In this document: in pieces, positions 1 to 55,571 of the stretch | How positions within the stretch are numbered: the first letter of the stretch is position 1 | How the letters are laid out: every line of letters starts with the position of its first letter | Source: Escherichia phage vB_EcoM_JL1 | DNA length: 55,571 nucleotides | Sequence record: OR791690.1 | Reading direction: 5' to 3' (one strand) | Notes under the pieces: model-generated | Told to the model about the DNA's origin: nothing | Seen by the model: only the letters and a program-made list of their open reading frames with translations | The model's database searches: none | Translations under genes and position numbers: made by a program

Positions 1-324
1 GACTTCTTCTCTTCTTTCGAATTCTGATTGAAAGAAAGAAGCATGTCCAAAAGTTCCAATATTACAAAGTTATCTCCCGGCTTGTGGGTGGGCCTTTATA
101 ATAGGAGATGGAGCAATATTGTTGCAATTGAACATGCTTTAGTTGAAGAACAGTTTCGAATGGTAATCCTACTTCACACATGGTTGTTGGAACTTTGTCC
201 GGCCAAAGACAGGGAGTTCAATGATTGCCACATCATTACAACACTGTATGTTTAGTTGACATGCTGAAATGTTTCTAGAATGATTTCAACATGACATGCG
301 GAATACTTCTCCGTATTCTGTTAC

Positions 325-344
325 TTCACATCCAACTAATGTTA
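325..344 (-). promoter_or_regulatory. Phage-promoter-like conserved motif (copy P1)
   Basis: plus ttcacatccaactaatgtta; minus-strand consensus AACATTAGTTGGATTTGAAG shared by about 12 sites. Confidence 0.4.
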
Positions 345-416
345 CAGGTGGCTACAATATTGAAGCCAGCTCTAAGATTAATTGAAACAAGAAAAGGGAG
401 CCGAAGCTCCCAAATA

Positions 417-617
417 TCAGAACGGTATCTCTGTATCGAAATAACCAGAATTGTGCAAATATGCATGCAGTAATACATGCGACTCTTGTTTATATTCTGC
501 TAACAACTCTAAGAAGTCTTTAGTCTCCTCCACTGTAGGACGAGATAAGTTGCTCATGTCACAGGTGTGATGAGGGTTGAAACAGTTTTCGATTTGATTG
601 ATTTGCATGGTATTCAT
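417..617 (-). CDS. Small hypothetical protein (66 aa) ending in SSB-tip-like DTEIPF
   Basis: minus-strand ORF downstream of RNAP gene; C-terminus ...GYFDTEIPF resembles the E. coli SSB tip DDDIPF. Confidence 0.5.
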   Translation of the reverse strand: MNTMQINQIENCFNPHHTCDMSNLSRPTVEETKDFLELLAEYKQESHVLLHAYLHNSGYFDTEIPF

Positions 618-665
618 TATAAGTCTCCAAGTTTGTGGTCATCCTTGACCAATTAGTGTTACTGA

Positions 666-2780
666 TTATTGACAGAAGTAGTAAGCGTGTTCGCTCATCA
701 GAAGCTCTTCAGTTACGATGTTCTCATGATACATCTTGATGCCACCAAGTTGCTTAGACAGATTCTCGAATTGATTGTTGGTTACAAAGATTTCAACATA
801 TGCTGCACGAATAACTTCCATCATACGTGGAGCATCTGCCAAACAGCAACGGAAACAATCATGGATTGAAGTGAAGCCACGAAGACCAGCTTCTTTAGCT
901 TTAACTGCAACAGTACGAGCAACAAGTGCATCAATGCCCTGAATGTAGTTAACAACGAAAGTACGCTTGAATTCTTCTTTAGTTGGATTGGATTCACGAA
1001 TGGTCCAAGGCTTATTCTCCTGAATCTGACCAAAGATAACACGAGTTTGGGAGTCAACACGAATGCTGAATGCCTCACAGATTTCACGAGATGGGAAGCA
1101 AGGCTTCATTACAACCTGACCATCAGTGTGACGATATGTGATGTACTCTTTACCAAGTTCAACACAACGGTTGTATGCAGCATCAGCAGCTTTCTCAATG
1201 AACATGTTAATCTTAGCACCCAATGCGTTATGGATTGCTTCCACACACAGTTCAGCAAATGCCTCAGCTTTCTCCATAGGAATCTGGAGTGCTTCTGTCA
1301 TGTAGCTGATGAAGTCAGAAGAACCAGTCAATGCAGCTTTACCACCACCGTATTGGATAGCCATGTACGGAGTTTTGATAAACTTACGACCAGCTTTCGG
1401 ATTCAAGAATTCATCCATGATTTCAGGAGATGGTTTCATTGAAGACTTGTCCAGCAGCTTCAACAGTTCACGAAGACTCAACTGGTATGGGTCAGATGCT
1501 TTAGTCTCAGAATCAACCAGACCTGTTGCACGAGCCATTTCCATATTACCAGCAATGAATGCCAGATATTGAGTACCAGAACATTTAGCATCTAAGCCAA
1601 AGCCTACACGAGAATCACATTCACCTGTAGTCTCGAACTTGAACCAATCCAGAGCCAGACGAACATAAGTGAATGGCTTGGAAGGACGTTCAGCTTTAGG
1701 CATGTTCATCATGCGAGCAAGTGAACCAGCTGGATTCTGAGCAACATAAGTTAAACGCTTAGCACTGCACCATTCACCACCAGAAATATCTTCCAGCTCT
1801 GCCATAAACATGTTGTATGCAATGGTAGTAGAACCATCTTCGTTAAACTTCTTAACGATGTTCTCAACATTGTGAGAATACAAGCAACGAGCAAAGTCAG
1901 ATGATTGTGGGTTAGGACCAGCACATGCTACATGATACAGACGACCACGGTTATCAGCAAAGTAGTCAGAATACAGTGTGTCCTGATTCATCATTGCTAC
2001 AGCATTGTTCCAAACATGGAGTTCAGTCTGGATTGCTTCTGGCATCTGCAAGCCACCATAGGTACGTTGTTCAAGCATGGACTGAATGATGCGAACCATC
2101 TCAGTCTCCACATGGTACTCAGTATCTTGCAGGAATTCGATTGCAGCTTTCAGAGTTTTGGATGGCTTAACTTTGCCACCTTTAACGAAAGGCTTGCGAC
2201 GAGATTCAGATGTAACACGCTCAGTGAATGGCACTGCGGTATCTTTGGTTGTAACCAGCTCAACCCATGTGTCAGTTTGTTGGAACGACTTATCTTCGTT
2301 CATGGTGATGAAGCCAAAGTGCTTAGCCAGGCCAATGAGGTTGATAGCTGGGTCAACATAGTGCATTGCTTTCAAATCATTGTTGTAACGGTTGGCATCA
2401 GCAATTGAAGCAGAAGCCAGCTCAACCATTGCAATTGCAGGAACAACATCATCACGAGTGAATGAGGTCATCATCTTAAAGATTGCAAGAGCAGCAATAG
2501 CACAGGTCTGAGGTTGCATGTAGTTCTGTTTCTCTTTGGCACGATATACCAGAGCAGTGATAGCAGGGACAACGGATTTGATAGTTTGAGTTGAGATAGT
2601 TGCCATTTTGCGAGTCTCCAATTTAGTTTCGGTTTTAGTTTCGGATTGTGTAGCGGAGGTGATTTCATCTACCATCTGGTTGCAACGGTCCATCGTATCG
2701 AGCACGTCTTTCCAACCGTGGCCTTCTTCTTTTAAGCGAGCACCATCAGCAGCCAGTGTACGATATTCTTCATTAGTCAT
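666..2780 (-). CDS. T7-like single-subunit DNA-dependent RNA polymerase (704 aa, compact)
   Basis: motifs DAKCSGTQYLAF (T7 DGSCSGIQHFSA), KTPYMAIQYGGG, SIHDCF (T7 HDSFGT); ATG at 2780 with GGAGA RBS. Confidence 0.85.
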   Translation of the reverse strand: MTNEEYRTLAADGARLKEEGHGWKDVLDTMDRCNQMVDEITSATQSETKTETKLETRKMATISTQTIKSVVPAITALVYRAKEKQNYMQPQTCAIAALAIFKMMTSFTRDDVVPAIAMVELASASIADANRYNNDLKAMHYVDPAINLIGLAKHFGFITMNEDKSFQQTDTWVELVTTKDTAVPFTERVTSESRRKPFVKGGKVKPSKTLKAAIEFLQDTEYHVETEMVRIIQSMLEQRTYGGLQMPEAIQTELHVWNNAVAMMNQDTLYSDYFADNRGRLYHVACAGPNPQSSDFARCLYSHNVENIVKKFNEDGSTTIAYNMFMAELEDISGGEWCSAKRLTYVAQNPAGSLARMMNMPKAERPSKPFTYVRLALDWFKFETTGECDSRVGFGLDAKCSGTQYLAFIAGNMEMARATGLVDSETKASDPYQLSLRELLKLLDKSSMKPSPEIMDEFLNPKAGRKFIKTPYMAIQYGGGKAALTGSSDFISYMTEALQIPMEKAEAFAELCVEAIHNALGAKINMFIEKAADAAYNRCVELGKEYITYRHTDGQVVMKPCFPSREICEAFSIRVDSQTRVIFGQIQENKPWTIRESNPTKEEFKRTFVVNYIQGIDALVARTVAVKAKEAGLRGFTSIHDCFRCCLADAPRMMEVIRAAYVEIFVTNNQFENLSKQLGGIKMYHENIVTEELLMSEHAYYFCQ

Positions 2781-2842
2781 GATAAAGTCTCCAATTGATT
2801 ATGATTTAACTGAAACGGATTAGACTTGCGTAGCCTATTCAT

Positions 2843-2862
2843 AATCACAACCAACTAATGGT
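2843..2862 (-). promoter_or_regulatory. Phage-promoter-like conserved motif (copy P2), 63 nt upstream of RNAP start
   Basis: plus aatcacaaccaactaatggt. Confidence 0.4.
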
Positions 2863-2995
2863 GAGGTGAGCACACTACAACAGCGTACTCTGATTGCCTT
2901 TGACCTTGACTTATAAGCGAAGCGCCTAACTTGGTGTTGTTTGAAAGCCGATAGGCTGTAGGAAAAAGTTGGAGTAGGGACCGTATTTAAGTCCG

Positions 2996-3424
2996 ATAGG
3001 ACGTTGGGCTTCTGCTCCCCGGCCCCCTAAAAATAAAATTAATATTGCCACAATTCGAGTCTCGTTAATATCGAACAAATTCGAGTCTCCAATATCGTAA
3101 CAATTTTAGTCTCATTAATTCTGTAGCAATATTGAAAATAAAAAAAAAATTATAAAAAAATTATTTCATAGCCAGACAACTGTTCGAACAAATTTCGGCG
3201 AGATAACTTCTCCGAAGGAGATACAGCTGACCGACCATGAACGAATTACTATCCAGGTACAGTTGACCGACCATGTACCATTTGGTTTTGAACTTTACGC
3301 ATTCCTAATATTACTCTTAATATTGTAGCAATATTGGGAATAAATAAATATTTAATTTACTTGTCTTATTCTAGCTCAAAGAGAAACGACGCTAACGCAT
3401 CGAATCTCTTCTCGCATATAATCG
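2996..3424 (-). promoter_or_regulatory. AT-rich non-coding control region between nrdB and RNAP gene, with direct repeats
   Basis: no ORF; three ~25-bp direct repeats (GAGACTCGAATTTGTTCGATATT-like, minus strand), two copies of CATGGTCGGTCARCTGTAYCT, long A/T tract 3131..3170, repeated CAATATTGCTACA. Confidence 0.6.
3149..3179 (-). promoter_or_regulatory. Candidate sigma70-type promoter upstream of RNAP gene
   Basis: minus strand TTGTCT then about 18-19 nt then TATAAT; spacer slightly long. Confidence 0.3.
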
Positions 3425-4525
3425 TTAAAGCTCAAATCCGCCCAGAGCATTGGTGTCCACTTCGGAATCAATCTGCCCGACAAGGTACGAACTAATCTCC
3501 GTTTCTTGTGGAGCAACTTGTACAGCATCCGAATTCAACCATGCGTTAATCCAAGGAATCGGGTTAGTAGCACCTTTGAATGGAGCATCTAATCCAACTG
3601 CTTGCATACGAATATTCGTGATATATTCCACATATCCGCATAGAATTTGCTTGTTTAAGCCAATCATTGAGCCATCTTTGAACAAATAATCAGCCCAATC
3701 TTTCTCTTGTTGGGCCACATTTTCGAACATGAGTTGGCATTCTTGGCGGCATTCTTTAGCAATTTCGGCCATTTCTGGGTCATCAACACCACTTGCAAGA
3801 AGGTTCAGCATGTGTTGAGTTCCAGTCAAATGGAGTGCTTCATCACGAGCAATTAAGCGAATAATCTTGGCATTTCCTTCCATCAACTTGCGTTCAGCGA
3901 AGGCAAATGAACAAGCAAAACTGACATAAAAGCGGATTGCTTCTAGTGCATTAATGGACATGAGGCATAAATATAGCTTCTTCTTAAGCTCACGAATAGA
4001 AACCTCATCTTCATGCAGATGCCACATGGAAGTTAGGTGTTGAAGTTCGTCATAATATTGGGAGATGCCGATTGCACGCATTTTAATATGCTCATTCTCC
4101 ACAATTTCATCGAAAATGACACTCGGGTCTGTAACAATATTACGAATAATATGCGTGTAAGAACGGGAGTGAATTGTCTCTGAGAAGGACCAAGTTTCAA
4201 TCCAAGTTTCCAGCTCAGGAATGCTCACAATTGGCAGCAAAACTGTGGTTGGTCCACGTCCCTGAATGGAGTCAAGCAAGATTTGATAGCGCAAATTGCT
4301 GGTGAAGATGTGCTTCTCACATTCAGGCAGACCAGCATAGTCAATTCGGTCCTGGCTAACATCAACCTCTTCAGGTCGCCAAAAGAAAGATAACTGCTTT
4401 TCGATTAACTTCTCGAAGATGCTATACTTCTGTTGGTCATATCGAGCAACGTTAACGTTCTGACCAAAGAACATTGGCTCTAGTAGTTGGTTATTCTTGG
4501 TTTGTGAAAAGGTAGTGTAAGCCAT
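3425..4525 (-). CDS. nrdB: Ribonucleotide reductase class Ia small subunit (NrdB), host-like
   Basis: near-colinear with E. coli NrdB as I recall it ([11 protein letters not shown]..., [32 protein letters not shown]); no NrdA in the window. Confidence 0.9.
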
Positions 4526-5079
4526 TACAGATTTCCTAGATACTCATAGAATTTATGGCCACCATAACGCCCCAAACCTTTAACATTCTTGAAGTTGCAC
4601 TTCTCCGATGCTGTACAAAAGTGGGTTGCTTTGGTGACAGAGGGTTGATTAAATAGTACAAAAGAGATTGCAACATTAATGGTGTCCAGAACTTGTTGTT
4701 GTTCTGTGGCATAATTAATCTTTGCTACATGCTTCCATTGAGCATTCTTCTTCTTTGCTTCTCGTGTCCATGCAAATTGATTGCGTTGATAGACAACATC
4801 ACAAACGGTGTTAGCGAATGGCTTCCCGAACTCAGTTCTATTACGGACGACATTAGCTACCAGAATCTTTCCATGTTTGTCTTCTCCGCGAGCTTCATAC
4901 CAGATAACTTTAGTATAGCATTCTAGCTCTTTGCGTTGTGAAGAAGATAGTTTCAGACTTCCATTTAAATAAGAATGACTTGCAAAATCTGTAATAGCAG
5001 AATTCACTGCCCCAACCGAAGCTGGGGCGTTGATGTGAACTAAAGCTGCCAGAACTGCAAGGACTTTGAATGATAGCAT
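4525..5079 (-). CDS. SleB/CwlJ-like cell-wall hydrolase with N-terminal signal sequence (candidate endolysin)
   Basis: VIWYEARGE and VVRNR motifs typical of the Hydrolase_2 family; hydrophobic N-terminus [20 protein letters not shown]; next to holin; stop overlaps nrdB start (TAATG). Confidence 0.65.
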
Positions 5080-5096
5080 TCGAGTTCCTTATCATT

Positions 5097-5438
5097 TCAT
5101 CGTGCCTTCTTGAACCACGTCAAAGGATTAAGTTGTTTGATTGCGCCAGAGAAACTTTCCCTGACAGTTGTGATAATGAGGTTTGCACCGATGACACCAA
5201 TCACGATAGCCAATACTAACTGCATAGTGACGTTAGTCGTGAAGGTTTCAAATGTGCCAGCAACATGAAAGGCAAACAGGCCGATTAAGCTGCACAGCGC
5301 CGCATCCAGCAGCGCCTTGCTTAAGCCTTCACTCTCATATGCCCCACGAATTAAAGCCGTAAGACCAGCCAATAATCCGTGCCATACGCCATATTGGTGC
5401 ATCAGGTCCACAAACATCTGAATGGATAGTCGTTCCAT
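5097..5438 (-). CDS. Holin (putative)
   Basis: 113 aa, multiple hydrophobic segments, charged C-terminus WFKKAR, directly upstream of hydrolase. Confidence 0.55.
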   Translation of the reverse strand: MERLSIQMFVDLMHQYGVWHGLLAGLTALIRGAYESEGLSKALLDAALCSLIGLFAFHVAGTFETFTTNVTMQLVLAIVIGVIGANLIITTVRESFSGAIKQLNPLTWFKKAR

Positions 5439-5446
5439 TGTTTTCC

Positions 5447-6487
5447 TTAAGCCACCCGTTTCCAGAAGGCGTAATAGTGTGAAGAGTTGCGCACATTGAG
5501 TGCGGTCCCGCCACCAGTTGAGGTTGTTTCGTTATTGCTGGGGCCACCAGTGGTCAGAGCCGTGCCACCAGTGCTGCCTGCACTAGAGCCTCCACTTGTA
5601 CCTGTGTAGTTTGGCAAGTCCACTGTGTGGGTGTGAGCGCCGGAGGAGTTGGCAGTCCCACTTACGTGATGGGTGTGAGCACCAGCACCACCAGTGTTTG
5701 TGGACCATGCTTCTATATCGTTTCGACCTGAGCGGAGCGGTATGACGCCACCTTGATTACCACCGTTAACCGACGGCACAGAGTGAGTGTGGTTGCCATT
5801 GCTCTCGGCAGTGCCCGATAAGGAGTGAGTATGCGCACCACTGGAACTTGATGTAACTGCTGGGTGGTCGTGGTTGATGGTGTGGGTGTGAGCCATCGTG
5901 TGCGAGTGGGCTGCAATACCGTGAGTGTGGTTTTGCATTCCGTGCGTGTGACCTGGCAGGTTGGCTACAGCAATGGTGGCTGTATCTGACCCAGCTACTG
6001 AACCAATCTGACCATCAGCCGTCCCAGCTTCTGGGCCAGTTGCAGCACGGGCAGCGCGACCATCGGTAATTTGTTCCCACACAGTTCCTGGGAACGAGTT
6101 GTTCGGGTTTGTGGCATCATCAAACTGCAATACAATACCGATTGGGTATATAGTATTAAATATGTTTGAGGCATCTATTTGAAGCTTCCACGGACCCCAG
6201 TCCACAGTTGGGGACTCCTTCGTGCGAACATATAGTCTGGCAAAGTTGTATGTAGTGTATCTCTGAATGCTTAGCCCTGTTGATGTCCAGGGCATTACCT
6301 CAAGCACACCAGCAACCTTTTCTGGAATGTTCAGCAATGTGGTGGCTATATTATTGGCAGCAACCATGTATATGCCAGACTTTTCCACACCGTAGAAGTC
6401 ATTAAAGTCCAGCCCACTGGTTAGGGATTCGGCATATCTCGACCACTTCTCCTTAACCAACGCATCTAAAGAATAACCTTTAGCCAT
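5447..6487 (-). CDS. Tail fibre protein with HxH repeats and Gly/Ser/Thr-rich C-terminus
   Basis: repeated GHTHG / AHTHT / NHTHS motifs resembling metal-binding HxH repeats of phage fibre tips; follows other fibre genes. Confidence 0.65.
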   Translation of the reverse strand: MAKGYSLDALVKEKWSRYAESLTSGLDFNDFYGVEKSGIYMVAANNIATTLLNIPEKVAGVLEVMPWTSTGLSIQRYTTYNFARLYVRTKESPTVDWGPWKLQIDASNIFNTIYPIGIVLQFDDATNPNNSFPGTVWEQITDGRAARAATGPEAGTADGQIGSVAGSDTATIAVANLPGHTHGMQNHTHGIAAHSHTMAHTHTINHDHPAVTSSSSGAHTHSLSGTAESNGNHTHSVPSVNGGNQGGVIPLRSGRNDIEAWSTNTGGAGAHTHHVSGTANSSGAHTHTVDLPNYTGTSGGSSAGSTGGTALTTGGPSNNETTSTGGGTALNVRNSSHYYAFWKRVA

Positions 6488-6496
6488 TTTTGAATC

Positions 6497-7855
6497 CTAT
6501 AAAGTTGAAATCTGTTTGGCAGTTAGCGCGGAAGGCCACAGCCTAAAGTTTCTGATACGAACTGTATCAGGATACTTTGGAATATAGATGCTTGGTGCAG
6601 AGCTGTCGGCAGGAGGTGCCCCAGCCTGTGATGCAGCCAATACGCCGTTTATATACAACCTGTATGTAGACCCATCGTATAAGCCGACTATTCGAACAAT
6701 TGTTCCGCTAAGGGACGCTGGAATTGTCGCAGAAGCAAAAATTGCATTTTTACTGGTAGATGGGATATACACATATATAGCCAATGAACCGTTTTTACGA
6801 ACCAGGATTCTGGCAAGGTTTGTCCCTGCGGCAATACTCCAATCGGAGCGTTCTGGCAGAAATGTGTGGAGGTAGTCGAAACAAATGGTGAATTCAGAGT
6901 TGCTGGGAAGTCGAACAATATCGGACATCTCCAACTTAAACTCCACATTGTTAATACCTAACATACCGGTACTTGGGTCGAATGCTGGCTCGCCTGTGGT
7001 GGATGCAGTACCAGTCCCGCGCTGGATGTTTATCGAATTGATAAGCCCCATTTGAAACGACTCAAGTGGTGTGGCATACTCAGGCTCTTGTGCAGCCTTA
7101 ACATCTGGGAAGTTTAGTTCCGTTACAATACGCGACTTACTTGCAGCAGTACCTGCCTCTGGATTTCCTGTGGTTCCATTGATTCCAAGGTAGTAGCTTC
7201 CATTACGAAGATACAGCCCACCGTCGTTAACAATCTGGGCAGTTTTGGAATCATTCAGGTACACAGCTGTGAAGGTGACTTCACCAGTGTATGCACCACC
7301 AGTTACAGGAACAGCACCAACCTGGACCGCAGTAAGTTTGTGTGGGTTGTTGTAGTCCGTTACGTGTGCTTGAACCATTGCACGATAGTTGGCAACAATA
7401 GAATCAAGTTCAGACTTGTTGTATGCACCAATTTGTGCAGCAGTTACTTTGTGTGGGTTTGTGGTTACGTCTGCAATGTGCGCATTGATTGCTGCAACAA
7501 TTGAGTCGTAGTTTGCACGAGAAACTTGGATGGAGCTTGGACTCCACTGTGCAGAGTTTGCACTTGGGCGTAAGGTTTTGTTAGGACTGGCGACAGTACA
7601 AACATAAATCGTTTTGTTTGTTTCGTCCCAAGCCAAACTACCAACGCCATAACTTACATCACTGCCCCACTCAAAGATTCCACGTTCTGCTTGTGCAAGC
7701 ATTGTGGTGTCAATCTTATATTGCAGGTAGTTAAGAACCTGATAGGTCGGAATCTCCGCAACCCAACCCTTGAGATATTTTTCATCCCCTGGGTCACGTC
7801 TTGCGACAGAGTTGTTTGAAGTCCAGACTCGGTTCAGTTTAGGACGAATCGCCAT
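6497..7855 (-). CDS. Tail fibre / tail protein
   Basis: 452 aa; internal repeat NPHKVTAAQIGAY / NPHKLTAVQVGAV; position in fibre cluster. Confidence 0.55.
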   Translation of the reverse strand: MAIRPKLNRVWTSNNSVARRDPGDEKYLKGWVAEIPTYQVLNYLQYKIDTTMLAQAERGIFEWGSDVSYGVGSLAWDETNKTIYVCTVASPNKTLRPSANSAQWSPSSIQVSRANYDSIVAAINAHIADVTTNPHKVTAAQIGAYNKSELDSIVANYRAMVQAHVTDYNNPHKLTAVQVGAVPVTGGAYTGEVTFTAVYLNDSKTAQIVNDGGLYLRNGSYYLGINGTTGNPEAGTAASKSRIVTELNFPDVKAAQEPEYATPLESFQMGLINSINIQRGTGTASTTGEPAFDPSTGMLGINNVEFKLEMSDIVRLPSNSEFTICFDYLHTFLPERSDWSIAAGTNLARILVRKNGSLAIYVYIPSTSKNAIFASATIPASLSGTIVRIVGLYDGSTYRLYINGVLAASQAGAPPADSSAPSIYIPKYPDTVRIRNFRLWPSALTAKQISTL

Positions 7856-9004
7856 TTATACGCTCGCTAACATTGATTTATTGTAGGCTGTCAGTCTTGG
7901 GTAGTATGTAATCCTTGATACATACGTTGCATTTGTCAAGCCCAGGTTTGTTAGAAGTGTGCTCATTGATGTGTAGTTTCCACTAGGGGCGTCTACCACA
8001 GCTCGCAACTTCTTGCCTGCACCATCCATAGCATAAACCACAAAAGTTCCTGGTGCTGCAACCTGAAAGCCTTCGAAAGTTACTGTGTTGTTATCTACCC
8101 TAAGTCCTCCGTCTACAGCTTGGAAAACAGGAGGGGCAGATGTTGTAATAGTCCAGCCATTTACGGAGGATGCGTCGTTTAAGGTTTTGGTAATGTTCAT
8201 GTCAAGGTATGGCACAGGAAGTGCGAACCTGTTTCCCCAACGAATCTGGAATTCTGAATAATTCAGTTCCGTCATCACCGGATACTCTTCGCCACCAACT
8301 ATGCTCCACAGAACATTGCCAAGTGCATCAATGGACAGAATCCTGTTGCCAGCGCGCATCTCAATTCTGCCGTTACCGGTATTCATTCGGATTGAGATGT
8401 CTGTTCCAAACTTCATCCCACCTAGAAGCGACACAGGGCCAGAGAACTTGCCACCAGATGTTGGAAGTGTTCCAAGCTGTTGAGGAGTTTCTTGGTGTAC
8501 ACGACCAGTTTGTAGCTTGTGATATGCGATAGTCCTTGGGTCTGTAGTGCTTCCGAAGGCATTATCTATATCAGTTTTGCTATAAGTTTTATCCGTGATG
8601 GTGTCCACAGTTTCTTTATGAGGATTGGTTGCAGCCAAGTGTCCATCGTAAATAGACTTCAAGTTGCTGACGTTGTTAAGATAATCAACCTTTTTGAGGT
8701 CCAATATCTCTTCCCAACCTTTGGGAGTGTAGACACGAACAACACCATCAAGTGAGGAAACTGCGCCAACCTGATAAGTTACACTCGAATCAAACTCAGC
8801 AATACCACTGAATAGGAGTGAGATAATCTTCAAGTCACTAATCTGCGACAAGAAGTTTTGCCACTCATTAGGTGGCTTCTCAACTTCCCAACCTACGTCG
8901 GCATATCTGTCTGCAATAAAACTTGGTGCAGAGGTGTCCAAGTCCGGGTCTTTAACATCACCATCTTGCGCCCAGGGAAAATTAAACTTAAGACGTTGGG
9001 TCAT
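7856..9004 (-). CDS. Tail fibre or baseplate-attached protein
   Basis: 382 aa ORF between baseplate genes and fibre genes; shares NPHKET motif with neighbour. Confidence 0.5.
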   Translation of the reverse strand: MTQRLKFNFPWAQDGDVKDPDLDTSAPSFIADRYADVGWEVEKPPNEWQNFLSQISDLKIISLLFSGIAEFDSSVTYQVGAVSSLDGVVRVYTPKGWEEILDLKKVDYLNNVSNLKSIYDGHLAATNPHKETVDTITDKTYSKTDIDNAFGSTTDPRTIAYHKLQTGRVHQETPQQLGTLPTSGGKFSGPVSLLGGMKFGTDISIRMNTGNGRIEMRAGNRILSIDALGNVLWSIVGGEEYPVMTELNYSEFQIRWGNRFALPVPYLDMNITKTLNDASSVNGWTITTSAPPVFQAVDGGLRVDNNTVTFEGFQVAAPGTFVVYAMDGAGKKLRAVVDAPSGNYTSMSTLLTNLGLTNATYVSRITYYPRLTAYNKSMLASV

Positions 9005-9645
9005 TATTTCTCCGGAGGATAATCTTTGGAACCATAAACCAGGGCGATATTACCTCCAGCATCTTTAAGAGTAATACTAACCCCAACAGGTTTAAAGTTT
9101 GGAAGCATGTGTGCCATAAGAACTTTCTCAGGTACAGACAACATTTCATGAACAACATAATCCATTGTCTGAAATCCTTCGACGATTTGAAGTTTTAGTT
9201 CCCTTCCCACAACTAACTCAATGTACGTGATGATTTGTTCGATAGTGCAGTTGCCAGTTATCTTAATGATTCGGGCACGTATTGCAGCCTTCAACTGTGC
9301 ATCTGTTCGAATAAAGTCCCCAGAGTCCCTGTCGTAATCTGATTTCAGAATACCACCAACATTTGGGTTATTATCATCACCAGCAGAGAATGCACCTGGG
9401 TTGGCATAGAAGCCAAAGTACCCAAGTGCTGCGGCACCATGTATTACACGAGAAGCCCCTACAATATATGCAAGGTCATCAACCATGATGCCGAATGAAT
9501 CTGCCAAGTATCTATACTTAATTGAGTCGGTCATGGCTTGTTTAACTTCTGCAAACTCTTCCAAGAAAATGGAGATATACTTGCGAAGGTTTGGTGAAAG
9601 TGCATACTGCGAAAGCAGCATGTCTAAGCCATGTTTACCAGCCAT
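9004..9645 (-). CDS. Baseplate protein (Mu gp48 / P2 gpI-like by position)
   Basis: 213 aa; follows J-like gene in Mu-like order. Confidence 0.4.
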   Translation of the reverse strand: MAGKHGLDMLLSQYALSPNLRKYISIFLEEFAEVKQAMTDSIKYRYLADSFGIMVDDLAYIVGASRVIHGAAALGYFGFYANPGAFSAGDDNNPNVGGILKSDYDRDSGDFIRTDAQLKAAIRARIIKITGNCTIEQIITYIELVVGRELKLQIVEGFQTMDYVVHEMLSVPEKVLMAHMLPNFKPVGVSITLKDAGGNIALVYGSKDYPPEK

Positions 9646-9646
9646 A

Positions 9647-10804
9647 TTATACCGTTACGTCAGTGTAAGTTATGTTGGCAGCAACACCACGAGCACGCTT
9701 ATCAATATCCAAATCAATGGTTGCTGTTCCAGTTGGGTTTGGAGCAATACCAATAAACAGGGAATCAATTTCAAGCGACTGTGTTGCAGCCATGATAGGA
9801 GCAAACATGTTAGACCATACTACACTCTGCCCTGGTTGCAGGGAGTTGAGATAGTTAACAGTTGCTTCGGTCAATTGACGAATAGCATCGTTAGAACTCA
9901 AGTTGGCATTTGCACGTCGACGGAACGTACCTTTGACATAAATGTCAGTGTAAGTTGGTCGGCTGAAATGAATATCGTGCGGATAGCCTTTTGAGTCTGC
10001 CACAGTGATTGTGATATTGCCGTGCGTAGGAACGCCACCAGTTTTGGCATTATAGATTCGACGTGCAATATCGTTATTGGTGCCGCCATCAACTACAACA
10101 AATACAGTGCCCGAAGGCTGATTGCCAATAGGAGAGCCGGTATCATTATCACGAACACGAATGTAATCAATATCGAGGTCAGCGAGTGAAGCATAGATTG
10201 CTTCGACTGTGGCTGTGCTACTAACTGCCGTGGTCCTTTCTCGACGCGCACGGAGTTGTGGGTCTGGTTCGTAGTTAACACCTGTTTCTCCAGCTGTTTC
10301 ATTGTTAACAGAAGTCCAACCAGCAACAGGAGTTACGATTTTGTTGATGGTCTTTGGTGCGATATAATACTCACCTGGCTCTTCTGCAATAACAGTTACG
10401 TCACCTGGGAGTGTTACGTCTGTGTCCAGTACGAAGCGCATGGTCCCATCTGTTACAACAGAGCCAGCAGGAACAACAGTTCCCACATCACCATTACATA
10501 GAACAGTTGCTTGTGAAGGCTTGTCAACATATCGGACAGTGTTTGTTAACTCACAAACGTTATCCAATCCAACACCAGATACAGCACCTGGACGGAATGC
10601 GTTGAACACCTGCTCAGCCTGTTCCCAGCACGAAGCTATTTCGTCTGCCATAATTCCAATGTATTGCCCATCAGGGGATTCCGGACTTATATCAAAGTTG
10701 GAACCAAATGCGGCAATAAATTTATTATTAAGGCTTGATACAACGTCGGCCACAGGCTTACGAACAAAGCCGTTCTCTGTTACGCCGTATTTGATTGTTG
10801 CCAT
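9647..10804 (-). CDS. Baseplate J-like protein (Mu gp47-like)
   Basis: 385 aa; size and position after W-like and spike genes. Confidence 0.45.
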   Translation of the reverse strand: MATIKYGVTENGFVRKPVADVVSSLNNKFIAAFGSNFDISPESPDGQYIGIMADEIASCWEQAEQVFNAFRPGAVSGVGLDNVCELTNTVRYVDKPSQATVLCNGDVGTVVPAGSVVTDGTMRFVLDTDVTLPGDVTVIAEEPGEYYIAPKTINKIVTPVAGWTSVNNETAGETGVNYEPDPQLRARRERTTAVSSTATVEAIYASLADLDIDYIRVRDNDTGSPIGNQPSGTVFVVVDGGTNNDIARRIYNAKTGGVPTHGNITITVADSKGYPHDIHFSRPTYTDIYVKGTFRRRANANLSSNDAIRQLTEATVNYLNSLQPGQSVVWSNMFAPIMAATQSLEIDSLFIGIAPNPTGTATIDLDIDKRARGVAANITYTDVTV

Positions 10805-11151
10805 GTTAAGAATTCCGTAATGTCGCCATAGTCAGACAAGGCAGTAAAGGAGATTCCAAGTTTTCTATCTCGGTAGTCTGCATCAATATCTATGGATATT
10901 AGTTGCTGAACACCAGCAGTTCCTCGGATAATATTGGCTATTGCTGCCTCAATATCCGAAGGACGAACTTGCTTGGTAAAGATTGCTTCGAACCACGGTA
11001 AGCCCAACGAATTGTCGAGCTTCCATTCGCCGAATATTGTCAGCAATCTGCATTTAACCAATTGAGCGACTTGAGCAGCACCTGAAATACGAGTTGTTCC
11101 CCGACCAATGATAATGTCGTGGTTTGAATCAAGAGCTAAATTTCCAGCCAT
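10780..11151 (-). CDS. Baseplate protein (gp25/W or Mu gp46-like)
   Basis: 123 aa; position between spike and J-like genes. Confidence 0.4.
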   Translation of the reverse strand: MAGNLALDSNHDIIIGRGTTRISGAAQVAQLVKCRLLTIFGEWKLDNSLGLPWFEAIFTKQVRPSDIEAAIANIIRGTAGVQQLISIDIDADYRDRKLGISFTALSDYGDITEFLTWQQSNTA

Positions 11152-11966
11152 TATTTCATCGGCCCAACATCGCCGCCTTCTGGGTTAGTGTGAGTGTGGC
11201 CATCAACCTTAATACCATTAAGAGTGAGGGAACCAGTTTGAACCATGTTACCATCCATCTTAAAGTTGCCAGTGAACGTTGCAGTGGAGCCATCTTTAGT
11301 CCCAGATACAGCCATGCCGCCCATCACTGTTAAGGATTTTGTAACGGTCGTGTCGCCATCCAATGTAATCTGCGGCGCTTTAACTGTAGCTTGCGACGTA
11401 ACTTCAACAAGAATCTCCGAATCTTTTGTGATTTGAATCTTCGCAGCGCCAGTAATGATTTCAATTAAACCGTCACCGTGCAGTGTCAGTCTTTGGCTTC
11501 TGTCTGCATTACGCAGTTCTGCTACTCCACCATTAAATCCTGGAATAACTTTGGTCAAAGGTTGAGTCCCGATAGTGCATACAGCAGCATTGTGGGAAAA
11601 CAATTGGCTAAATTCTGGAGCAGGTCGCCCATTTACTAAGCCAGCACTACTCTTGTTCTGTGAAAGCCAATGGTCTATTCCTCGCTGTGAGAAATGGACA
11701 TAGCATGGGGTTCCATCTGGAACTGGATGAGTTAAACTCCAGCCGCCACCCTGAATAAACTGAACAGGAACACCCTGCAACCGTTGTTTTGGATGCAAGG
11801 TATAGGCTTCGGCATAACCCACGAACAAGTTTTCGATTGCAAGCTGGACTTCGCAAGTCTGTGTTACGGCATCGAAATTGTAGATGTGTCCTGGATAACT
11901 TGTGTTAATGTCAGGAGCATTTTGGTTATTGTTATGACTAGCCACGTTCGAGTACACTCTCGTCAA
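11151..11966 (-). CDS. Baseplate central spike (P2 gpV / Mu gp45-like)
   Basis: C-terminal apex motif VDGHTHTNPEGGDVGP typical of spike tips. Confidence 0.55.
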   Translation of the reverse strand: MTRVYSNVASHNNNQNAPDINTSYPGHIYNFDAVTQTCEVQLAIENLFVGYAEAYTLHPKQRLQGVPVQFIQGGGWSLTHPVPDGTPCYVHFSQRGIDHWLSQNKSSAGLVNGRPAPEFSQLFSHNAAVCTIGTQPLTKVIPGFNGGVAELRNADRSQRLTLHGDGLIEIITGAAKIQITKDSEILVEVTSQATVKAPQITLDGDTTVTKSLTVMGGMAVSGTKDGSTATFTGNFKMDGNMVQTGSLTLNGIKVDGHTHTNPEGGDVGPMK

Positions 11967-12300
11967 TAATGAATAGGTAGAGTTGTCGGTAGCTTGTTAC
12001 TTCTTCGCCAGGGAATACTGTGTTGGCTGCATACATGTTTGGGAGCGGAGTCTTGTATTGCTTAAGAATATCAATACCGCATCGAATAGGGATTCCGAAT
12101 ATCTTATTCGTGGCTCCCCAAGCTAAGTCAAACATGTAGCAGTTTAAGGGTTCGTTTAAGTACAGTGCAGACATTTTAACTGTCACACCATTAAACTCAA
12201 ACGACACATCTTTCCTTATATTGTAAGGAACACTCTTAACGTATCCGGTGGGCAGAAGGTCAGCAATTTGCTTTAGAGCTTGTTGTTCCTGCTCAATCAT
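11938..12300 (-). CDS. Hypothetical tail/baseplate protein
   Basis: 120 aa minus-strand ORF in baseplate cluster. Confidence 0.4.
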   Translation of the reverse strand: MIEQEQQALKQIADLLPTGYVKSVPYNIRKDVSFEFNGVTVKMSALYLNEPLNCYMFDLAWGATNKIFGIPIRCGIDILKQYKTPLPNMYAANTVFPGEEVTSYRQLYLFIIDESVLERG

Positions 12301-13184
12301 AAGATACGCCCCTTGATAGAAGAAAGTGGAGAAGCAAGTTCACTCAACTTACCTTTCAAGTTGGATAACTGTTTGGTTGGAAGAGTGCCAAGAGCACCGA
12401 GTCCTGGAAGTGGAACACCACCAAGAACACCCATACCCAAACTTTGAGCAACCTTCGCAAATTCAGAATAGTCAGACATTGATTCCATTGCTTTACGAGC
12501 TTCGCTGGCAAGAGCATCTTCATCAACTGTCTGCAATTCTTCAAACAAGATTTCAACTGACAACATTGCAGAAGTCATCTTATCATGTTTGGTTTTGATT
12601 GAGGTTACTACACAATTCAAATAAGGTCCCAGAATGGTGGAGATGTATAACTTCTGCCCCGTAACACGGAAGCTGTTAAACAAATCGTAGGTAGACTGGA
12701 TTCGGTTGCTTGTTTCAAATGCAGAAGCAACGCCACCAGCAATTCCACCAAGGATGGGAATGATTGGGCTATTGAAGATTGCGCCAGAAGCAACAGATAA
12801 ACCTTGTACAGATGCAGACCACATGGAGGAGTTCTGCATGTTGACAGCAACAGCGGTCAGCTTAAGTACCCTGTTCTGGTTAATAACATGGTCACTAACC
12901 ATGAAGCCAGAACTAACAGGGAACTTGGTTACAGTTGTTTCAGACGCATGTTCTTCACTAACCATTGCATCAAATTTAAAAGAGTTAAAACTTTCGGTGG
13001 CAGCTTCACCAACAATAGGCAAGCTCTCAAGCGATTTCGCAAATCCACCAAACAGCCCAGATTCCTCTTCCTTCTGAGATGCAGGTCCATTGGACCACAT
13101 GACAATAGATGGATGATGCCCGTAGCTGAAATTCTTCAAGCCGGAGGACACACCACCAATGAGGTCGGTATCAAAGATAGACAT
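12297..13184 (-). CDS. Baseplate hub / tail protein (putative)
   Basis: 295 aa; position downstream of tape measure. Confidence 0.4.
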   Translation of the reverse strand: MSIFDTDLIGGVSSGLKNFSYGHHPSIVMWSNGPASQKEEESGLFGGFAKSLESLPIVGEAATESFNSFKFDAMVSEEHASETTVTKFPVSSGFMVSDHVINQNRVLKLTAVAVNMQNSSMWSASVQGLSVASGAIFNSPIIPILGGIAGGVASAFETSNRIQSTYDLFNSFRVTGQKLYISTILGPYLNCVVTSIKTKHDKMTSAMLSVEILFEELQTVDEDALASEARKAMESMSDYSEFAKVAQSLGMGVLGGVPLPGLGALGTLPTKQLSNLKGKLSELASPLSSIKGRIL

Positions 13185-14296
13185 TAAAATGACTCCATTG
13201 CCATTCCACTGTTAGCATACATTTCCTGCCACGCAGCTTCCTTACCACCCATCATTGTATTGCCACCCAATATTGCAGTGATTGATGTTTGATAAATGGT
13301 TGAGTGGGTCGAGCCTTTATGCACAACTTCCATGATAAAATATTTGTCTTCAACAGCCCACCGGAATACGGACTGGTCTGTGTTAAGAACAATACCTTCC
13401 CCTGAAACAGAAGTTACACCGTTAGCAAGCAACTTCTTCTTACCGAGCAAAGGAGATACATCAAGAATCATACCTGGTTGGAAAGATGGGTTTAGGAATG
13501 TATTTAAAGTGTAGGTGCAGATTCCAGCAACAGGGTTGCCAATAACAGAGTCTTCATCCAGCTGGACTGGCTCTCTGTCTTTAGACATTCTGTTTACAGC
13601 ATCTTTATCACCAAAGGTATCTGGGAAGATTTGCACTTCACCAGTTGTAACAGTGTATAACAAATTGTATTCGCCAAGCATGTTGCGAAATTCGTGTAAG
13701 AATGTGTCATGGAACACACGCCCACGAGGCATCACTGTTTCAAGGACCGAATCTTCAACACCAAATGTAGAGATGGTATTGAACCCATAGTCAGAACACA
13801 TTGAGCGCATTGCATCAATGAGTTTGGTTCCAGGCTTGATTGCAGTCAACTGTTTGAAATCAGTGGATGCACCATATGCCTTGGAAATACAAAACAATTG
13901 TGTTACATGTTCAGGAGGCTTTCTATAACCAACTGCGTTTGTAATAATCCCGGAGAAGATGGTTGGTAGTGATGTAGACATTGTTACGCGGTCACTCTGT
14001 TCAGCCTTCTGGCCAAACTTCTTAGCACCGCCACTAGAAGTCCCGCCACTAGAGTCTGAACGTTCATCTTCTGCATACCCTGCACGAATTTCAATATACA
14101 TATCTCCGTAGGACTTGTCTTGGAGGAACTTAACTTCTTCTAACGACAAGTTAAACAGAGTTATGTTTGCTGTATCGGCGGGCCACCCAACAGTAGAACG
14201 GACTTCAAAATCAATACGATGTGATTTAAATACCGTCCGAATACTTGGGTCTTCTTTACGTGAAACTATTACTTCAACTCTGCGAAGCCACGGCAT
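13184..14296 (-). CDS. Tail protein (DNA-circulation-protein-like by position)
   Basis: 370 aa; immediately downstream of tape measure gene. Confidence 0.4.
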   Translation of the reverse strand: MPWLRRVEVIVSRKEDPSIRTVFKSHRIDFEVRSTVGWPADTANITLFNLSLEEVKFLQDKSYGDMYIEIRAGYAEDERSDSSGGTSSGGAKKFGQKAEQSDRVTMSTSLPTIFSGIITNAVGYRKPPEHVTQLFCISKAYGASTDFKQLTAIKPGTKLIDAMRSMCSDYGFNTISTFGVEDSVLETVMPRGRVFHDTFLHEFRNMLGEYNLLYTVTTGEVQIFPDTFGDKDAVNRMSKDREPVQLDEDSVIGNPVAGICTYTLNTFLNPSFQPGMILDVSPLLGKKKLLANGVTSVSGEGIVLNTDQSVFRWAVEDKYFIMEVVHKGSTHSTIYQTSITAILGGNTMMGGKEAAWQEMYANSGMAMESF

Positions 14297-14369
14297 TGCA
14301 ATATACCTATTGAAATTAATACATATTCAACTAATGTAAAAGGAAAGCTGGGGATTTCTCCCCAACTCC

Positions 14370-17300
14370 TTACCTTCTTTGTTGCGCACCGTTGTTCATG
14401 TTCATTTGTTGGGTCACAGTCTGACCACCAGGAATTGCCACTGTAGCAGAAGCAGTCTGGTTGTTGACCTTAGCATCAATCTTGACATTAACAACAGTTT
14501 GGGTTTGACCGTATGACATTCCATTACGGGTAAACCCTGTAGCACCTTCATCCAAGCCTTTGGAAGACTTAGCCCACTCACGATATGCTTTAACTCGCTT
14601 CTGAGCCTGAGCTGGAACAGCATTAAGCCAATCCATCCCAAACTTATCGACAGCCTTGTCAACAGTTCTGGGGCCATCCGTGTAAGCAGCCATTGCTTTC
14701 TCGTGGTCGCCACCATAACGCTTGTACATTGCATCGTACAATTCACGACCAACACGAGCATCTTCTTCAGGACTTCCATCAGAAGGTTTGATTCCATAAC
14801 CTGGGTCACGAGCAGTGGAAGGAAGAACCTGCATGATTCCACGAGCACCAGTTGGGCTTGTAACTCGTGTGCCATCCTTGTTGTATTCCCTCCCACCAGA
14901 TTCTTCCTTGGCTATGAAGTCATACACATTTGCAGCAACTTGGCGAGCTTGGCTGTAACCAGAGTTGGCAGCACCAGCAGCAGTGCTTCCAGCTTCGAAC
15001 AGTGCAGCACCGTGAGATAACACACTTTGTGGCACGTTATGCCCTGGCAGGAGCTGTGCGCGCTCCACCTGCAACATTTCTGACTGAGCCATACCTTCGG
15101 CAAAGTCAGAGTTTCTACCCGCTTCTACCACCGAACCTGCTCGCTCATGGCTGTATTCCGTGCGGTCGTAGGCTCGCGCCATCCCATTCAGGCCAGCCAT
15201 TTCGGCAGCACCTGCGATACGGGCCTGACTCCAGCCACGCTCCTTGCCCCTTTCCTGCATGATGCGAGCTAGGGCCACAGGGTCGCCGCCTGTCGCACGA
15301 ATATCGCCTATGGTGAGCAATCCCCTACTGCCGCGAACGATGTTCACAGCGGCGCTGGGGTCGCCGTTAAGCATGGTATTGTAGGCACTATGTGTGGTTT
15401 GATTCAGACGCGCAGCTTGTTGTGAGTTAAGCCCTAACATCTCCAAGCCTTGCGACATGGAGGAGTATTCATTAGGATTCATAACACCAGCATCAAGCGA
15501 GTTGCCGATAAAGTCATTCATGTATTCAGCAGCTTCATTGCCAATCTGAATAGCACCAATGCCTACAGCAGCCATACGTCCAGCAGGAGTTGCCATCAAT
15601 GCTTGCATAACTCCGTTGGTTGCTGAACCAATACTGCCGCCAGCAATTCCAGCAGCTAGTGAACCACCCATGCGACCATAGTCATCATAGTAGTTGCCAC
15701 CACTTGTGAAGTTACCGCCACGACCACCACCACCGCCAGAATATCCACCGCCATTGGCAGCATCAAATCTTTCGCGGTCCCAACCCATTGAATCGGCTTT
15801 GCCGTTAAAGTCTGCGTCTGCACTAATACCCTTCTGCCTGTTTTCTTCCTGAGCAGCAAGGATACCTTTCTTAACAGACAATGCCATAGAGTCATTTCCA
15901 GTATCACCGTTTCCTGTGGTTGCTGGAAAGTTTTGCTCGTGCATTACAAAGTTTGGCTTGTAGTCAGAATAAGATGCTTCTGGATTGTACGAGGAGCGTG
16001 AACCAATAAACGGGTCTTCTGGAGTACCAGCAGCAGCAGAATAGCCACGAGTGGACTTTTGACGAATATCCTTCCAGATTCCATCGCCAGTCATTGCACT
16101 TCTTGCACCAGCAATTAGCTCTTCTCGCTCTAATCCAGCATTGTTTCTAACAAACTCTCGCCCAGCATCAAGACGACCAAGCACAGAATCAAGGCGATTT
16201 CGGTTTCTTTCGTACCATCCCTCGTCCTTCTCAATCCATTGTGAACGTGTTTCGTCGTTGATGGTTTGTGAGAACAAAGCACGAGAACGGCCAGAAACGT
16301 GCATACCAAATTGAATTTGGTCCATGTAGTCTGGATGGTCGCCTTTAAGAAGGTCAGCAAACTTACCAGCCCTTTGCGGATTCTTGTGCTCCCAAATGGC
16401 ATCATCCCCAATAAGACCATCAGGAGAATACATGAAGGCGGGATAGTTGTCATTTGTTATAGCGCCAGTTTGTTTGATATCGAATCCAAATTCCTTACCA
16501 ACACGAGCGCGTGCTTCTTCTTCCGTCCTGTGACCATCAGCGAACATCTTCTTAGTGAAATCGCTGTGCTCTTTACTGCGGGATAGGCCAATCTTATCAA
16601 TCATCCCAGCCCAAGGTCGGGTATATGGGTTGTTTCCTAAGAAGGTTCCAACAGTTGAGCCAGTTATGTCATAATTTTTACGGAAGTCCAGCCACTCTTG
16701 GCTGCCCTGTTCTAAGTCATGGAATCGGACGGGGGACTCGGAACGTCCTGTACCATAGTCTGATACATCACGGAATCCAGCACTATCCATATTTGCAATC
16801 GCAAGTTCCTCACGACGCATTCTTGCAGAGTTCCAATTGGTGGCCTCTCCAAGTTGTGCTGTAAAATCTGTAGATGTTGACAGTGAATCTTTATCGACTC
16901 GCTGTGAAGCTCCCTTCATCTTTGGAATGCGAACAGGTTCGGCATCCATTTTGTCGTAAGTGTTTTCGAGAATAGCTCGAACACTTGATGCAGAATAAGC
17001 TGGCTCATCTGCAAGTTCAGAACGAAGGTTTTCGTATCCGCTTCTGGCTTCTTCCAAATCTGTGTAGCGTGTTGCACTATCCATAATCATGTCACGGTCA
17101 GATACTTCGTGACGAGTATTCAGCATCCCTTTGGAGCCAGAATAAACTTTGGCAGCAGATTTAACAGCTTCACTAATAGAAGAATACAAAGCCTTGCTCG
17201 GCTCGCTCCAACCTGTGCCACCAGTTAGTGATGCAGTGAGGGAGTATTCTGGGTTTATGCCAGAACCATAAGAGCCAAGAGGAAGTCCAGATGCGTTAAG

Positions 17301-18098
17301 TGGTGCACGAGGATGTGCAATGCCAGAAACAATTGAAGGAGAACCAATCTGAGGGAGTGCATCCATGTAAGAAATATGTGGGGCCGATTTATTTCCTACA
17401 TTAGATGCAGAGGTATACCCAACTTCCTTAAAGGCTGCGGGTAACTCTTGTTCCAGACGTTTGGCAACTCGACTAATGTCTCTTGCGTATTGTTCATGAT
17501 TGCTGTATTGCTCACGGTCAACATACATGTGGGCCATGTAGTTATAGGAGTCAGCAATGTTTCCACGGTTGGTGGAGTATTCTGCCATAATATCGCCAGC
17601 ATAATGGCCTGGGATTTCCGGCATAATGTCTTGATGCCCTTGCAAAGTATCTCGCATATAGGCATTAAGCATATTGAAACTACCTTGCGGTAAGTTCGGA
17701 TTTGGCTTTGGCATGTGCATCCACACATCATCTGTGCTAACGCCAAGCCTTTCCATGTATGCGTGAACAGCTTCTACATGGTGTGATGGGCCATTCATTG
17801 CTGCATGAAATGCTTCTGTGTAGCCTGCACTTGAAAGCACTTGTGCAATGTGGGCAGCGTCTGAAATCATGGAAGAGTCACCCAAAGATTCAGTAATTAA
17901 ACTGTCATCTTCGAACGACCCGCCCATTAATTCTGCATTTGTATCCAGCCATCCCGAAGCAGCGCTCGCACTAAGTTGTTGAACCATGTGCGACTTCTTC
18001 ATACCAGCGTGGAAAGTCAGACCGCTTTGAGAGCCTAATGCAATTAACTCATTAACGCTCAACTTCATTAAATCTTTTTGATTAGCCATTGTCTTCAT
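14370..18098 (-). CDS. Tape-measure-like tail protein (1242 aa) with embedded YqaJ-type PD-(D/E)XK nuclease domain and C-terminal lytic transglycosylase (SLT) domain
   Basis: position between chaperone and baseplate genes; QGSQEWLDFRKNYDITGS ... SPDGLIGDDAIWEHKNP (YqaJ-like); Gly-rich and hydrophobic segments; ESGG ... GIMQV near C-terminus (SLT). Confidence 0.7.
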   Translation of the reverse strand: MKTMANQKDLMKLSVNELIALGSQSGLTFHAGMKKSHMVQQLSASAASGWLDTNAELMGGSFEDDSLITESLGDSSMISDAAHIAQVLSSAGYTEAFHAAMNGPSHHVEAVHAYMERLGVSTDDVWMHMPKPNPNLPQGSFNMLNAYMRDTLQGHQDIMPEIPGHYAGDIMAEYSTNRGNIADSYNYMAHMYVDREQYSNHEQYARDISRVAKRLEQELPAAFKEVGYTSASNVGNKSAPHISYMDALPQIGSPSIVSGIAHPRAPLNASGLPLGSYGSGINPEYSLTASLTGGTGWSEPSKALYSSISEAVKSAAKVYSGSKGMLNTRHEVSDRDMIMDSATRYTDLEEARSGYENLRSELADEPAYSASSVRAILENTYDKMDAEPVRIPKMKGASQRVDKDSLSTSTDFTAQLGEATNWNSARMRREELAIANMDSAGFRDVSDYGTGRSESPVRFHDLEQGSQEWLDFRKNYDITGSTVGTFLGNNPYTRPWAGMIDKIGLSRSKEHSDFTKKMFADGHRTEEEARARVGKEFGFDIKQTGAITNDNYPAFMYSPDGLIGDDAIWEHKNPQRAGKFADLLKGDHPDYMDQIQFGMHVSGRSRALFSQTINDETRSQWIEKDEGWYERNRNRLDSVLGRLDAGREFVRNNAGLEREELIAGARSAMTGDGIWKDIRQKSTRGYSAAAGTPEDPFIGSRSSYNPEASYSDYKPNFVMHEQNFPATTGNGDTGNDSMALSVKKGILAAQEENRQKGISADADFNGKADSMGWDRERFDAANGGGYSGGGGGRGGNFTSGGNYYDDYGRMGGSLAAGIAGGSIGSATNGVMQALMATPAGRMAAVGIGAIQIGNEAAEYMNDFIGNSLDAGVMNPNEYSSMSQGLEMLGLNSQQAARLNQTTHSAYNTMLNGDPSAAVNIVRGSRGLLTIGDIRATGGDPVALARIMQERGKERGWSQARIAGAAEMAGLNGMARAYDRTEYSHERAGSVVEAGRNSDFAEGMAQSEMLQVERAQLLPGHNVPQSVLSHGAALFEAGSTAAGAANSGYSQARQVAANVYDFIAKEESGGREYNKDGTRVTSPTGARGIMQVLPSTARDPGYGIKPSDGSPEEDARVGRELYDAMYKRYGGDHEKAMAAYTDGPRTVDKAVDKFGMDWLNAVPAQAQKRVKAYREWAKSSKGLDEGATGFTRNGMSYGQTQTVVNVKIDAKVNNQTASATVAIPGGQTVTQQMNMNNGAQQRR

Positions 18099-18257
18099 CT
18101 ACTGGTTCGAGTTTCTTACGCAAATCGAGAATGTCGTGGAATAGCAATAAGTCCATAATCGAATAGGTTCCATCTTGCAATTCATGTAACTTGCAGAGAG
18201 AACTGTCTTCGATTATAGGACGATGCAGAAAATATTTTATGTCGGGGAACAGGGATA

Positions 18258-18716
18258 CTAAACTGTCTCCGGACTCGAATTCTTCTGCTCTGCCAGCTTG
18301 GATGCTTCCTCCGCCTCCAATCGTCTCTGTTCGTTGATTTCGAGCCCTTGCTTGAAAAAATCAAGGAAGTTTGCTTCGAGCACGAAAGCAAAGACATGGC
18401 AAGACAACATCAATTCGCCATTAAACTGCATATCATATAATGCAGGTTTGATTTCTTGTCCATCTATGGACGAGTGCATGCTGATAACACGCTTAAACAA
18501 TTCTGTGAATACGGTATGCTCCACTTGCTGCATCAAGTATATAATATCAGCGAAGTTATATTTACCTTCGATGAATGGGAATACTCGTGAGCCTAGCTTG
18601 CTTACCAACTCCGCGTGAAGAGACAGTGCAGCCGAAGCCGACAATTGTCGAACAACGACTAACACTGTTTCGCCTTTGGAGTTTGTGAATTCACGTTGAA
18701 GCAATTCACAAGCCAT
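18258..18716 (-). CDS. Tail assembly chaperone (putative)
   Basis: 152 aa between tube and tape measure genes. Confidence 0.4.
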   Translation of the reverse strand: MACELLQREFTNSKGETVLVVVRQLSASAALSLHAELVSKLGSRVFPFIEGKYNFADIIYLMQQVEHTVFTELFKRVISMHSSIDGQEIKPALYDMQFNGELMLSCHVFAFVLEANFLDFFKQGLEINEQRRLEAEEASKLAEQKNSSPETV

Positions 18717-18727
18717 ACTTACTCCAA

Positions 18728-19183
18728 TTAAACGCCAATCTCCGGATAAGAGCCAGTCTTAATCTGGAGGCGCTCTACAAAGATAGACCACACGTTAGAC
18801 GTGAAGGACACACCACGCTGAATTGCAGGTTGCTGCAAGATAGCGCCGTTTACACCATTGACCAGCACATCACCCATCTTGTCAACAATCTGAATCTGGA
18901 GCGGTTGCCACAGAGATTTGTTGCCAGACAGACCAGTTGCCTGAGTTAACTGAGCACGGCTGTACAGGATTTCGTTCCAGTCTGCGGTTTGCAGAAGCGG
19001 GAAAGTAATAGTACCAGACAAGTCCGCCGTAGTAGCTACAGCCAACTTACCATACGCGTCAATAACAGGCAGGTGTTGAGGTGCGTTACGACGGGCAGTG
19101 ATGATGGAGTTACCAGAAGTAAAACCATCTACACGAGCACCGTCGATAATGAGGTCGGTATTATAGAAAGAATATTGTTTCAC
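18728..19183 (-). CDS. Tail tube protein (putative)
   Basis: 151 aa directly downstream of sheath gene. Confidence 0.45.
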   Translation of the reverse strand: MKQYSFYNTDLIIDGARVDGFTSGNSIITARRNAPQHLPVIDAYGKLAVATTADLSGTITFPLLQTADWNEILYSRAQLTQATGLSGNKSLWQPLQIQIVDKMGDVLVNGVNGAILQQPAIQRGVSFTSNVWSIFVERLQIKTGSYPEIGV

Positions 19184-19193
19184 TTATCGCACC

Positions 19194-20642
19194 TTACTGA
19201 ACGAAGTTGCCGGAGATAACTGCACCCTGCAATGCGCCAGAGCCAATTGCAATGAAGGAAGTGCCTTCCCAGATACGAGCACCTTTCTGAGATTGCATCA
19301 GAGCCAAGTCAGTAGACAAGACTTTGTAACCATCAGGGTAGAAGTTGCCTTCATTGTCGTAACCTGGGGCAATCAGACCATTGGTCACTGCCAGTTCCAG
19401 AGCCAGAGTTACTTGCTGGTTAACCAGTGCAACACCAGTGTCCGTCCAAGGAATCTTGGTAGTGGAAGTGTAGAACAGGTTGAACACGTTAGCACGAATC
19501 TTGGAGGTTAACCAAGAAACACCCTGCACGGTATCGAACCAAGTGCCGTCAGCCATCTTGCCGTTGTAGAACATGGTGTTCCCACCAACGTTGATGAATG
19601 CGTTACCATTCACACGCTCAAGTGCAGCAAGCTGGTTCGGGGACAAGTCAGCAGTCTTAATAGCTGGACCTTGCTTAAACGCCAGAACGAGCGAGGAGTT
19701 TGCAACGTTGAAGTTAACAGTCGATGCACGACCCAGGATAGAAACTTCTGGATATTCGTCACCATTGTCGGACGCATCATACACCAACAGAGTACGTTGG
19801 AGGTTCTGCTCTTTGGCACGCTTAAAGCTAGACTCAGCACCAGGAACCAGAATCTGCGGGTCGCTGTCAGCCCAACCAAACACTTTGCCGTTTGCTTCTG
19901 CCCACTTGGCAACAGTCATCTGGTTATTACCTTCAGCACTGCCACGATATTTGCGGTCAATAGCAACAAAGAAGAAGTCGAACGCAGAGTTCAAAATTGC
20001 ATTCAGGTCGGTGCCGATAGACACTTCATCAGTACCTTGAACATGTACAGGGCTTGAAGCAGAATCTAACTCAAATGCCTCAGCAGCAGAACCATACACG
20101 TTACCAATGATGGCATTAGAACCAGTATCGTTGGTAGTGATTTTGAAAGTGCCTGTGGTCTGCGAAGCAGTTGCAGGAATGTCAGCAGCAACAAATGCAG
20201 CATTAATCATTGATGCAGCAGCAGCAAAATCTTTTGCAGACGAGAAGTTGATAGGTGCGGTAGACTTATCAACGCCATTAATATTAATGGACAGAACACC
20301 ATTAGTCACTGCATTGATGGTTTCCAGTGTCGCAGCAGAAGATGCAGTTACAGTACCAGGAGTTGCCAGAGTAACATCTTCATGAGTGATAGCACCCACG
20401 AGGAAATACTTTGGAGTTGGCTTCTGAGAGAACCACGCTAATGCAGCTTGATAGATTTCACCAGATGGGAAATCAGCAGATACAGCAGCCATGCTGGTAT
20501 ACTGGCGAACAGGAACAGCTTCGCCCGGAGTTGGAGTAAACTCTTTACTCAGAAACAGAAGAGGACCAAAACCTTCCACGGCAACAGCGTTAGGACTTAC
20601 CGCGATGTTGACCTGGATGATGTCGGAAATTGGAATTGCCAT
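19194..20642 (-). CDS. Contractile tail sheath protein (putative)
   Basis: 482 aa; size and position in Mu-like tail module. Confidence 0.5.
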   Translation of the reverse strand: MAIPISDIIQVNIAVSPNAVAVEGFGPLLFLSKEFTPTPGEAVPVRQYTSMAAVSADFPSGEIYQAALAWFSQKPTPKYFLVGAITHEDVTLATPGTVTASSAATLETINAVTNGVLSININGVDKSTAPINFSSAKDFAAAASMINAAFVAADIPATASQTTGTFKITTNDTGSNAIIGNVYGSAAEAFELDSASSPVHVQGTDEVSIGTDLNAILNSAFDFFFVAIDRKYRGSAEGNNQMTVAKWAEANGKVFGWADSDPQILVPGAESSFKRAKEQNLQRTLLVYDASDNGDEYPEVSILGRASTVNFNVANSSLVLAFKQGPAIKTADLSPNQLAALERVNGNAFINVGGNTMFYNGKMADGTWFDTVQGVSWLTSKIRANVFNLFYTSTTKIPWTDTGVALVNQQVTLALELAVTNGLIAPGYDNEGNFYPDGYKVLSTDLALMQSQKGARIWEGTSFIAIGSGALQGAVISGNFVQ

Positions 20643-21155
20643 TTAGATTCCCTTAATTAGGATGGGTTCACCACCGTCGTAGAATTTGCCGCCAACACTG
20701 GCGTCAGACATTGTTCCAATGCTCATTACGTCTTCACGCAGAACATTGAATTTGATTTGGATTCCTTCTCGGAATTCCCAATTCGTCTCAAGAGTTAACG
20801 AGGCAAGATTCAGTGGATTTTTGTCGAGTGTTGCAAAGCCTTTGCTCTTAAGCATGGCCTGAACATCTGGACGGAAGAAGGAATTATCAAACTTAACATA
20901 CTCACTCCCACGACGTGAGAAGAGAATATAGAAAGTTAGAATTCGAATCCCTCTCGTAACAAATACTTCCTCACCATTACGGACTTCGATTCGAGTTTCA
21001 TCAAAGCCTGGATTAACTGACGACACACACTTTATTGCGGCATAGTTATCAGATGGTCGAGGTGCGTTTACCTGCATCTCATAGGAGAAGCGTGGGACGC
21101 CCACACAGACGTCCACAATATCCTTAATCGCCTGAATATCTTCATCGTAAATCAT
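20643..21155 (-). CDS. Head-tail joining / tail completion protein (hypothetical)
   Basis: 170 aa; tightly packed between capsid and sheath genes. Confidence 0.4.
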   Translation of the reverse strand: MIYDEDIQAIKDIVDVCVGVPRFSYEMQVNAPRPSDNYAAIKCVSSVNPGFDETRIEVRNGEEVFVTRGIRILTFYILFSRRGSEYVKFDNSFFRPDVQAMLKSKGFATLDKNPLNLASLTLETNWEFREGIQIKFNVLREDVMSIGTMSDASVGGKFYDGGEPILIKGI

Positions 21156-21514
21156 TTCTCTAACTCCTTAGCAGCAATGACTTCAAAGAACCCAGCCGCC
21201 TTGTAGTCAGAAACAGAAATAACTTTATAACGAAGGCCGTAGATAGTAAGGATAGACTTCATCGGCATTTCAGTTCGGGAGTGTACTTGCATGAATGCAG
21301 GTTGGCGCTCTCCGACTTCTGTAGCTTTAAGCGATTGACCGCTTACGCCAGAATCCCTGTCACCATAAGGTATGGGAGTACATCGGATGGGTTTCTTTGG
21401 AGCATATGAATCACCAACCCAATTATTTTTGTCATCGTAGTAACCTTCTTGATATACCTCAAGATACATACGAGTGGTTGTGTAGCGGTTGAATGCTCGA
21501 CGCTGGTTAATCAA
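21152..21514 (-). CDS. Head-tail connector protein (hypothetical)
   Basis: 120 aa; overlapping start/stop with neighbours. Confidence 0.4.
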   Translation of the reverse strand: MINQRRAFNRYTTTRMYLEVYQEGYYDDKNNWVGDSYAPKKPIRCTPIPYGDRDSGVSGQSLKATEVGERQPAFMQVHSRTEMPMKSILTIYGLRYKVISVSDYKAAGFFEVIAAKELEK

Positions 21515-21900
21515 AACTGCGACCCAGGGCTAACCCTCGGCCCAGCAAATGCCATTCGCCGCCATTGCAAGTAACGTTGACCGTACACAGTAGACATGAA
21601 ATCAGCTTCAACATAAGGAATTGTTGAAATGATTCGGTCGCTAAACTCTACCTGAACATCGTCCACATCGGTACGACTAACAGGCATAGCTGGCATTGCG
21701 GCATCACCAGGCATTAGGTCATCAATTGTTGCAGACCAATGCGCTACTAGTGATGCCATAGCTGGGTCATAAAACCCACACCAACGCGATTCGATTGTCC
21801 CCATGATAAGTTTCGCATCTTCAACTAATATGTCAAAACGCTCTGGGGTCATGTCAGCCATTGCCGGATAACGTTTAACCAAATCGGTTAGTGTTATCAT
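21511..21900 (-). CDS. Head-tail connector protein (hypothetical)
   Basis: 129 aa. Confidence 0.4.
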   Translation of the reverse strand: MITLTDLVKRYPAMADMTPERFDILVEDAKLIMGTIESRWCGFYDPAMASLVAHWSATIDDLMPGDAAMPAMPVSRTDVDDVQVEFSDRIISTIPYVEADFMSTVYGQRYLQWRRMAFAGPRVSPGSQF

Positions 21901-22341
21901 TTACGCCAACTTATCGTAGAGTGCCAGTTTAACGTCTTCCGGCATGCCCTTAATATCAATACCATTCTTAGTCAGAATAGCATCAATGTCAGACATACCA
22001 ACTTTCACACGTTCAACAATGGTAAGAGAACCAGCTTTGATTGCTTCTTTAACCAGGTTGACTTTGCGAGTTTTGCCGGTGCTGTAATACTCTTTAATGA
22101 CAAGAGCTTCTTTACCGGTCTTAACAGAAGCACCGATATTCTCGTCATCAAGCGGAACCACTTCTTCGCGCAGTTCTTCAACTTCCGTCAGAGATGCCGT
22201 AAGAGATTTGTAGATTTCATCGTCGATTTCTACAGTTGCGCCACCAGGAATGTGAACAAAGTCCAGCTCAGCTTTGCCAGACTTTCCCTTCTTATAGAAG
22301 AAGAATTGAAGGTTGCGTGATTCGTTGTTCTTAATCTGCAT
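21901..22341 (-). CDS. Hypothetical structural protein
   Basis: 146 aa; downstream of major capsid gene. Confidence 0.4.
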   Translation of the reverse strand: MQIKNNESRNLQFFFYKKGKSGKAELDFVHIPGGATVEIDDEIYKSLTASLTEVEELREEVVPLDDENIGASVKTGKEALVIKEYYSTGKTRKVNLVKEAIKAGSLTIVERVKVGMSDIDAILTKNGIDIKGMPEDVKLALYDKLA

Positions 22342-22361
22342 TACTATTTCTCTTAAGTTAT

Positions 22362-22381
22362 GGGCGAGAACAGTCCCGCCC
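22362..22381 (-). terminator. GC-rich hairpin after major capsid gene (possible attenuator; no U-tract)
   Basis: minus GGGCGGGACTGTTCTCGCCC between 22388 and 22341. Confidence 0.25.
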
Positions 22382-22387
22382 TATTTA

Positions 22388-23428
22388 TCAGATGCCGGAG
22401 TTGATGGAGATTGCTGCCGGATACATCGCTTGGAAGCCAGCGAAACGACCACGGCCAGGAACTTCATAAACCAGGCCATGAAGCTGTACCGGTTGCCAGG
22501 TCAGCGGCAGAGGTTCACGCAGACGGAAAGTGCGGTTGCCCATTGCATTGCGGCAAACAACAACGAAGCAATCGGAACCAGCGTCGCCGTGACCTTTGAT
22601 TGCGTTCAGACCCTTGATTTTATCGCGGGAGTTAATGAACTGGTTGTTGTCAATGAAGAACTGACCAATCGTCTTGTCAGACTGCTCAGAACGTGCAGTG
22701 TTGAAGATGTACTGCTCATGCTCAACAGGCATCCAGATTTCATCCGGGCGCATGATTTTCAGAGTAGAGGCATACATTGCAGACACAGCAGTGGTCAGGT
22801 CGGCAATAACTTCGGTCGGAGTCTTCTCAGCCCACTTGGTAGAACCACCAGCACCAGCAGCAACAGTTGCTTTGGTAATGTCTGGGTTTTCGAAGAAGCC
22901 AACAAAGCCGTTAGCTTTATCGCCGTACCATGCAGCAGAGTTAACATACTGTTCGTAACCACGAATAGCAGCATTTGCTTTACGGGTTTCCAGCGGTAGG
23001 CCAGTAACAGCAGCAGACGCTACTTCGTCAATATCGTAGTCGAATGCAGTACCAACTGATTTAACAGGGATGCTGTATTCTTTACCAGAAATGCTGGACT
23101 TCGGCAGGTCGGTTGCACGGGCGTTAATTACCTGGGCTTTACCAACATGGTTGTAAGAACGGTAGGTCAGAGTGTTTACGCCAGCACCACCAGTAGTGTC
23201 CACACCGAAAGCAGCACGAGCTTCCAGTTCTGGATACAGAGTGTCGTAAGTTTGAGCTTCAATGTACTCAAGCTGGCGTTGAAAGAATACTGCATCGTCG
23301 TCATTCAGGACAACAGTGCCAGAATCCTGAATACGGGTGATAGCGTCGTTCAGTTCGAATTCAGAACCGTCCGCCAGTTTAATCATCTTAGGCATGTAAA
23401 TTAATCCGTTTTGTTTGGTGAGGCGCAA
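22388..23428 (-). CDS. Major capsid protein (putative)
   Basis: 346 aa; position after protease/scaffold and decoration genes. Confidence 0.5.
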   Translation of the reverse strand: MRLTKQNGLIYMPKMIKLADGSEFELNDAITRIQDSGTVVLNDDDAVFFQRQLEYIEAQTYDTLYPELEARAAFGVDTTGGAGVNTLTYRSYNHVGKAQVINARATDLPKSSISGKEYSIPVKSVGTAFDYDIDEVASAAVTGLPLETRKANAAIRGYEQYVNSAAWYGDKANGFVGFFENPDITKATVAAGAGGSTKWAEKTPTEVIADLTTAVSAMYASTLKIMRPDEIWMPVEHEQYIFNTARSEQSDKTIGQFFIDNNQFINSRDKIKGLNAIKGHGDAGSDCFVVVCRNAMGNRTFRLREPLPLTWQPVQLHGLVYEVPGRGRFAGFQAMYPAAISINSGI

Positions 23429-23450
23429 CTATTAATTGCGCCATCACAAC

Positions 23451-24038
23451 TTAAGACTTCGGCGTAATAGCAATTTCTTTAGTTGCAGTCACGCTGGAGG
23501 TTGTTTTGTTTGTTGCCTTAATCGTGGCAGAGGTATCAGTGGTCGTCTCATTCAGAACAGTTACAGTACCATTTGCAGCCACAGAAACGCCAGTCACAGG
23601 AGGTGTAACAGTGTAGGCATAATCTGTTGCTGTAGAATTACCAAACTTGAACAGCTTGTCTACAGTTACAGTGGCATCAGCAGAAGACGCATCAGCCGTT
23701 ACAACTCCAGCTACAGCAGACACCGTAGGTGCAGGAGGTTTAGGCTTAATCGTAATCACTTTAGATGCAGTTACACCAGGCTCTGTTTTATTCGTTGCCT
23801 TGATTGTCGCAGAAGTGGCTGTAGTCGTTGCACTTAGTACAGTCACAGTGCCGTTTGCCGCCACAGAAACACCAGCTACAGCAGGAGTAACGGCGAAGTT
23901 GTAATCTGTTGCTGTAGAGTTCTCAAACGTAAACAGTTTGTCTACAGTTACAGTGGCATCAGATGCAGATGCGTCCGCAGTTACAGTACCTGCTACAGCA
24001 GACACCGCAGGAGCTGGAGGTGGCGTTACGGCTTTGGG
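23451..24038 (-). CDS. -1 frame C-terminal extension with two Ig-like (Big_2-type) repeats, reached by programmed frameshift
   Basis: -1 frame open from slippery site 24032..24038 to TAA at 23451; encodes tandem ~90-aa repeats (SAVAGTVTADASASDATVTVDKLF...). Confidence 0.55.
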   Translation of the reverse strand, partial: PKAVTPPPAPAVSAVAGTVTADASASDATVTVDKLFTFENSTATDYNFAVTPAVAGVSVAANGTVTVLSATTTATSATIKATNKTEPGVTASKVITIKPKPPAPTVSAVAGVVTADASSADATVTVDKLFKFGNSTATDYAYTVTPPVTGVSVAANGTVTVLNETTTDTSATIKATNKTTSSVTATKEIAITPKS

Positions 24039-24499
24039 ACTACGTTAATCATGACCGGAACAACATCACCAGCAGCAGCCGGATAACGCAGGGCAGTCAG
24101 GTTGGTTGCCTTAGTATAGCCAGCACCAACGCCACCGAACTGACCAGTGGCAGATACGCCAATGTCTTTATCGGTGATTGCAGTTACAAGTTTAACCATG
24201 ATTGGGCCAGACAGCATGACGCCCAGAGGCCAGCCAACTTTAATAGCAACAGTACCGTCACCAGGACGAGTAGCAGATTCGATGTTAATCTGGCGCATGG
24301 TAATGCCCAGAACAGTGCCATCAGATTCAATACCAGGTTTAACCTGATTAGAAGCCGTGCCTTGAACAACAGCCAGACCAAAGTTTGCCATTTCTTCTTC
24401 GGCAACGTAGGTCAGGCGCTGGGAGTTGGTGGTAGCCAGGCCGTATTGTTCACCTGCATATGCTTCACCAGTATTAATAGACCAATCTTGCTTTGGCAT
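24026..24499 (-). CDS. Head protein (157 aa), 0-frame product of a frameshifting gene (decoration/auxiliary capsid protein)
   Basis: between scaffold/protease and major capsid gene; ends ...VVPKP with slippery C_CCA_AAG just before TAA. Confidence 0.55.
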   Translation of the reverse strand: MPKQDWSINTGEAYAGEQYGLATTNSQRLTYVAEEEMANFGLAVVQGTASNQVKPGIESDGTVLGITMRQINIESATRPGDGTVAIKVGWPLGVMLSGPIMVKLVTAITDKDIGVSATGQFGGVGAGYTKATNLTALRYPAAAGDVVPVMINVVPKP

Positions 24500-24508
24500 T
24501 GTCTTACC

Positions 24509-25528
24509 TTATAAAGAGTTGAAGCGTTCTAAACGACGTTTGTTAGCTTCTTCGGAAATAGAAACTTTAGGTTTACGAGCTTCTGAATCTTTCTTAGCAG
24601 CGAATTGCATAGACTGATTCAGGGCATCTCCCAAAGTAATGGAATCGCAATCTTCAAGAGCTGCATCGAAACGGGCGGAGATATAGTCTTCGCTCTTATC
24701 GCTGAAATCCTTGTCATGCAATTTATTAACTACAGCCAACTTAATTTCTGCATCGGTCTTGCCGGAGAAATCGAGGTTGGAGAACTCGTCGCCAAGACGT
24801 GCCACATCAACAAGCAGCGCTGTACGAGCAACTACACGTTTGTCTACCTCAGCCTGAATGGCTTCATCGGATAGTCGTGCAGTTTCTGCATCAGCAAGTT
24901 TCTGCTCAAGGACACTAATCTTGTCAAGCGCTGCATCACGCTCTGCTTCAACAACATCAAAGGTTGCCTTATCAACAATGGCAATCTCCTCACCAGAGTC
25001 ACCAATGCGAGTAGTCTGAGCACGACCACGAACAACAATTGCAGCATGGTTAGGGATAATGCGAACTTTATCGAAGTCAGCTTCATCATCTTCTGATACA
25101 GCCAGTTCAGCATTATGGCCCAAGGAGATTTGGTCAACACCAGAATCAACTAATCGAATAGCTTGCTCGTCATTCAAAACGATTGATGCAGCCAAGAAAG
25201 AACCGTCTGCAACTGGACGCCCTTCGATGAACCCTTTCTGGAGTTCTTTGTTGTTCTTGATGTTAACATCATTTTTCGGATGGCCGATAGTAACCGGAAT
25301 TGAACGACAACCTTCGATGGTTGCTTCGTCAAATAATACTTCCGGCTTGGTACGAACACGGCAAATAGATTCTGGGTCCAGATGTTTTGCAATTTCACCA
25401 AGTTCTTTCGCCTTGTACAGCATGATGCCAGTACGAGCGATGGTGCATTCTGCAATCATTTCGCCAGAGTCACGTAAACGACGGGTCGTTAAAGTAGCCT
25501 TGTCGTTCAACAAAACTACTTCATTCAC
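24509..25528 (-). CDS. Prohead protease / scaffolding protein (putative fusion); start uncertain
   Basis: ORF open to 25750 but overlaps portal by ~200 nt; candidate starts GTG 25528 or ATG 25459; acidic coiled-coil C-terminal half. Confidence 0.45.
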   Translation of the reverse strand: MNEVVLLNDKATLTTRRLRDSGEMIAECTIARTGIMLYKAKELGEIAKHLDPESICRVRTKPEVLFDEATIEGCRSIPVTIGHPKNDVNIKNNKELQKGFIEGRPVADGSFLAASIVLNDEQAIRLVDSGVDQISLGHNAELAVSEDDEADFDKVRIIPNHAAIVVRGRAQTTRIGDSGEEIAIVDKATFDVVEAERDAALDKISVLEQKLADAETARLSDEAIQAEVDKRVVARTALLVDVARLGDEFSNLDFSGKTDAEIKLAVVNKLHDKDFSDKSEDYISARFDAALEDCDSITLGDALNQSMQFAAKKDSEARKPKVSISEEANKRRLERFNSL

Positions 25529-25541
25529 GGTATCTTCGTCG

Positions 25542-26858
25542 TTAAGCTGAACCAGGTTTTGGTTTTGCTTCACTTGCGTTACCCTTTTGGATGTTAGGAG
25601 GATTAGGATTTGGTTTGCCAAGGTCACAAGTTCCGAACACGCCCGAATGGAACATGACTTCGTTTGCAACTTCGGTAGTGATAGTACCGTTGTTAACCAG
25701 CAGGTCAACAGCAAATGCCAAATCTTTAGCTCGCTTCGCTTTCTCAACATTGGATTCAGGGAAGATGTCTAACCATTCGTAGTTATATTCTTCAATGCCA
25801 AAGTGCGCTTGGACAATCTTGTCTACCACATCTAAACGAGGGTCGAACACAGAAGTCTGCAAGCCAGTCAACAAGTCGATATAGTTTACGAGGTCAGATT
25901 CGCCCGTAGCATTCATACCGTCTGGAGATGCAGAAAGGAAACGTGTAGCCGGAATACCAACTGCGGCAGCAACTATCTTCAAATATTCCCAAATCAAATC
26001 TTTCACACCAGACAGTGCAATTGATTTGGTGTCATACTTCTCAGTATTGTCGAGAATTAAGACGTTATAAATACTCTTTGCCAGCTTCATGAGTTTGAAG
26101 CGCTTCATCACAGCAGCTTCACCTTCCGGTGATGTAAGCAGAGATTGTAAGCCTTCAACAGTTACCACATCAATGGTGGCTTCTTGGGCAAGGCTGGCAG
26201 CAGCAGCAGCAGTTGTATAGAATTGGTCAATCGTTTTCAACAGTGGAATAAGTACCGAATCAGAATACCACATGTTACGTTGGAATTCGAACAGTGGCAG
26301 TTCAGTACCCTCGAACCGAAGGAAACGAGTGTAATGGATATAGCCGGGATACCCAGCCAAAGTGTAATACTCTGGCAAACCATAGTGAGGACTCAAAGGG
26401 TCCAGAACCATAGTCCCTGCGGCAAATAAGCGTGAGCGGTCAATAACTCTCATGGATTTAATACATCCAGTCTTCAAGTTATCCAGTCGCAATGGTGTAT
26501 CAAGTTTACCCGTACCTTTTAGGTCGAGCAGAACAAATGAAGTCCCATACAATCTGGCCCATTGATATGCCTCACGGAACAGCTTACGAATACGAAGTTT
26601 CTTATCCGCTTTGCGTCCCTCTTCGGTATCAATATGTCGCCACTTACGCGTCATATCTTGAGGAATAACGGTGCACACTTTCTGTGCCACCCAATCCTCA
26701 CGGAAGCGGTTCATAAGTTCGCGATAGTTCGCGTTCTTGTTTGAGAAAGTCCACTGGTTGAAAGTAGACTTATCTGCCTGGCCGCCCAACCCCGTTACAA
26801 GGTTTTCTAACCCATCTGCAACTTTAACAGAAAGATTGTTTTTCTTCTTGGAAGTCAT
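25542..26858 (-). CDS. Portal protein (putative)
   Basis: 438 aa directly downstream of terminase region. Confidence 0.5.
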   Translation of the reverse strand: MTSKKKNNLSVKVADGLENLVTGLGGQADKSTFNQWTFSNKNANYRELMNRFREDWVAQKVCTVIPQDMTRKWRHIDTEEGRKADKKLRIRKLFREAYQWARLYGTSFVLLDLKGTGKLDTPLRLDNLKTGCIKSMRVIDRSRLFAAGTMVLDPLSPHYGLPEYYTLAGYPGYIHYTRFLRFEGTELPLFEFQRNMWYSDSVLIPLLKTIDQFYTTAAAAASLAQEATIDVVTVEGLQSLLTSPEGEAAVMKRFKLMKLAKSIYNVLILDNTEKYDTKSIALSGVKDLIWEYLKIVAAAVGIPATRFLSASPDGMNATGESDLVNYIDLLTGLQTSVFDPRLDVVDKIVQAHFGIEEYNYEWLDIFPESNVEKAKRAKDLAFAVDLLVNNGTITTEVANEVMFHSGVFGTCDLGKPNPNPPNIQKGNASEAKPKPGSA

Positions 26859-27082
26859 TATTTCTTCCTTAGAATAGTTCCATTACCCTTAACAATTTGA
26901 ATGTTGTCGGAGGTGTGGAGTCGCAGATTTGACTCGTGTTTTAACTTAACACAGTCGCTCTCTGTGGTAGAAACTGCCTCAACCACGCACAAAATGTTCC
27001 CTTCCAAATCTTGAATCTGGAAGGAATTGTTCTTGCGTGAGCGGGCATCTAATCGAGTGATAACCGCCATATTTACATCCAT
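26858..27082 (-). CDS. Hypothetical protein
   Basis: 74 aa between terminase and portal. Confidence 0.35.
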   Translation of the reverse strand: MDVNMAVITRLDARSRKNNSFQIQDLEGNILCVVEAVSTTESDCVKLKHESNLRLHTSDNIQIVKGNGTILRKK

Positions 27083-29091
27083 GCGGAGTAGTTGGCACTT
27101 GGGCCAGAGAATTCGATTGCAACCATATCTGAAACGTTATCGACACAATCGTCGTGTCCAGTACCACTACCCAAAGAAGTGAATCCAAGTATTTCACGTC
27201 TAACATGGTCAATGTGTTCATGACCAGCAGGGAAGAATATTCTCTTTTGCGAGAAATATGGGATTGCGTTAAGGAATCGAGTTACCTTGTCATTACCATT
27301 AATGCCATCACGAGGCAGTGGTAAAACTCGGACACTCCCATCTCTAATGAATTGTTGGTTCAAGAATTGTCCAGCAGACTTGTCTTCCATGTACAGTGCA
27401 CGAGGAATACAACCTACACATTTCAAGTCCAACTTGTTGCATTTGTTCCAGAAGTCGATAATAGCAGTCTTGAGTTCTGGAGTTTCAAACTTACCGAGCA
27501 TAATATCTAAACAATAAACATCACGCTCTTTAGTCACGCCCCAATGCTTGAGGACCGAATAATCAGAATAGGATTTGGCAGTTGATGCCGTATCCGCTGT
27601 AATAAAACTTCTGACTATGCGACTTCTGTCGAAAACGTCTGGCTCATACTCCTGCCACCAATCTTCTTTGATAAGGCCGTGGCCTTGTGCAGATGGGTCG
27701 CCAGCATACTGTGAATTGTATGTGTATGGGTTAGACTCTTTCATTGCCTCCAGAGATTCTAAACTCTTACGTGAAGGCCATAGTGCAGACTTCTCTTCCT
27801 TCCTGTTCAAATTGTACAGAATGGGAATGGCATGAGTGTAGTTCTGCTTCTTGATTAACTTATCATACCATTCGGCACTTCCAACGCCTTTCTCAATAAT
27901 CGCTGGGATATTGAGATAATGGTACTTGTCGGAAGAGCCACCACGGAGTATGTAACCAACTAAATCCTGGTCATGTACTCGCTGCATGATGATAACCATT
28001 GGTGTACGGGCACACTTAATTTGGTTTCCGTATGAATCAGTTATGCAACCATCGTTGGCAAGACGGGACATAAAGGTGTTATCGAATCGGTCGTTGATTT
28101 CTGCTCGAACTGTGTCAGAGTAGGCATCTTTCGGTTTGATAACGTCATCCACCACGAAACAGCCTGAGTATTTTGCAACAAGAAGACCAGCACCTTTACC
28201 AGTTAGCTTACCACCAGTAGGTACTGCGTGCATAACTCCAGCTTTGGTTGTACCCCAGCGTTCAAGAGAACGTTTGTTAGGGTCGATTCTCACCTTCGGG
28301 AATATGCGTTGGAATAGTGGGTCCATCATTACAGCACGGATGTAACCGCTCGATTCAAGAACAACGTCTTCTGCATACGAGGTGATAATGTTATGGCTCG
28401 ATTCATTGTGGCAAAATGAATACAAGGGCAATGCAATACTCATGAGCTGAGTCTTAGAGTGTCGTGGGGGAATGGTCACTATTAAGCGGTCAATCTCACC
28501 ATCAACAACCTTCTGGCCAACACTGAATATTACATCGTGAAAGTCTTGTGCTTGAAATGGAAATCCCATCTGGATATGGAACTGCCATTTACCAAAGGCT
28601 TCGAAACTTTTCATCAAGATTTTGCGAACACGTTCTGCAACCTTGGCAGGGATTACAGTCGGGTCCACGTTATGTGGGTCATGCAGAATCTTGTCTACGA
28701 GTTCATCGGTGTTATCATGCTCCGAGTTTGGTTCCTCCAAAGTGGAACCTGCAACACGGTCAGTAACACCTGCTTGAATACCTTTCTTCAACTCGTCTGC
28801 ATAGGCAGTTGAGTCTTTCTTGTCGCCAGAGCGAAGACGCTCAAGTTGTGCTCTGAAAACTGAACGCAGTACAGCATCGTTTTCAAGACCCTGGCCTTCT
28901 AACTCTGCTTGAATTTGTTCTTCATAGCTGTCAACTATTGCAGTATTTTCTGAAATATATCGACGGAGCAATGGCAAAGATAGAATACAGAATCTTTCTC
29001 TTGAGACTTTTAATACGTCACCGTAGTGTTTGGCAAGATACGAGGCTACTGTATCATTAAACTCCGGCCCGAGGTCATCAGTCTTTGACAT
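27073..29091 (-). CDS. Terminase large subunit
   Basis: Walker A-like PPRHSKTQ, Walker B CFVVDDV, C-terminal nuclease region SFITADTAST; likely ATG at 29091 (track start GTG 29118). Confidence 0.75.
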   Translation of the reverse strand: MSKTDDLGPEFNDTVASYLAKHYGDVLKVSRERFCILSLPLLRRYISENTAIVDSYEEQIQAELEGQGLENDAVLRSVFRAQLERLRSGDKKDSTAYADELKKGIQAGVTDRVAGSTLEEPNSEHDNTDELVDKILHDPHNVDPTVIPAKVAERVRKILMKSFEAFGKWQFHIQMGFPFQAQDFHDVIFSVGQKVVDGEIDRLIVTIPPRHSKTQLMSIALPLYSFCHNESSHNIITSYAEDVVLESSGYIRAVMMDPLFQRIFPKVRIDPNKRSLERWGTTKAGVMHAVPTGGKLTGKGAGLLVAKYSGCFVVDDVIKPKDAYSDTVRAEINDRFDNTFMSRLANDGCITDSYGNQIKCARTPMVIIMQRVHDQDLVGYILRGGSSDKYHYLNIPAIIEKGVGSAEWYDKLIKKQNYTHAIPILYNLNRKEEKSALWPSRKSLESLEAMKESNPYTYNSQYAGDPSAQGHGLIKEDWWQEYEPDVFDRSRIVRSFITADTASTAKSYSDYSVLKHWGVTKERDVYCLDIMLGKFETPELKTAIIDFWNKCNKLDLKCVGCIPRALYMEDKSAGQFLNQQFIRDGSVRVLPLPRDGINGNDKVTRFLNAIPYFSQKRIFFPAGHEHIDHVRREILGFTSLGSGTGHDDCVDNVSDMVAIEFSGPSANYSAWM

Positions 29092-29110
29092 TGATTCGTT
29101 CTCTTTGTTT

Positions 29111-29296
29111 TTAATCACAATCCACTAATGGTTGAGTTTGCACGGGATTGATGCGAATGATGCTGCCTAAACCAGAATCGGCCTTTAAATACAGGCGGTT
29201 TAGTGGCATATATGAATCACAGATAGGACATTGCTGCGTTATGAAATCATCTTCTGCAATTTCATAGTGGCAGTTAGGACATTGTATTGTGCGCAT
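29111..29296 (-). CDS. Zinc-ribbon protein (61 aa)
   Basis: CPNC ... CPIC pairs. Confidence 0.45.
   Translation of the reverse strand: MRTIQCPNCHYEIAEDDFITQQCPICDSYMPLNRLYLKADSGLGSIIRINPVQTQPLVDCD
29113..29132 (-). promoter_or_regulatory. Phage-promoter-like conserved motif (copy P3), ~22 nt upstream of terminase ATG
   Basis: plus aatcacaatccactaatggt; overlaps 3' end of upstream small ORF. Confidence 0.4.
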
Positions 29297-29351
29297 AAGC
29301 GACTCCGAATAAGATAGGAGGCCAGATAGCCTCCCTAATTACGCGTGTCGC

Positions 29352-29681
29352 TTAATATTTAATATCGCTCCAGGCCATATCTTTATAGAAATCTTCCAGA
29401 TATGCTTGGGCAGAACCAACAACCACCACAATCTTAAATGGCAGTATCAGCGGCTTAACAGCCGACATTAAATCTTCGCGCCCACGCTTGATACGTTCGA
29501 CGTTCTTGATTGTGTTTTCACCATGTGGGAGCATGAAAACAATAACATCCGCACCTGTTTCGTTGCGAACTGCAAGTGCACGGGTGAGATAAGTCCCGCC
29601 ACCAGTAGAGGTGACATTAGACTTGAGGTATGCAAATTTAACTTTGCGGTTATTTACTACAACAGGTGAGGACAGTTTCAT
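29352..29681 (-). CDS. Hypothetical protein
   Basis: 109 aa minus-strand ORF. Confidence 0.4.
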   Translation of the reverse strand: MKLSSPVVVNNRKVKFAYLKSNVTSTGGGTYLTRALAVRNETGADVIVFMLPHGENTIKNVERIKRGREDLMSAVKPLILPFKIVVVVGSAQAYLEDFYKDMAWSDIKY

Positions 29682-29699
29682 TTCAGATAGGTTCCAGAT

Positions 29700-30296
29700 T
29701 TATTTGTAACGTTCGGCCCCGTGAGTGTGGGCACCAATTTCAACAGTTCCTGGCACAGACACTTTCACACTGCCATCGCCAACAACAGAGATGCTGTGTG
29801 AGTGTGAACCGTCAGGAATATATGGCCTTTCATGCGGTCCAAGTTCCACACGACCAGTTGAGCCAAAGCCACCTTCGCCACGACCAGTTGCATTCAAGCG
29901 GTCAACTTCAACGAAATGGTGTTGAGTAGCTTTACTAACTTGCACCTGACAAATACGTTCACCTGGCTGAACCACAAAGGCTGTGTCCGAGTCGTTGTGC
30001 AGCTTAACCATAAGATTGCCACGATAATCGGAGTCCAGAATTCCTGTGCAATTTGCCAAGCGAATACCAGACTTAAAGCCATGACCAGAACGGCTATGAA
30101 CTTTGAGTTCGTATCCAACTGGAATCTCGAACTGGAGGCCAGTATCGAAAACAGCAGAGCAGCCGGGATTGATAACAACAGTGCTATCGGAGATAGTGCA
30201 AACGTCAGCAGCAGCAGCGCCAGCAGTAGCGTACACAGGTAATTTCGCATTAGGATGCACTCGCTTTACAGCAACAACTTGAGTCATACAAGACAT
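29700..30296 (-). CDS. dut: dUTP diphosphatase with ~45-aa C-terminal extension
   Basis: motifs SRSGHG, GILDSDYRG, GERICQ, GEGGFGSTG; extension carries SHSHS and GAHTHG. Confidence 0.8.
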   Translation of the reverse strand: MSCMTQVVAVKRVHPNAKLPVYATAGAAAADVCTISDSTVVINPGCSAVFDTGLQFEIPVGYELKVHSRSGHGFKSGIRLANCTGILDSDYRGNLMVKLHNDSDTAFVVQPGERICQVQVSKATQHHFVEVDRLNATGRGEGGFGSTGRVELGPHERPYIPDGSHSHSISVVGDGSVKVSVPGTVEIGAHTHGAERYK

Positions 30297-30298
30297 GA

Positions 30299-30928
30299 TT
30301 ATTTCTCTACTTGATAGGTTACGCGTTCAATCCAGTTGAACACTTTGAATACAGAATCACCCACTTTACCATCAACTAAATGTTCGTCCACTGTTACGCG
30401 GGTAGGTGTGTCTGGGAGGTTGATGTATCTGCGAGAATCGCCCGTGAAATCAAAACCATCACGATGCAAACGCACAATGAGGACAAAATCATAAGCAGAC
30501 TCAATGGCAACGACTTCATCACCAAAACCGCCATCGGGATAAATGACATTAATAATGCCACCCATACGCCCCGCGAGTTCTTTAACACGAGCAGCTTCAA
30601 CCTTACCGAAGTAGTCTTGTCCGTGGCGAGGCTTATACACATCTTCGCTAACGTGAATAAGAGCCTGACGAGGTGTTCTGCCACCAAGACCTGCAAGGGA
30701 GATAGAGTCTTTGAGGTCACGGTCCGAAGCGTAGTGAATAAACTTGTCCACATCAACTTGAAAGTGTTTGGCAGTATGCTCATACAGTGCATCCTTAAAC
30801 TGGTGTTTAATGAATTTGCGTTTGCCGAGGAAGTAAGGTTCCTCCGCAGCAACAATCTTATTTGCAATGGTGTCTTTGCCGCAGCCAGGAGGTCCATTGA
30901 GAATAACAGCTAATCGCTTAATCAAAAC
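30299..30928 (-). CDS. P-loop nucleotide kinase (dNMP kinase-like); start uncertain
   Basis: Walker A GPPGCGKDT; ORF open to 31027 but likely TTG/ATT start near 30928 after GAGGAA RBS. Confidence 0.5.
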   Translation of the reverse strand, partial: VLIKRLAVILNGPPGCGKDTIANKIVAAEEPYFLGKRKFIKHQFKDALYEHTAKHFQVDVDKFIHYASDRDLKDSISLAGLGGRTPRQALIHVSEDVYKPRHGQDYFGKVEAARVKELAGRMGGIINVIYPDGGFGDEVVAIESAYDFVLIVRLHRDGFDFTGDSRRYINLPDTPTRVTVDEHLVDGKVGDSVFKVFNWIERVTYQVEK

Positions 30929-31673
30929 TTTCCTCACTTTTGTCTGCACGTAAACGAACGAGTGACGGGAACCGGAACTTACCAGCTTCTGTCTTCTCAC
31001 GATATCGAACTTGCATAATCGAACCAATTAGCTCGTGGCGATGTTCCCACAACCACTTACGAATCAATGTGTTAGATTCTGGGACACCGTGGTCTGCCAG
31101 ACAATCTTTCACCATTGAGCCAGCACTGCCGTAGTTCGAAGAGATAGAACCACACATACCTTTAAGAGCACCAGTACCTTCTTTCATACCAGTAATCTTC
31201 ACATCGGCATATTTATATGGTACAATCTTCCACCATTTACCTTTTGCATCACGGACAATGATACCTTCATGACCAAGCGCCAAATATTTATCCATCAATG
31301 CCTTAAGGTTTTCATTGCTTGGGTCTTTGCACCAGCCGATGTACAAGCGTGGGTCAACAGCACCATCACTAAGCTCATACACATTGTCCTGGGTTAGAGG
31401 GACGCTTGGCGGGTCAATACGTCCGAGGATGCTAGAAGTCTCATTCCAACTATTACGGAATATCTCAGCATCTCTGAACTGTAAGTGGTCCAAATGAGGT
31501 AGGGGTTTGGAATTACGACTCCAGACACTACCTGATTTATTACGGATAGCTCGAATTCCGTCAATCTTGATGAAGAGTTCACAGCGCCCTTTGATACGGC
31601 AATCTGGGTCTTCCCAATCATGTGCGTGAGCCTTTGTGTAGCGTGTACCATCATCGAGGAGCTTAATAGACAT
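30918..31673 (-). CDS. ATP-dependent DNA ligase, minimal (251 aa)
   Basis: motif I KIDGIR, motif IV EGIIVRD, motif V WWKIVPYK, motif VI FRFPSLVRLRADK. Confidence 0.7.
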   Translation of the reverse strand: MSIKLLDDGTRYTKAHAHDWEDPDCRIKGRCELFIKIDGIRAIRNKSGSVWSRNSKPLPHLDHLQFRDAEIFRNSWNETSSILGRIDPPSVPLTQDNVYELSDGAVDPRLYIGWCKDPSNENLKALMDKYLALGHEGIIVRDAKGKWWKIVPYKYADVKITGMKEGTGALKGMCGSISSNYGSAGSMVKDCLADHGVPESNTLIRKWLWEHRHELIGSIMQVRYREKTEAGKFRFPSLVRLRADKSEESFD

Positions 31674-32187
31674 TAAGATTCTTTCTCAGGTATTCTCGAA
31701 CAGCATTCTTGCGTCCGATTTTGGTTTTAGGAACTGGCTCTATTTTAGCAAGATTGCACTTGGCAATTTGCTCTTCGTCAGATAATTTGGCAAATGCAAT
31801 ACACTTCTTCTCAATGACTGCATCACGTCGTGATACACCATATCGTTCCATGTATGTAATAATGCCGTGACAATCTTTACACAGCAATTCCAAATCTTCT
31901 GGCTGAACCAGTAGAAGGTTGTCCACAAAGCGGTGCAGGTCTTCCAATTTGAGGAGGCCACCAACTTGAACTTTGTGGTTTACTTCAATATCTTTGAGCT
32001 TATACAACTTCTTGCAATGGTAGCATTGAATGTGGAAGATTGGTTTCTTTGAGTCACCGACCTTCAATGCAATACGTCGAGATTGTATTAGCGCAAGTTT
32101 GCTTGGGTGTTTAGACCAAACACTTCGAATAGCAGATTGGAGCCAAGATACGAACTTGGCTTCCGTTCCACAATAACCGTAAGCCAT
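31663..32187 (-). CDS. HNH endonuclease
   Basis: CYHCKK ... VNHKV ... CKDCHG. Confidence 0.6.
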   Translation of the reverse strand: MAYGYCGTEAKFVSWLQSAIRSVWSKHPSKLALIQSRRIALKVGDSKKPIFHIQCYHCKKLYKLKDIEVNHKVQVGGLLKLEDLHRFVDNLLLVQPEDLELLCKDCHGIITYMERYGVSRRDAVIEKKCIAFAKLSDEEQIAKCNLAKIEPVPKTKIGRKNAVREYLRKNLNVY

Positions 32188-32198
32188 TCCAACTCCAA

Positions 32199-33260
32199 TT
32201 ATTTCTGGAGGTACTCTTCTTGAGTGAGGATACGATTCTCTTTAAGGTCAAAGTATTCGTTAATGTTCTTGTAATGCCACAAGCGAACACAATTACCCTT
32301 TTCAATTTGATGGTGCATGTAAACAAGACGGCCCACTTTGAGCAGCTCTTGTTCCCAACCATCTCCGAAGCGCACAATATATGCACCAATAACTTTCTTC
32401 AAACCTTCTGCATAGGAGGTTGTACCATCCAGCATTTCGAATGAAGCAACTGCACCAATGCCATCACGACGGAAATAAGTTTCTCCGGCTTTGGCACCAG
32501 TTTTGTAAATTCTTTCTTCAAGAACTCCGCAACCCATAACGTTATCCGTTGAGTCGCCGATAAGCAATTGATGCAAGAAGAATTTAGGGCCATTGCCTTT
32601 AACTTCTTTCTTCTTCGATTTGCCATTGTCCTTGATTATTAGTTTGAGTTCGCCGTAATCCTTTGGAGTTACAACCTTCTCCCCAATACCCTGGGTTTCT
32701 CGTTCCCATTGGTAATGTTTAATTACCGGACCAGCACTACCGTTCTGCCCGATTTGTCGCAAGTCTTTGTCCAGCGACGCAATCCAGACTTCATCATATG
32801 TGCAAGGACCAATGCGCTTGAGGCTCTTAATCTCATTACGTTTACCCATTGTCATTTCGTATTCATGACGTGCGAATACAGCAAGTAGGTCATCTGCTTC
32901 CAGACCTTTCATCCACACACCGTTCCAGGCAACCATAAGATGTGCTTTCGCATTCTTCAAGTTTTCTGGTCGCCAAACATCATCACGATTGCCTTTGTAA
33001 TTCTCGGCAAGAACGTTACGGAATGTTTTGGATGGTGAAATGCAGGTAACTACTTCTGTAGCTCCTACACGTTTCGCAAGGAATTCCATCTTGGAATCCA
33101 TTGACATTTGAATCTTAGCAAAGTTAATATCTTCTGAATCTTTGCCGTATTCCTCAGCAGCACAGTGACTGAATGCAACCATGTCGCCGTCAACCAGCAA
33201 CAAAACTCGTTTCTTACTCACTTTGGTAAGCTCCAAATTAAAGGCTCCCGAAGGAGCCAT
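32199..33260 (-). CDS. 5'-3' exonuclease / flap endonuclease
   Basis: LLLVDGDMVAF, LEADDLLA, IGDSTDNVMG. Confidence 0.75.
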   Translation of the reverse strand: MAPSGAFNLELTKVSKKRVLLLVDGDMVAFSHCAAEEYGKDSEDINFAKIQMSMDSKMEFLAKRVGATEVVTCISPSKTFRNVLAENYKGNRDDVWRPENLKNAKAHLMVAWNGVWMKGLEADDLLAVFARHEYEMTMGKRNEIKSLKRIGPCTYDEVWIASLDKDLRQIGQNGSAGPVIKHYQWERETQGIGEKVVTPKDYGELKLIIKDNGKSKKKEVKGNGPKFFLHQLLIGDSTDNVMGCGVLEERIYKTGAKAGETYFRRDGIGAVASFEMLDGTTSYAEGLKKVIGAYIVRFGDGWEQELLKVGRLVYMHHQIEKGNCVRLWHYKNINEYFDLKENRILTQEEYLQK

Positions 33261-33268
33261 ATTTATAA

Positions 33269-34135
33269 TTAGAACGGCATACCCGTACCGCCAGCAGCGC
33301 CACCTTCTGCTTCACGCTGTGCTTTTGCAGCAGCCTGTGCTTCCAGTTCAGCTTTCATAGCTGCATCAACTTCTTCATCAGAAGCCTGATTCGGTACAGC
33401 GCCTTCATCGGCAGGTTTACCGCCTAACAGTGCAGACAGCTTAGTCTTGTAGAAATCAACACCGGAAGTAATGCGGTTCTTGATTGCATACGGAGATTCG
33501 CCACCTGGCAGTTTGTTGAATACTTCCAGGTCCGGCTCAGACATGTCGAAGAAGACAGTCGGGTTAACCAGTGCTTTAGCTTCTTTCTTCTCTTTGGATT
33601 TCATCGGGGAGAAGGTAGCAACTTTGTTTGCAACCTGGCCAGCATTCTTACCGGACTGCTTGGTATACTGAACAATGCCAACAATCAGAGGTTCGCCCAA
33701 CCAATCCGGCAGGTTCTTGGCAGGATGGCCCTGAATGCCTTGTTCCAGATTAGGTTTAACTTCCAGTGCATCAATCGCCTTAGCGAATTTGTAGATGTGG
33801 GAGTTCTCGCCCATGAAGCCGTCAGCATTATAGGTAAACTCAAAGTCAAACCAACGCGGCTTGTCTTCAAGATTCTTCGCCATCATGATGCCGTCATCTT
33901 CGTCTGGGTCTTGAACCATGACCATTTTACCTTCACTGTCAACCTCTTTCATGTACTCGTCGAGCAGTTCGAAAGTAACCAGAAGTTTCAAGGACGGGGT
34001 AGGATATTTAGCAGAACCAGGCTGTAAGCCCAGGTCGATAATACGGCAAACACGAGCAGGATAACCACCCGCTTCCAGTAATGGTGCAGCAGAAGGAGTC
34101 TTGTTCGAGGCCAGTGTAGGAGCAGCAAATGCCAT
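33269..34135 (-). CDS. Putative ssDNA-binding protein with C-terminal tail ending MPF
   Basis: 288 aa between exonuclease and polymerase genes; acidic/Ala-rich tail ...GGTGMPF. Confidence 0.4.
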   Translation of the reverse strand: MAFAAPTLASNKTPSAAPLLEAGGYPARVCRIIDLGLQPGSAKYPTPSLKLLVTFELLDEYMKEVDSEGKMVMVQDPDEDDGIMMAKNLEDKPRWFDFEFTYNADGFMGENSHIYKFAKAIDALEVKPNLEQGIQGHPAKNLPDWLGEPLIVGIVQYTKQSGKNAGQVANKVATFSPMKSKEKKEAKALVNPTVFFDMSEPDLEVFNKLPGGESPYAIKNRITSGVDFYKTKLSALLGGKPADEGAVPNQASDEEVDAAMKAELEAQAAAKAQREAEGGAAGGTGMPF

Positions 34136-34165
34136 TTTGAGTACCTTTAAATTTCAGTTTAGGAG

Positions 34166-34438
34166 TTAGTCGACCTGCAACATAGCAAGTCGGAAGTCAT
34201 ATCCAACTAATGCTTCGGACAGCTCTTCAAATGAAGACGTTGCCGAAATTAAAGTTTGGATGTTTTTGAATGTCTCATCATTGAATGCTTGAGACTGTGT
34301 GTCGGACGAATAGAATACTTTGTCCTTAATCTTTTCAAGGAACGCCATTACAGCGTCCTTTGCGAGAACTTCGGAATCGGTAGCAAACATGTGGTGCTCT
34401 GATTCCTGTACATCAAAAATAGAATATACAGTTTTCAT
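34166..34438 (-). CDS. Hypothetical acidic protein
   Basis: 90 aa; start overlaps polymerase stop. Confidence 0.45.
   Translation of the reverse strand: MKTVYSIFDVQESEHHMFATDSEVLAKDAVMAFLEKIKDKVFYSSDTQSQAFNDETFKNIQTLISATSSFEELSEALVGYDFRLAMLQVD
34196..34215 (-). promoter_or_regulatory. Phage-promoter-like conserved motif (copy P4, inside upstream ORF)
   Basis: plus gtcatatccaactaatgctt, ~61 nt upstream of 34135. Confidence 0.3.
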
Positions 34439-36372
34439 TAGTGAATCTCTGCGTAGTTATCACCGAACTGCACATCACATGCACAATCACGGTTAAGTTT
34501 AAGTTCTTTGTTGGTTCGGTCCATTGCCTCATTAAGCAAGTCCGTCCACAAATCACGGAAGCCTTTCTTAACTTGGAGAATCAATTCATCATGGAATTGC
34601 CCGGACAGAAGTGGGTCACAGCCCCAACGCTCATTACAAATTGCAATGATGTTGTTACACCAAATATCAAACACATATGCACCAGTACCCTGACACAATG
34701 TGGAGAAGCGGTCTTTCTCTGTGCGCAATGAATACCAGAATTTGTTTACTGGATTCTGTTGCCACATCTGACCATCAACTGTAATAACTTTGGTGTTTGC
34801 AGCAATCTCTTTAATGGACCAGTTCAAGTCCCAATATGCTTTATGCAGTCGTGCAGCAGTAGTCTGGTCACAGCCAGCAGAGCGGGCTACAGTTGGTATG
34901 CCAGCGCCATACTGACAAGCATAGTTTGTGGTCTTAAACATTGGACGTTGTTTACACTTCTTAATTCCGTCCTTGTGGTCCTGAGATTCTTGTTCAGTAA
35001 TAAATCCACCAATTACGCCGATTGCAAGGTGAGCATCATAGTCTGGTGCCAACTGCTTCTTAACGTATTCAGGGTCATACATCCACTGGAAGTGGTGCTT
35101 ACAACGGTCTTCCAGTGAGCACAAGTCAGAGCCTAACTGTTCATAGTCTTCACGCCACGCTTCCAGCATTGAACGCAGTTCTTCACCGCCAAATACACGA
35201 ATAGAAGGGAGGTTAACAAGTTCGCGATGTTTAAGGCGTAAAGTATTGGTAAGGCCACCACATCGTGCAGTAAGGTATCCGTCTTCATCGACGTCGCGAA
35301 GAAAACCGTTAACAACAGACAGACGGTGTTTATACACGCCCATCCCAATAAGATGTTGAATACCAGAGTCGGGGTTTCTTTCCGCCAGCTTATGCAAGCT
35401 CGGACATATTTCAGGATTGCCATCTTCATCCTTCACAGTGATTTGTGGAATCTGGCGGGTTTCACCTGTTTCCTTATTACGGTCAAACTTAAAGGTTTCT
35501 GGTTCCCAACCCAGGCTGAACAACCAATCTTTGATTTGAACATGTGAACCAGCATTAGGCTTCTTATAACCTTTAAGAACTTTGATAGCCAGGTCTGGGT
35601 CTTTCCAGTCCAAACCGTTCGCATCACAAATAGCCTTCCACTTAATTCCAGTGGAAGACAGTTGCCCGTTCATCTTGTGGCATTTAGCTGGACGGGTTTT
35701 GATAACATATTCCGGAACACGCGGCATTGATGCTTCCAACGCGTCCGTCTTCTCTTTAATCATTGGCTCCAGCTTGGCCTTAAATGCCAATGCCTTCTCA
35801 ATGTTCAGCTTCCAGCGAGTACGTTGTTGAATAACTTGCTGACGAGCTTTTGTCATCAGGTATTCAACGAAGCGTTTAACTTCGCTAGGAGATTTATAAA
35901 TCTTCAAGAGTTGGATATATTGCTGTTCCCACAGCTTCAACTGAATCTTGCAGTCTTCCATCACACGATGGTTGTACTCTTCTTGAGTTTGATTTTCCCA
36001 ATCTTCAATGACTGGTTTTGGCACACCAAACTCTTCGCCGTAACCTTCCAGGCCGTGCTTAACACGACGAGGTTGCAGATACCAACTGATAAACAAAGTA
36101 TCAATCAGTGTACATTTTGAAACGTCGTAACCAAGGAACCTCAGTGCTTCAAAGTCAAAGGTTGCGCCGTTGTGCATGATTAATGTTGGGCCTGTATCCA
36201 GAAATGCCTGGATAGATTTTCTGTCGGTCCACTCTATCACAGTTTCTTCACGAGTCAGAACATCAATATACCCGATGTTGTGAAGACGCGGTGCAGCTTG
36301 CTTACGCATTTGCTCCAACAGGCCAGTTGTTTCAATGTCACTGGCATACATATTTTCCCAAGGATACAACAC
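34438..36372 (-). CDS. DNA polymerase, family A (T7-like)
   Basis: exo motif DIETTGL; KTTNYACQYGAG; QFHDE. Confidence 0.85.
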   Translation of the reverse strand: MLYPWENMYASDIETTGLLEQMRKQAAPRLHNIGYIDVLTREETVIEWTDRKSIQAFLDTGPTLIMHNGATFDFEALRFLGYDVSKCTLIDTLFISWYLQPRRVKHGLEGYGEEFGVPKPVIEDWENQTQEEYNHRVMEDCKIQLKLWEQQYIQLLKIYKSPSEVKRFVEYLMTKARQQVIQQRTRWKLNIEKALAFKAKLEPMIKEKTDALEASMPRVPEYVIKTRPAKCHKMNGQLSSTGIKWKAICDANGLDWKDPDLAIKVLKGYKKPNAGSHVQIKDWLFSLGWEPETFKFDRNKETGETRQIPQITVKDEDGNPEICPSLHKLAERNPDSGIQHLIGMGVYKHRLSVVNGFLRDVDEDGYLTARCGGLTNTLRLKHRELVNLPSIRVFGGEELRSMLEAWREDYEQLGSDLCSLEDRCKHHFQWMYDPEYVKKQLAPDYDAHLAIGVIGGFITEQESQDHKDGIKKCKQRPMFKTTNYACQYGAGIPTVARSAGCDQTTAARLHKAYWDLNWSIKEIAANTKVITVDGQMWQQNPVNKFWYSLRTEKDRFSTLCQGTGAYVFDIWCNNIIAICNERWGCDPLLSGQFHDELILQVKKGFRDLWTDLLNEAMDRTNKELKLNRDCACDVQFGDNYAEIH

Positions 36373-36437
36373 AGTATGGCTCCAATGGATTGGTGAGGAC
36401 TACGCTGGTGGGCGAACCATGCAGCGTAGTAGCTCTG

Positions 36438-38204
36438 TTATTGGTGTGGACCGTTCTTCTTAGTAAGCTGAACAATCTCTTTGGTTTCGAACAGCGAGTC
36501 ATCCCAAGAACGTTGAATGATTCGACCAGATTCGGTGTCGTAATATGTCTTGAAGCCTTCTGTTTTACCACTCTTACGAGCCTTAATGGAACGAATGATA
36601 GAACAGTTTGGGTCAACTGCCTGACTATTACGCTCAAAGCCGAACATGCCATGGGAATATTTAGCAGCAGCACGGGAGCCAGTAAAGTCTGACTTCTTAA
36701 TACGTCCACCATCCTCATGAGGTCGTTGACCTTTTGCCACAGGGTTAAGGTGCGACAGGATGTTTACATGGAACTGGTATTGGTCTGCCAGCTTAGTAAT
36801 ATCTGCATACAGCTTACCTAAGAAGTCGTTCTTCTCTGAGGCAGAAATCCCTTCCGATAAGTAGGTTAAGTTATCAAGGACAAACATATCAATGTCTGGT
36901 CCAATCTGACGAAGAATCGTCTTTAACCCATCCCAGGTTTCATAAGGGTCTTCTCCAGCTTGCTTGCGGTCCCAAATCTCCATGTTACGAAGCATCTTCG
37001 CAGCAGTTTGACGGAACTTAGCTTCATCATATCGAGGGTCTTCACGAGTAAACGCAGGTTCCCAATATGGCAAGTTGTCATTAAGGCCAGCCATTCGGCG
37101 CAGTGTTTCTGTAGGAGTTTCCTCCATGTATGCAGTAAACACTCCCCAATCATGCTTGGTAATGTTGTGATGCACAATCTGACGGGACAGCGTAGTTTTA
37201 CCACCACCTTCTGCACCACCGATTGTAATAACTTCGGCTCGACGTTGACCAAACATTAAGTCGGTTAACTTGGGCCAAGGATAGTCCACACCCTGTTCAA
37301 CTTCGTCATCAAGCTCTTCCATAAGAAGTTCTTTGTTGACAAGTGCTGTAGGCAGAGGACGAGCAGCACGGAACACAACAGCAGATTGAGTAGCTTTGAG
37401 CAAGCCACGCTTCAAACAATCGTTGGCATCGTTAGCTGGAAGTGTTGCAATCATTGCACCAGGCAATAATCGACACGCTTCTTTTGCAGCTTTACGTCCA
37501 GGTTCGTCATCATCAAATACGATAACAATCTGCTCCCAACGTTGCTTAATTTCTTCTGCAACTGGTGACAAACATTTGTGTACGGAATCACTCCCGTCAC
37601 TCAAACTAATTACAGCAAAATCCAAATCTTCATATGCACCACCACGGTTCATAGTTTTGAGGATTTGACGCAATGCGATACAGTCTTCTTCACCTTCTGT
37701 GATGAACAGTGTCTTACCGCCAATTGCTTTTGCAGCCATCCAGTTGTAAGGGTCGTTACCCTGGGTGTCGCCAACTGACCACATAACTTTCTTGTTCAGA
37801 AGTTTAATCTTCCATCGAACAAGTTTACCATTTTTGGTGTAGCCATGTGCCAGAGCATTTGGAGTCTTCCCATCATACTCTGAATACAGAAGTCGAACAC
37901 CAGCAGCTTTCCAAAATTCTGGCTCAATGCTGCGATGGGTTAAATCAAACGGAGGACAAGCAGTGATTTCATCAACTTCTTCCTGAATTTCTTCTGGAGT
38001 TTTGACTTTAATCTCTGGAATGTTCTCCGGATTATTGCCATAAGGATTTGGTACTAGAACGCCACATGCAAAACAGTAACCAGAAAAATTCTTATTACCA
38101 GCTTCATCGACATTCAACCAAACCTGTAAAGACTTGCCAGATGTGGATTTACAGTCTGGTACATCGTGCTTAATCTTAGCCACACATTGCTTAACGTTCA
38201 TCAT
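36438..38204 (-). CDS. Primase-helicase (T7 gp4-like)
   Basis: N-terminal Cys4 zinc finger, TOPRIM EGEEDCIAL, Walker A GGAEGGGKTT. Confidence 0.8.
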   Translation of the reverse strand: MMNVKQCVAKIKHDVPDCKSTSGKSLQVWLNVDEAGNKNFSGYCFACGVLVPNPYGNNPENIPEIKVKTPEEIQEEVDEITACPPFDLTHRSIEPEFWKAAGVRLLYSEYDGKTPNALAHGYTKNGKLVRWKIKLLNKKVMWSVGDTQGNDPYNWMAAKAIGGKTLFITEGEEDCIALRQILKTMNRGGAYEDLDFAVISLSDGSDSVHKCLSPVAEEIKQRWEQIVIVFDDDEPGRKAAKEACRLLPGAMIATLPANDANDCLKRGLLKATQSAVVFRAARPLPTALVNKELLMEELDDEVEQGVDYPWPKLTDLMFGQRRAEVITIGGAEGGGKTTLSRQIVHHNITKHDWGVFTAYMEETPTETLRRMAGLNDNLPYWEPAFTREDPRYDEAKFRQTAAKMLRNMEIWDRKQAGEDPYETWDGLKTILRQIGPDIDMFVLDNLTYLSEGISASEKNDFLGKLYADITKLADQYQFHVNILSHLNPVAKGQRPHEDGGRIKKSDFTGSRAAAKYSHGMFGFERNSQAVDPNCSIIRSIKARKSGKTEGFKTYYDTESGRIIQRSWDDSLFETKEIVQLTKKNGPHQ

Positions 38205-38855
38205 TTATTCCTGTTTAATGAGTGCCTCCCAGCAAACAGGAAACAACTCTGACATAATTTTATTGACTTCTTCTGCAAACAAACGTGCCTCATATTGGGC
38301 GTGCTCTGTAGAGCGTTGCTTGTACATATTAGCCCAGCCCAGTAAAGAGCCAGTCCAAATCCATGTAGTCATCATGGATTGTGGCAACACCATTCGGGCT
38401 TGCTCTGGAGCAATCCCCAAACCAATTAACGTTTCATATTCTGCAATGCAAGCCTTGTTGTGGCTTTCCATGCGATAATGAATATCGTCAGCAAAATCCT
38501 GTGGCAATGGTTGTGCAGTCTGAGTCATCAACTTTTCAGGACGACCAAACACCACATCAGGTACAAAGCATTCAATTTCGATTGCTTCGCCATCTTTGTA
38601 ACGACGGCTAACTTCGTTCCAACGAAAGCCCACCTGGTGCTTACCCAGTTGGCGTGCAACAAAGATTGGTGCAGTGCAGCGTAATGTTACATACGCATGG
38701 GCAAAAGGTGTATTGTGCTTATGCCTTGCGAGAAATTCAATGAGCTTTTCGTCGCGCAATGTCATCTCGTGGGACTCTGCACCATAAGAAGCTCGTGCAG
38801 CATTAACAGTTGTAAGGTCGCTGCCCATGTGGTCAACGAGTGTTGCAGTAATCAT
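38205..38855 (-). CDS. thyX: ThyX-like flavin-dependent thymidylate synthase homologue with altered RHR motif
   Basis: MGSDLTTVNAARASY, APIFVARQL, RSTEHAQYE match ThyX as I recall it; canonical RHR replaced by KHQ. Confidence 0.6.
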   Translation of the reverse strand: MITATLVDHMGSDLTTVNAARASYGAESHEMTLRDEKLIEFLARHKHNTPFAHAYVTLRCTAPIFVARQLGKHQVGFRWNEVSRRYKDGEAIEIECFVPDVVFGRPEKLMTQTAQPLPQDFADDIHYRMESHNKACIAEYETLIGLGIAPEQARMVLPQSMMTTWIWTGSLLGWANMYKQRSTEHAQYEARLFAEEVNKIMSELFPVCWEALIKQE

Positions 38856-38911
38856 TTGCTCTCCGGTTCATATGGTGGGAGATTAATTAGCTCCGCACCA
38901 TGATAATGGTA

Positions 38912-39142
38912 TTATTTTAATGACGCCTGAATTTCTTTCATCGACGCATTTAGTACAGAACGCTTTTCATATTCGCGTTGATTGTACGTGCTTGTCAGTG
39001 CTTCCGCAGCTTCTATTGACAAGATTGCAAAACCACCAAAGGCATTGCGAACTTCTTCAATATCCATGTGCAGGACTTCACTTGTAATTTGGCTTGCTAT
39101 TACGGCCTTATAAATCTCTTCGGCAATTTCAGCAGTTTTCAT
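38912..39142 (-). CDS. Hypothetical protein
   Basis: 76 aa minus-strand ORF. Confidence 0.4.
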   Translation of the reverse strand: MKTAEIAEEIYKAVIASQITSEVLHMDIEEVRNAFGGFAILSIEAAEALTSTYNQREYEKRSVLNASMKEIQASLK

Positions 39143-39644
39143 GTTTCTCTCCAGTTAAAATTTAAGTAAGTGTCCTGACGTGAACTGTTACAAAACACTT
39201 ATTAAATTTGATTCGAACCGCCCAAGTGAATCAGCCTTGTTTATGGGGACCATCGGGGAAAAGTATAAACCCGCTTAATGCTCGCATCATGTTTGAACAT
39301 TAAGAACCCTCGACTTGCATATTTCATGTGTATAGGAACATAGTCTGGATTTTGAATCCAGCTAACTTCGGGATGAGGAGTAACCCAAACGAAAGCCTGA
39401 ACTTTCTTTCTGCACAACACAATCAGCGCAACTAAGCCGTATCGCTACGGTATGCCAGACGCTCGCATGAGCCTTTTGAACAGAGGCATAACTGTTGGAG
39501 GTAAAGTGGCGGATTCGGCGAACGTTAGTTCACAATTACACAGTCGGCCTCGGATGCTTCATCCCTATCCCATCGTGCAGGTTTCATTAACTCTACGAAT
39601 CCATTGAATTTGGTGGCCGATACGTTGGCCAGACGCTGTGATAT

Positions 39645-39845
39645 TTAACAAGGGTCGCTGTCAGGTTCTGTCAACTTCTTGCGAAGGAATGCATCCCCTG
39701 CGTTATACAGAAATGCGAAGTAAAGTTGCTTTGCCTTATGTCGGCTACAACCCAAGGCTACCTGAATTTCTTGATACTGATATGTACGCACCTCATTATT
39801 AATGATTGCGTTGCGAATGATTGCACGAATGCTGATTTTGTCCAT
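39645..39845 (-). CDS. Hypothetical protein
   Basis: 66 aa minus-strand ORF. Confidence 0.35.
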   Translation of the reverse strand: MDKISIRAIIRNAIINNEVRTYQYQEIQVALGCSRHKAKQLYFAFLYNAGDAFLRKKLTEPDSDPC

Positions 39846-40228
39846 AGAAGACTACCTTATACAGTTGAGGTTGCGGCCTTTACGCGGCCAACGTGCCATT
39901 AATGCTGGCAAGACAGAGCTAACGTTCTCAAGCACTTTTGTCTAGGTCTGTTCCCGGCCACTGTTCTAGGAAGTGACTACCTGAACTTTCTCGCGTTCAA
40001 TGCGAGGCAGCAATTTTAATTGTTATGCCCAGAGCAACTTGCAGGTTTGTTTGAGTTGGAGTCCTGCTTCCAAACGCATGGGCTTACACCATCATCGCAA
40101 CAAGTTGCTAGAGTCTCGTTATTTAAAGTCGCGCACTCCCTCGACTTTTGGGTAGTTATAGACGTCCGTCTTGGCTGTCGTCACCTTGGTCAGTCTTTTA
40201 CACCACCAACTAGCTAGGCCATGTTCAC

Positions 40229-40438
40229 TCACTGTCGGGTAAGTTTCGAACACTTTTGTGCCCACGTTTCATTGTGGACTAAAATCTGTGTTTTGGTTTC
40301 GCGTGATAAGATTTTCACTTCTGCAACATCCAAATAGATTGGTTGTGCAATTAAGCAGTAATCACTTACGAACCCACTTTGAGAGCAACTCACTATCGAC
40401 ATTGCTATCAGAACTGCTAGACACTTCTTTCTGAACAT
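40229..40438 (-). CDS. Lipoprotein, o-spanin-like, partly embedded in upstream gene
   Basis: MFRKKCLAVLIAMSIVSC lipobox; starts inside 40362..40598 in another frame; no clear RBS. Confidence 0.3.
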   Translation of the reverse strand: MFRKKCLAVLIAMSIVSCSQSGFVSDYCLIAQPIYLDVAEVKILSRETKTQILVHNETWAQKCSKLTRQ

Positions 40439-40598
40439 GCGTTTTAATCTCGATAGATTCTTTAATGGAGTCGAATTGCTTCTCTTTGGCTTCCTGACGC
40501 TCCTCGGCTTTGCCTGAGCTTTTGCCTTTGAGGAACACTGCAATAAGAATACCAAATGCAGTCAGGACGCCAAGAACTATTGATTTAAGCTGTTGCAT
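40362..40598 (-). CDS. Membrane protein, i-spanin-like
   Basis: N-terminal TM helix, charged periplasmic-type remainder; AGGTGA RBS. Confidence 0.4.
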   Translation of the reverse strand: MQQLKSIVLGVLTAFGILIAVFLKGKSSGKAEERQEAKEKQFDSIKESIEIKTHVQKEVSSSSDSNVDSELLSKWVRK

Positions 40599-40779
40599 AA
40601 ATCACCTTAGATGGCGCACGCACCACTTGAGCAGTCGTTATCGCCCTCACCAGGAACGATTGCTTCTTCGTCCTGCTTCTTCTTAAGTTCTTCAATTGCT
40701 TCTTCGGCAGCACCGAAGTCTAAATTATCAAGTGCATCAAAATCCATAAGGACTCCAGTATTGCGGTTATTAAAGTGGG

Positions 40780-40872
40780 TGGACGAGGTTGGATTCGAAC
40801 CAACGACACATCTGCCTAACAGATTGCTCTACCTGACTAAGCTCTGGAGCAGACCTTCTGAGCTACTCGTCC
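40780..40872 (-). tRNA. tRNA gene with ~20-nt insertion; anticodon probably UAG (Leu) by manual fold
   Basis: acceptor stem GGACGAG/CTCGTCC, T-arm GTTGG-TTCGAAT-CCAAC, D-arm GCTT-AGTCAGGTA-GAGC, anticodon loop GUUAGGC; extra TAGCTCAGAAGGTCTGCTCCAGA between acceptor strand and D-arm. Confidence 0.6.
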
Positions 40873-41860
40873 AAAGAATAAGAGGGTTTTGATAACGCAG
40901 GTTTTCCCGAACTGCGAGGCTTGTAGAATCCGTGAGCCGCCTACTGTGTTTTGACATAACGTGGGATTGATGGTCCCGACTCACTTCATCTCAGGTACGA
41001 GGCACTACTTTGCGAGTGCAAGCAGGTGTTGAACCCAAGTACCAACAGGCAACCTGATTTAATCTACCTTTGTAGATACCATCGGTTATGAGCAGTTTAT
41101 TTCCATACTCAGGGCAACTCACTTTAGGGTGAATTTAGGTTACGCAGTGCAGCTTCGAAGTCGCTGCCACAGGCTTGAGATTCCTGTGTGGAGGGAAATC
41201 CAGAGGAGCACTTCCCCAAGGAGTTACGTTTCATATTGGCATAGCTTCTCACACTAAGCCAATTGAAGACATTCCAGTGTGCTCGTCCGTCCTCTAGAAA
41301 TATCCAACTGCATAATTAAGTTTGTACTCTGTCACATCCCCACGCGCACTGAGGGACTTAAGCCTGCATTGCATCGCAGAATACAAATTAATTATTGCTC
41401 CGATTTATTAATCACATCTCGAAGCCACAATGCGCCAAATTTGGTTACGTGGGATTGGAAGACCACGGAGAGGACTTAAATTTAATTAAGCCGCAACTCG
41501 CATTTCAGAATCATTTGCATTTATTTTAAATGAATAAAACAGTCGCAATAACTCCAGGCAGTTTAGGCCCGTCGTAAGACTCAGAAAACTACTTCAATTT
41601 GTACACAACAAATTTCCCAACATTGCCTTCCGTCGAAGGCTCATGCACTGGTGTTTGAATTATGCACAAATTGAAATAACTTCAATGAACACTCTTGTCT
41701 GGGCCATGAGATTGGGCATCGGCCTACCTCCCAACTCTAATCACAAGAATGCTCATTGAAGCCCACTCTTCCTTTCAGAATGGGTTCAAGGCAGCACCGG
41801 AAATATTCCAGTGCATGCCAGATCGATTTAGCTTAGTCTCTCAAGTTTGCCATCGGCAAC

Positions 41861-42199
41861 TTAGAATACCGGAGCTTCTTCAACAGCAGCTTCGGCAGCT
41901 TCGGCAACACTTGCGTCAGCAACTTTAGCTTCTTTCGGAGTATCGAACTTAGTACGCTCAACTTCCGGCTCACCAGCTTCAACCCACGGCAGGTAGAATG
42001 CCAGGAACTGCTCGATGGTGTTCTTCTGCATGGAGCGAGAACGGTCGATAGCGCCAACGGTGTTCAGGTACGCTTCGGCAGCTTTCTCAATTTTAGCACC
42101 GTTTTCCAGTTTGAAGTCATGTGCATTACACTCTGCTTCGGTCAGGAACAGGGAACCATCGTTAGCTTCGTACTGAGTTACGGTTACAATCTTAGCCAT
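41861..42199 (-). CDS. Hypothetical protein
   Basis: 112 aa; downstream of promoter-like motif P5. Confidence 0.5.
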   Translation of the reverse strand: MAKIVTVTQYEANDGSLFLTEAECNAHDFKLENGAKIEKAAEAYLNTVGAIDRSRSMQKNTIEQFLAFYLPWVEAGEPEVERTKFDTPKEAKVADASVAEAAEAAVEEAPVF

Positions 42200-42272
42200 T
42201 TGTATATACCTTATATTGAATAGTTTTGCACGCCACGGTGACGCGACTTAGATAAAATTAAAGAGCCTTTCT

Positions 42273-42295
42273 CTTTCCACATCCAACTAATGTTT
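42273..42295 (-). promoter_or_regulatory. Phage-promoter-like conserved motif (copy P5)
   Basis: plus ctttccacatccaactaatgttt. Confidence 0.4.
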
Positions 42296-42322
42296 CAGAA
42301 CTGCTCTGATTCGACAAACGAC

Positions 42323-42997
42323 TCAATATCTATTGAATCGTTCTAGTGTTTTATTTACTAAATCCTTTGTCTCAGCGACAGTGAGTTCAGTGATGATTGA
42401 TTCGTCATAACCCTCAATCTGGATTGCTACAAAACGCCCAACTCCAGTTACAGTAAGTCGGTTTGTTCTGTCACGAACAACTACACCAGCTTCTTGCGCG
42501 ACTGCTCGCAGCAATTTCCAGCGTAAAGTTCGATTTGGCACAGCAAAGCCCTTTGCCGAGAACAACTCTTTCATGAGTTCTCCAAGACAAACAGCTTCAA
42601 TGTTTTGTCCTCTTCCAACTAATTCTTGCAACAGGCACAGTGTCAACATTTCTAAATTGTTGAAGTGCCCAGCGCGCTCCAAATTAAAGAACTCTGGAGG
42701 AACAGTTGAACGAGATTTAACAGCTTGCTTATATGCACGTTCTTCTTCCTGTGCAGCAAGCATCAGCATCTCTGGCTTAATGTACTTCATAGCAGAGAAG
42801 CCAGCGCGTGTGGCTTTAATTATGCGACAAGCCTCTTTCATCTTGTAGCGTTGCCACTCACCGCGCTTCGATTCTGGATTAAAATGGACCCACATAATGA
42901 TAACATCTTCCTTGGCAAGATAGACGGCATCATTATCATTGAGCCATTGCTTACACGTTGATAGTGCAATCTCTTTGTCATCATCATGATAAGACAT
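42323..42997 (-). CDS. Hypothetical protein
   Basis: ORF open to 43054; likely ATG at 42997 (MSYHDDD...). Confidence 0.45.
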   Translation of the reverse strand: MSYHDDDKEIALSTCKQWLNDNDAVYLAKEDVIIMWVHFNPESKRGEWQRYKMKEACRIIKATRAGFSAMKYIKPEMLMLAAQEEERAYKQAVKSRSTVPPEFFNLERAGHFNNLEMLTLCLLQELVGRGQNIEAVCLGELMKELFSAKGFAVPNRTLRWKLLRAVAQEAGVVVRDRTNRLTVTGVGRFVAIQIEGYDESIITELTVAETKDLVNKTLERFNRY

Positions 42998-42998
42998 T

Positions 42999-43325
42999 TT
43001 AGTGGCCTTGTAGGATACGTTTGTTCGCAGTTTCTGCGTCGATTCCCAAATCAACTAATGTCACCAAGCACTGCGAAATCCGCTCTTGCGCAGCTTTCTC
43101 CAGAATTTGGTATTTTTCGTTGTCAACGCCTAACACATTCTTGGCATGAATGAGTGTAGCCATCAGACCGTGCCCCAAAGCAACAGCTTGCATTGCCTGG
43201 AGTTCAAAGTTAATTGTGATGCCAGCGAGTTCGTGCTCTTTCTGGATAATCTCAATCAACTCTTCTTTAGATTTGTCCTGTAAGTTCAAAATGGAACTCC
43301 GTAAATCGGTTGGTTTGTTGTCCAA
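42999..43325 (-). CDS. Hypothetical protein
   Basis: 108 aa. Confidence 0.45.
   Translation of the reverse strand: MDNKPTDLRSSILNLQDKSKEELIEIIQKEHELAGITINFELQAMQAVALGHGLMATLIHAKNVLGVDNEKYQILEKAAQERISQCLVTLVDLGIDAETANKRILQGH
43045..43062 (-). promoter_or_regulatory. Phage-promoter-like motif (copy P6, inside upstream ORF)
   Basis: plus cccaaatcaactaatgtc. Confidence 0.3.
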
Positions 43326-43606
43326 TTGCGAGTTGCGATTTGCATGGACTTGTTTGGGCCGCAGTAGAAATATTTCTTAACTTCGGCAAGGGTGTAGTTG
43401 GCACTGCTTTCAAGCAACTCCTTAAAGGTGTGCTTCCAGAATCCATCTTTCTCCGACAAACTTACGTGGAAAGAATTGGTGCCGTTATAGTACCAACGCC
43501 CACCAACGAGAACGAAGTGGATTGTTTCTTCCTCTCCTTCCCCACTCGACGGAAACATTAGTACATTTCTCAACGTCAAAACTTTAGCAGAATGCTTGCG
43601 AATCAT
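43286..43606 (-). CDS. Hypothetical protein
   Basis: 106 aa; GGAGAG RBS. Confidence 0.45.
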   Translation of the reverse strand: MIRKHSAKVLTLRNVLMFPSSGEGEEETIHFVLVGGRWYYNGTNSFHVSLSEKDGFWKHTFKELLESSANYTLAEVKKYFYCGPNKSMQIATRNWTTNQPIYGVPF

Positions 43607-44157
43607 AGGAACTCTCCAATTTTCGATTCAGTGTTTGTGACTTCTCTTCTCATCTTTTGGCCCAGGAACAGGCCACAGGGTAGCGCAGGAAGGCCGAAAA
43701 TCGGGCCACTGCCTACCGTTTGTGTCAATTCTGGATAACTGCATTGGCGAAGGGTTACTCCCGTTAGGGTGCGATACGCTAATCACATGAGTGTCGTCGC
43801 CTTGCGGCTCAGGCGTGTCACAGAGGCTTTGCAACCCTTCCCAATACATTCACCCAATCCACCCGCTTTGGCATAGCTGGTGGCGCGGTTTTGTGCGGAT
43901 TATGCCACTCTAAGCCCTGTTTGTCCGACTTCCTCAGAGCACCAGCAGCTTGTGGCACAAACCTATTTTCGAATGACTAACATAAGCATGAGGCATAACC
44001 CTCTAATTATTCAGCCCTAACAGCTTGCTTATTTAGTTCCAATTCATCCCAATACATCGCCTATAACAAGTGAATAGCTTTCTGTGGATAAGTATTCCGG
44101 CCCTTTGGCCTATGTTAAAAGATAAATGTATATGATGGAAACATTCCATCGAAAAGA

Positions 44158-44222
44158 ACTTTGTAGAACGAATCGAACGTTCTCACACGTCTTGGTACCA
44201 GACGGACTACCTAGTTACAAAG
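44158..44222 (-). ncRNA. tRNA-like minihelix (D-arm-less)
   Basis: acceptor CTTTGTA/TACAAAG, T-arm GAACG-TTCGATT-CGTTC, one internal hairpin; 65 nt; 20 nt downstream of motif P7. Confidence 0.3.
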
Positions 44223-44241
44223 CTCTTATCTGATGTTGTTT

Positions 44242-44260
44242 CTTCAATTCCAACTAATGT
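44242..44260 (-). promoter_or_regulatory. Phage-promoter-like conserved motif (copy P7)
   Basis: plus cttcaattccaactaatgt. Confidence 0.4.
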
Positions 44261-44271
44261 AATTTTGTGCT

Positions 44272-44362
44272 GTACTCTCTTCCCAAGTTGTCCAGACTTG
44301 GTTGTTTGAGGCTGCGCTTATTGCAGTGGACTTCCTCTACAATTGCTAGTGGAAAAGAGTAC
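44272..44362 (-). ncRNA. Candidate structured small RNA between motifs P8 and P7
   Basis: 12-bp inverted repeat arms (gtactctcttcc / ggaaaagagtac) enclosing ~67 nt with an internal hairpin; no ORF. Confidence 0.25.
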
Positions 44363-44379
44363 AGACAGAATTACACTAA

Positions 44380-44399
44380 TTCAATTCCAATTAATGTTT
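44380..44399 (-). promoter_or_regulatory. Phage-promoter-like conserved motif (copy P8)
   Basis: plus ttcaattccaattaatgttt. Confidence 0.35.
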
Positions 44400-44465
44400 C
44401 AGAATTATTCCAATATTCCAAACAAAAAGAATAATAAGAATAAATTAAATAAATGAAGAAAGTGC

Positions 44466-44495
44466 TTGACACCCATTTGGCGATAAGTGTATAAT
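44466..44495 (+). promoter_or_regulatory. Near-consensus sigma70 promoter on the non-coding strand
   Basis: TTGACA (44466..44471), 18-nt spacer, TATAAT (44490..44495), TG immediately upstream of the -10. Confidence 0.5.
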
Positions 44496-44520
44496 GCCTT
44501 TCTTCCCTAAGTGGTCAGAA

Positions 44521-44539
44521 TCAAATCCCACTAATGTTT
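44521..44539 (-). promoter_or_regulatory. Phage-promoter-like conserved motif (copy P9)
   Basis: plus tcaaatcccactaatgttt. Confidence 0.4.
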
Positions 44540-44606
44540 CAGACTAAAGCCGAAGGCCAATGCGAGCACAAAACCCGCTTGGCACTTCGAAGAAACCCGC
44601 CTGGAA

Positions 44607-44846
44607 CTATAGTGTTTTCCAGTCCGAGTCAAATAGCTCTTTCGGTCGTGTGTAGATAGTAGAAGAATCAATACTTAAGAAAGTATGGTCCCCGTACTTC
44701 TTCACTTCTTGGTAAGCAAACCCATCTACCCAACTTCCGCAGTGAGTTTTAATCTTTGTAGGCCCAAGAATACGATAGAAAGTGTTTCGAGGCTGGTGGT
44801 GAACAATCAATCCAGCCTCAAGTTCAGCAATATTTAAATCACGCAT
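44607..44846 (-). CDS. Hypothetical protein
   Basis: 79 aa. Confidence 0.45.
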   Translation of the reverse strand: MRDLNIAELEAGLIVHHQPRNTFYRILGPTKIKTHCGSWVDGFAYQEVKKYGDHTFLSIDSSTIYTRPKELFDSDWKTL

Positions 44847-45396
44847 TTAAGAATAATATTCCCTCAGAGAAAATGTAGTCACTTCCATAATCTCTGGTGA
44901 TTGCATCCCAATCAATATATGGTGCAAGTCGGTCTGGAATATCCAGTGCCTCACTTTGCTTCAAATATTCTGTAATTGAGTCGCAACGTGTAATGAACAT
45001 ATCGTTCAAATCATCCACAGTGAAAATATCAATCTCACCACTGCGGAATGCTGCAAGAATTACATCCAAATCGGTGTCAACAAGCAGCTCATTGAACTTA
45101 TCATATTTACGAATGCTGAATAGCCCATTGGCAAAGCAAACTTCGGTAACATCTTCTTCATTTGACTCAATTACGTCGTATGTACCGGTTTCTGGATATT
45201 CAATGCCATATTCTTCATGCAAATAATCTCGCATGTTGAAATCATAGTGACGCCAAGACAGGCCATCAATCCACGCATCTACAAATTCAGAATTAGTTTC
45301 GCCTGTGTAGAAACGAACCAATAAGGTTTCATCTCTACGCCAGGACTTAAGCTGTTCTACTGCTTGAGTAATTTGGTTTTCCATCGGATTCTCCAT
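44839..45396 (-). CDS. ArdA-like acidic protein (candidate anti-restriction DNA mimic)
   Basis: 185 aa, strongly acidic; C-terminal YIDWDAITRDYGSDYIFSEGILF resembles ArdA as I recall it. Confidence 0.45.
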   Translation of the reverse strand: MENPMENQITQAVEQLKSWRRDETLLVRFYTGETNSEFVDAWIDGLSWRHYDFNMRDYLHEEYGIEYPETGTYDVIESNEEDVTEVCFANGLFSIRKYDKFNELLVDTDLDVILAAFRSGEIDIFTVDDLNDMFITRCDSITEYLKQSEALDIPDRLAPYIDWDAITRDYGSDYIFSEGILFLNA

Positions 45397-45404
45397 TGAT
45401 GAAG

Positions 45405-45803
45405 TTATGCTGGAAGTTCGAAGTGCGGTGCATCAAGGAACTTAGCCCATTTCACTGGCTTAGTGAAGGTCCGTTCCCATGTTCCACCCCAGCGAATGAC
45501 AACTCCAAGCTCTTCTGCGGCTTTGAACATGTGTTCAGCCACAATTTGGAATCGTTCGAGGTCATTCCAGTCAATCGGATATGGTGCAATGTCTAAAGCA
45601 TTGCCTGACATGTGTCGGCTAACTGAAACTTTGGTTGCACCTTGCTTTAAAAGCTCTTGTTGACGCTCATGAGTGCGCAATCCTTCAAGAACAGTTACGT
45701 CAAACGGCATTGTTTCACATGCACGCTTGAAAACTGCCACCAATGAAGGATTTACGCCTTTGAGTCGGTCAATGGAGCGTTGGCCCAGCTTAACGTTAGA
45801 CAT
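45405..45803 (-). CDS. Peptidase M15-type (L-alanyl-D-glutamate peptidase / VanY-like) peptidoglycan hydrolase
   Basis: SRHMSGNALDIAP zinc-binding motif; 132 aa. Confidence 0.6.
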   Translation of the reverse strand: MSNVKLGQRSIDRLKGVNPSLVAVFKRACETMPFDVTVLEGLRTHERQQELLKQGATKVSVSRHMSGNALDIAPYPIDWNDLERFQIVAEHMFKAAEELGVVIRWGGTWERTFTKPVKWAKFLDAPHFELPA

Positions 45804-46065
45804 TTTTCAACTCCTGGTCCAGAGTTTCTTGCAATGTTACAAGCAAGTTCTCAAGTGTTTCTACACGCTTTTCCAGTTCAGTAAGGCGTTCTTCCTGAAT
45901 CTCGATAAATTGCGCACGATTCATTGAAAACCAGATATTATCTGTAAATAACTGGATTTCTTCGGACGTTGAGCCTTGCCCTTTCAGTTTTGCAACGCGT
46001 TCTGATTGATTTGCAGACTCTCGTTTTGCTGCCTTAAGTTGGTCAGCCAGTTCTTCAACTTTCAC
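45796..46065 (-). CDS. Hypothetical coiled-coil protein
   Basis: 89 aa. Confidence 0.45.
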   Translation of the reverse strand: MKVEELADQLKAAKRESANQSERVAKLKGQGSTSEEIQLFTDNIWFSMNRAQFIEIQEERLTELEKRVETLENLLVTLQETLDQELKNV

Positions 46066-46288
46066 GGAATGGATTTCCTGTTGGGTTGATGGTTAATTTA
46101 AAAGATACAAGCTCCCGATTGATTTCGGTTGTCCCTTCTACTGTGGCTGTAGTCAGAATAGCTGCATCTTTCCCTACTCGTTCCAAGAATTTAACTACTC
46201 GGTCACGAATTACTGACCAGTGACGATATTCGCAACTGGATTCAAGTAAGTACGGTACTCCATCAATGGTAAATTCGGATGACGTCAT
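46055..46288 (-). CDS. Hypothetical protein
   Basis: 77 aa. Confidence 0.45.
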   Translation of the reverse strand: MTSSEFTIDGVPYLLESSCEYRHWSVIRDRVVKFLERVGKDAAILTTATVEGTTEINRELVSFKLTINPTGNPFRES

Positions 46289-46635
46289 TTGACTTCCTTA
46301 CAATATGTTGATAACAGTGGGAATTTGGCATGAAAGAAGTCAATGTCACGATAAATCTGTAGCACTAAACGTTCCTCAGCGTCAACACCAACTAAAGCCA
46401 GCTTACTGCTCTGTGTGTTATAGAACACTGTGGACATTGGGTTAGGATTTCCGTTATCTGGAATCTCAATCCAAGTACCTTCGTGCAAAGAAATTGTTGC
46501 AATGAGTGGCTGGCTCATTGTAATTGTTTCAACGGACATTTTGTATCCGCCACACTGGAAGTTTCGAACAGACGCTTCCGATTTAAATGCGAATACTCCG
46601 AACAGGATTGTTAGTGCAATGTATAAAGTTTTCAC
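46285..46635 (-). CDS. Secreted protein with signal peptide
   Basis: N-terminal MKTLYIALTILFGVFAFKSEA. Confidence 0.5.
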   Translation of the reverse strand: MKTLYIALTILFGVFAFKSEASVRNFQCGGYKMSVETITMSQPLIATISLHEGTWIEIPDNGNPNPMSTVFYNTQSSKLALVGVDAEERLVLQIYRDIDFFHAKFPLLSTYCKEVK

Positions 46636-46823
46636 GGAATTAGTGCCTCTGGACTATTTTAGATACAGTGTGTAACTTACCCTTATAAAGAATTGCACAC
46701 CCAACCATAATAAATTGTGTATTAAGTGTTGAAATTGGTTCATCAACACCTTCAAGATAAATATCCCACATAAATCCTCCAATAATTAATCGAGGCCACT
46801 CGAAGTGGAATGACCTCTGTTAA

Positions 46824-47741
46824 TTACAGCTTCTTGATAAGCTCTGCGGATTTGCTTGCGGCAGCTTTCATTTCATCGCGTACGGCTTTAACAACTGTTG
46901 CCTTGTCCACACGAATGTTGCAGTTGCCTATTGCAATCTTGCCATCTTCTGTCGGTGCAAGTTGCTGTAAGTCCAGCATTTGCTCTAGCTTTTGCAGAAG
47001 AATACGCTGTGCTTCGATTGCATTTTGAATATTTAAAGTTTCCATTTTTGCTCTTACCTTTCTTGAATAGGTTCCATATAATGTCAGGCGCACTTGCAAA
47101 CCTTTTACACCATCATGGTCAATATTGACTTTATTGTATGGTGAGTATGGATGCTTGTACGTATTTGTAACAGTTGCCCAATTGCCCTTGTACCAAATAA
47201 CATCGCCAACTTCTACATCAGCACCTTTAACATCCTCTTCGTCTGAGAGTGGTTTCACTGCTTCCTCATATGGAAGGAATACTGGCTTTATTTGAGTATC
47301 GAACTTCACCGTAGGAGTTTCCTGTGCTGGTGGCGTATTAACAATGTGGACTATGCGGTTGGGTGAAAAGTCAAAGTATCCTGTTACATGGGTTAATCGA
47401 ACCACATTTTCAGGTATTTCCCCAAGGTCTTTAACTTCCTTTATCTCAAAGAATCTGATTCCGTAAGATAAGATGTTTCCAGGTCGTACTTCATGCGCCA
47501 ATACTGCACGGGTTGTGGTAGGCTTTGTAAAAGATTCTGTAGTGGGACGTTTTTCCAATACTCTGACTATACGGCCCAACTCAAAATTAAAGAACCCGCC
47601 AGAGTGTTGTAGCTGAACTACATCACTAAGTCTGTTGATGTGTACAATCGGATACCCTCTACCATCATGAAATACAACATCGCCAGTTTTAACCAAATTG
47701 GCAGGTAATTCGACAACCTTATTGTCCATGATATTCCTCAC
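46824..47741 (-). CDS. Hypothetical protein with internal repeats
   Basis: 305 aa; repeated GDVVFHDGRGYPIV / GDVIWYKGNWATV-type segments. Confidence 0.5.
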   Translation of the reverse strand: MRNIMDNKVVELPANLVKTGDVVFHDGRGYPIVHINRLSDVVQLQHSGGFFNFELGRIVRVLEKRPTTESFTKPTTTRAVLAHEVRPGNILSYGIRFFEIKEVKDLGEIPENVVRLTHVTGYFDFSPNRIVHIVNTPPAQETPTVKFDTQIKPVFLPYEEAVKPLSDEEDVKGADVEVGDVIWYKGNWATVTNTYKHPYSPYNKVNIDHDGVKGLQVRLTLYGTYSRKVRAKMETLNIQNAIEAQRILLQKLEQMLDLQQLAPTEDGKIAIGNCNIRVDKATVVKAVRDEMKAAASKSAELIKKL

Positions 47742-47850
47742 GCATTGCTGAACAGTGCTTACACACCCAAATGGTTACATAATTGTTTTCGTGTGAAATT
47801 TCCCAATTATGTAGCCCTATAAAACATAAAATTTTCATAGGGCATCTCCA

Positions 47851-48222
47851 TTAGAACGGAATGTCGTCGTCGAAGTCTTTCGGTTCGTTCGGGTTATAGT
47901 TGCTCTGCTGTTGCTGGGTAGGTGCTTGCTGTTGTGCAGAAGGTTGCTGGCGTTGCTGTTGCTGTTGAGCGGCAGCTTGAGGTTGAGCTTTAGCTTTAGC
48001 TTTCTCTTCACGCTTACGCATCATTTCATCAACCTGTTCCTGAGTCATGATGGTTAATGCAAGTGAGGTAAACTCATTACCATTTGCTTGCTTGTTCCAG
48101 CCAGACACCCAATACCAGATTCCGTCAACGTTAATACGCCCACGAATGTCGGGATGTTTTGGGTCTTTCTTGAAGCCGTTAGGACCGATGATGCCAGTGT
48201 TTACATCTGAATATTGTTCCAT
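47851..48222 (-). CDS. Small protein with SSB-like linker and C-terminal tip (...NEPKDFDDDIPF)
   Basis: C-terminal 25 aa closely resemble the E. coli SSB tail (Q-rich linker, DFDDDIPF); N-terminal ~70 aa unrelated to the SSB OB fold. Confidence 0.6.
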   Translation of the reverse strand: MEQYSDVNTGIIGPNGFKKDPKHPDIRGRINVDGIWYWVSGWNKQANGNEFTSLALTIMTQEQVDEMMRKREEKAKAKAQPQAAAQQQQQRQQPSAQQQAPTQQQQSNYNPNEPKDFDDDIPF

Positions 48223-48295
48223 GATTAAGATTCTCTTAAGTTAATTACAGTTTAAGTTTCAGTGACATTGCTAACCACGGAATAGCTTTGTCCCT

Positions 48296-48315
48296 CTTCA
48301 AATCCAACTAATGTT
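48296..48315 (-). promoter_or_regulatory. Phage-promoter-like conserved motif (copy P10)
   Basis: plus cttcaaatccaactaatgtt; shares ~30 nt with P11. Confidence 0.45.
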
Positions 48316-48354
48316 AGATTAATCAGGAACACTCAATGAATGCTCCTTGTTAAT

Positions 48355-48666
48355 TTAACGTTGCTTCTTCGCCCACTCTATTGCGGCCATTATTGTATCG
48401 CCATGACAGCGTGCTGGGGCACACCAACAAACTAAATCTTTGCCATCTAATGCCAGCAAATCATCTATTGTTACTTCACCAGATTTAATTTGTTTCCACA
48501 AATACTTGCGATACTCTTCGCACACGTAGTCTCTCTGACTTTCTTTAAACATTTTAAAAGGATTGTGGAATTTCTTGTTTCCAGCGATTCCCTTCATATC
48601 TCGACCGATATATACTGCGTTGTTGTGAACACCTTTAACTTTCGAATAGTTCAAAACTCTTGCCAT
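48355..48666 (-). CDS. DUF4326-like protein
   Basis: C-terminal DLVCWCAPARCHGD motif; ATG at 48666 with GGAG RBS (track start 48696). Confidence 0.5.
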   Translation of the reverse strand: MARVLNYSKVKGVHNNAVYIGRDMKGIAGNKKFHNPFKMFKESQRDYVCEEYRKYLWKQIKSGEVTIDDLLALDGKDLVCWCAPARCHGDTIMAAIEWAKKQR

Positions 48667-48685
48667 CTTTATTCTCCAATTATTA

Positions 48686-48704
48686 CTCACAATCAACTAA
48701 TGTT
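48686..48704 (-). promoter_or_regulatory. Phage-promoter-like conserved motif (copy P11), ~20 nt upstream of gene start
   Basis: plus ctcacaatcaactaatgtt. Confidence 0.45.
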
Positions 48705-48744
48705 AGATTAATCATGGACACCTACAGGAGATGCCCATTGTTAA

Positions 48745-49032
48745 TCACATAGATTTGGAAATAGGAATTGGGTCGATTGATGATTCAGGTTTATACCAAC
48801 TAACTTCACCAGAATCTTTCACAAGTTCCCAATTATCGGAGAATGTACGATAACATAAATTGCGGTTATCGTCATTAACGACAAAACCCAAAGGAGATTG
48901 AATATACGCACCGAGTGTACCGTTGTTACGAGGAACTCCGTCACCACGACCTGCGACGATTTTGTACTTCTTACCGTAGGTAAAGCTGTAATTTGTTTTA
49001 CCAACATAACGTAAGATTGAATTTTTGTTCAT
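48745..49032 (-). CDS. Hypothetical protein
   Basis: 95 aa. Confidence 0.45.
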   Translation of the reverse strand: MNKNSILRYVGKTNYSFTYGKKYKIVAGRGDGVPRNNGTLGAYIQSPLGFVVNDDNRNLCYRTFSDNWELVKDSGEVSWYKPESSIDPIPISKSM

Positions 49033-49262
49033 TGCTTTAGTTTCTCCAAAGCTTCTAAGACTGAGTTTCCAGAACCACTAATTACAAGCGTCTCTTCTGG
49101 AATGTTCAAGGATATGTAAGAGAACGTCCACTTTACAATTGTCTTTTGGGCGAAATACGAATACTTGTCAGACAATTCAATATCCTGTCTGGCATCATTT
49201 AGCAAGAACTCCCGCCCATTTATAGAGAGTCGCTTAAACATTTCTATGTAATTCTTACCCAC
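49029..49262 (-). CDS. Hypothetical protein
   Basis: 77 aa. Confidence 0.45.
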   Translation of the reverse strand: MGKNYIEMFKRLSINGREFLLNDARQDIELSDKYSYFAQKTIVKWTFSYISLNIPEETLVISGSGNSVLEALEKLKQ

Positions 49263-49545
49263 GTTTCACCTTCTCCCACTTGGATAAGCCGCCTTCGAGG
49301 TTGAAGATACGGTTGCAACCAGATTCGTCTTTAATGACAAACTGAGTTCCGGTTAATTGAATTGGCTCAAGTGCACCGAATATCACCTTAGGACCAGACA
49401 AGCTGGTGGCAAGAACTTCATATGCTTTGCTTGGGCAAATGTCAAAAGCAAAGTCACGAGTGTAAACTAAGTCACCAACTTTTAAGTATGCTGGCAACAA
49501 GCGACCTGTGGCTGGGTCACGTTGTAAACGAGTACGTTGTTTCAT
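49255..49545 (-). CDS. Hypothetical protein
   Basis: 96 aa. Confidence 0.45.
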   Translation of the reverse strand: MKQRTRLQRDPATGRLLPAYLKVGDLVYTRDFAFDICPSKAYEVLATSLSGPKVIFGALEPIQLTGTQFVIKDESGCNRIFNLEGGLSKWEKVKRG

Positions 49546-49608
49546 AAATGCTCCAAGTTAATTAATAATATTCAGCAACCACTCTCATTACAAAAGTGGT
49601 TGAGGAAA

Positions 49609-49815
49609 TTATTTAACTTCTTCCCAGGACCAGATACTGCCTTTTAACGGAACTTTTTCACCAATTCTCCAATATGGCCTTCCGTTTGCGTACGTTCGGT
49701 CGCCAATGTCCGAGATAATTATTAAGTTGCCTACAAGCTCTCCTCCAATCACGTCACCAACTTTCGGAGAGTGTTCAGACGAAGAAGTTGATTTAATACA
49801 TTTAAACTTTGTCAT
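49609..49815 (-). CDS. Hypothetical protein, paralogue of next gene
   Basis: starts MTKFKCIKS, like neighbour MKFKCVAS. Confidence 0.45.
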   Translation of the reverse strand: MTKFKCIKSTSSSEHSPKVGDVIGGELVGNLIIISDIGDRTYANGRPYWRIGEKVPLKGSIWSWEEVK

Positions 49816-50039
49816 TGCAATAAACCTTGTTCACAAATATCTGCAAATTCTGCTTCATGGTCACGCTGCCATGTCCAGAATGCACCATTCATAGGAACTA
49901 CAGCACCTTTACGGAATGCTGGAGAAACATTCTCAGCAGATTTAGTCACTTTAAATTCCAAAGGTGAGATAGCCTCACCCTCAACAATGAATCCAACTGG
50001 AACATAATCTTTGGTTGAAGCAACACATTTAAATTTCAT
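49812..50039 (-). CDS. Hypothetical protein, paralogue of previous gene
   Basis: likely start at internal ATG 50039 (MKFKCVAS...). Confidence 0.4.
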   Translation of the reverse strand: MKFKCVASTKDYVPVGFIVEGEAISPLEFKVTKSAENVSPAFRKGAVVPMNGAFWTWQRDHEAEFADICEQGLLQ

Positions 50040-50292
50040 GATATAAAACACCGATTTCAGATTTAAGATTAAATTCACGAAAGAAATCCATTGTTACAAA
50101 ACGGATTTTACCTTCATCATCAACTACGTTACAGGAGATTTCGGAGTGGACCATACGGCCCAACTTCAAAGCAACTTCTGACAGGTTTGCTTCACCAGTG
50201 CCAGAAATAACTTCATAGATTTTATATGGTGTAAAGCCGCTTAAAGAGTTATTACGGCTTGGGACAATCATCATGCCTGTTCTAGTAGCCAT
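50029..50292 (-). CDS. Hypothetical protein
   Basis: 87 aa. Confidence 0.45.
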   Translation of the reverse strand: MATRTGMMIVPSRNNSLSGFTPYKIYEVISGTGEANLSEVALKLGRMVHSEISCNVVDDEGKIRFVTMDFFREFNLKSEIGVLYHEI

Positions 50293-50310
50293 AATAACTC
50301 CTAAGTTTGA

Positions 50311-50619
50311 TTATTTGGTTGATTCTGCTGGTGGCTTCATGTCTTCAATTTGTTGAAGTGCGTCTGCCAACTGTTCTTGGAGCTTGTTCTTCTGCTCCAT
50401 CAATTCATCGTAGGCGTTTTGTTCTGCCTCACGAAGTTCACGAAGAGTGTCAATTGTTTCATTAGCCTGAGACAACTGCTCTTCAACAAGATTGATGTGG
50501 TCCATTACAAAAGCCAACAGACTCACATCAACACGCATATATGCAATTACATCAGCATTTTCCGGAATGGAATTCTTAGCAACATTTGCAATATTTGAGA
50601 ATTCGAGTAAAGAAGCCAT
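50311..50619 (-). CDS. Hypothetical acidic coiled-coil protein
   Basis: 102 aa. Confidence 0.45.
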   Translation of the reverse strand: MASLLEFSNIANVAKNSIPENADVIAYMRVDVSLLAFVMDHINLVEEQLSQANETIDTLRELREAEQNAYDELMEQKNKLQEQLADALQQIEDMKPPAESTK

Positions 50620-50633
50620 TTAATTACCTTAGT

Positions 50634-50714
50634 TTAGATTATGAAGCTGCCCACAACGAGCAGCACCAAAGGGAACATTAAAGCACAGAATACTAATTTC
50701 TTGATAATAGACAT
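50634..50714 (-). CDS. Small hydrophobic peptide (26 aa)
   Basis: MSIIKKLVFCALMFPLVLLVVGSFII; start overlaps upstream stop (TAATG); below ORF-track length cutoff. Confidence 0.35.
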   Translation of the reverse strand: MSIIKKLVFCALMFPLVLLVVGSFII

Positions 50715-50887
50715 TATTTCACCAGGAAGTAGAGAGCAATCAGGAATCCAACACATGCAATGATTGTTGGCATATAATTATCAATTTTACGATATTGACG
50801 TTCGACTGGCTTCTTGCCTTTGATGGCATCCATCAGTTCTTGATGATTTATTTGCTGCATGAATGTGTTGAATTGCTGGTCGTTCAT
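50714..50887 (-). CDS. Small membrane protein (57 aa)
   Basis: GGAGG RBS; C-terminal hydrophobic helix IIACVGFLIALYFLV. Confidence 0.4.
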   Translation of the reverse strand: MNDQQFNTFMQQINHQELMDAIKGKKPVERQYRKIDNYMPTIIACVGFLIALYFLVK

Positions 50888-50900
50888 TTTGCCTCCGGAA

Positions 50901-51068
50901 TTAATACAACACGTTTCTACAGAACTTTAGGATTTCGCCCGCTTTCTTAACTTCTTTGGCAACAGTTCGCGCAGGTAGTCGGGAAAATCGTTTCTCCTGA
51001 CGCTTTACTGTAGCGTAGCTAAATCCGAAATGTAGGCTGTACATTGCTGACTCTAGAATCTTGCTCAT
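50901..51068 (-). CDS. Small protein (55 aa)
   Basis: GGAG RBS; ATGA overlap with upstream ORF. Confidence 0.35.
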   Translation of the reverse strand: MSKILESAMYSLHFGFSYATVKRQEKRFSRLPARTVAKEVKKAGEILKFCRNVLY

Positions 51069-51229
51069 TTAACACTCCAATTGCCAAATACCAGATTAAC
51101 GATTTTGGCCACCTTACGTGCTGGCATACGAGGATTTGCAGCTCTTGCCAATTTCTTAGCCTTACGCTTTGAAGCACCGTACATAGCCATATACGTGACC
51201 GTTTTGGTCATATATTTTAATTTCTTCAT
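51065..51229 (-). CDS. Small basic protein (54 aa)
   Basis: Lys/Arg-rich; ATGA overlap with stop of 51226..51492. Confidence 0.35.
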   Translation of the reverse strand: MKKLKYMTKTVTYMAMYGASKRKAKKLARAANPRMPARKVAKIVNLVFGNWSVK

Positions 51230-51492
51230 TTTAAGTGTGGCCCACCTTCCATAAAGCTGGACATGAAATTGTTTGTGATGCCTCGGATTACCTTATCTGT
51301 GAGAACATCTTCATAAAACTGTTTGTTAGTGATTTCAATACCAAACTCCTCCTTGATACGAACCACTAACTCATTTGTTGAAACATCAATCCAACCACCG
51401 TAGTTGACAACCAAACGCTCTTGGATGAATTCAATCTTTTCTTCATAGGAGGCCAGCTCGATTAAGTCAGGCTTCAATTTAAACTGTGTCAC
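51226..51492 (-). CDS. Hypothetical protein
   Basis: 88 aa. Confidence 0.45.
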   Translation of the reverse strand: MTQFKLKPDLIELASYEEKIEFIQERLVVNYGGWIDVSTNELVVRIKEEFGIEITNKQFYEDVLTDKVIRGITNNFMSSFMEGGPHLK

Positions 51493-51677
51493 TTGGCCCC
51501 CAGAATTTGGCTTAATGAACTGAACACGATTTCCTCATGTTCGTCAGGTGTACATGCATTGATGTATTCAAAGTCGTAACCAACAAACTTCTCCGCCCAC
51601 TGTTGCAAACGAAGTAAAGAATTGAAGTACAATCTTTGCTCCACACCATTTAACTTAAAGTAGACGATGAAGTCCAT
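51489..51677 (-). CDS. Hypothetical protein
   Basis: 62 aa. Confidence 0.4.
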   Translation of the reverse strand: MDFIVYFKLNGVEQRLYFNSLLRLQQWAEKFVGYDFEYINACTPDEHEEIVFSSLSQILGAK

Positions 51678-51692
51678 GTTTACTCCTATGTA

Positions 51693-51911
51693 TTAAACTT
51701 CAATTGGCTCTTGAACTAAATCAGAGGCTGAGATTTCTTTAAACTCCTCCTCGGTAAAAGTTCTCTCATTGTCATTTAATAAAACACCAATGTTAGAATC
51801 ACCAACGAATACAGCATTTACATTAATGTCATCTTCCAAAACTTTTTGCAGGTGTTCTCCACCACGCGTAAAGAAGATTGCACCATCTTCCAAATCTTTA
51901 AAACGAGTCAT
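51693..51911 (-). CDS. Hypothetical protein, first gene after the control region
   Basis: AGGAG RBS; preceded by hairpin. Confidence 0.45.
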   Translation of the reverse strand: MTRFKDLEDGAIFFTRGGEHLQKVLEDDINVNAVFVGDSNIGVLLNDNERTFTEEEFKEISASDLVQEPIEV

Positions 51912-51932
51912 TTTATTCTCCTAAGTTAAAAG

Positions 51933-51960
51933 AAATAGCCCACAAGATTGCAGGCTATTT
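51933..51960 (-). promoter_or_regulatory. 5' leader hairpin (terminator-like) just upstream of first early gene RBS
   Basis: minus AATAGCC-N12-GGCTATT followed by TCTTTT then AGGAG and ATG. Confidence 0.3.
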
Positions 51961-52052
51961 GTGACACAGCAAGTGCCGAAGAACTACAATGATTAGCTTG
52001 GAGACATAATCTCTCTAAAATCTGTCACAGAATTTACAGAGATTTGGTCTTA

Positions 52053-52070
52053 TTCACATGCAACTAATCG
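52053..52070 (-). promoter_or_regulatory. Degenerate copy of phage-promoter-like motif (P12)
   Basis: plus ttcacatgcaactaatcg. Confidence 0.25.
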
Positions 52071-52259
52071 AAATAATGACGCGCCAATCTAATACAATAT
52101 TACCCCGCCAAATGAGATAAATTGCAGCAGATTGGCACGAACATTTGTAGCACTGGAGTTCTGTAGAAGCAGCCAACTTGTTTGTATTTGGCACAAACAG
52201 TTGAATACCTATGTACAGAAAACCGACCATTTAATTAATAAACTAAATGATTTAAATAA

Positions 52260-52520
52260 AGGGTTTTATCCCAATATTGTCACAATATTACATGCGATGA
52301 TAAAGCCTTCGCTTGGCTGGAAGCCAGTATTCATGCGGGTTGCAAGAATATTGGGTTAAATACTACATGCGAATTTGGCACAAATACTGTTACAAAATTA
52401 ACATGCCAGATTGGTAGACGATTGTATCTTCGAGGTGATTAGTCCTCTAACAATTCTGCCACATTCCAACATGCCAATTTGTAGCAATATTTACATGCCA
52501 TACTGCGACAATATTGTCAC
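52260..52520 (-). repeat. Cluster of short repeats in the control region
   Basis: at least five minus-strand copies of YGGCATGTWAATATTG-like motif and two AATATTGTCACAATATT near-palindromes; no ORF. Confidence 0.5.
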
Positions 52521-52992
52521 AATATTTGTTGCTCAAAATCGGGGCGGCAAACGATATTAAATTCGATGCTTTGTCCGACTTCTTCTCTTCTTTCGAATTC
52601 TGATTGAAAGAAAGAAGCATGTCCAAAAGTTCCAATATTACAAAGTTATCTCCCGGCTTGTGGGTGGGCCTTTATAATAGGAGATGGAGCAATATTGTTG
52701 CAATTGAACATGCTTTAGTTGAAGAACAGTTTCGAATGGTAATCCTACTTCACACATGGTTGTTGGAACTTTGTCCGGCCAAAGACAGGGAGTTCAATGA
52801 TTGCCACATCATTACAACACTGTATGTTTAGTTGACATGCTGAAATGTTTCTAGAATGATTTCAACATGACATGCGGAATACTTCTCCGTATTCTGTTAC
52901 TTCACATCCAACTAATGTTACAGGTGGCTACAATATTGAAGCCAGCTCTAAGATTAATTGAAACAAGAAAAGGGAGCCGAAGCTCCCAAATA

Positions 52993-53193
52993 TCAGAACG
53001 GTATCTCTGTATCGAAATAACCAGAATTGTGCAAATATGCATGCAGTAATACATGCGACTCTTGTTTATATTCTGCTAACAACTCTAAGAAGTCTTTAGT
53101 CTCCTCCACTGTAGGACGAGATAAGTTGCTCATGTCACAGGTGTGATGAGGGTTGAAACAGTTTTCGATTTGATTGATTTGCATGGTATTCAT
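52993..53193 (-). CDS. Copy of 417..617 (small protein ending DTEIPF)
   Basis: sequence identity with 417..617. Confidence 0.5.
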   Translation of the reverse strand: MNTMQINQIENCFNPHHTCDMSNLSRPTVEETKDFLELLAEYKQESHVLLHAYLHNSGYFDTEIPF

Positions 53194-53241
53194 TATAAGT
53201 CTCCAAGTTTGTGGTCATCCTTGACCAATTAGTGTTACTGA

Positions 53242-55356
53242 TTATTGACAGAAGTAGTAAGCGTGTTCGCTCATCAGAAGCTCTTCAGTTACGATGTTCT
53301 CATGATACATCTTGATGCCACCAAGTTGCTTAGACAGATTCTCGAATTGATTGTTGGTTACAAAGATTTCAACATATGCTGCACGAATAACTTCCATCAT
53401 ACGTGGAGCATCTGCCAAACAGCAACGGAAACAATCATGGATTGAAGTGAAGCCACGAAGACCAGCTTCTTTAGCTTTAACTGCAACAGTACGAGCAACA
53501 AGTGCATCAATGCCCTGAATGTAGTTAACAACGAAAGTACGCTTGAATTCTTCTTTAGTTGGATTGGATTCACGAATGGTCCAAGGCTTATTCTCCTGAA
53601 TCTGACCAAAGATAACACGAGTTTGGGAGTCAACACGAATGCTGAATGCCTCACAGATTTCACGAGATGGGAAGCAAGGCTTCATTACAACCTGACCATC
53701 AGTGTGACGATATGTGATGTACTCTTTACCAAGTTCAACACAACGGTTGTATGCAGCATCAGCAGCTTTCTCAATGAACATGTTAATCTTAGCACCCAAT
53801 GCGTTATGGATTGCTTCCACACACAGTTCAGCAAATGCCTCAGCTTTCTCCATAGGAATCTGGAGTGCTTCTGTCATGTAGCTGATGAAGTCAGAAGAAC
53901 CAGTCAATGCAGCTTTACCACCACCGTATTGGATAGCCATGTACGGAGTTTTGATAAACTTACGACCAGCTTTCGGATTCAAGAATTCATCCATGATTTC
54001 AGGAGATGGTTTCATTGAAGACTTGTCCAGCAGCTTCAACAGTTCACGAAGACTCAACTGGTATGGGTCAGATGCTTTAGTCTCAGAATCAACCAGACCT
54101 GTTGCACGAGCCATTTCCATATTACCAGCAATGAATGCCAGATATTGAGTACCAGAACATTTAGCATCTAAGCCAAAGCCTACACGAGAATCACATTCAC
54201 CTGTAGTCTCGAACTTGAACCAATCCAGAGCCAGACGAACATAAGTGAATGGCTTGGAAGGACGTTCAGCTTTAGGCATGTTCATCATGCGAGCAAGTGA
54301 ACCAGCTGGATTCTGAGCAACATAAGTTAAACGCTTAGCACTGCACCATTCACCACCAGAAATATCTTCCAGCTCTGCCATAAACATGTTGTATGCAATG
54401 GTAGTAGAACCATCTTCGTTAAACTTCTTAACGATGTTCTCAACATTGTGAGAATACAAGCAACGAGCAAAGTCAGATGATTGTGGGTTAGGACCAGCAC
54501 ATGCTACATGATACAGACGACCACGGTTATCAGCAAAGTAGTCAGAATACAGTGTGTCCTGATTCATCATTGCTACAGCATTGTTCCAAACATGGAGTTC
54601 AGTCTGGATTGCTTCTGGCATCTGCAAGCCACCATAGGTACGTTGTTCAAGCATGGACTGAATGATGCGAACCATCTCAGTCTCCACATGGTACTCAGTA
54701 TCTTGCAGGAATTCGATTGCAGCTTTCAGAGTTTTGGATGGCTTAACTTTGCCACCTTTAACGAAAGGCTTGCGACGAGATTCAGATGTAACACGCTCAG
54801 TGAATGGCACTGCGGTATCTTTGGTTGTAACCAGCTCAACCCATGTGTCAGTTTGTTGGAACGACTTATCTTCGTTCATGGTGATGAAGCCAAAGTGCTT
54901 AGCCAGGCCAATGAGGTTGATAGCTGGGTCAACATAGTGCATTGCTTTCAAATCATTGTTGTAACGGTTGGCATCAGCAATTGAAGCAGAAGCCAGCTCA
55001 ACCATTGCAATTGCAGGAACAACATCATCACGAGTGAATGAGGTCATCATCTTAAAGATTGCAAGAGCAGCAATAGCACAGGTCTGAGGTTGCATGTAGT
55101 TCTGTTTCTCTTTGGCACGATATACCAGAGCAGTGATAGCAGGGACAACGGATTTGATAGTTTGAGTTGAGATAGTTGCCATTTTGCGAGTCTCCAATTT
55201 AGTTTCGGTTTTAGTTTCGGATTGTGTAGCGGAGGTGATTTCATCTACCATCTGGTTGCAACGGTCCATCGTATCGAGCACGTCTTTCCAACCGTGGCCT
55301 TCTTCTTTTAAGCGAGCACCATCAGCAGCCAGTGTACGATATTCTTCATTAGTCAT
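53242..55356 (-). CDS. Copy of T7-like single-subunit RNA polymerase gene
   Basis: identical to 666..2780. Confidence 0.85.
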   Translation of the reverse strand: MTNEEYRTLAADGARLKEEGHGWKDVLDTMDRCNQMVDEITSATQSETKTETKLETRKMATISTQTIKSVVPAITALVYRAKEKQNYMQPQTCAIAALAIFKMMTSFTRDDVVPAIAMVELASASIADANRYNNDLKAMHYVDPAINLIGLAKHFGFITMNEDKSFQQTDTWVELVTTKDTAVPFTERVTSESRRKPFVKGGKVKPSKTLKAAIEFLQDTEYHVETEMVRIIQSMLEQRTYGGLQMPEAIQTELHVWNNAVAMMNQDTLYSDYFADNRGRLYHVACAGPNPQSSDFARCLYSHNVENIVKKFNEDGSTTIAYNMFMAELEDISGGEWCSAKRLTYVAQNPAGSLARMMNMPKAERPSKPFTYVRLALDWFKFETTGECDSRVGFGLDAKCSGTQYLAFIAGNMEMARATGLVDSETKASDPYQLSLRELLKLLDKSSMKPSPEIMDEFLNPKAGRKFIKTPYMAIQYGGGKAALTGSSDFISYMTEALQIPMEKAEAFAELCVEAIHNALGAKINMFIEKAADAAYNRCVELGKEYITYRHTDGQVVMKPCFPSREICEAFSIRVDSQTRVIFGQIQENKPWTIRESNPTKEEFKRTFVVNYIQGIDALVARTVAVKAKEAGLRGFTSIHDCFRCCLADAPRMMEVIRAAYVEIFVTNNQFENLSKQLGGIKMYHENIVTEELLMSEHAYYFCQ

Positions 55357-55571
55357 GATAAAGTCTCCAATTGATTATGATTTAACTGAAACGGATTAGA
55401 CTTGCGTAGCCTATTCATAATCACAACCAACTAATGGTGAGGTGAGCACACTACAACAGCGTACTCTGATTGCCTTTGACCTTGACTTATAAGCGAAGCG
55501 CCTAACTTGGTGTTGTTTGAAAGCCGATAGGCTGTAGGAAAAAGTTGGAGTAGGGACCGTATTTAAGTCCG

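Follow-up and report, generated by a model that had tools for sequence, protein, structure and literature searches.

A predicted lambda-exonuclease-type nuclease domain inside the putative tape measure protein of Escherichia phage vB_EcoM_JL1 and related Chaseviridae

Cell-wall-cutting modules in tape measure proteins are already known, among them those of mycobacteriophage TM4 Tmp, T5 pb2 and SLT-bearing tape measures. Mu N (gp43) and T4 gp2 are injected virion proteins that bind DNA ends. Lambda exonuclease (Red-alpha) and LHK-Exo are toroidal trimers, enzymes of this type require a free dsDNA end, and the canonical role of the YqaJ family is end resection for recombination-dependent replication. 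In the literature searched, no report was found of a conserved, catalytically intact recombination-type DNA exonuclease inside a tape measure, and no paper mentions an exonuclease domain in a Chaseviridae tape measure; database pipelines do flag the domain. Here, we examine such a domain in phage vB_EcoM_JL1 (OR791690.1). The window analysed, the whole stretch of 55,571 nucleotides, is a complete genome of a Carltongylesvirus (Chaseviridae myophage), made up of 52,576 bp and a direct terminal repeat of 2,995 bp (Table 1). Relatives have terminal repeats of 3.1-3.2 kb, as determined with PhageTerm. E. coli K-12 supports growth of these phages.

Table 1. Positions in the window of the features discussed, with the basis of each assignment
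Feature	Position	Strand	Basis
Direct terminal repeat with T7-like RNA polymerase gene	1..2995, identical copy 52577-55571	.	0 mismatches
Baseplate hub gene, immediately downstream of the tape-measure gene	13184..14296	-	PHROG 196 baseplate hub, E 4.6e-52
Tape-measure/ejection protein gene	14370..18098	-	ORF, 1242 aa, ATG start
SLT lytic transglycosylase domain, C-terminal (aa 1048-1180)	14559..14957	-	Pfam SLT
Highly conserved helical domain (aa 860-1010) with motif GSRGLLTIGDIR, family signature	15069..15521	-	Alignment, AlphaFold
Gly-rich run, then Gly/Ala-rich weakly hydrophobic segment (aa 783-853)	15540..15752	-	Composition, low pLDDT
Recombination cassette: nuclease domain and linkers (aa ~434-733)	15900..16800	-	Nucleotide identity vs L006
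Lambda-exonuclease/YqaJ-type PD-(D/E)XK nuclease domain (aa 456-660)	16119..16733	-	Pfam, PHROG, PDB, AlphaFold, Foldseek
Y591, Q594, Q596 codons, just outside the active-site span	16311-16328	-	YxxQxQ motif
Active-site codons	16383..16682	-	R473 16680-16682, D560 16419-16421, E570 16389-16391, K572 16383-16385; codons verified
N-terminal conserved helical/folded region (aa ~80-380)	16959..17861	-	AlphaFold blocks, pLDDT 70-90
N-terminal helix-extended-helix-like motif (aa 5-47)	17958..18086	-	AlphaFold helices 5-11, 15-24, 35-47
Tail assembly chaperone gene (152 aa)	18258..18716 (whole element 18082..18716)	-	Phage_TAC_15, PHROG 11820

The gene order is sheath, tube, chaperone, 1242-aa ORF, baseplate hub and Dit-like protein, with the chaperone identified by Pfam Phage_TAC_15 (E 2.9e-18) and by PHROG 11820 (tail assembly chaperone) and the hub by PHROG 196, which bears out an initial annotation, made from the sequence alone, that placed the ORF between chaperone and baseplate genes. 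Frames were read directly: a slippery site T_TTT_TTC lies at 18354-18360, and the -1 frame is open to 18082, yielding a predicted G/GT-like product of about 211 aa. The same heptamer, with an extension of 89-93 aa ending at the tape-measure start, is found in L006, PP101, Erwinia Papaline and Aeromonas phiA050, and the -1 chaperone product terminates at the tape-measure start codon in five lineages. Synteny and this conserved frameshift support assignment of the gene to the tape-measure slot and point to a tape-measure identity for its product. At full length the protein matches PHROG 19855 ('virion structural protein') and 88 homologues, each on a phage contig of ~52-54 kb; the homologue in 4HA13 (63% identical) was recovered at 64-67% coverage in CsCl-purified virions, although SSB, a non-structural protein, was among others of its kind identified in the same preparation.

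The word 'usual' in the initial annotation goes too far for the architecture of the protein: AlphaFold predicts beads on a string, some five compact blocks with two long linkers that are disordered, without long continuous helices, and no Pfam tape-measure family matches, features that set it apart from tape measures of the TM4 Tmp/T5 pb2 type. The same two features, a multidomain model in place of one long helix and no Pfam tape-measure match, are in keeping with the names 'putative tail fiber' and 'tail fiber protein' carried by many GenBank records, which would make the product a structural protein on the outside of the particle, a tail fibre or otherwise, instead of a tape measure. We consider that identity highly improbable, as the frameshifting chaperone pair immediately precedes the gene and the hub follows it, no alternative tape-measure gene lies between tube and baseplate, three separate tail-fibre genes are present downstream, and neither Pfam nor Foldseek found a beta-helix, a receptor-binding fold or anything else fibre-like. 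By the tape-measure length rule of ~0.15 nm per residue, proteins of 1242-1279 aa predict tails of 186-192 nm, whereas 110-132 nm was measured; length proportionality does not hold, and the ~340-400 residues of two enzyme domains would have to be left out to reconcile the figures. As the excess of about 400 residues approximates the combined size of those two domains, we count it in favour of a modular tape measure.

The first of the enzyme domains matches Pfam YqaJ (PF09588; 51.4 bits, cut-off 22, E 1.9e-13) over aa 468-604, covering profile positions 1-149 of 150, and a precomputed YqaJ match is carried by 80 of the 88 homologues. Further sequence matches are to RecE-like exonuclease PHROGs and to PDB 3syy. 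Modelled with AlphaFold (pLDDT 91, pTM 0.87), aa 440-690 retrieved lambda Exo (1avq/3sm4; E 1e-10) and LHK-Exo (3syy; TM 0.79-0.80, rmsd 3.5-3.6) in Foldseek, and the modelled fold thus matches that of lambda Exo. The initial annotation had proposed a YqaJ/lambda-Exo PD-(D/E)XK domain inside this protein, quoting motifs that are indeed present (QGSQEWLDFRKNYDITGS, aa 464-481, and SPDGLIGDDAIWEHKNP, aa 558-574), and two of its suggested checks, a YqaJ profile search and structure prediction, were both positive; the DNA coordinates that it gave for the nuclease and SLT domains are correct.

In alignment, R473, D560, E570 and K572 correspond to lambda Exo R28, D119, E129 and K131, R473 being the counterpart of the 5'-phosphate-binding Arg, and Y591, Q594 and Q596 correspond to the lambda Exo YxxQxQ motif. 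All of these residues are identical in 87/87 homologues, down to 39% identity, so that the conservation of D/E/K on which the earlier proposal had been made to depend extends to the phosphate-binding Arg. D/E/K are also retained in uncultured (metagenomic) relatives of ~30% identity and in pAh6-C, a phage without SLT from the other Chaseviridae subfamily (Nefertitivirinae). The active site is apparently intact, and its invariance, its persistence in distant relatives and its survival of cassette swapping (see below) support selection upon it; the activity most likely to be predicted from these residues is that of a Mg-dependent 5'->3' dsDNA exonuclease. The domain thus shares with lambda Exo and LHK-Exo the predicted fold, the D...E-x-K signature, the 5'-phosphate-binding Arg and YxxQxQ, whereas identity is only 20-25%, those two are free enzymes of ~200-230 aa rather than a domain embedded in a 1242-aa putative virion protein, and no Red-beta/RecT/Erf partner gene was found here among annotated relatives or scanned ORFs.

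The invariant R28 equivalent, as a 5'-phosphate pocket, might instead serve a clamp or pilot that holds the 5'-phosphorylated leading end, draws it through the channel and shields it from RecBCD with little or no hydrolysis, an outcome likened to that of Mu N or T4 gp2. The tape measure adjoins the DNA end in tailed phages, and the N-terminus carries a weak Rho_N/HeH-like motif, both of which would fit such a role. Binding alone, however, would not need the Lys that serves as general base or the two acidic residues that bind metal, all of them invariant at every depth sampled, and the domain lies ~455 residues from the N-terminus and so may not contact the DNA end inside the virion; we regard a non-degradative role as quite unlikely. 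As is proposed for the present protein, Mu N and T4 gp2 accompany the DNA into the cell and engage the genome ends as soon as infection begins, but their role is binding and protection, they lack a nuclease fold, and they have no sequence or fold similarity to the domain described here.

The remainder of the protein was compared module by module. The best PDB matches of a family profile of aa 5-47 are to the Rho N-terminal motif, at E 0.07 only, and a Pfam search with this motif gave no match, which is suggestive only of possible nucleic-acid binding. The aa ~80-380 region has no match in Pfam or PDB. Gly makes up 18% of aa 661-870, with the Gly-rich run itself at aa ~783-812, so of the 'usual Gly-rich and hydrophobic stretches' first reported the former is present, while the latter is only moderately hydrophobic (Kyte-Doolittle 19-residue maximum 1.2, aa 834-852) and no strong transmembrane helix is predicted on that scale; the Gly/Ala-rich segment as a whole may nonetheless insert into the membrane. 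The helical domain at aa 860-1010 (pLDDT 85-90) has the highest conservation in an 87-sequence alignment and, among 50,697 phage records, is present only in these phages; its motif GSRGLLTIGDIR is recognisable also in distant relatives and in pAh6-C gp11. The C-terminal SLT domain reported earlier, with ESGG (aa 1066-1069) and GIMQV (aa 1087-1091), is confirmed by Pfam SLT (PF01464; 46.2 bits, cut-off 21.3, E 3.9e-12, aa 1048-1152), and its catalytic E1066 (codon 14901-14903) is retained in 86/87 homologues. In Foldseek it matches Slt70-type enzymes and the SLT domain of T7 gp16 (9jyy_I). T7 gp16 is likewise a large (>1200 aa), multidomain, SLT-bearing protein, a virion component that is ejected to bridge the envelope, as would be the case here, and T7 shares a T7-like RNA polymerase and terminal repeats with this phage; in gp16, however, the SLT is N-terminal, the protein belongs to the podovirus head core and lacks a nuclease domain, and no homology is detectable beyond SLT. 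The position after G/GT-type chaperones, a probable virion location and a predicted peptidoglycan-cleaving module that would act at entry are shared with the TM4 Tmp/T5 pb2 type, from which the present protein differs in that its extra module is a predicted DNA exonuclease whose substrate would be cytoplasmic.

To judge from homologue alignments, the nuclease-in-tape-measure arrangement is common to the whole phage family, the fusion being maintained to ~16-30% identity in both Chaseviridae subfamilies. No second lambda-Exo/RecE-type nuclease was found among annotated relatives or scanned ORFs. SSB, a DprA-like mediator, a FEN-type 5'-3' exonuclease and ligase are co-encoded; no RecT/Red-beta/Erf/Sak-type annealing protein is annotated in phage flopper, and PHROG and Pfam detected none in ten early or replication ORFs, a scan that leaves several small ORFs outside it. 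A two-component recombinase module, in which an annealing protein is co-encoded with the exonuclease, was thus not found. Since no separate lambda-Exo/RecE-type gene was found among those relatives and ORFs, the late-made protein could in principle act in the producing cell before tail assembly, as a recombination or concatemer-processing exonuclease whose presence in the virion is incidental to its nuclease role; hundreds of copies would be available late in infection, and the task would be the canonical one for YqaJ enzymes. Such a role is improbable in our judgement, as a free-standing gene would do equally well, chaperones normally hold tape measure proteins as soon as they are made, and, unless delivery were involved, there would be little reason for the fusion to be retained at such depth.

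Nucleotide identity to L006 is 92-100% and falls to 60-77% only in the block encoding aa ~434-733, apart from a second, separate mosaic block at the SLT domain (65-85%). Near-identical phages differ by ~40% precisely at aa ~434-733, 67 of 123 near-identical pairs differ by at least 35% across the nuclease cassette, and a single clade defined by its flanks holds three exo types. In phages otherwise ~99% identical, the cassette is the most divergent block, with its catalytic residues fixed. On this comparative evidence, the nuclease domain is exchanged between relatives as a cassette, a mosaicism that is new in this analysis. Exchange between lineages and divergence around fixed catalytic residues are typical of host-conflict genes, and contractile systems (T6SS, eCIS) commonly deliver nuclease effectors, so the domain might be a host-takeover or anti-defence weapon injected against non-self DNA, whether linear or broken host DNA, plasmids, competing phage DNA or defence DNA intermediates; in favour of this, too, no annealing partner was found among annotated relatives or scanned ORFs. 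We hold this to be unlikely: each infection would bring in very few copies (three if a trimer), an intact chromosome lacks the free dsDNA end required, the conserved 5'-phosphate-binding Arg suits terminase-cut phage ends at least as well, and the first DNA end met by the domain is the phage's own. T6SS and eCIS nuclease effectors share with this phage a contractile sheath-tube machine with a nuclease as cargo or as a lumen or tip fusion, but they are toxins against the target-cell genome, whereas in this phage a tape measure would carry the nuclease, a predicted end-dependent exonuclease of the recombination type.

On balance we favour, somewhat above even confidence, a modular tape-measure/ejection protein with its nuclease acting at entry, and, as part of the same reading, the N- to C-terminal order of a helix-extended-helix-like N-terminus, a helical region, a lambda-exonuclease-type domain, a Gly-rich segment, a family-specific helical domain and SLT. 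The protein, probably a trimer, would be housed in the lumen of the tail tube and ejected by sheath contraction; its SLT end would cleave peptidoglycan, the Gly/Ala-rich segment would aid crossing of the inner membrane, and the N-terminal two thirds, including the nuclease, would reach the cytoplasm with the leading genome end, probably ahead of the DNA. There the nuclease would engage a 5'-phosphorylated dsDNA end earlier than any phage gene expression. The terminal repeat is a candidate substrate, and, more tentatively, the preferred target may be the phage's own terminally redundant ends, a possibility suggested by the exact 2,995-bp repeat, the PhageTerm-supported repeats in relatives, the failure to find another lambda-Exo/RecE nuclease or an annealing partner among annotated relatives or scanned ORFs, and the co-encoded SSB, DprA-like mediator, FEN-type exonuclease and ligase. 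If the 5' strand were digested back into the ~3-kb direct repeat, a 3' tail would be exposed that could pair with the other repeat, circularising or concatemerising the genome, and the bound nuclease would also occlude the genome end from RecBCD.

Several observations weigh against this explanation. Three folded domains of ~22 kDa would be a tight fit in a lumen of ~4 nm, so storage would need to be staggered or partly unfolded; the membrane-crossing step has no strong predicted transmembrane helix to draw on; and no annealing-protein partner appears among annotated relatives or scanned ORFs. Against own-end processing in particular, resection of the leading repeat would leave the RNA polymerase gene, in its first copy, as single-stranded DNA, which argues against extensive resection, and a mosaic, fast-diverging cassette resembles arms-race genes more than housekeeping end processing. 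A further arrangement, which we think very doubtful, is that, after ejection, three nuclease domains come together as a lambda-Exo-like ring where the entry channel opens into the cytoplasm, anchored to the envelope by the remainder of the protein and threading the leading end, with processive 5'->3' digestion as a motor to pull in the first ~3 kb. What is reeled in would be the dispensable terminal repeat, at no cost in host energy or transcription, leaving a 3' tail ready for repeat-to-repeat annealing.

Cassette exchange of the nuclease block among near-identical phages suggests selection that is strong and shifting, and its source may be host defences by which ejected proteins are sensed or blocked. 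Should the nuclease work at entry, as in the reading favoured here, the phage would import its own DNA-end-processing enzyme ahead of gene expression, with a bearing on the survival of linear, terminally redundant genomes against RecBCD, on their circularisation or concatemerisation and on DNA uptake. Should the ring at the channel mouth exist, nuclease-driven entry of a phage genome would be a new mode.

The window is the complete genome of a phiEcoM-GJ1-like myophage (Chaseviridae, Cleopatravirinae, Carltongylesvirus), with a 52,576-bp unit followed by an exact 2,995-bp direct terminal repeat (0 mismatches), so the window holds the whole genome with both repeat copies. [quoted passage not shown] The minus-strand ORF studied here (the long gene, encoding the long protein) was read directly from the window and is present with the extent and length claimed in the initial annotation, whose quoted motifs and domain coordinates are also correct. 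It shares 93-94.5% nucleotide identity with phages Bp7, Bp10, flopper, ST32 and others, and its product contains no cysteine. Megablast also matches 65% of the gene at 87% nucleotide identity to "Staphylococcus phage Pel53" (GenBank PP952070.1), whose assignment to Staphylococcus hyicus looks doubtful. Elsewhere in the genome, a T/V/A-rich 184-aa ORF that adjoins the gene for the major capsid protein is built from two tandem repeats of ~94 aa (282-nt units, 77% identical) and could be a duplicated Ig-like head-decoration domain, and an endolysin-like gene (PHROG 465) in the early region is additional to the late endolysin gene that adjoins the holin.

Features of the vB_EcoM_JL1 genome and of the long protein
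Feature	Nucleotides	Strand	Residues	Basis
Direct terminal repeat	1-2995 and 52577-55571			Exact repeat
T7-like RNA polymerase gene	666..2780 and 53242..55356
Late endolysin gene	4525..5079
Long gene	14370..18098	-	1-1242	Read directly
N-terminal motif	17958-18086	-	5-47	AlphaFold helices, weak profile match
Compact block			80-150	AlphaFold
Compact block			170-330	AlphaFold
Low-confidence linker			380-455	AlphaFold
Nuclease block			456-700	AlphaFold
Low-confidence linker with Gly-rich run			700-860	AlphaFold
Helical block			860-1010	AlphaFold
SLT block			1057-1180	AlphaFold
Exchanged nuclease cassette	~16,800-~15,900	-	~434-733	Nucleotide identity
Exchanged SLT block	~15,100-~14,500	-	~1000-1200	Nucleotide identity
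Tail assembly chaperone gene with -1 frameshift	18082-18716 (slippery T_TTT_TTC 18354-18360)	-		Frames read directly
ORF with two tandem repeats	23451-24005	-	1-184
Early-region endolysin-like gene	45405-45803	-		PHROG 465

Exactly two Pfam families match the long protein, both far over their curated cut-offs: YqaJ (PF09588; 51.4 bits against a cut-off of 22, E 1.9e-13, aa 468-604, profile positions 1-149 of 150) and SLT (PF01464; 46.2 bits against 21.3, E 3.9e-12, aa 1048-1152). RecE-like exonuclease PHROGs cover aa 454-647, and a sequence search of the PDB returned LHK-Exo (3syy, E 2e-6) and Slt70. AlphaFold modelled aa 440-690 confidently from 61 family sequences (pLDDT 91, pTM 0.87), and Foldseek grouped the model with lambda exonuclease (1avq, 3sm4, 3slp; E ~1e-10) and LHK-Exo (3syy/3sz4; TM 0.79-0.80, rmsd 3.5-3.6 Å), ahead of Cas4-like and other PD-(D/E)XK nucleases. 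In an alignment with the exo product from the genome record of lambda, R473 corresponds to R28 of the 5'-phosphate pocket, D560 to D119, E570 to E129, K572 to K131, and Y591/Q594/Q596 to the YxxQxQ helix. All seven residues are invariant in 87/87 homologues (full-length MAFFT alignment, down to 39% overall identity), in which aa 521-640 are among the best-conserved segments of the protein and the SLT catalytic residue E1066 is kept in 86. The embedded YqaJ/PD-(D/E)XK nuclease and the C-terminal SLT domain proposed in the initial annotation are both upheld, the former by profile, fold and invariant D/E/K; a chance motif match as the source of the nuclease assignment is excluded by the E-values, the fold and the active-site invariance. 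By every sequence and fold criterion applied, the domain belongs to the YqaJ/lambda-Exo family, and the alignment shows an active site of lambda-Exo type that is complete and strongly constrained by purifying selection. Enzymes of this family canonically resect dsDNA processively, 5'->3', starting at a 5'-phosphorylated end. With every catalytic position intact, a role as clamp or pilot of the DNA end without degradation, for which Mu N and T4 gp2 (end-binding proteins that are injected) are among the closest precedents, seems decidedly unlikely.

GenBank names for the orthologue conflict (tail fibre, virion structural protein, tape measure protein, tail tube initiator, putative endonuclease). 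The gene order is sheath (PHROG 205), tube, chaperone (Pfam Phage_TAC_15, E 2.9e-18), long gene, baseplate hub (PHROG 196) and Dit-like gene; this synteny resolves the conflict to the tape-measure slot, as initially annotated, and the tail-fibre annotation is rejected on that ground. From a canonical slippery heptamer, the -1 frame of the chaperone gene stays open for 90 codons to a stop at 18082, just inside the long-gene start, and a programmed -1 frameshift would give a product of ~211 aa. This heptamer recurs at codon ~118, followed by an extension of 89-93 codons to the long-gene start, in a close relative (contig L006), Pectobacterium phage PP101, Erwinia phage Papaline and Aeromonas phage phiA050, the frameshift being conserved in five lineages; it is unmarked in the annotations of all four relatives inspected for it (flopper, Mangalitsa, PP101 and Papaline). 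On these sequences, the chaperone products are a G/GT-type pair of the kind that precedes tape measure genes, and the long protein takes the place of a tape measure both in gene position and in its link to the chaperone. PHROG 19855 ("virion structural protein") matches it full-length, and its 63% identical orthologue in phage 4HA13 (P0025) was detected at 64-67% sequence coverage by LC-MS/MS of CsCl-purified particles; SSB was also detected, so that preparation was imperfectly pure.

The rest of the protein is less typical. Tape measures are usually drawn as one continuous helix; the AlphaFold model of aa 1-1200 (mean pLDDT 67) is instead a chain of compact blocks joined by low-confidence linkers, a predicted architecture that differs from the usual one. 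No tape-measure Pfam family matches the protein, Pfam at E<=10 on aa 1-60, 1-439 and 691-1242 returned SLT only, and a Foldseek search of the PDB with this 1200-aa model matched only the nuclease and SLT blocks (the latter including the SLT domain of T7 gp16), with none for aa 80-380 or 860-1010; by tblastn against 50,697 phage records, the helical domain at aa 860-1010 occurs in these phages only. The Gly-rich run in the initial annotation is real, while its hydrophobic stretches are moderately so, with a Kyte-Doolittle maximum of 1.2 at aa 834-852 and no transmembrane helix above the usual threshold in the hydropathy scan, and the claim of hydrophobic TM stretches was dropped. The first ~47 residues are modelled as a helix-loop-helix that is kept even in ~30%-identical relatives; the 11 best PDB matches of its family profile are the Rho N-terminal HeH motif, at weak E values (0.07-0.4), which together with the modelled helices offers a lead towards a HeH/Rho_N-like N-terminus. 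With each residue adding 0.15 nm, as in an alpha helix, lengths of 1242-1279 aa predict tails of 186-192 nm. Measured tails are 110-130 nm in Chaseviridae and 132 +/- 5 nm in PP101. The long protein is thus too long for the simple length rule and lacks a match to a tape-measure sequence family. The excess of ~400 residues is close to what the two enzyme domains add up to, and these may lie outside the ruler. That the protein is not a tape measure at all is hard to credit, with no alternative candidate between the tube and baseplate genes.

On sequence comparison, both enzyme domains are mosaic recombination cassettes, exchanged separately, which is a new observation here. The homologue P0007 is 98-99% identical to the window protein over aa 1-440 and 720-1000 but 62% over aa 456-660; the phiEcoM-GJ1 type is 90-99% identical over aa 1-160, 93-95% over aa 720-1000 and 59% over aa 161-660; and the 4HA13 type is ~63% identical overall yet 80-82% in the nuclease. 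Nucleotide identity to the P0007 contig is 92-100% over the sheath-proximal genes and most of the long gene, falling to 60-77% only in the nuclease cassette and, in a second drop, to 65-85% in the SLT block. Among 123 protein pairs with flanks at least 90% identical, 67 have nucleases at most 65% identical. Three nuclease types occur within the Carltongylesvirus clade, two of them common to other genera, and the catalytic residues are preserved through every swap. Cassette exchange accounts for a megablast match to phages TH23, TH25 and TH28 confined to nt 1387-2096 of the long gene, and for the report in the ST32 paper that the orthologous ORF shares only 76% identity with phiEcoM-GJ1, against 99-100% for the adjoining ORFs. 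Such mosaic evolution resembles a conflict gene more than a housekeeping gene, and the closest precedents include other contractile injection systems that deliver nuclease effectors; even so, an effector directed at host or competing DNA appears unlikely.

We lean slightly towards delivery of an active nuclease at entry. The long protein would fill the lumen of the tail tube, probably in trimeric form like its counterparts in other tails, and be expelled by contraction; the C-terminal SLT domain would then open the cell wall, the Gly/Ala-rich segment would help membrane crossing, and the N-terminal part, including the nuclease, would enter the cytoplasm with the leading DNA end. The first 5'-phosphorylated dsDNA end available would be the phage's own, and resection into the 3-kb repeat could leave a 3' tail that would anneal to the second repeat copy; resection would at the same time physically block RecBCD. 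Taken alone, the phage's own ends as target are a tentative and rather doubtful proposal: the first RNA polymerase gene copy would become single-stranded, three folded 22-kDa domains would be a tight fit in a ~4-nm lumen, and the mosaic evolution of the cassette also speaks against it. A recombination nuclease acting in the producer cell, with its virion location incidental, is improbable. The early genes include those for SSB and a DprA-like mediator; neither a second lambda-Exo/RecE-type gene nor an annealing-protein partner is recognisable in the annotated relatives or the ORFs scanned, so within that scope the nuclease is not part of a two-gene exonuclease/annealase module. Tape measures carrying wall hydrolases and T7 gp16 are also among the closest precedents. 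The first of these sequences became public in 2008, the nuclease domain is flagged by database pipelines and one GenBank record reads "putative endonuclease"; the literature searched, Chaseviridae family papers included, yielded no discussion of this domain.

The full-length protein has 88 database hits, all of 1200-1280 aa except three truncated entries of 800-900 aa, the majority on ~52-54-kb contigs and 80 with YqaJ in their precomputed domain lists. Exhaustive HMMER with the nuclease domain alone ranks family representatives first, followed by proteins of 962-1534 aa with the nuclease embedded at a similar position (32-41% identity). The latter, from uncultured phages, are homologous to this tail protein over its full length at ~30% identity; the closest free-standing YqaJ enzymes reach at most 37% identity. 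D...E-x-K and QxQ are kept in all ten distant relatives inspected (P0092-95, P0099, P0101, P0135, P0143, P0156 and P0179), and SLT is absent at E<=0.001 from four of seven scanned with Pfam (P0092, P0094, P0135 and P0156). A fold search of viral models picks a 925-aa protein of Aeromonas phage pAh6.2TG. In Aeromonas phage pAh6-C (Nefertitivirinae, the other Chaseviridae subfamily), the tape-measure slot holds two overlapping ORFs, gp10 and gp11 (record L010, 1624-4757), which jointly carry the W..R..VTSS, TPDA...VEVK and YLQMQHQ motifs (Pfam YqaJ E 2e-5), a Gly-rich run and the "TRGAITLGDL" helical-domain motif, with no SLT in the slot. The gp10/gp11 junction falls within the nuclease domain, and the division into two ORFs may be genuine, reflect a programmed shift or stem from a frameshift introduced in sequencing. 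Since it is present in distant relatives and in both Chaseviridae subfamilies, the nuclease is part of this tail protein's conserved core family-wide, and the SLT domain looks, from its distribution, like a later addition in one branch.

Follow-up and report, generated by a model that had tools for sequence, protein, structure and literature searches.

Gene organization at the locus

The window analysed here is the whole 55,571-nucleotide stretch of Escherichia phage vB_EcoM_JL1 (OR791690.1), which is a Carltongylesvirus (Chaseviridae, Cleopatravirinae) of the phiEcoM-GJ1 group. The features under study lie on its minus strand, among the head genes (Table 1). Directly upstream is a DUF2213 gene, whose product is prohead protease- or scaffold-like and which is annotated as a head maturation protease in the RefSeq relatives flopper, ST32 and GJ1. 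On the downstream side, the major capsid protein gene starts 55 nt past the stop codon of the extension described below, and a scan for promoters and terminators between the cement and capsid genes found nothing. The original prediction had called the short ORF lying between these two genes a head protein, a designation that is borne out and can be narrowed: by its profile matches, it is a capsid cement (decoration) protein. Residues 4-152 align with positions 4-146 of the 146-position Pfam profile Phage_cement PF22758 (E 1.2e-16; 61.6 bits, cutoff 27 bits), the ORF matches PHROG 563 “virion structural protein” of the head and packaging category, and a profile search also yields a weak match to PDB 8hdt chain G, “Cement” (E 0.056).

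Table 1. Features of the cement locus and its neighbors in the window
Feature	Position	Strand	Basis
DUF2213 gene directly upstream of cement gene	24509..25573	minus	Pfam DUF2213, E 1.1e-30; start according to the 1065-nt annotation in relatives
Cement (decoration) protein gene, 0-frame, 157 aa, 16.3 kDa	24026..24499	minus	ORF list; Pfam; PHROG
TAA closing the -1 frame 6 nt upstream of the heptamer	24045..24047	minus	read from the sequence
Slippery heptamer C_CCA_AAG, X_XXY_YYZ phase	24032..24038	minus	read from the sequence; kept in relatives
-1-frame extension, 193 codons plus TAA (23453..23451)	23451..24032	minus	translation; substitution bias; no ATG, and no GTG or TTG with a Shine-Dalgarno sequence
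Trans-frame product, 349 aa, 35.2 kDa	join(24499..24032, 24032..23451)	minus	predicted
Pro-rich linker AVTPPPAP and Ig-like repeat 1 (98 aa)	23739..24032	minus	PHROG 13745, E 5.9e-11
Linker PPAP and Ig-like repeat 2 (95 aa)	23454..23738	minus	AlphaFold2 and Foldseek
Tandem 282-nt duplication, two copies, doubling the Ig module	23458..24021	minus	repeat search
Possible small hairpin, 6 bp, 6-nt loop; weak candidate stimulator	23993..24010	minus	genus-restricted
Major capsid protein gene	22388..23395	minus	Pfam Major_capside PF09950, E 1e-48

The 3′ end of the cement gene (24499..24026, minus strand) reads ...GTA GTC CCA AAG CCG TAA. It was predicted to carry an in-phase C_CCA_AAG, and the sequence indeed has this heptamer in the predicted place, with the 0-frame stop codon TAA (24028..24026) one codon past it. 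Because the -1 frame is closed by a TAA just upstream (24047..24045), a change from the 0 to the -1 frame is limited to an overlap of 16 nt; counted from the 0-frame stop, the -1 ORF begins at -16. From there, the -1 frame is open for 197 codons, against about 198 in the original prediction, and runs down to 23451 as had been claimed; stops are abundant in the 0 and +1 frames across the same stretch. The fusion, put at about 354 aa beforehand, comes to 349 aa when computed (156 + 193), with the predicted slip junction ...VVPK-AVTPPPAPAVSAVAG.... Trypsin would cleave after K156, so that a tryptic junction peptide would be cut and another protease would be needed for a spanning peptide.

The occurrence of the heptamer by itself is no more than expected by chance: CCCAAAG is found 7 times in the window against 7.0 expected. 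What is non-random is its phase, its place within the 16-nt overlap, the 197-codon -1 frame that follows and, above all, its conservation. In a scan of the whole window, four ORFs have an in-phase heptamer together with a long -1 continuation, and only the cement ORF among them combines an efficient E. coli motif, a near-stop position and a short overlap.

Conservation of the slippery heptamer

Homologues of the cement protein are present in 108 phage records. The slip site was compared in 22 distinct Cleopatravirinae phages, five of them metagenomic viral contigs; the records name Escherichia, Yersinia, Pectobacterium, Erwinia, and Aeromonas as hosts. The heptamer stands unchanged as CCCAAAG and in phase in 20 of these phages, the exceptions being L035, with CCCAAAA (C_CCA_AAA), and Myduc, with G_GCA_AAG and no canonical heptamer, and it is kept at cement identities to the window as low as 58%. 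The codon ahead of CCA is GTC, GGC, ATC, CTC, GCC, or TCC, encoding V, G, I, L, A, or S, respectively, and its third base is always C; the CCA and AAG codons of the CCCAAAG heptamer show no variation. In the head genes of the window, CCA accounts for 29% of Pro codons, AAG for 46% of Lys codons, and C for 25% of third positions. Every phage with CCCAAAG or CCCAAAA has its 0-frame stop 0 or 1 codon past the heptamer, and in Y2, Fifi451, Mauresque, and Farigoule the two are directly adjacent. In Myduc, TAA directly follows G_GCA_AAG and a -1 extension of 111 aa is present, while L040, whose cement gene is 40% identical, has G_GGA_AAA and a -1 extension of 109 aa. In all of the relatives compared, the -1 frame opens at or ahead of the heptamer. 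The heptamer and the frame arrangement are conserved beyond what the amino acids require.

How the frame is changed could be imagined in other ways. A lone A-site tRNA-Lys might slip on A_AAG with the aid of the stop codon (“shifty stop”), or RNA polymerase might slip; such recoding is a variant of -1 frameshifting at this site rather than a true rival to it, and seems improbable. The lone slip would suit Myduc, which keeps its extension with only G_GCA_AAG and TAA, as well as the four phages whose stop adjoins the heptamer, and of the tetramers A_AAG works best in E. coli (PMC4066793). However, the three C's are strictly kept, including the wobble base of the otherwise variable codon, which suggests that the P-site tRNA re-pairs too, namely, tandem slippage. 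Runs of three C's and three A's are too short for transcriptional slippage, which was rejected on this ground. Readthrough of the stop codon was also rejected, since the 0 frame meets a TAG 10 codons on.

The extension and its Ig-like repeats

In the window, the extension contains two copies (23740..24021 and 23458..23739) of a 282-nt, 94-aa unit, with identities of 77% in nucleotides and 78% in amino acids. Tandem Repeats Finder missed this 282-nt repeat and another repeat search recovered it. Relatives mostly carry one copy, their -1 ORF having 103 codons versus 197 in the window, and megablast accordingly splits the query into two pieces, the span being 1119 bases in most relatives versus 1401.

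The original prediction described two tandem Ig-like repeats of about 90 aa. The tandem 94-aa repeats are there, and structure prediction gives them an Ig fold, but the suggested Pfam check gives no support: neither the extension of the window nor its single repeats have a meaningful Pfam match, and the extensions of relatives reach GldM_3rd or Big_2 only below threshold. The AlphaFold2 model of one repeat, a prediction made with a 15-row alignment and not a solved structure, is all-beta with pLDDT 95.8 and pTM 0.85, while AlphaFold on the extension without an alignment gave pLDDT 47 and was unusable. Foldseek matches the repeat model with probability 1.00 to T5 pb6 tail-tube protein, phi29 capsid protein, invasin, and phage proteins with a BIG2 domain; further matches include Rib, SraP, and phage proteins that bear the name “Bacterial Ig-like domain.” The window extension also matches PHROG 13745, “Ig domain containing protein” (E 5.9e-11). 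In addition, the cargo at the same position in L030 passes Pfam Ig_2 (28.2 bits versus a cutoff of 27), and the extensions of Farigoule and L032 are 65% identical to this Ig_2 domain. The repeats are predicted to be Ig-like domains because of the confident structure prediction, the PHROG 13745 match, and the Ig_2 domain that a sister phage carries in the corresponding place. When the extension was used for a word-index homology search, low-complexity words swamped it and only two matches came back. The sole match of a profile search against PDB sequences, a likeness to uL11, was rejected as spurious.

The extension is not uniform among the relatives. At least four sequence types are found, namely, those of the window, of Fifi451, of the Ig_2/I-set kind, and of Myduc (with sub-threshold Ig matches only), and near-identical cement genes have swapped their Ig cargo. 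The extension is missing throughout the subfamily Nefertitivirinae, as far as the phages compared are concerned. In PYps3T it is cut to 50 aa, so that a phage can do without the Ig module, at least under laboratory conditions.

Candidate starts of the -1 ORF and coding constraint

None of the 22 GenBank or RefSeq records inspected annotates ribosomal slippage at the cement gene. Instead, the stretch is either blank in them or filled with “hypothetical” or “Ig” ORFs of 45 to 184 aa that begin at arbitrary internal starts, and separate Ig ORFs are annotated in DE15 (184 aa), BSBP01, Y2 (gp67), ST32 (gp56), and flopper (gp48). Taken at face value, these several annotations, together with a GTG (24005) at extension codon 10 of the window, would make the extension a gene with its own start, as annotated in DE15 and BSBP01, that yields a free protein of about 18 kDa with a capsid-binding or some other role. 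This is an unlikely reading for several reasons. The GTG varies among the relatives, the sequence there being ACA GTA in flopper, ST32, GJ1, and others. ATG is absent from the window extension, in which no GTG or TTG comes with a Shine-Dalgarno sequence; among the phages compared, ATG occurs only in Myduc, at codon 79. The position of GTG or TTG candidates varies between phages, and no candidate in the N-terminal half is preceded by a Shine-Dalgarno sequence in any of the phages compared. In PM1, 4HA13, phiA050, and Aioli, the first possible start falls at codons 32 to 73 (32 in PM1, 56 in 4HA13, and 73 in Aioli), already within the domain. The annotators' starts disagree as well, giving 70, 90, 143, or 184 aa for the same domain. 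Furthermore, no relative compared has a -1 frame that opens only past the heptamer, and a free Ig domain would be without a capsid-binding part. An independently expressed downstream ORF, with a start and a ribosome-binding site of its own, had been named in advance as an outcome that would speak against frameshifting; no conserved start and no Shine-Dalgarno sequence came to light.

The pattern of substitutions leads in the same direction. Over the whole extension, pairwise differences at the first, second, and third -1-frame codon positions number 2439, 1822, and 5777, respectively. In the first 12 extension codons, which sit at or upstream of nearly every candidate start, they number 84, 84, and 486, and the nine codons ahead of the GTG at 24005 share this third-position pattern, contrary to what a separate gene starting there would lead one to expect. 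By this measure, purifying selection acts on the -1 ORF, beginning with the first codon past the slip.

The same constraint bears on whether the extension is a decaying remnant, that is, a former in-frame fusion of cement and Ig whose reading frame a 1-nt indel, or a sequencing error, has disrupted and which is no longer expressed. The truncated extension of PYps3T and the lack of any extension in Nefertitivirinae are what decay might leave behind. Yet more than 20 phages, sequenced independently and belonging to at least five ICTV genera, share this frame layout, the -1 ORF is open and under purifying selection, different kinds of intact Ig module have replaced one another after the site, and an in-frame fusion occurs in none of the genomes examined. 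Decay is thus hardly credible, even less so than a separate Ig gene.

Possible stimulators and efficiency of the proposed slip

As a stimulator, either a hairpin or pseudoknot 5-9 nt downstream of the heptamer or an upstream Shine-Dalgarno-like sequence was considered. Some known -1 sites have no stimulator. The original prediction had proposed RNA structure prediction downstream of the site as a check, and this yielded no conserved stimulator and only a weak, genus-restricted hairpin: RNAalifold on 11 phages formed no pairs downstream of the heptamer and thus no family-wide structure, and the 102-nt fold there is not unusual (z = -0.8). Folds of 50 nt for each phage are unusually stable at 4 of 16 loci, that is, in GJ1, MLP1, L034, and, weakly, the window. 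The candidate hairpin in the window begins 21 nt past the heptamer, farther than is expected of a stimulator; 96.7% of its cells are paired and a single pair covaries (A-U / G-U / C-G), but it is missing in other genera. No upstream Shine-Dalgarno-like stimulator was evident by eye in the heptamer flanks.

As to efficiency, no -1 heptamer measured in E. coli surpasses C_CCA_AAG (PMC4066793), and a review likewise supports its rank as the most shift-prone (PMC5009743). In reporter constructs without a stimulator, however, it gave well under 1% (PMC4066793), so that the fusion could be very rare. Since no strong stimulator is seen, the efficiency at this locus is probably between under 1% and a few per cent. 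The adjacent 0-frame stop might act as a pause.

Proposed mechanism and its meaning

The 3′ end of the cement gene is, very probably, a site of programmed -1 ribosomal frameshifting. This prediction is supported by the phase and conservation of the heptamer, the lack of an independent start, purifying selection in the -1 frame, and the predicted Ig fold of the extension. Most ribosomes would read GTC CCA AAG CCG and then stop, giving the 157-aa cement protein. If this protein behaves like its homologue Pam3 gp6, some 420 copies would sit as trimers on the three-fold and quasi-three-fold axes of a T=7 capsid. A minority would slip one base back, with tRNA-Pro on CCA and tRNA-Lys on AAG re-pairing with CCC and AAA, and would then translate the -1 frame, adding a Pro-rich linker followed by two tandem Ig-like domains to make the 349-aa, 35-kDa fusion. 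Because the whole cement fold is kept, the fusion could assemble together with the short form and put a few flexible Ig-like arms on each capsid; it would thus enter virions as a minor product. The arms may have an adhesive role and make weak contacts with carbohydrates on cell surfaces or in mucus, as the analogy with T4 Hoc and with Ig-like domains of other phages would suggest.

A more extended reading, still tentative and with a little less than an even chance of holding as a whole, is that the subfamily Cleopatravirinae keeps a fixed recoding “socket” at the cement 3′ end, consisting of the invariant C_CCA_AAG, a stop 0 or 1 codon on, and usually a Pro-rich linker. Ig-like cassettes would be exchanged horizontally behind this socket and at times duplicated. 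The slip may need no classical RNA stimulator, the adjacent stop serving as the pause. In that case, how many adhesive arms a capsid bears would be set by translation, while cassette swapping would let their specificity evolve. If true, the socket would be a natural, portable, low-copy capsid display system.

There are practical sides as well. One joined CDS would correct the annotation of the cement locus across the whole subfamily, which includes phages studied for therapy and biocontrol of E. coli, Erwinia amylovora, Pectobacterium, and Yersinia. Ig-like arms on the capsid might serve to attach the phage to mucus or cell surfaces, and behavior in the gut or on plants could be affected, because the copy number (one or two) and type of Ig differ among near-identical phages. 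Furthermore, the relatives offer a natural series for the study of the best E. coli heptamer without a classical stimulator, with the stop at +0 or +1 codons and the hairpin present or absent. The slip site and linker also suggest a ready-made means for low-copy display of foreign domains on capsids.

Comparison with known systems

Ig domains added by frameshifting are a known phage device; for this phage family, they are unmarked in the database records examined. The literature search found no description of a frameshift in phiEcoM-GJ1, Chaseviridae, or Carltongylesvirus, and no proteomic, ribosome-profiling, or reporter data on the trans-frame protein in the searchable literature on the family. 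The slip site of T3 gene 10 (10A/10B) is the same heptamer, C_CCA_AAG. As proposed for JL1, ribosomes in T3 shift to the -1 frame close to the 3′ end of a capsid gene, which yields a minor protein with an Ig-like C-terminal extension (PMC5009743). The carrier in T3 is, however, the major capsid protein, whereas that of JL1 is a separate cement protein; moreover, the JL1 lineage (Chaseviridae) is unrelated and has two tandem domains and a stop one codon past the site. Ig-like C-terminal extensions made by frameshifting are reported for T3, A2, A118, and others (PMC5009743). In Lactobacillus phage A2 and Listeria phages A118, A500, and PSA, structural proteins are likewise extended C-terminally by -1 or +1 frameshifting, the A2 extension being Ig-like and the Listeria cases being grouped with A2 (PMC5009743). 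As predicted for JL1, a single gene yields short and long forms, but the hosts are Gram-positive and the carriers are the major head and major tail proteins. A2 uses C_CCA_AAA and a downstream stem-loop, and no comparable conserved stem-loop is seen in the JL1 family.

In the model of Fraser et al. (2006), as outlined in a later article, mobile Ig-like domains attach to structural proteins, sometimes out of frame, and are expressed by frameshifting (PMC5009743). Domain swapping at the JL1 locus fits the model in this outline. The locus would differ in having a fixed, subfamily-wide site and linker, with different Ig cargoes exchanged behind them, rather than a chance frameshift with each insertion.

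The 0-frame product matches the family of E217 gp24 and Pam3 gp6 (PF22758). According to the parts of the Pam3 report consulted, its 54.5-kb genome is housed in a T=7 capsid with 140 cement trimers, and gp6 is a trimer with a beta-tulip N-terminal domain that sits on the three-fold and quasi-three-fold axes (PMC9942802). In contrast to what is proposed for JL1, no frameshifted extension or Ig-like appendage is mentioned in those parts (PMC9942802), and the sequence similarity of the solved Pam3 chain to the JL1 cement protein is marginal (E 0.056).

Two other systems share single aspects with the locus. Lambda G/GT (G_GGA_AAG) has a V_VVA_AAG-type heptamer near the end of a structural-module gene, and its frameshift occurs at a few per cent with no obvious RNA stimulator; unlike the predicted JL1 fusion, its product is an assembly chaperone outside the virion and has no Ig domain. 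T4 Hoc and T5 pb10 are decoration proteins that, as proposed for JL1, display Ig-like domains; these face outward, are not essential, and have a proposed role in adherence to glycans. In these proteins Ig is encoded in frame and therefore present on every copy, whereas in JL1 only the frameshifted minority would carry it.

Probable slip site at the 3′ end of a cement gene

The phage is phiEcoM-GJ1-like (Chaseviridae, Cleopatravirinae, Carltongylesvirus), and its closest match across the cement/extension region is vB_EcoM_DE15 (96.9%). The head protein of the original prediction is borne out as a putative capsid cement protein of 157 aa: it matches Pfam Phage_cement, the family of E217 gp24 and Pam3 gp6, over the full length with 61.6 bits (cutoff 27), belongs to PHROG 563 (category head and packaging), and weakly matches, in a profile search, the PDB 8hdt chain named “Cement.”

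Features around the probable slip site
Feature	Coordinates	Strand	Evidence
Portal gene	26858..25542	minus	Pfam Phage_portal_3
DUF2213 protein gene (head maturation protease in RefSeq relatives)	to 24509	minus	Pfam DUF2213; annotation of relatives
157-aa ORF, predicted cement	24499..24026	minus	Pfam Phage_cement, PHROG 563, weak PDB 8hdt match
-1-frame TAA upstream of heptamer	24047..24045	minus	read from sequence
Slippery heptamer CCCAAAG, in phase as C_CCA_AAG	24038..24032	minus	read from sequence
0-frame stop TAA	24028..24026	minus	read from sequence
-1 ORF	to 23451	minus	frame reading
Major capsid protein gene	23395..22388	minus	Pfam Major_capside

Reading of the sequence confirmed that this ORF ends in ...AAC GTA GTC CCA AAG CCG TAA with the heptamer in phase. 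Because of the upstream TAA, the -1 frame opens merely 6 nt ahead of the heptamer; it then runs to 23451 as predicted, with 197 codons from its opening to the TAA at 23453..23451 (minus strand), and the remaining two frames contain many stops across this span. A tandem -1 slip would give the product junction ...VVPK-AVTPPPAPAVSAVAG... and a fusion of 349 aa (156 + 193; ~354 aa had been expected) and 35.2 kDa, vs. 16.3 kDa for the short form.

Occurrence of the heptamer alone is unsurprising, CCCAAAG being found 7 times in the window vs. 7.0 expected. When all ORFs of at least 80 codons in the window were scanned, four combined an in-phase heptamer with a long -1 continuation, and among them the cement ORF alone has a motif efficient in E. 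coli, located near the stop and with a short overlap. Another match, a 113-codon ORF at 43286..43627 (minus) with an in-phase C_CCA_AAC 70 nt ahead of its stop and a -1 continuation of 95 codons, is probably due to chance, because C_CCA_AAC is a weak motif in E. coli and the two frames overlap over a long stretch.

There are additional features in the neighborhood. The mechanical ORF of the DUF2213 gene, 24509..25750 (minus), is 413 aa long and shares ~200 nt with the portal gene; the protein of relatives has 354 aa, corresponding to a start at 25573 in the window, and the PYps3T record has the long 413-aa form. The 55-nt spacer that separates the extension stop from the capsid start at 23395 harbors a perfect 7-bp inverted repeat, GGCGCAA-TTAATAG-TTGCGCC, at 23422..23442 (minus), which lacks a T-run, was not called by the terminator scan, and may act in RNA processing or stability ahead of the highly expressed capsid gene. 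Neither tRNA/tmRNA genes nor Rfam families at the gathering threshold were found in the 55.6-kb window.

Conservation of the junction

The junction was compared in 22 GenBank/RefSeq records and 8 distinct metagenomic viral contigs, in which 22 distinct phages (17 isolates and 5 metagenomic contigs) belong to or cluster with Cleopatravirinae. Hosts named in the records of this group are Escherichia, Yersinia, Pectobacterium, Erwinia, and Aeromonas, and cement identity to the window drops to 58%. CCCAAAG is in phase in 20 of these 22 phages. In the CCCAAAG-bearing phages, the codon spanning its first C varies among GTC, GGC, ATC, CTC, GCC, and TCC (V, G, I, L, A, S) with an invariable wobble C, and the following CCA and AAG are invariant; in the head genes of the window itself, CCA accounts for 29% of Pro codons, AAG for 46% of Lys codons, and C for 25% of third positions. 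Metagenomic locus L035 has the equivalent heptamer C_CCA_AAA, and the 0-frame stop lies 0 or 1 codon after the heptamer in every CCCAAA[G/A]-bearing phage. Most phages have a -1 ORF of ~100 codons, or one domain, and the window, DE15, and flopper have 197 codons, or two; in SA91KD, the match to the window covers all 1401 bases, so two domains are probable there, too.

There are more divergent cases. In Proteus phage Myduc (L021, MN098326.1), the cement gene ends at ~2264 in TTT CAG GCA AAG TAA, with no canonical heptamer, just G_GCA_AAG and then TAA, and a 111-aa -1 extension is retained, which may be made by single-tRNA slippage on A_AAG beside the stop. This -1 ORF and the start of the capsid gene share 8 nt. 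L040 (IMGVR_UViG_3300036796_000019), whose cement is only 40% identical, has an in-phase G_GGA_AAA five codons before the stop; its -1 extension has 109 aa and resembles He_PIG/PKD below threshold, so the combination of cement and frameshifted Ig may extend past Cleopatravirinae. The extension is absent from the five Nefertitivirinae examined, Spp001, SppYZU05 (L042, judged from its match table alone), pAh6-C, pAh6.2TG, and VPs20, and from metagenomic loci L036, L043, and L044. “Staphylococcus phage Pel53” (PP952070.1, host Staphylococcus hyicus) shows 88% DNA identity to this E. coli/Yersinia phage group and has a 92% identical cement protein; probably, the host is a misassignment or the sequence a contaminant.

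Probable translation of the extension from the heptamer

An own start and ribosome-binding site for the downstream ORF, set against frameshifting in the original prediction, were looked for, and no conserved start preceded by a Shine-Dalgarno motif was found in the N-terminal half. ATG occurs within the extension in Myduc only, at codon 79. GTG/TTG candidates exist at positions differing between phages, and those in the N-terminal half have no Shine-Dalgarno motif ahead of them in the phages compared; the first candidate is at codon 32 in PM1, 56 in 4HA13, 58 in phiA050, and 73 of 97 in Aioli, and the window GTG at 24005 is GTA in flopper, ST32, GJ1, and others. Pairwise substitutions by -1-frame codon position are 2439/1822/5777 over the whole extension, mainly in the third position, and 84/84/486 over the 12 codons that directly follow the slip, with nearly all candidate starts located at or downstream of this stretch. 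This third-position bias from the first codons onward points to translation of the linker in the -1 frame, beginning at the heptamer. Independent initiation is thus untenable, given unconserved starts, absence of Shine-Dalgarno motifs in the N-terminal half, and coding constraint upstream of the candidates.

Annotation of the extension in the GenBank/RefSeq records examined is accordingly inconsistent: the ORFs called range from 45 to 184 aa, and some records have none. This spans ON778463.1 (PO103-1), OP595144.1 (DE15), NC_048845.1 (flopper), NC_047830.1 (ST32), NC_010106.1 (GJ1), and others: the PO103-1 record lacks even the cement gene, those of GJ1, PM1, phiA050, Fifi451, and Aioli have a gap of ~330-350 bp at the junction, and other records have internal-start ORFs in the same size range.

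Probable slippage and expected stoichiometry

Of the -1 heptamers measured in E. coli, C_CCA_AAG is the most efficient; it reaches 54% with the IS3 pseudoknot but only a few-fold over the ~0.05% background without a stimulator (PMC4066793; PMC5009743). No conserved stimulator was found: RNAalifold predicts no structure across genera, and the RNA fold downstream of the window's site is ordinary. The sole candidate is a 6-bp hairpin at 24010..23993 (minus), separated from the heptamer by 21 nt; it is conserved at the genus level, in Carltongylesvirus, where one of its pairs covaries, and is absent elsewhere. The nearly constant adjacent stop codon may contribute a pause as a “shifty stop,” an idea of Weiss et al. 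1987 (cited in PMC5009743).

Pam3 is a myophage with a 54.5-kb genome and 140 cement trimers at the three-fold and quasi-three-fold axes (PMC9942802). If ~420 cement copies per capsid are assumed by analogy with Pam3, slippage of 0.5 to 4% would place roughly 2 to 17 fusion subunits on a capsid.

Frameshifting is an established source of C-terminal Ig-like extensions in T3 gene 10 and in phage A2 of Lactobacillus, with which Listeria phages A118, A500, and PSA are grouped, and promiscuous spread of such extensions has already been discussed (PMC5009743). The window locus resembles T3 gene 10 and A2 in its frameshifted C-terminal Ig-like extension, here predicted from sequence, and differs from these and the Listeria cases in that the carrier is a cement protein. 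No proteomic or reporter evidence for frameshifting in this phage family was found in the literature. The conserved in-phase heptamer and the -1 coding constraint support the overall claim, and a programmed -1 frameshift very probably explains the locus, a well-supported new example of a known mechanism in a family without such annotation.

Predicted Ig-like fold of the extension repeats

The two tandem ~90-aa Ig-like repeats of the original prediction are two copies of a 282-nt/94-aa unit (23740..24021 and 23458..23739, minus) with 77% DNA and 78% protein identity; their Ig-like nature stands through the predicted fold, with no match in Pfam. A profile search of PDB sequences with the extension gave nothing real, and the extension matches PHROG 13745, “Ig domain containing protein,” with an E-value of 5.9e-11. 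The domain is rare: in a full HMMER scan, just 8 relatives turned up among 1.84 billion representative proteins, several of them long proteins with the domain in tandem arrays. For example, the 5070-aa P0003 has 22 matched stretches, i.e., 22 or more repeats, a 510-aa relative has 4, and in P0008 the domain adjoins a Pfam Big_2 domain. The arrays in giant proteins P0003, P0005, P0008, and P0010 are unrecognised by Pfam as Big.

An AlphaFold2 model of repeat 2, built from an alignment of 15 instances of the domain, is all-beta with pLDDT 95.8 and pTM 0.85. Top Foldseek matches in PDB are T5 tail-tube protein pb6, phi29 capsid protein, Rib domain, invasin, SraP, GldM, and cadherins; we take the matched parts of the first two to be their Ig-like domains. 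Those among viral models include “Bacterial Ig-like domain” proteins of phages SGF2 and NJ01, large capsid proteins of phages Paul and 7-11, BIG2-domain proteins, and major tail proteins. The modeled fold thus supports Ig-like repeats; for this reading the structure prediction was decisive, the sequence searches being weak.

Apparent exchange of Ig cargo behind the site

The phylogeny of the extension is discordant with that of the cement gene. Y2 and Farigoule share 94% cement and 22% extension identity, and Aioli and Fifi451 94% and 31%; the window and Y2 share 58% and 72%. The L030 cargo is above the Pfam Ig_2 threshold, with Ig_3 and I-set below threshold, and is 65% identical to the extensions of Farigoule and L032; that of Myduc has weak Ig_3 and ig matches. 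Judging from these comparisons, the heptamer, nearby stop, and usually Pro-rich linker seem fixed, and the Ig module behind them replaced or duplicated; what the locus would add to the known cases is a recoding site that stays conserved and a cargo that can be exchanged. Furthermore, Yersinia phage PYps3T (L013, MW147599.1; locus 2261..2420) keeps the heptamer and stop intact with a -1 ORF of 50 aa, an internal deletion having removed most of the Ig domain, which suggests that the Ig module is dispensable for growth.

What the first reader, a model, noticed from the sequence alone, without database searches (positions are those of the whole stretch)
29700..30296. dUTPase with a ~45-aa C-terminal extension bearing HxH motifs like those in the tail spike and fibre
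All five dUTPase motifs are present and are followed by ...PHERPYIPDGSHSHSISVVGDGSVKVSVPGTVEIGAHTHGAERYK (about 29703..29849). The SHSHS and GAHTHG elements resemble the metal-binding HxH repeats in the spike apex (11151..11966) and fibre (5447..6487). dUTPases are trimers, so the extension could form a trimeric metal site or an extra function.
Basis: partly seen in the sequence, partly recalled or inferred. Interest (0 to 1): 0.5.

Follow-up and report, generated by a model that had tools for sequence, protein, structure and literature searches.

The report
dUTPase with fibre-like histidine tail
This phage's dUTPase, an enzyme that keeps uracil out of DNA, carries a real and selected but dispensable 50-residue tail built from the same His-x-His units that bind iron in phage tail fibres; close relatives swap, shorten or lose it, and its purpose is unknown.

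Summary
ORF 29700..30296 (- strand, 198 aa) is a complete trimeric-type dUTPase, with all five motifs in residues 1-148. It is followed by a 50-residue tail carrying GSHSHS and GAHTHG.

The window is a phiEcoM-GJ1-like phage (Chaseviridae), apparently vB_EcoM_JL1.

- **Translated and selected:** tail pN/pS is 0.05-0.13, and indels keep the reading frame.
- **Not conserved as a unit:** within one genus the tail ranges from 0 to 61 residues. It is a mosaic of interchangeable modules, and its length is scattered over the core tree.
- **What recurs is the motif G-[S/A]-H-x-H-[S/G]-hydrophobic:** 40 HxH were observed against 10 +/- 3 in shuffles, and 24 of 30 tails carry it. There are none in the cores, and none in tails of dUTPases outside this clade.
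- **Link to fibres:** the same unit fills the phage's own fibre, which is homologous to the iron-binding T4 gp37 tip. The tail-to-fibre similarity is motif-level only; Pfam Phage_fiber scores 18.2 bits against a cut-off of 20.
- **Structure:** monomeric AlphaFold gives no confident tail structure, and it fails on the genuine fibre HxH region too.

Best reading (about 0.4): an accessory, recombining cassette that forms a metal-stapled trimeric stalk on the dUTPase three-fold axis. Metal binding, geometry and purpose are untested. This is a new variant of a known kind, of moderate interest.

The parts
29700..30296 (-). dUTPase gene (198 aa plus TAA stop at 29700-29702)
   Evidence: ORF list and sequence. 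Pfam PF00692 E 1.7e-22. PHROG 135 dUTPase E 8.5e-63. Annotated as dUTPase in 95-98% identical phages.
29853..30296 (-). Catalytic core, residues 1-148, trimeric dUTPase fold
   Evidence: AlphaFold pLDDT is about 85-96 over most of the core. Foldseek against PDB dUTPases gives target-normalised TM 0.85-0.91, E 5e-14. phmmer against the PDB: best hit 8hrv, E 6.7e-29.
30201..30227 (-). Motif I (residues 24-32, AGAAAADVC)
   Evidence: Read from the sequence. A28 and D31 are invariant in 51 homologues.
30078..30098 (-). Motif II (residues 67-73, HSRSGHG)
   Evidence: R69, S70, G71, H72 and G73 are invariant.
30018..30044 (-). Motif III (residues 85-93, GILDSDYRG), with catalytic Asp90
   Evidence: G85, D88, D90, Y91 and G93 are invariant.
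29946..29963 (-). Motif IV (residues 112-117, GERICQ)
   Evidence: R114 and Q117 are invariant.
29853..29882 (-). Motif V (residues 139-148, RGEGGFGSTG), the mobile C-terminal arm
   Evidence: R139, G143, G145, S146 and G148 are invariant. Most dUTPases stop 0-2 residues after this motif.
29703..29852 (-). C-terminal tail, residues 149-198: RVELGPHERPYIPDGSHSHSISVVGDGSVKVSVPGTVEIGAHTHGAERYK
   Evidence: Present with the same architecture in GJ1 and BSBP01. Mosaic variants occur in SA91KD, FXie, SKA49, ST32, DE15 and Pel53. pN/pS 0.05-0.13. AlphaFold monomer pLDDT 33-41.
29823..29840 (-). Degenerate unit 0 (residues 153-158, GPHERP)
   Evidence: It occupies the position of the single intact HxH of short-tail relatives (ELGSHNHP and ELGSHTHS). 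It aligns with HDHP of the fibre and GAHTHT of T4 gp37. This reading is an inference.
29793..29810 (-). HxH unit 1 (residues 163-168, GSHSHS), followed by ISVV
   Evidence: H165 and H167 are at least 90% conserved in an alignment of 21 tails, although those tails were chosen mostly for having HxH. Best stretch of the sub-threshold Pfam Phage_fiber match.
29718..29735 (-). HxH unit 2 (residues 188-193, GAHTHG), within the conserved C-terminus G[AS]H[TD]HGAxRYK
   Evidence: Retained in relatives down to 58% core identity (P0022 GAHDHGANRYK, P0040 GSHDHGAHFYK).
5627..5950 (-). Comparator, not part of the gene: HxH-repeat region of the tail fibre (residues 180-287 of ORF 5447..6487)
   Evidence: Nine HxH, all invariant in 51 homologues. 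Homologous to the T4 gp37 tip 2XGF, E 1.2e-8.
11190..11198 (-). Comparator: the single HTH near the C-terminus of the spike ORF 11151..11966
   Evidence: No profile similarity to the tail.

Best explanation
The gene encodes a catalytically complete homotrimeric dUTPase carrying a non-catalytic C-terminal appendage. The appendage is made of tail-fibre-type units, G-x-H-x-H-(S/T)-hydrophobic. In this phage there is one degenerate unit and two intact ones. Between the intact units lie short strand-turn-strand segments (SISVV-GDG-SVKVSV-PG-TVEI).

A C3 trimer holds its three C-termini close together and in register. The three copies of each HxH therefore most likely meet on or near the three-fold axis and chelate a metal ion with six histidines, as in T4 gp37. 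That would give a short metal-stapled beta-stalk linking the three motif V arms.

The appendage is an accessory cassette. Recombination among Chaseviridae phages exchanges, shortens or deletes it, so it is not needed for dUTP hydrolysis itself. Its likely role is to stabilise or tether the trimer and its arms, or to present a second, lineage-specific function.

Shown: dUTPase identity; that the tail is real, translated and under selection; HxH enrichment; mosaicism; restriction to this clade.
Inferred: metal binding, trimeric geometry and role.
For: 1. The core is an intact dUTPase by motifs, Pfam score and fold. The family is homotrimeric (established knowledge; PMC12524310).
2. The tail is coding. 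pN/pS is 0.13 for GJ1 against BSBP01 and 0.05 for SA91KD against FXie. Length variants are in frame.
3. HxH is what selection keeps. There are 40 HxH against 10.2 +/- 3.0 expected, and 24 of 30 tails of at least 10 aa carry it. Both histidines of unit 1 are at least 90% conserved while neighbouring residues vary.
4. The flanking pattern is Gly at -2 in 21 of 30 contexts, Ser/Ala at -1, and a non-polar residue (Ile/Ala/Met/Val) at +4 in 24 of 30. This matches the fibre's units such as GAHTHSLS and GNHTHSVP. That fibre is homologous to the iron-binding T4 gp37 tip (HxH-iron coordination summarised in PMC11705849).
5. Weak direct similarity exists. Pfam Phage_fiber gives E 0.0024 and hits 5 of 21 tails. 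hhalign against the fibre gives E 1.9e-4. BLASTP against a gp37 segment gives 41% identity over 37 aa, E 0.006.
6. Alternative middle modules (GDGSVKVSVPGTVEI and GEGTTAFVSGTTSI) keep the same strand-turn-strand pattern with different residues. The tail is rich in Val, Ile and Gly, unlike typical disordered linkers.
7. One distant variant (P0041) adds cysteines next to its histidines, which is typical of metal sites.
Against: - No metal or oligomer data exist.
- AlphaFold (monomer) gives pLDDT 33-41 and no secondary structure for the tail. This is somewhat lower than the 39-64 it gives the genuine fibre HxH region.
- Similarity to fibre repeats is below Pfam's threshold. phmmer and profile searches of the PDB find nothing.
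- Tails carry 0-4 HxH, and some have none (flopper, phiA050, P0037, P0039).
- Short-tail relatives place HxH only 6-10 residues after motif V (4HA13, P0035, P0038, Faunus). From general knowledge of dUTPase structures, that looks too short to reach the axis while the arm is closed over a peripheral active site. I could not measure this here.
- Many natural relatives lack the tail entirely, so any benefit is conditional.
Confidence: 0.4

Rival explanations
1. Hypervariable partner-binding (moonlighting) module. The tail is an interaction surface for a host, satellite or phage protein and diversifies in an arms race. This would be analogous to the variable motif VI of staphylococcal phage dUTPases that binds the SaPI repressor Stl. 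HxH would be only the scaffold or incidental. This is compatible with the structural reading above and differs in what is selected.
For: - Tail length and module type vary from 0 to 61 aa within one genus and do not follow the core tree.
- Synonymous divergence is higher in the tail than in the core: 0.26 against 0.09, and 0.45 against 0.19. This suggests older alleles moved by recombination.
- The dUTPase 3' end borders an indel hot spot that in relatives holds a T7 gp5.9-like RecBCD-inhibitor gene.
- Accessory segments with second functions are known in other dUTPases (PMC12524310).
Against: - No partner is known and no homology to any interaction domain was found.
- Within a given tail type, selection is purifying rather than diversifying.
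- This reading does not explain why HxH in particular recurs.
Confidence: 0.25
2. Per-subunit metal site next to the active site. Each HxH acts locally just after motif V, binding a metal or the nucleotide-metal complex. It would modulate arm closure or catalysis without any trimeric stalk.
For: The minimal tails place HxH only 6-10 residues after motif V (TTELGSHNH, TGALGSHTH, TKQIDVHHH). Motif V closes over the Mg-dUTP site (PMC12524310).
Against: - Long tails put the intact HxH units 16 and 41 residues beyond motif V.
- The unit nearest motif V is degenerate in this phage (HER).
- Tail-less enzymes with 98% identical cores exist.
- No core residue co-varies convincingly with tail presence; the association test was confounded by phylogeny.
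Confidence: 0.12
3. Neutral baggage. The tail is a run-on into a variable intergenic region seeded by recombination with fibre-like DNA. It would be tolerated because the C-terminus is free, with no function of its own.
For: - The tail is absent in many close relatives.
- 2KOFFS shows a 16-aa nonsense read-through into the intergenic spacer.
- AlphaFold finds no structure.
- Other dUTPases tolerate unrelated C-terminal additions (P0080, P0086, L057, L096).
Against: - pN/pS is 0.05-0.13, with many synonymous changes.
- HxH is enriched about four-fold over shuffles.
- The C-terminal GAHTHGAxRYK is kept down to 58% core identity.
- There is no nucleotide similarity to the fibre gene.
Confidence: 0.08
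4. Virion docking. The fibre-like tail lets the dUTPase trimer attach to or co-assemble with baseplate or fibre proteins, so the enzyme travels with the particle.
For: Only the fibre-like motif, and the gene's position three genes upstream of the terminase at the edge of the structural module.
Against: - The searched literature contains no proteomic report of this; the ST32 paper lists the gene only as a replication gene.
- Tail-less relatives make normal virions.
- The tail is far shorter than any fibre attachment domain.
Confidence: 0.03

Closest known systems
Trimeric (all-beta) dUTPases, e.g. E. coli Dut (1DUP, 1RN8), H. pylori (8HRV), phage T5 (8QKY)
   Same: All five motifs, the Pfam PF00692 match and the fold agree (target-normalised TM 0.85-0.91). 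The gene sits in a nucleotide-metabolism and replication block (ligase, dNMP kinase).
   Different: Those enzymes end 0-7 residues after motif V. This one continues for 50 residues. No solved dUTPase sequence or structure aligns beyond query residue about 155.
T4 gp37 long-tail-fibre tip (PDB 2XGF) and the Pfam Phage_fiber repeat PF03335: HxH units that coordinate Fe2+ with six histidines from three chains
   Same: The unit consensus is the same (G-x-H-x-H-S/T-hydrophobic), and both occur in a parallel homotrimer. The phage's own fibre is a true homologue of gp37 and carries the same unit. Weak tail-to-gp37 and tail-to-fibre alignments exist.
   Different: The tail scores below Pfam's cut-off (18.2 against 20 bits) and has no PDB sequence hit. 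It has only 1-3 units. It is attached to an enzyme rather than a fibre shaft. Metal binding is untested.
Motif VI of staphylococcal phage trimeric dUTPases (phi11, 80alpha), the variable insert that binds the SaPI repressor Stl
   Same: Both are non-catalytic, lineage-specific segments that vary greatly among closely related phages and are absent from some (PMC12524310).
   Different: The review describes motif VI as a non-conserved central region of the protein. The tail here lies after motif V and is made of HxH units. No partner is known.
Other lineage-specific dUTPase additions: the Drosophila 28-residue C-terminal extension, the mycobacterial 5-residue loop next to motif V, and the phage T5 loop 30-35
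   Same: These are precedents for extra segments near the C-terminal arm that are unnecessary for catalysis but linked to additional roles (the T5 loop-deletion structure 8QLD appears).
   Different: Different sequences, no histidine motif and no mosaic cassette behaviour.
Spike-tip iron sites of P2 gpV / phi92 gp138-type central spikes
   Same: A single HxH close to the C-terminus of a trimer. The window's spike has DGHTHTNP. That these spike tips bind iron is from my own knowledge, not tested here.
   Different: No profile similarity between the tail and the spike. In the spike the motif caps a long beta-helix.

Membership tests
Trimeric dUTPase (Pfam PF00692) | Pfam model matched above the gathering score | tested here: met
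   80 bits against a cut-off of 22, E 1.7e-22, residues 16-148.
Trimeric dUTPase (Pfam PF00692) | Five conserved motifs, including the motif III Asp and the motif V P-loop-like GFGSTG | tested here: met
   Motifs were read from the sequence. Key residues are invariant in 51 homologues.
Trimeric dUTPase (Pfam PF00692) | Jelly-roll beta fold of the subunit | tested here: met
   AlphaFold core pLDDT about 85-96. Foldseek against PDB dUTPases: E 5e-14, target-normalised TM 0.85-0.91.
Trimeric dUTPase (Pfam PF00692) | Homotrimer assembly and dUTP hydrolysis | not testable with these tools
   Inferred from family membership only.
Phage tail-fibre HxH repeat (Pfam PF03335 / T4 gp37 type) | Pfam model matched above the gathering score | tested here: not met
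   18.2 bits against a cut-off of 20, E 0.0024. Five of 21 tails hit at E <= 1 and none reaches the threshold.
Phage tail-fibre HxH repeat (Pfam PF03335 / T4 gp37 type) | Unit consensus G-x-H-x-H-(S/T)-hydrophobic, repeated | tested here: met
   GSHSHSIS and GAHTHGAE in the window. Across 30 distinct contexts, Gly at -2 occurs in 21 and Ile/Ala/Met/Val at +4 in 24. The fibre has the same pattern.
Phage tail-fibre HxH repeat (Pfam PF03335 / T4 gp37 type) | Detectable homology to a structurally characterised HxH fibre | tested here: inconclusive
   hhalign against the phage's own gp37-like fibre: probability 47%, E 1.9e-4. BLASTP against a gp37 segment: E 0.006. phmmer and hmmsearch of the PDB: no hit.
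Phage tail-fibre HxH repeat (Pfam PF03335 / T4 gp37 type) | Six-histidine metal coordination by three parallel chains | not testable with these tools
   Only monomer prediction was available. It is uninformative, because the genuine fibre HxH region also scores pLDDT 39-64.
Staphylococcal-type dUTPase with motif VI (Stl-binding) | Variable insert lies inside the core (a central region), not after motif V | tested here: not met
   The extra segment lies after motif V. The review places motif VI in a central region of the protein.
Staphylococcal-type dUTPase with motif VI (Stl-binding) | Segment is hypervariable among close relatives and dispensable for catalysis | tested here: inconclusive
   Hypervariability and natural absence are shown. 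Catalytic dispensability is inferred from tail-less relatives, not measured.

The most novel reading that the evidence does not exclude
A tail-fibre-type metal-binding HxH cassette works outside the virion, grafted onto a metabolic enzyme and traded between phages as fibre tips are. The swapping would reflect an arms race in which the dUTPase trimer doubles as an effector or as the target of a host or satellite sensor. That would be a Gram-negative counterpart of the staphylococcal Dut-Stl system, with the metal-stapled tail as the specificity determinant.
Probability: 0.12. Interest if true: 0.75.

Novelty: new variant of a known kind. Interest (0 to 1): 0.42.

Why it matters
HxH units are regarded as a hallmark of phage fibres and spikes. 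Finding them selected on a cytoplasmic trimeric enzyme would show the unit is a portable trimer staple rather than a fibre-specific device.

The case also adds a Gram-negative phage example to the growing list of dUTPases with lineage-specific, non-catalytic segments. The natural series within one genus (tail-less, one-unit, two- and three-unit enzymes with nearly identical cores) is a ready-made experimental set. It can be used to ask whether tethering the three motif V arms changes catalysis or stability, or creates a second function.

If the tail turns out to be neutral baggage, the finding is only an annotation detail.

Tried and rejected
- **Word-indexed search with the tail alone:** no candidates, so it was uninformative.
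- **Exhaustive phmmer of the tail against 1.84 billion representatives:** only its own cluster, plus large tandem-repeat proteins (Calx-beta, InlB B-repeat and similar). Their scores come from summing weak matches to the VVGDGSVKVSVP stretch, so I rejected them as spurious.
- **tblastn of the tail against 50,697 phage genomes:** only eight records, all from five Carltongylesvirus phages.
- **PDB sequence and profile searches with the tail:** nothing.
- **Recent copy from the phage's own fibre or spike gene:** rejected. The longest shared DNA word with the fibre gene is 12 nt, at chance level.
- **Monomeric AlphaFold of the whole protein:** low confidence for the tail. A control on the genuine fibre, with an equally deep alignment, also failed on the HxH region. 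The result is therefore not evidence for disorder.
- **Association between core residues and tail presence:** the top columns simply separate the clade from outgroups, so the test is confounded.
- **Frameshift, sequencing error or fused downstream gene:** rejected. The continuous ORF recurs in more than ten independently sequenced genomes, and the small downstream ORFs in relatives carry no HxH.
- **A regulatory DNA or RNA element under the tail-coding DNA:** no promoter or terminator pattern there. High synonymous divergence argues against nucleotide-level constraint.
- **Literature:** no paper found linking dUTPase with HxH or describing this extension.

Full report
**What is there.** The ORF at 29700..30296 on the - strand encodes 198 residues. 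Residues 16-148 match Pfam dUTPase PF00692 (E 1.7e-22, 80 bits against a cut-off of 22) and PHROG 135, dUTPase (E 8.5e-63).

All five motifs of trimeric dUTPases can be read directly:
- I: AGAAAADV
- II: HSRSGHG
- III: GILDSDYRG
- IV: GERICQ
- V: RGEGGFGSTG, ending at residue 148

Their key residues are invariant in 51 homologues. An AlphaFold model has pLDDT about 85-96 over most of the core. It superposes on solved dUTPases with target-normalised TM 0.85-0.91.

After motif V come 50 more residues: RVELGPHERPYIPDGSHSHSISVVGDGSVKVSVPGTVEIGAHTHGAERYK (window 29703..29852). No solved dUTPase aligns beyond about residue 155.

**Genomic setting.** The window is 95-98% identical to phiEcoM-GJ1-like myophages (Carltongylesvirus, Chaseviridae). 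It is apparently the record of Escherichia phage vB_EcoM_JL1: its fibre protein is 100% identical to that phage's, on a contig of exactly 55,571 bp.

All genes here are on the - strand, in this order: DNA ligase, dNMP-kinase-like protein, dUTPase, a 109-aa protein of unknown function, a 61-aa protein with weak zinc-ribbon-like matches, terminase. No promoter or terminator pattern lies inside the tail-coding DNA.

**HxH census.** Among the window's ORFs, HxH is concentrated in three places:
- the fibre 5447..6487, with nine, all invariant in 51 homologues;
- the spike 11151..11966, with one (DGHTHTNP) near the C-terminus;
- the dUTPase tail, with two.

The fibre's HxH region is homologous to the T4 gp37 receptor-binding tip (PDB 2XGF, E 1.2e-8). 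In that structure, paired histidines from three chains coordinate iron ions (summarised in PMC11705849).

**Is the tail a real, selected peptide?** Yes. For phage pairs with the same tail architecture:

| Pair | Tail pN/pS | Tail pS | Core pS |
|---|---|---|---|
| GJ1 / BSBP01 | 0.13 | 0.26 | 0.09 |
| SA91KD / FXie | 0.05 | 0.45 | 0.19 |

Many synonymous changes accompany these values. Length variants of 47, 49, 50, 51, 53 and 61 residues all stay in frame.

**Is it conserved?** Not as a unit. Within this one genus, tail lengths are:
- 2 residues (RV then stop): Mangalitsa, TH25, MLP1, Yersinia phage PYps23T
- 16 residues of read-through nonsense: 2KOFFS
- 21: flopper, with no HxH
- 25: Bp10, with one HxH (VHNHS)
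- 47-61: ST32, SA91KD, FXie, the window, GJ1, BSBP01, SKA49, DE15, Pel53

An alignment shows interchangeable modules:
- alternative linkers: LGQHERPHIPDG, or VGQYDPSLIVPSNG, with or without EHGNSRIVPGS;
- a GSHSHS(I/M)SVVG unit;
- alternative middles: DGGVKVSLPGTVEI or EGTTAFVSGTTSI;
- alternative ends: GAHTHGAERYK or GTPTHNPSIGK.

Tail type and length are scattered over a tree built from the core. Synonymous divergence is also higher in the tail than in the core. Together these point to repeated recombination, loss and replacement.

Among cluster representatives from public data with at least 52% identity, 16 of 46 have fewer than 10 residues after motif V. The other 30 have tails of 14-73 residues. 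Distant tail-bearing members (P0022, P0040, P0041) sit in the same gene order on phage contigs.

In an independent sample of 55 phage dUTPases from IMG/VR, only the three Chaseviridae entries carry such tails. The other long tails there are unrelated and lack HxH. The feature is therefore specific to this phage clade.

**What recurs is the motif.**
- Tails of the clade hold 40 HxH against 10.2 +/- 3.0 in shuffles that keep each tail's composition (maximum 21 in 2000).
- 24 of 30 tails have at least one.
- The cores (6956 residues) have none.
- The seven long tails of more distant dUTPases have none.

The consensus is D-G-[S/A]-H-x-H-[S/G]-[I/A/M]-[S/T]. This is the unit seen in the phage's fibre (GAHTHSLS, GNHTHSVP, GAHTHTVD).

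In the short-tail relatives a single unit follows motif V after only about 6 residues (TTELGSHNHPLGV, TGALGSHTHSITL). In the window that position reads LGPHERPYI. I interpret this as a degenerate unit.

**How strong is the link to fibres?** It is motif-level only.

| Comparison | Result |
|---|---|
| Pfam Phage_fiber (PF03335), window tail | E 0.0024, 18.2 bits (cut-off 20) |
| Pfam Phage_fiber, 21 tails | 5 hit at E <= 1 |
| Tail profile vs the phage's fibre (hhalign) | probability 47%, E 1.9e-4; pairs HERPYI..GSHSHS..GAHTHG with HDHPAV..GAHTHS..GNHTHS |
| Tail vs a T4 gp37 segment (BLASTP) | 41% identity over 37 residues, E 0.006, single comparison |
| Tail profile vs the spike (hhalign) | no similarity |
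| Tail DNA vs the fibre gene | no shared DNA |
| Tail and tail profile vs the PDB | no hit |
| Tail vs 1.84 billion proteins | own cluster plus spurious tandem-repeat proteins |

**Structure prediction.** Only monomer prediction was available. The tail gets pLDDT 33-41 and no secondary structure.

As a control I modelled the genuine fibre with an equally deep alignment of 51 sequences. Its invariant HxH region also gets only pLDDT 39-64 and almost no structure. The method cannot see trimer-dependent HxH folds, so the tail result does not demonstrate disorder. The tail does score somewhat lower than the control.

**Interpretation.** The best-supported account is an accessory cassette of fibre-type HxH units appended to a trimeric enzyme. 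A C3 trimer presents three identical tails in register. The simplest mechanism is therefore that each HxH triplet chelates one metal ion on the three-fold axis. This would form a short stalk that ties the motif V arms together.

The strand-turn-strand pattern is kept by two unrelated middle modules, and the composition is rich in Val, Ile and Gly. Both fit a folded beta element.

Against this reading:
- there are no direct data;
- the number of HxH is variable and sometimes zero;
- natural variants lack the tail entirely;
- the 6-residue linkers of the minimal tails probably cannot reach the axis while the arm is closed. This last point rests on general knowledge of dUTPase structures and was not measured here.

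I put 0.4 on this reading.

The main rival (0.25) is that the tail is chiefly a fast-evolving partner-binding surface, like motif VI of staphylococcal phage dUTPases. The two readings are compatible. Lesser rivals are a local per-subunit metal site (0.12), neutral baggage (0.08, disfavoured by pN/pS and by the motif enrichment) and virion docking (0.03).

**Comparison with what is known, and novelty.** Full-text searches found no description of this extension, nor of HxH motifs in any dUTPase. The ST32 paper lists the gene only as a replication enzyme.

The protein is a member of the trimeric dUTPase family. The tail resembles fibre HxH repeats but does not formally qualify as one. I class it as a new variant of a known kind: a dUTPase with a lineage-specific accessory segment. 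Interest is moderate. It would rise considerably if metal binding or a tail-dependent second function were shown.

Noticed in passing
window 1..2995 and 52577..55571: The first 2,995 bases are 100% identical to the last 2,995. The record therefore carries a terminal duplication, either a true direct terminal repeat or a circular-assembly overlap. As a result the 704-aa ORF appears twice (666..2780 and 53242..55356).
   Followed up: partly
window 29682..29699; compare L006, L008, L009, L016, L017, L020-L022: Many relatives carry a small gene with Pfam Phage_T7_Gp5_9 (RecBCD-inhibitor-like) between the dUTPase and the 109-aa gene. FXie has a different 111-aa ORF there. The window has nothing, only an 18-nt spacer. 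The dUTPase 3' end thus borders an indel hot spot.
   Followed up: partly
window 5447..6487 (-): The tail fibre has nine invariant HxH motifs (residues 180-287). It is homologous to the iron-binding T4 gp37 tip 2XGF (E 1.2e-8) and to the Pfam Gp10_C domain. Its N-terminal 110 residues are confidently modelled, but the rest is not in monomer mode.
   Followed up: partly
L010 (PP952070.1, 'Staphylococcus phage Pel53'): This genome is labelled as a Staphylococcus hyicus phage. It is about 90% identical in DNA to these E. coli Chaseviridae phages and has the longest dUTPase tail (61 aa). The host label looks doubtful.
   Followed up: no
L011 (Shigella phage vB_Shi_2KOFFS) dUTPase 3' end: A deletion leaves RV + MSVV, then reads out of frame through the intergenic spacer (FDISNRLEPI) to a TGA overlapping the next gene's start. 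It looks like a tail in the process of being lost.
   Followed up: no
proteins P0080, P0082, P0097; P0086, P0114; loci L057, L096: More distant dUTPases carry unrelated C-terminal additions after motif V. One group has 64-69 aa beginning TAATR..KVGQRVRLSP, and two proteins (one from Burkholderia) have 95 aa. The C-terminus of this enzyme family therefore tolerates fused domains.
   Followed up: no
window 29111..29296 (-): A 61-aa ORF has two CxxC pairs (CPNC...CPIC) and weak zinc-ribbon matches. It overlaps the terminase start by 8 nt. A Pel53 annotator called its homologue 'DNA-directed RNA polymerase subunit'.
   Followed up: no
dUTPase tail against core in L001-L004: Synonymous divergence is two- to three-fold higher in the tail than in the adjacent core of the same gene pairs. 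This suggests the tail modules are older alleles moved by recombination.
   Followed up: partly

Follow-up and report, generated by a model that had tools for sequence, protein, structure and literature searches.

The K-H-Q signature of a coliphage ThyX is a hallmark conserved across a large, predominantly viral subfamily

The ThyX signature R-H-R-X7-S derives from early, mostly cellular sequences. Biochemical characterisation is available for mycobacteriophage L5 gp48, and the Dictyostelium ThyX is experimentally active. PBCV-1 ThyX has been characterised biochemically as well (PMC3498832, PMC5954106). The signature goes back to Myllykallio 2002, as quoted in PMC2826268, and reviews describe RHR as highly conserved, with R78 and R80 of the T. 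maritima enzyme as direct ligands (PMC6514825, PMC3498832). The motif binds the AMP phosphate, the ribityl and the FMN phosphate of the flavin (PMC6514825), and R78 and R80 are said to hydrogen-bond dUMP (PMC3498832). The T. maritima ligands R78, H79, R80, T55 and R165 correspond to R95, H96, R97, S71 and R190 of the Mtb enzyme (PMC6514825). Here, we show using family models, structure prediction, residue conservation and selection analysis that thyX of Escherichia phage vB_EcoM_JL1, analysed in a window of 55,571 nucleotides, carries K-H-Q in place of R-H-R, and that KHQ is a conserved trait of a large ThyX subfamily with mostly viral members, and most likely no mark of a broken or re-purposed enzyme.

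The phage resembles phiEcoM-GJ1, and the gene is its ordinary gene for thymidylate synthase. It starts with ATG and encodes a full-length ThyX of 216 amino acids (Table 1). Thy1 (PF02511) is its sole Pfam match and runs end to end through the protein, covering profile positions 1-191 of 191 (E 1.6e-42; 145.9 bits, cutoff 24.8), and the protein does not belong to the ThyA-type family (Thymidylat_synt). The thyX equivalog model TIGR02170 of NCBIfam scores 131 bits (cutoff 87.9), PHROG 85 matches at 2e-71, and T. maritima ThyX aligns over residues 5-214 (E 6e-27). Relatives in phiEcoM-GJ1, Bp10, EcoM1 and other phages are 98-99.5% identical and annotated as thymidylate synthase. An AlphaFold2 monomer model (pLDDT 95.1, pTM 0.90) superposes on T. 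maritima ThyX with a TM-score of 0.82 and 33-34% identity over about 212 alignment columns in Foldseek, where each of the best 50 PDB matches listed is a chain of T. maritima ThyX (TM 0.78-0.82, best E 1e-18). The original prediction of a ThyX-like protein is borne out by the Pfam, TIGR02170 and T. maritima matches, and the protein contains the peptides on which that prediction had drawn: MGSDLTTVNAARASY (residues 10-24), APIFVARQL (62-70) and RSTEHAQYE (181-189).

Table 1. Positions of thyX, its diagnostic codons and functionally related genes in the window
Feature	Position	Strand	Assignment	Basis
thyX CDS	38205..38855	-	flavin-dependent thymidylate synthase family	ORF list and family models
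Shine-Dalgarno GGAGAG	38859..38864	-	3 nt upstream of the thyX ATG	sequence read
K72-H73-Q74 (AAG CAC CAG)	38634..38642	-	counterpart of canonical R-H-R	T. maritima ThyX alignments
Spacer V75-G76-F77-R78-W79-N80-E81-V82	38610..38633	-	8 residues, one over canonical; G76 conserved	
S83-R84-R85-Y86 codons	38598..38609	-	T. maritima S88-G89-R90-Y91; R84 is the subfamily-specific extra arginine	
R154 codon	38394..38396	-	T. maritima R147 (dUMP phosphate ligand)	invariant, 64/64
R181 codon	38313..38315	-	T. maritima R174 (uracil-activating arginine)	invariant, 64/64
Primase/helicase gene	36438..38204	-	same transcription unit as thyX	Pfam Toprim and DnaB_C/AAA_25
dNMP-kinase-like ORF	30299..31027	-	putative dTMP to dTDP step	PHROG 139 'deoxynucleoside monophosphate kinase', 1e-38
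dUTPase	29700..30296	-	supplies dUMP, the ThyX substrate	Pfam dUTPase, 1.7e-22

What stands in the place of RHR? Alignment pairs K72-H73-Q74 with T. maritima R78-H79-R80, just where the replacement had been placed at the outset, and the literature agrees with the original view of the replaced arginines as phosphate contacts, since it gives them as ligands of the FAD phosphates and ribityl and of dUMP (PMC6514825, PMC3498832). The seven-residue spacing assumed alongside does not hold: eight residues lead to the serine (KHQ-VGFRWNEV-S83, against RHR-IASYNEL-S88 in T. maritima), and in K72-H73-Q74-X8-S83 only the His and the Ser of the literal signature are retained. Reading KHQVGFRWNEVSRRY, the window protein shows the KH-x/S-R-R-Y pattern of the subfamily, with a spacer one residue longer than the canonical one. 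All PDB ThyX matches to it have the shorter, canonical spacing, which is likewise implied by the coordinate spans of the PolB and 6J61 alignments. The arginine within the spacer (R78 of the window protein, in VGFRWNE) was considered as a shifted compensating arginine and discarded, as most close homologues have Ser there and the position varies across the subfamily.

Conservation was counted in an alignment of 64 subfamily sequences, with numbering mapped to T. maritima ThyX (given in brackets). The entire dUMP-binding and catalytic set of that enzyme (Q75, E86, S88, R90, Y91, E144, R147, R174 and H53) is present in the window protein, and each of these positions is either invariant or conserved to at least 95% in the alignment. 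Invariant across the alignment are Q69 (Q75), H73 (H79), S83 (S88), R85 (R90), Y86 (Y91), E151 (E144), R154 (R147) and R181 (R174), and at least 90% conservation is found at H47 (H53), E81 (E86), K72 and R84. In the SRRY stretch, S83, R85 and Y86 stand in 64/64 sequences and R84 in 60/64 (about 94%); the four exceptions have M or L, which shows that R84 is not strictly required. An altered substrate specificity, raised in the original prediction, is not indicated, the dUMP-contacting and catalytic equivalents being kept, seven of them invariant and the E86 equivalent retained in 62/64.

The motif is not peculiar to this phage. In the best 150 cluster representatives at 50% identity, the motif was readable in 124, with KHQ in 68, KHK in 21, KHT in 8 and RHR in a single one, the remainder being other variants; 117 of these motifs end in SRRY and 7 in S-M/L-R-Y. 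Typical forms are KHQ, KHK or KHT followed by xG-x3-(N/S)E-x-SRRY, and the pattern (K/R)-H-x-x-G-x3-(N/S)-E-x-S-R-R-Y fits 120/120 matches of a subfamily-profile search and most of the 150 representatives. Named members are Roseophage SIO1 (KHK), coliphage Bas87 (KHQ), the Rheinheimera Barba phages (KHK) and marine T4-like phages. A strict degenerate DNA pattern, which gives a lower bound, found KHQxGxxx(N/S)ExSRRY at at least 53 loci in genome contigs. The subfamily is also chromosomal in bacteria, in housekeeping contexts: KHQ-type thyX adjoins 2-oxoacid dehydrogenase E1b/E2 in Chloroflexota, citrate synthase and a pyrF-pyrE fusion in Spirochaetia, and IspH in Nitrospinota. A complete Spirochaetia chromosome (OZ251568.1) and SAR202, Nitrospinota and Poribacteria genomes are among the carriers. 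In some metagenomic KHQ-type homologues, inteins are inserted within the motif spacer; inteins typically home into essential conserved sites. Non-canonical ThyX motifs were reportedly described before, in a paper that, by its title, is probably the first account of them. In the literature we found no assay, biochemical study or solved structure of a KHQ/SRRY subfamily member. The Spirochaetia protein has two relatives at 66-71% identity; of its next nearest relatives, many lie on phage-sized contigs of about 43 kb.

Among close homologues, down to 68% identity, KHQ is invariant in 119/120, and its codons vary synonymously (AAG/AAA, CAC/CAT, CAG/CAA) with the residues fixed. Gene-wide dN/dS is 0.08-0.12, a range that leaves out one locus (L072; dN/dS 0.72, pN 0.66) which looks like a codon-register artefact. 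Such ratios, and the purely synonymous change at the K, H and Q codons, contradict the loss of activity that had been suggested for the variant motif. Together with the homologue count and the cluster survey, they also rule out KHQ as a private mutation or the gene as a pseudogene.

The genome of 52.6 kb holds a single thyX, between a small ORF of unknown function and the primase/helicase gene, the ATG of which follows directly on the TAA stop of thyX. Primase/helicase and DNA polymerase genes adjoin thyX, and the phage also encodes an RNR small subunit. For the dNMP-kinase-like ORF, the Pfam search gave no match above the cutoff. No ThyA-family match was found in 22 other ORFs scanned against Pfam. 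The Shine-Dalgarno of thyX recurs in phage ST32, where ORF38 is listed with the same CGGAGAGcaaATG (PMC6266442). A scan for sigma-70 promoters and terminators around thyX returned fewer sites than were seen in shuffled controls, a result that carries no information since this phage encodes an RNA polymerase of its own.

We consider it likely that the gene product is a working flavin-dependent thymidylate synthase of a distinct, predominantly viral subfamily with a variant signature, which on the aligned sequences reads as (K/R)-H-(Q/K/T/V)-x-G-x3-(N/S)-E-x-S-R-R-Y in place of R-H-R-x7-S-x-R-Y. We infer that the protein is catalytically active, most likely as a dUMP-to-dTMP synthase. Following the characterised ThyX enzymes, the protein would form a homotetramer, with active sites to which three subunits contribute, and bind the flavin cofactor; N5 of the reduced flavin would take the methylene from CH2H4folate and hand it to C5 of dUMP. 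S83, R85 and R154 would hold the nucleotide in place, R181 would activate it, and the product would then be reduced to dTMP. K72 and H73 could retain the interactions that R78 and H79 make with the flavin phosphate and ribityl and with dUMP, a hydrogen bond from Q74 might take the place of the R80 salt bridge, and the extra R84 with the longer, Gly-containing spacer may bring positive charge back to the surroundings of the dUMP or FAD phosphates. That R84 contacts a phosphate is plausible because Q89 of PBCV-1 ThyX, at the G89/R84 position, can enter the dUMP phosphate pocket (PMC3498832). Arginines conserved at shifted positions, which would have spoken against the original prediction, are found in part: Lys72 keeps the charge, and the subfamily-specific R84 lies at a shifted position beside the dUMP-phosphate pocket. 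Within the replication module, dUTPase would provide dUMP, ThyX would convert it to dTMP and the dNMP-kinase-like protein would carry it on to dTDP, a route that would raise the dTTP supply for a genome of 44% G+C.

How might the flavin be anchored when canonical ligands are replaced? Among the FAD phosphate and ribityl ligands, the window protein keeps H73 and T49 and has K72 for R78, Q74 for R80 and L172 for R165, a pattern common to the subfamily. The T49 position is T or S in 54/64 sequences, and the L172 position is Y in most Chaseviridae. Throughout the subfamily no basic residue stands at the R80 and R165 positions, whereas most members have acquired Arg where T. maritima has N169 and G89. 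Since the FAD-phosphate ligands R80 and R165 are missing, flavin anchoring in the window ThyX may, by this comparison, differ from the canonical one. A more far-reaching version, in which the chemistry is the same and the flavin is held or reduced otherwise, with the ADP part of FAD bound less tightly or in another arrangement, with FMN or an exchangeable flavin in use, or with a protein as electron donor, we regard as quite improbable for this protein. It would fit the changes just described, the lack of the N169-position Arg in Chaseviridae as well, the description of RHR as a binder of the flavin phosphates and ribityl (PMC6514825), and the 2Fe-2S ferredoxin gene that directly precedes and overlaps KHQ-type thyX in marine T4-like phages. 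However, K72, H73, T49 and the adenine-pocket region remain, no ferredoxin gene adjoins thyX in the window phage, and the argument is a comparative one throughout. For the KH-x/SRRY subfamily at large, the idea that flavin is held or reduced unlike in all characterised ThyX (a looser FAD pyrophosphate, FMN or an exchangeable flavin, a ferredoxin-type donor) seems rather unlikely; it is entertained because R80 and R165 are systematically absent and arginines occur elsewhere (R84 and, in the majority of members, R176).

Could the protein instead be a neofunctionalised ThyX paralogue? Such an enzyme would act on another pyrimidine nucleotide (UMP, dCMP) or yield another product (e.g. a hydroxymethyl or other C5 adduct), and might supply phage DNA with a modified base; the precedent would be PolB, the ThyX paralogue from polyoxin biosynthesis. 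We hold this to be very improbable, although two residues said to hydrogen-bond dUMP (R78 and R80) are altered, several ORFs near thyX have no known function, and the phage has its own dNMP-kinase-like protein, as phages with non-canonical nucleotides usually need. Phage dNMP kinases are typical of, but not specific to, phages with modified nucleotides. PDB 4P5A, which we take to be PolB, a Streptomyces UMP/dUMP C5-methylase, is matched at 1.4e-17, more weakly than T. maritima ThyX. ThyX paralogues of relaxed specificity do exist, and PolB, with its ThyX fold, illustrates that the scaffold can shift its substrate range (PMC5954106). PolB belongs to an antibiotic gene cluster, however, whereas the window thyX lies in a phage replication module and is neither part of a secondary-metabolite cluster nor a second copy beside a housekeeping thyX. 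Further, the remaining dUMP-contacting and catalytic positions are invariant, and bacteria carry thyX of the same motif type as single chromosomal genes in housekeeping contexts, in one case next to genes for pyrimidine biosynthesis. In the 32 ORFs scanned, no ThyA, ThyA-type hydroxymethylase, glycosyl-, amino-acyl- or phospho-transferase or other recognisable base-modification enzyme was detected, and the accessible papers on these phages name the gene product thymidylate synthase and are silent on DNA modification. An inactive relic, or a pseudo-enzyme with a non-catalytic role in nucleotide binding or regulation, is extremely improbable despite the unmatched RHR-X7-S and the two missing FAD-phosphate arginines, given a dN/dS of about 0.1, the fixation of K, H and Q despite synonymous codon variation, the conservation of R181, S83, R85, Y86, E151 and H47 over hundreds of divergent clusters, the targeting of the motif by inteins and the chromosomal copies in bacteria.

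For this phage, an active ThyX with a variant signature is of little consequence, as it plays a conventional part in the replication module. The broader message is one of caution for motif-based annotation: RHR-X7-S fails for a very large, mainly viral ThyX subfamily, with marine T4-like phages, Roseophage SIO1 and several coliphage groups among its carriers. Strong purifying selection acts on this subfamily all the same, and some bacteria use it as a chromosomal gene. If flavin handling were indeed altered, the RHR rule and the inhibitor and structure models of ThyX would not be transferable to the most abundant viral ThyX.

Finally, the window protein can be placed among the known ThyX systems. 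T. maritima ThyX (TM0449; PDB 1O26, 1KQ4 and others) has the same fold and length class, and its H79 is conserved together with Q75, E86, S88, R90, Y91, E144, R147, R174 and H53; the differences are RHR to KHQ, a spacer of 8 instead of 7 residues, G89 to R84 and R165 to L172. Mycobacteriophage L5 gp48, cyanophage S-PM2, Thermus phage phiYS40 and PBCV-1 A674R are members of the same family with a presumed viral dTMP role, but share only about 25-31% identity with the window protein and have R-H-R, a spacer of 7 residues and S-(G/Q)-R-Y. Much closer, at 40-50% identity, are the ThyX proteins of SIO1, Bas87, Barba and marine T4-like phages, which share K-H-(Q/K)...(N/S)E-x-S-R-R-Y and are likewise encoded in phage replication or nucleotide modules. 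Even here there is variation: SIO1 and the Barba phages have Lys at the third motif position (KHK), keeping a positive charge where the window protein has Q74, SIO1 lacks the Gly and has a 7-residue spacer in contrast to the Gly and 8 residues of the window protein, and in marine myophages, unlike in the window phage, a ferredoxin gene adjoins thyX.

The window protein is a full-length member of the ThyX family, as judged by curated models and by its fold. It covers the Pfam Thy1 profile entirely (1.6e-42), scores 131 bits against the NCBIfam thyX equivalog TIGR02170 (cutoff 87.9), and matches PHROG 85 (2e-71) and, over residues 5-214, Thermotoga maritima ThyX (6e-27). An AlphaFold2 monomer model, built from a 64-sequence alignment, reached a pLDDT of 95.1 and a pTM of 0.90, and its best PDB matches, among the matches listed, are all T. 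maritima ThyX chains (TM 0.82). The original prediction of a ThyX-like protein with K-H-Q at the signature is confirmed, since the three codons lie at 38642..38634 and every flanking peptide that it quoted is present; HMMER alignments place K72-H73-Q74 opposite R78-H79-R80 of T. maritima. The substitution thus stands, but the predicted 7-residue spacing to the serine does not: KHQ-VGFRWNEV-S83-R84-R85-Y86 aligns with RHR-IA-SYNEL-S88-G89-R90-Y91, with one extra residue in the window protein and a spacer of eight. Because the protein lacks both the literal 2002 signature RHR-X7-S and two canonical flavin-phosphate arginines, we place it in a ThyX subfamily with a non-canonical motif.

Of the 120 database proteins nearest to the window protein (68-99% identity), 119 carry KHQ and one KHS, and in Chaseviridae-like viral contigs the codons switch between AAG and AAA, CAC and CAT, and CAG and CAA while the residues stay constant. 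We searched 1.84 billion cluster representatives exhaustively with HMMER and obtained 7057 ThyX-like clusters, of which the best 150 (40-59% identity) entered a motif census. The motif was readable in 124: KHQ in 68, KHK in 21, KHT in 8, RHT in 7, KHV and RHQ in 5 each, RHR in 1 and other variants in 9. In the best representatives xG-x3-(N/S)E-x and then S-R-R-Y come after it, the ending being SRRY in 117/124 and S-M/L-R-Y in 7/124; a profile search added 120 further members, every one with K-H-(Q/T/I) and SRRY. Named phages include Roseophage SIO1 and the Rheinheimera Barba phages (KHK...SRRY) and coliphage Bas87 (KHQ...SRRY), while mycobacteriophage L5 gp48, cyanophage S-PM2 and Thermus phage phiYS40 have RHR and S-(G/Q)-R-Y. 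KHQ is therefore no lesion but the hallmark of a large subfamily. This leaves without support the altered specificity or loss of activity that had been read into it, and loss of activity is moreover contradicted by selection, with a gene-wide dN/dS of 0.08-0.12 (relatives at dS 0.08-3.5) and synonymous changes at the K, H and Q codons. The ThyX proteins of Bacillus phage Blastoid (L060) and Streptomyces phage Moab (L061) retain SRRY and have longer, more divergent motif regions, ARQHWKYVVGSDHTMDAWNEGSRRY and ARQWWKYAVASTHLEDQNGWNESSRRY, in which even the His is hard to place unambiguously.

How might such a motif be accommodated? In canonical enzymes, RHR makes hydrogen bonds to three parts of FAD, namely the AMP phosphate, the ribityl and the FMN phosphate. 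The first Arg of the motif additionally touches the isoalloxazine ring and dUMP, and the flavin-phosphate site is completed by a Ser/Thr and a second Arg (S71 and R190 in Mtb; PMC6514825). R78, R80, S88 and R90 are listed as direct dUMP ligands in T. maritima (PMC3498832). The window protein keeps Q75 (as Q69), H79 (H73), E86 (E81), S88 (S83), R90 (R85), Y91 (Y86), E144 (E151), R147 (R154), R174 (R181), H53 (H47) and T55 (T49), and replaces R78 by K72, R80 by Q74, G89 by R84 and R165 by L172. Across the 64-sequence subfamily alignment, the equivalents of Q75, S88, R90, Y91, E144, R147 and R174 are invariant and that of E86 is retained in 62; with these dUMP-binding and catalytic equivalents conserved, the nucleotide pocket is intact in the subfamily. 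Position 72 is K in 59/64 and R in 5/64, position 74 is Q, T, K or V (R in only 2/64), position 172 is never basic (0/64), position 84 is R in 60/64, and the N169-equivalent position is Arg in 42/64 and S or N in Chaseviridae. The difference thus lies in which basic residues surround the phosphates of flavin and dUMP, two arginines being lost and one or two gained elsewhere. K72 and H73 would retain the contacts of R78 and H79, a hydrogen bond at Q74 would replace the salt bridge, and positive charge would be re-supplied by R84 together with the one-residue-longer, Gly-containing spacer. A phosphate contact by R84 is plausible, because Q89 of PBCV-1 ThyX, at the same position, can swing into the dUMP-phosphate pocket (PMC3498832). 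R84 is not indispensable, since M or L replaces it in 4/64 aligned sequences and 7/124 readable representative motifs.

The window gene most probably encodes an active flavin-dependent dUMP-to-dTMP synthase that raises dTTP supply during replication. Inteins within the motif and bacterial chromosomal copies are independent signs that the subfamily is a working enzyme. Essential, conserved sites are typical homing targets of inteins, and several metagenomic members carry one exactly inside the motif (KHQxGF|C...HN|SWNE), which marks it as essential; a second site lies beside the His equivalent to H47 (HEHM|C...GN|TPF; intein-bearing homologues P0131, P0205, P0215, P0247, P0268; P0176, P0259). 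Five other homologues (P0125, P0161, P0193, P0229, P0246) have a ~130-aa insert in the variable loop after KQGS, with zinc-ribbon and HNH-type sequences as judged by eye.

The exact DNA pattern KHQxGxxx(N/S)ExSRRY occurs at 53 loci among 185,579 species genomes, 47 of them with a complete motif-bearing ORF. Many look viral: the Nitrosopelagicus locus is a viral-looking contig of small ORFs, and neighbours of the Marinobacter locus resemble, by eye only, a T7-type RNA polymerase and ribonucleotide reductase. Several are plainly chromosomal, with thyX flanked by 2-oxoacid dehydrogenase E1b/E2 on one side and an MFS transporter on the other in Chloroflexota, adjoined by IspH and AcrB in Nitrospinota, and also in Poribacteria. 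On a complete Spirochaetia chromosome, citrate synthase and a short-chain dehydrogenase (SDR) precede thyX, with a pyrF-pyrE fusion alongside; a second spirochaete shares the SDR-thyX synteny, and in both thyX is fused in an operon with the SDR. Capture from a phage is suggested, as the nearest relatives other than two proteins at 66-71% identity (~55-66% identity) lie in many cases on phage-sized (~43 kb) contigs.

The same chemistry with altered flavin anchoring or another electron donor is unlikely, although a 2Fe-2S ferredoxin gene lies directly upstream of KHQ-type thyX in marine T4-like phages (L064-L066; gp45 clamp, gp44 clamp loader, RegA, family-B polymerase) and may encode a dedicated electron donor. 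The gene after thyX in these contigs is Mom-like. Neofunctionalisation towards a different substrate or product, as in PolB, is quite improbable; a scan of 32 ORFs turned up neither a ThyA-type hydroxymethylase nor any glycosyl-, aminoacyl- or phosphotransferase of the thymidine-hypermodification kind. An inactive relic, contradicted by the selection data, is hardly credible.

The window is a complete Carltongylesvirus genome (Chaseviridae, phiEcoM-GJ1-like coliphage) with a direct terminal repeat, because the 2,995 bp of bases 1-2995 recur with 100% identity at 52577-55571; unique sequence amounts to 52,576 bp. Over a 15-kb stretch surrounding thyX, identity with phages Bp7, DE15, ST32 and phiEcoM-GJ1 is 95-97%. 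ThyX heads a replication block continuing with primase/helicase, family-A DNA polymerase, 5'-3' exonuclease, HNH endonuclease, ligase, a dNMP-kinase-like ORF and dUTPase. Lying between ligase and dUTPase, the kinase-like ORF is a homologue of unannotated phiEcoM-GJ1 gp43 and had no Pfam family above cutoff; together, dUTPase, ThyX and dNMP kinase make up a coherent pathway that leads from dUTP to dTDP. The ribonucleotide reductase (RNR) small subunit may be an orphan NrdB, since no large-subunit gene was found among the ORFs scanned.

Coordinates of thyX, its neighbours and the compared loci
Feature	Location	Strand	Remarks
thyX ORF, 216 codons	38205..38855	minus	
Ribosome-binding site GGAGAG	3 nt 5' of thyX ATG		
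Primase/helicase gene	36438..38204		ATG immediately after TAA stop of thyX
dNMP-kinase-like ORF, 242 aa	30299..31027	minus	PHROG 139 'deoxynucleoside monophosphate kinase', 1e-38
RNR small subunit	3425..4525	minus	Pfam Ribonuc_red_sm, 2.5e-48; adjoins lysis genes
T7-like RNA polymerase gene	53242..55356		Inside terminal repeat
Ferredoxin-thyX pair, L064-L066	Fer2 7663/7681-8001; ThyX 8001-8630		Genes overlap
Spirochaete KHQ-type thyX, L004	3001-3657		Beside pyrF-pyrE fusion
Spirochaete KHQ-type thyX, L053	5976-6632		

In phiEcoM-GJ1 (L001), HNH endonuclease genes gp34 and gp36 lie on either side of the primase/helicase gene (9672-10115, 11940-12425); the window has no counterparts (36395..38205 compared) and thyX abuts the primase, which looks like presence or absence of mobile homing endonucleases. 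Window 40673..40971 is 90% identical to a phiEcoM-GJ1 feature annotated 'tRNA-Arg, may contain an intron', yet ARAGORN found no tRNA there and Rfam gave no hit of any kind. Few convincing ORFs occupy 39143..40228, the ~1.1 kb lying 5' of the small ORF preceding thyX.

The gene itself is not new, as many GenBank records already annotate it: the window protein shares 99.5% identity with a 'putative thymidylate synthase' from phage Bp10 and 98% with phiEcoM-GJ1 gp33, and related phages are given simply as having a thymidylate synthase (PMC6266442; PMC7552041). We found no enzymology or structure of any KHQ-type ThyX in the literature, and the modest interest lies in how the ligands of flavin and phosphate differ at the level of this uncharacterised subfamily. 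The Mtb, H. pylori and PBCV-1 enzymes are canonical (PMC6514825; PMC3498832), and match coordinate spans imply the shorter, 7-residue spacing for PolB (4P5A) and 6J61. T. maritima ThyX likewise combines the canonical motif with a 7-residue spacer in the PDB alignment, whereas the window protein combines KHQ with a spacer of eight.
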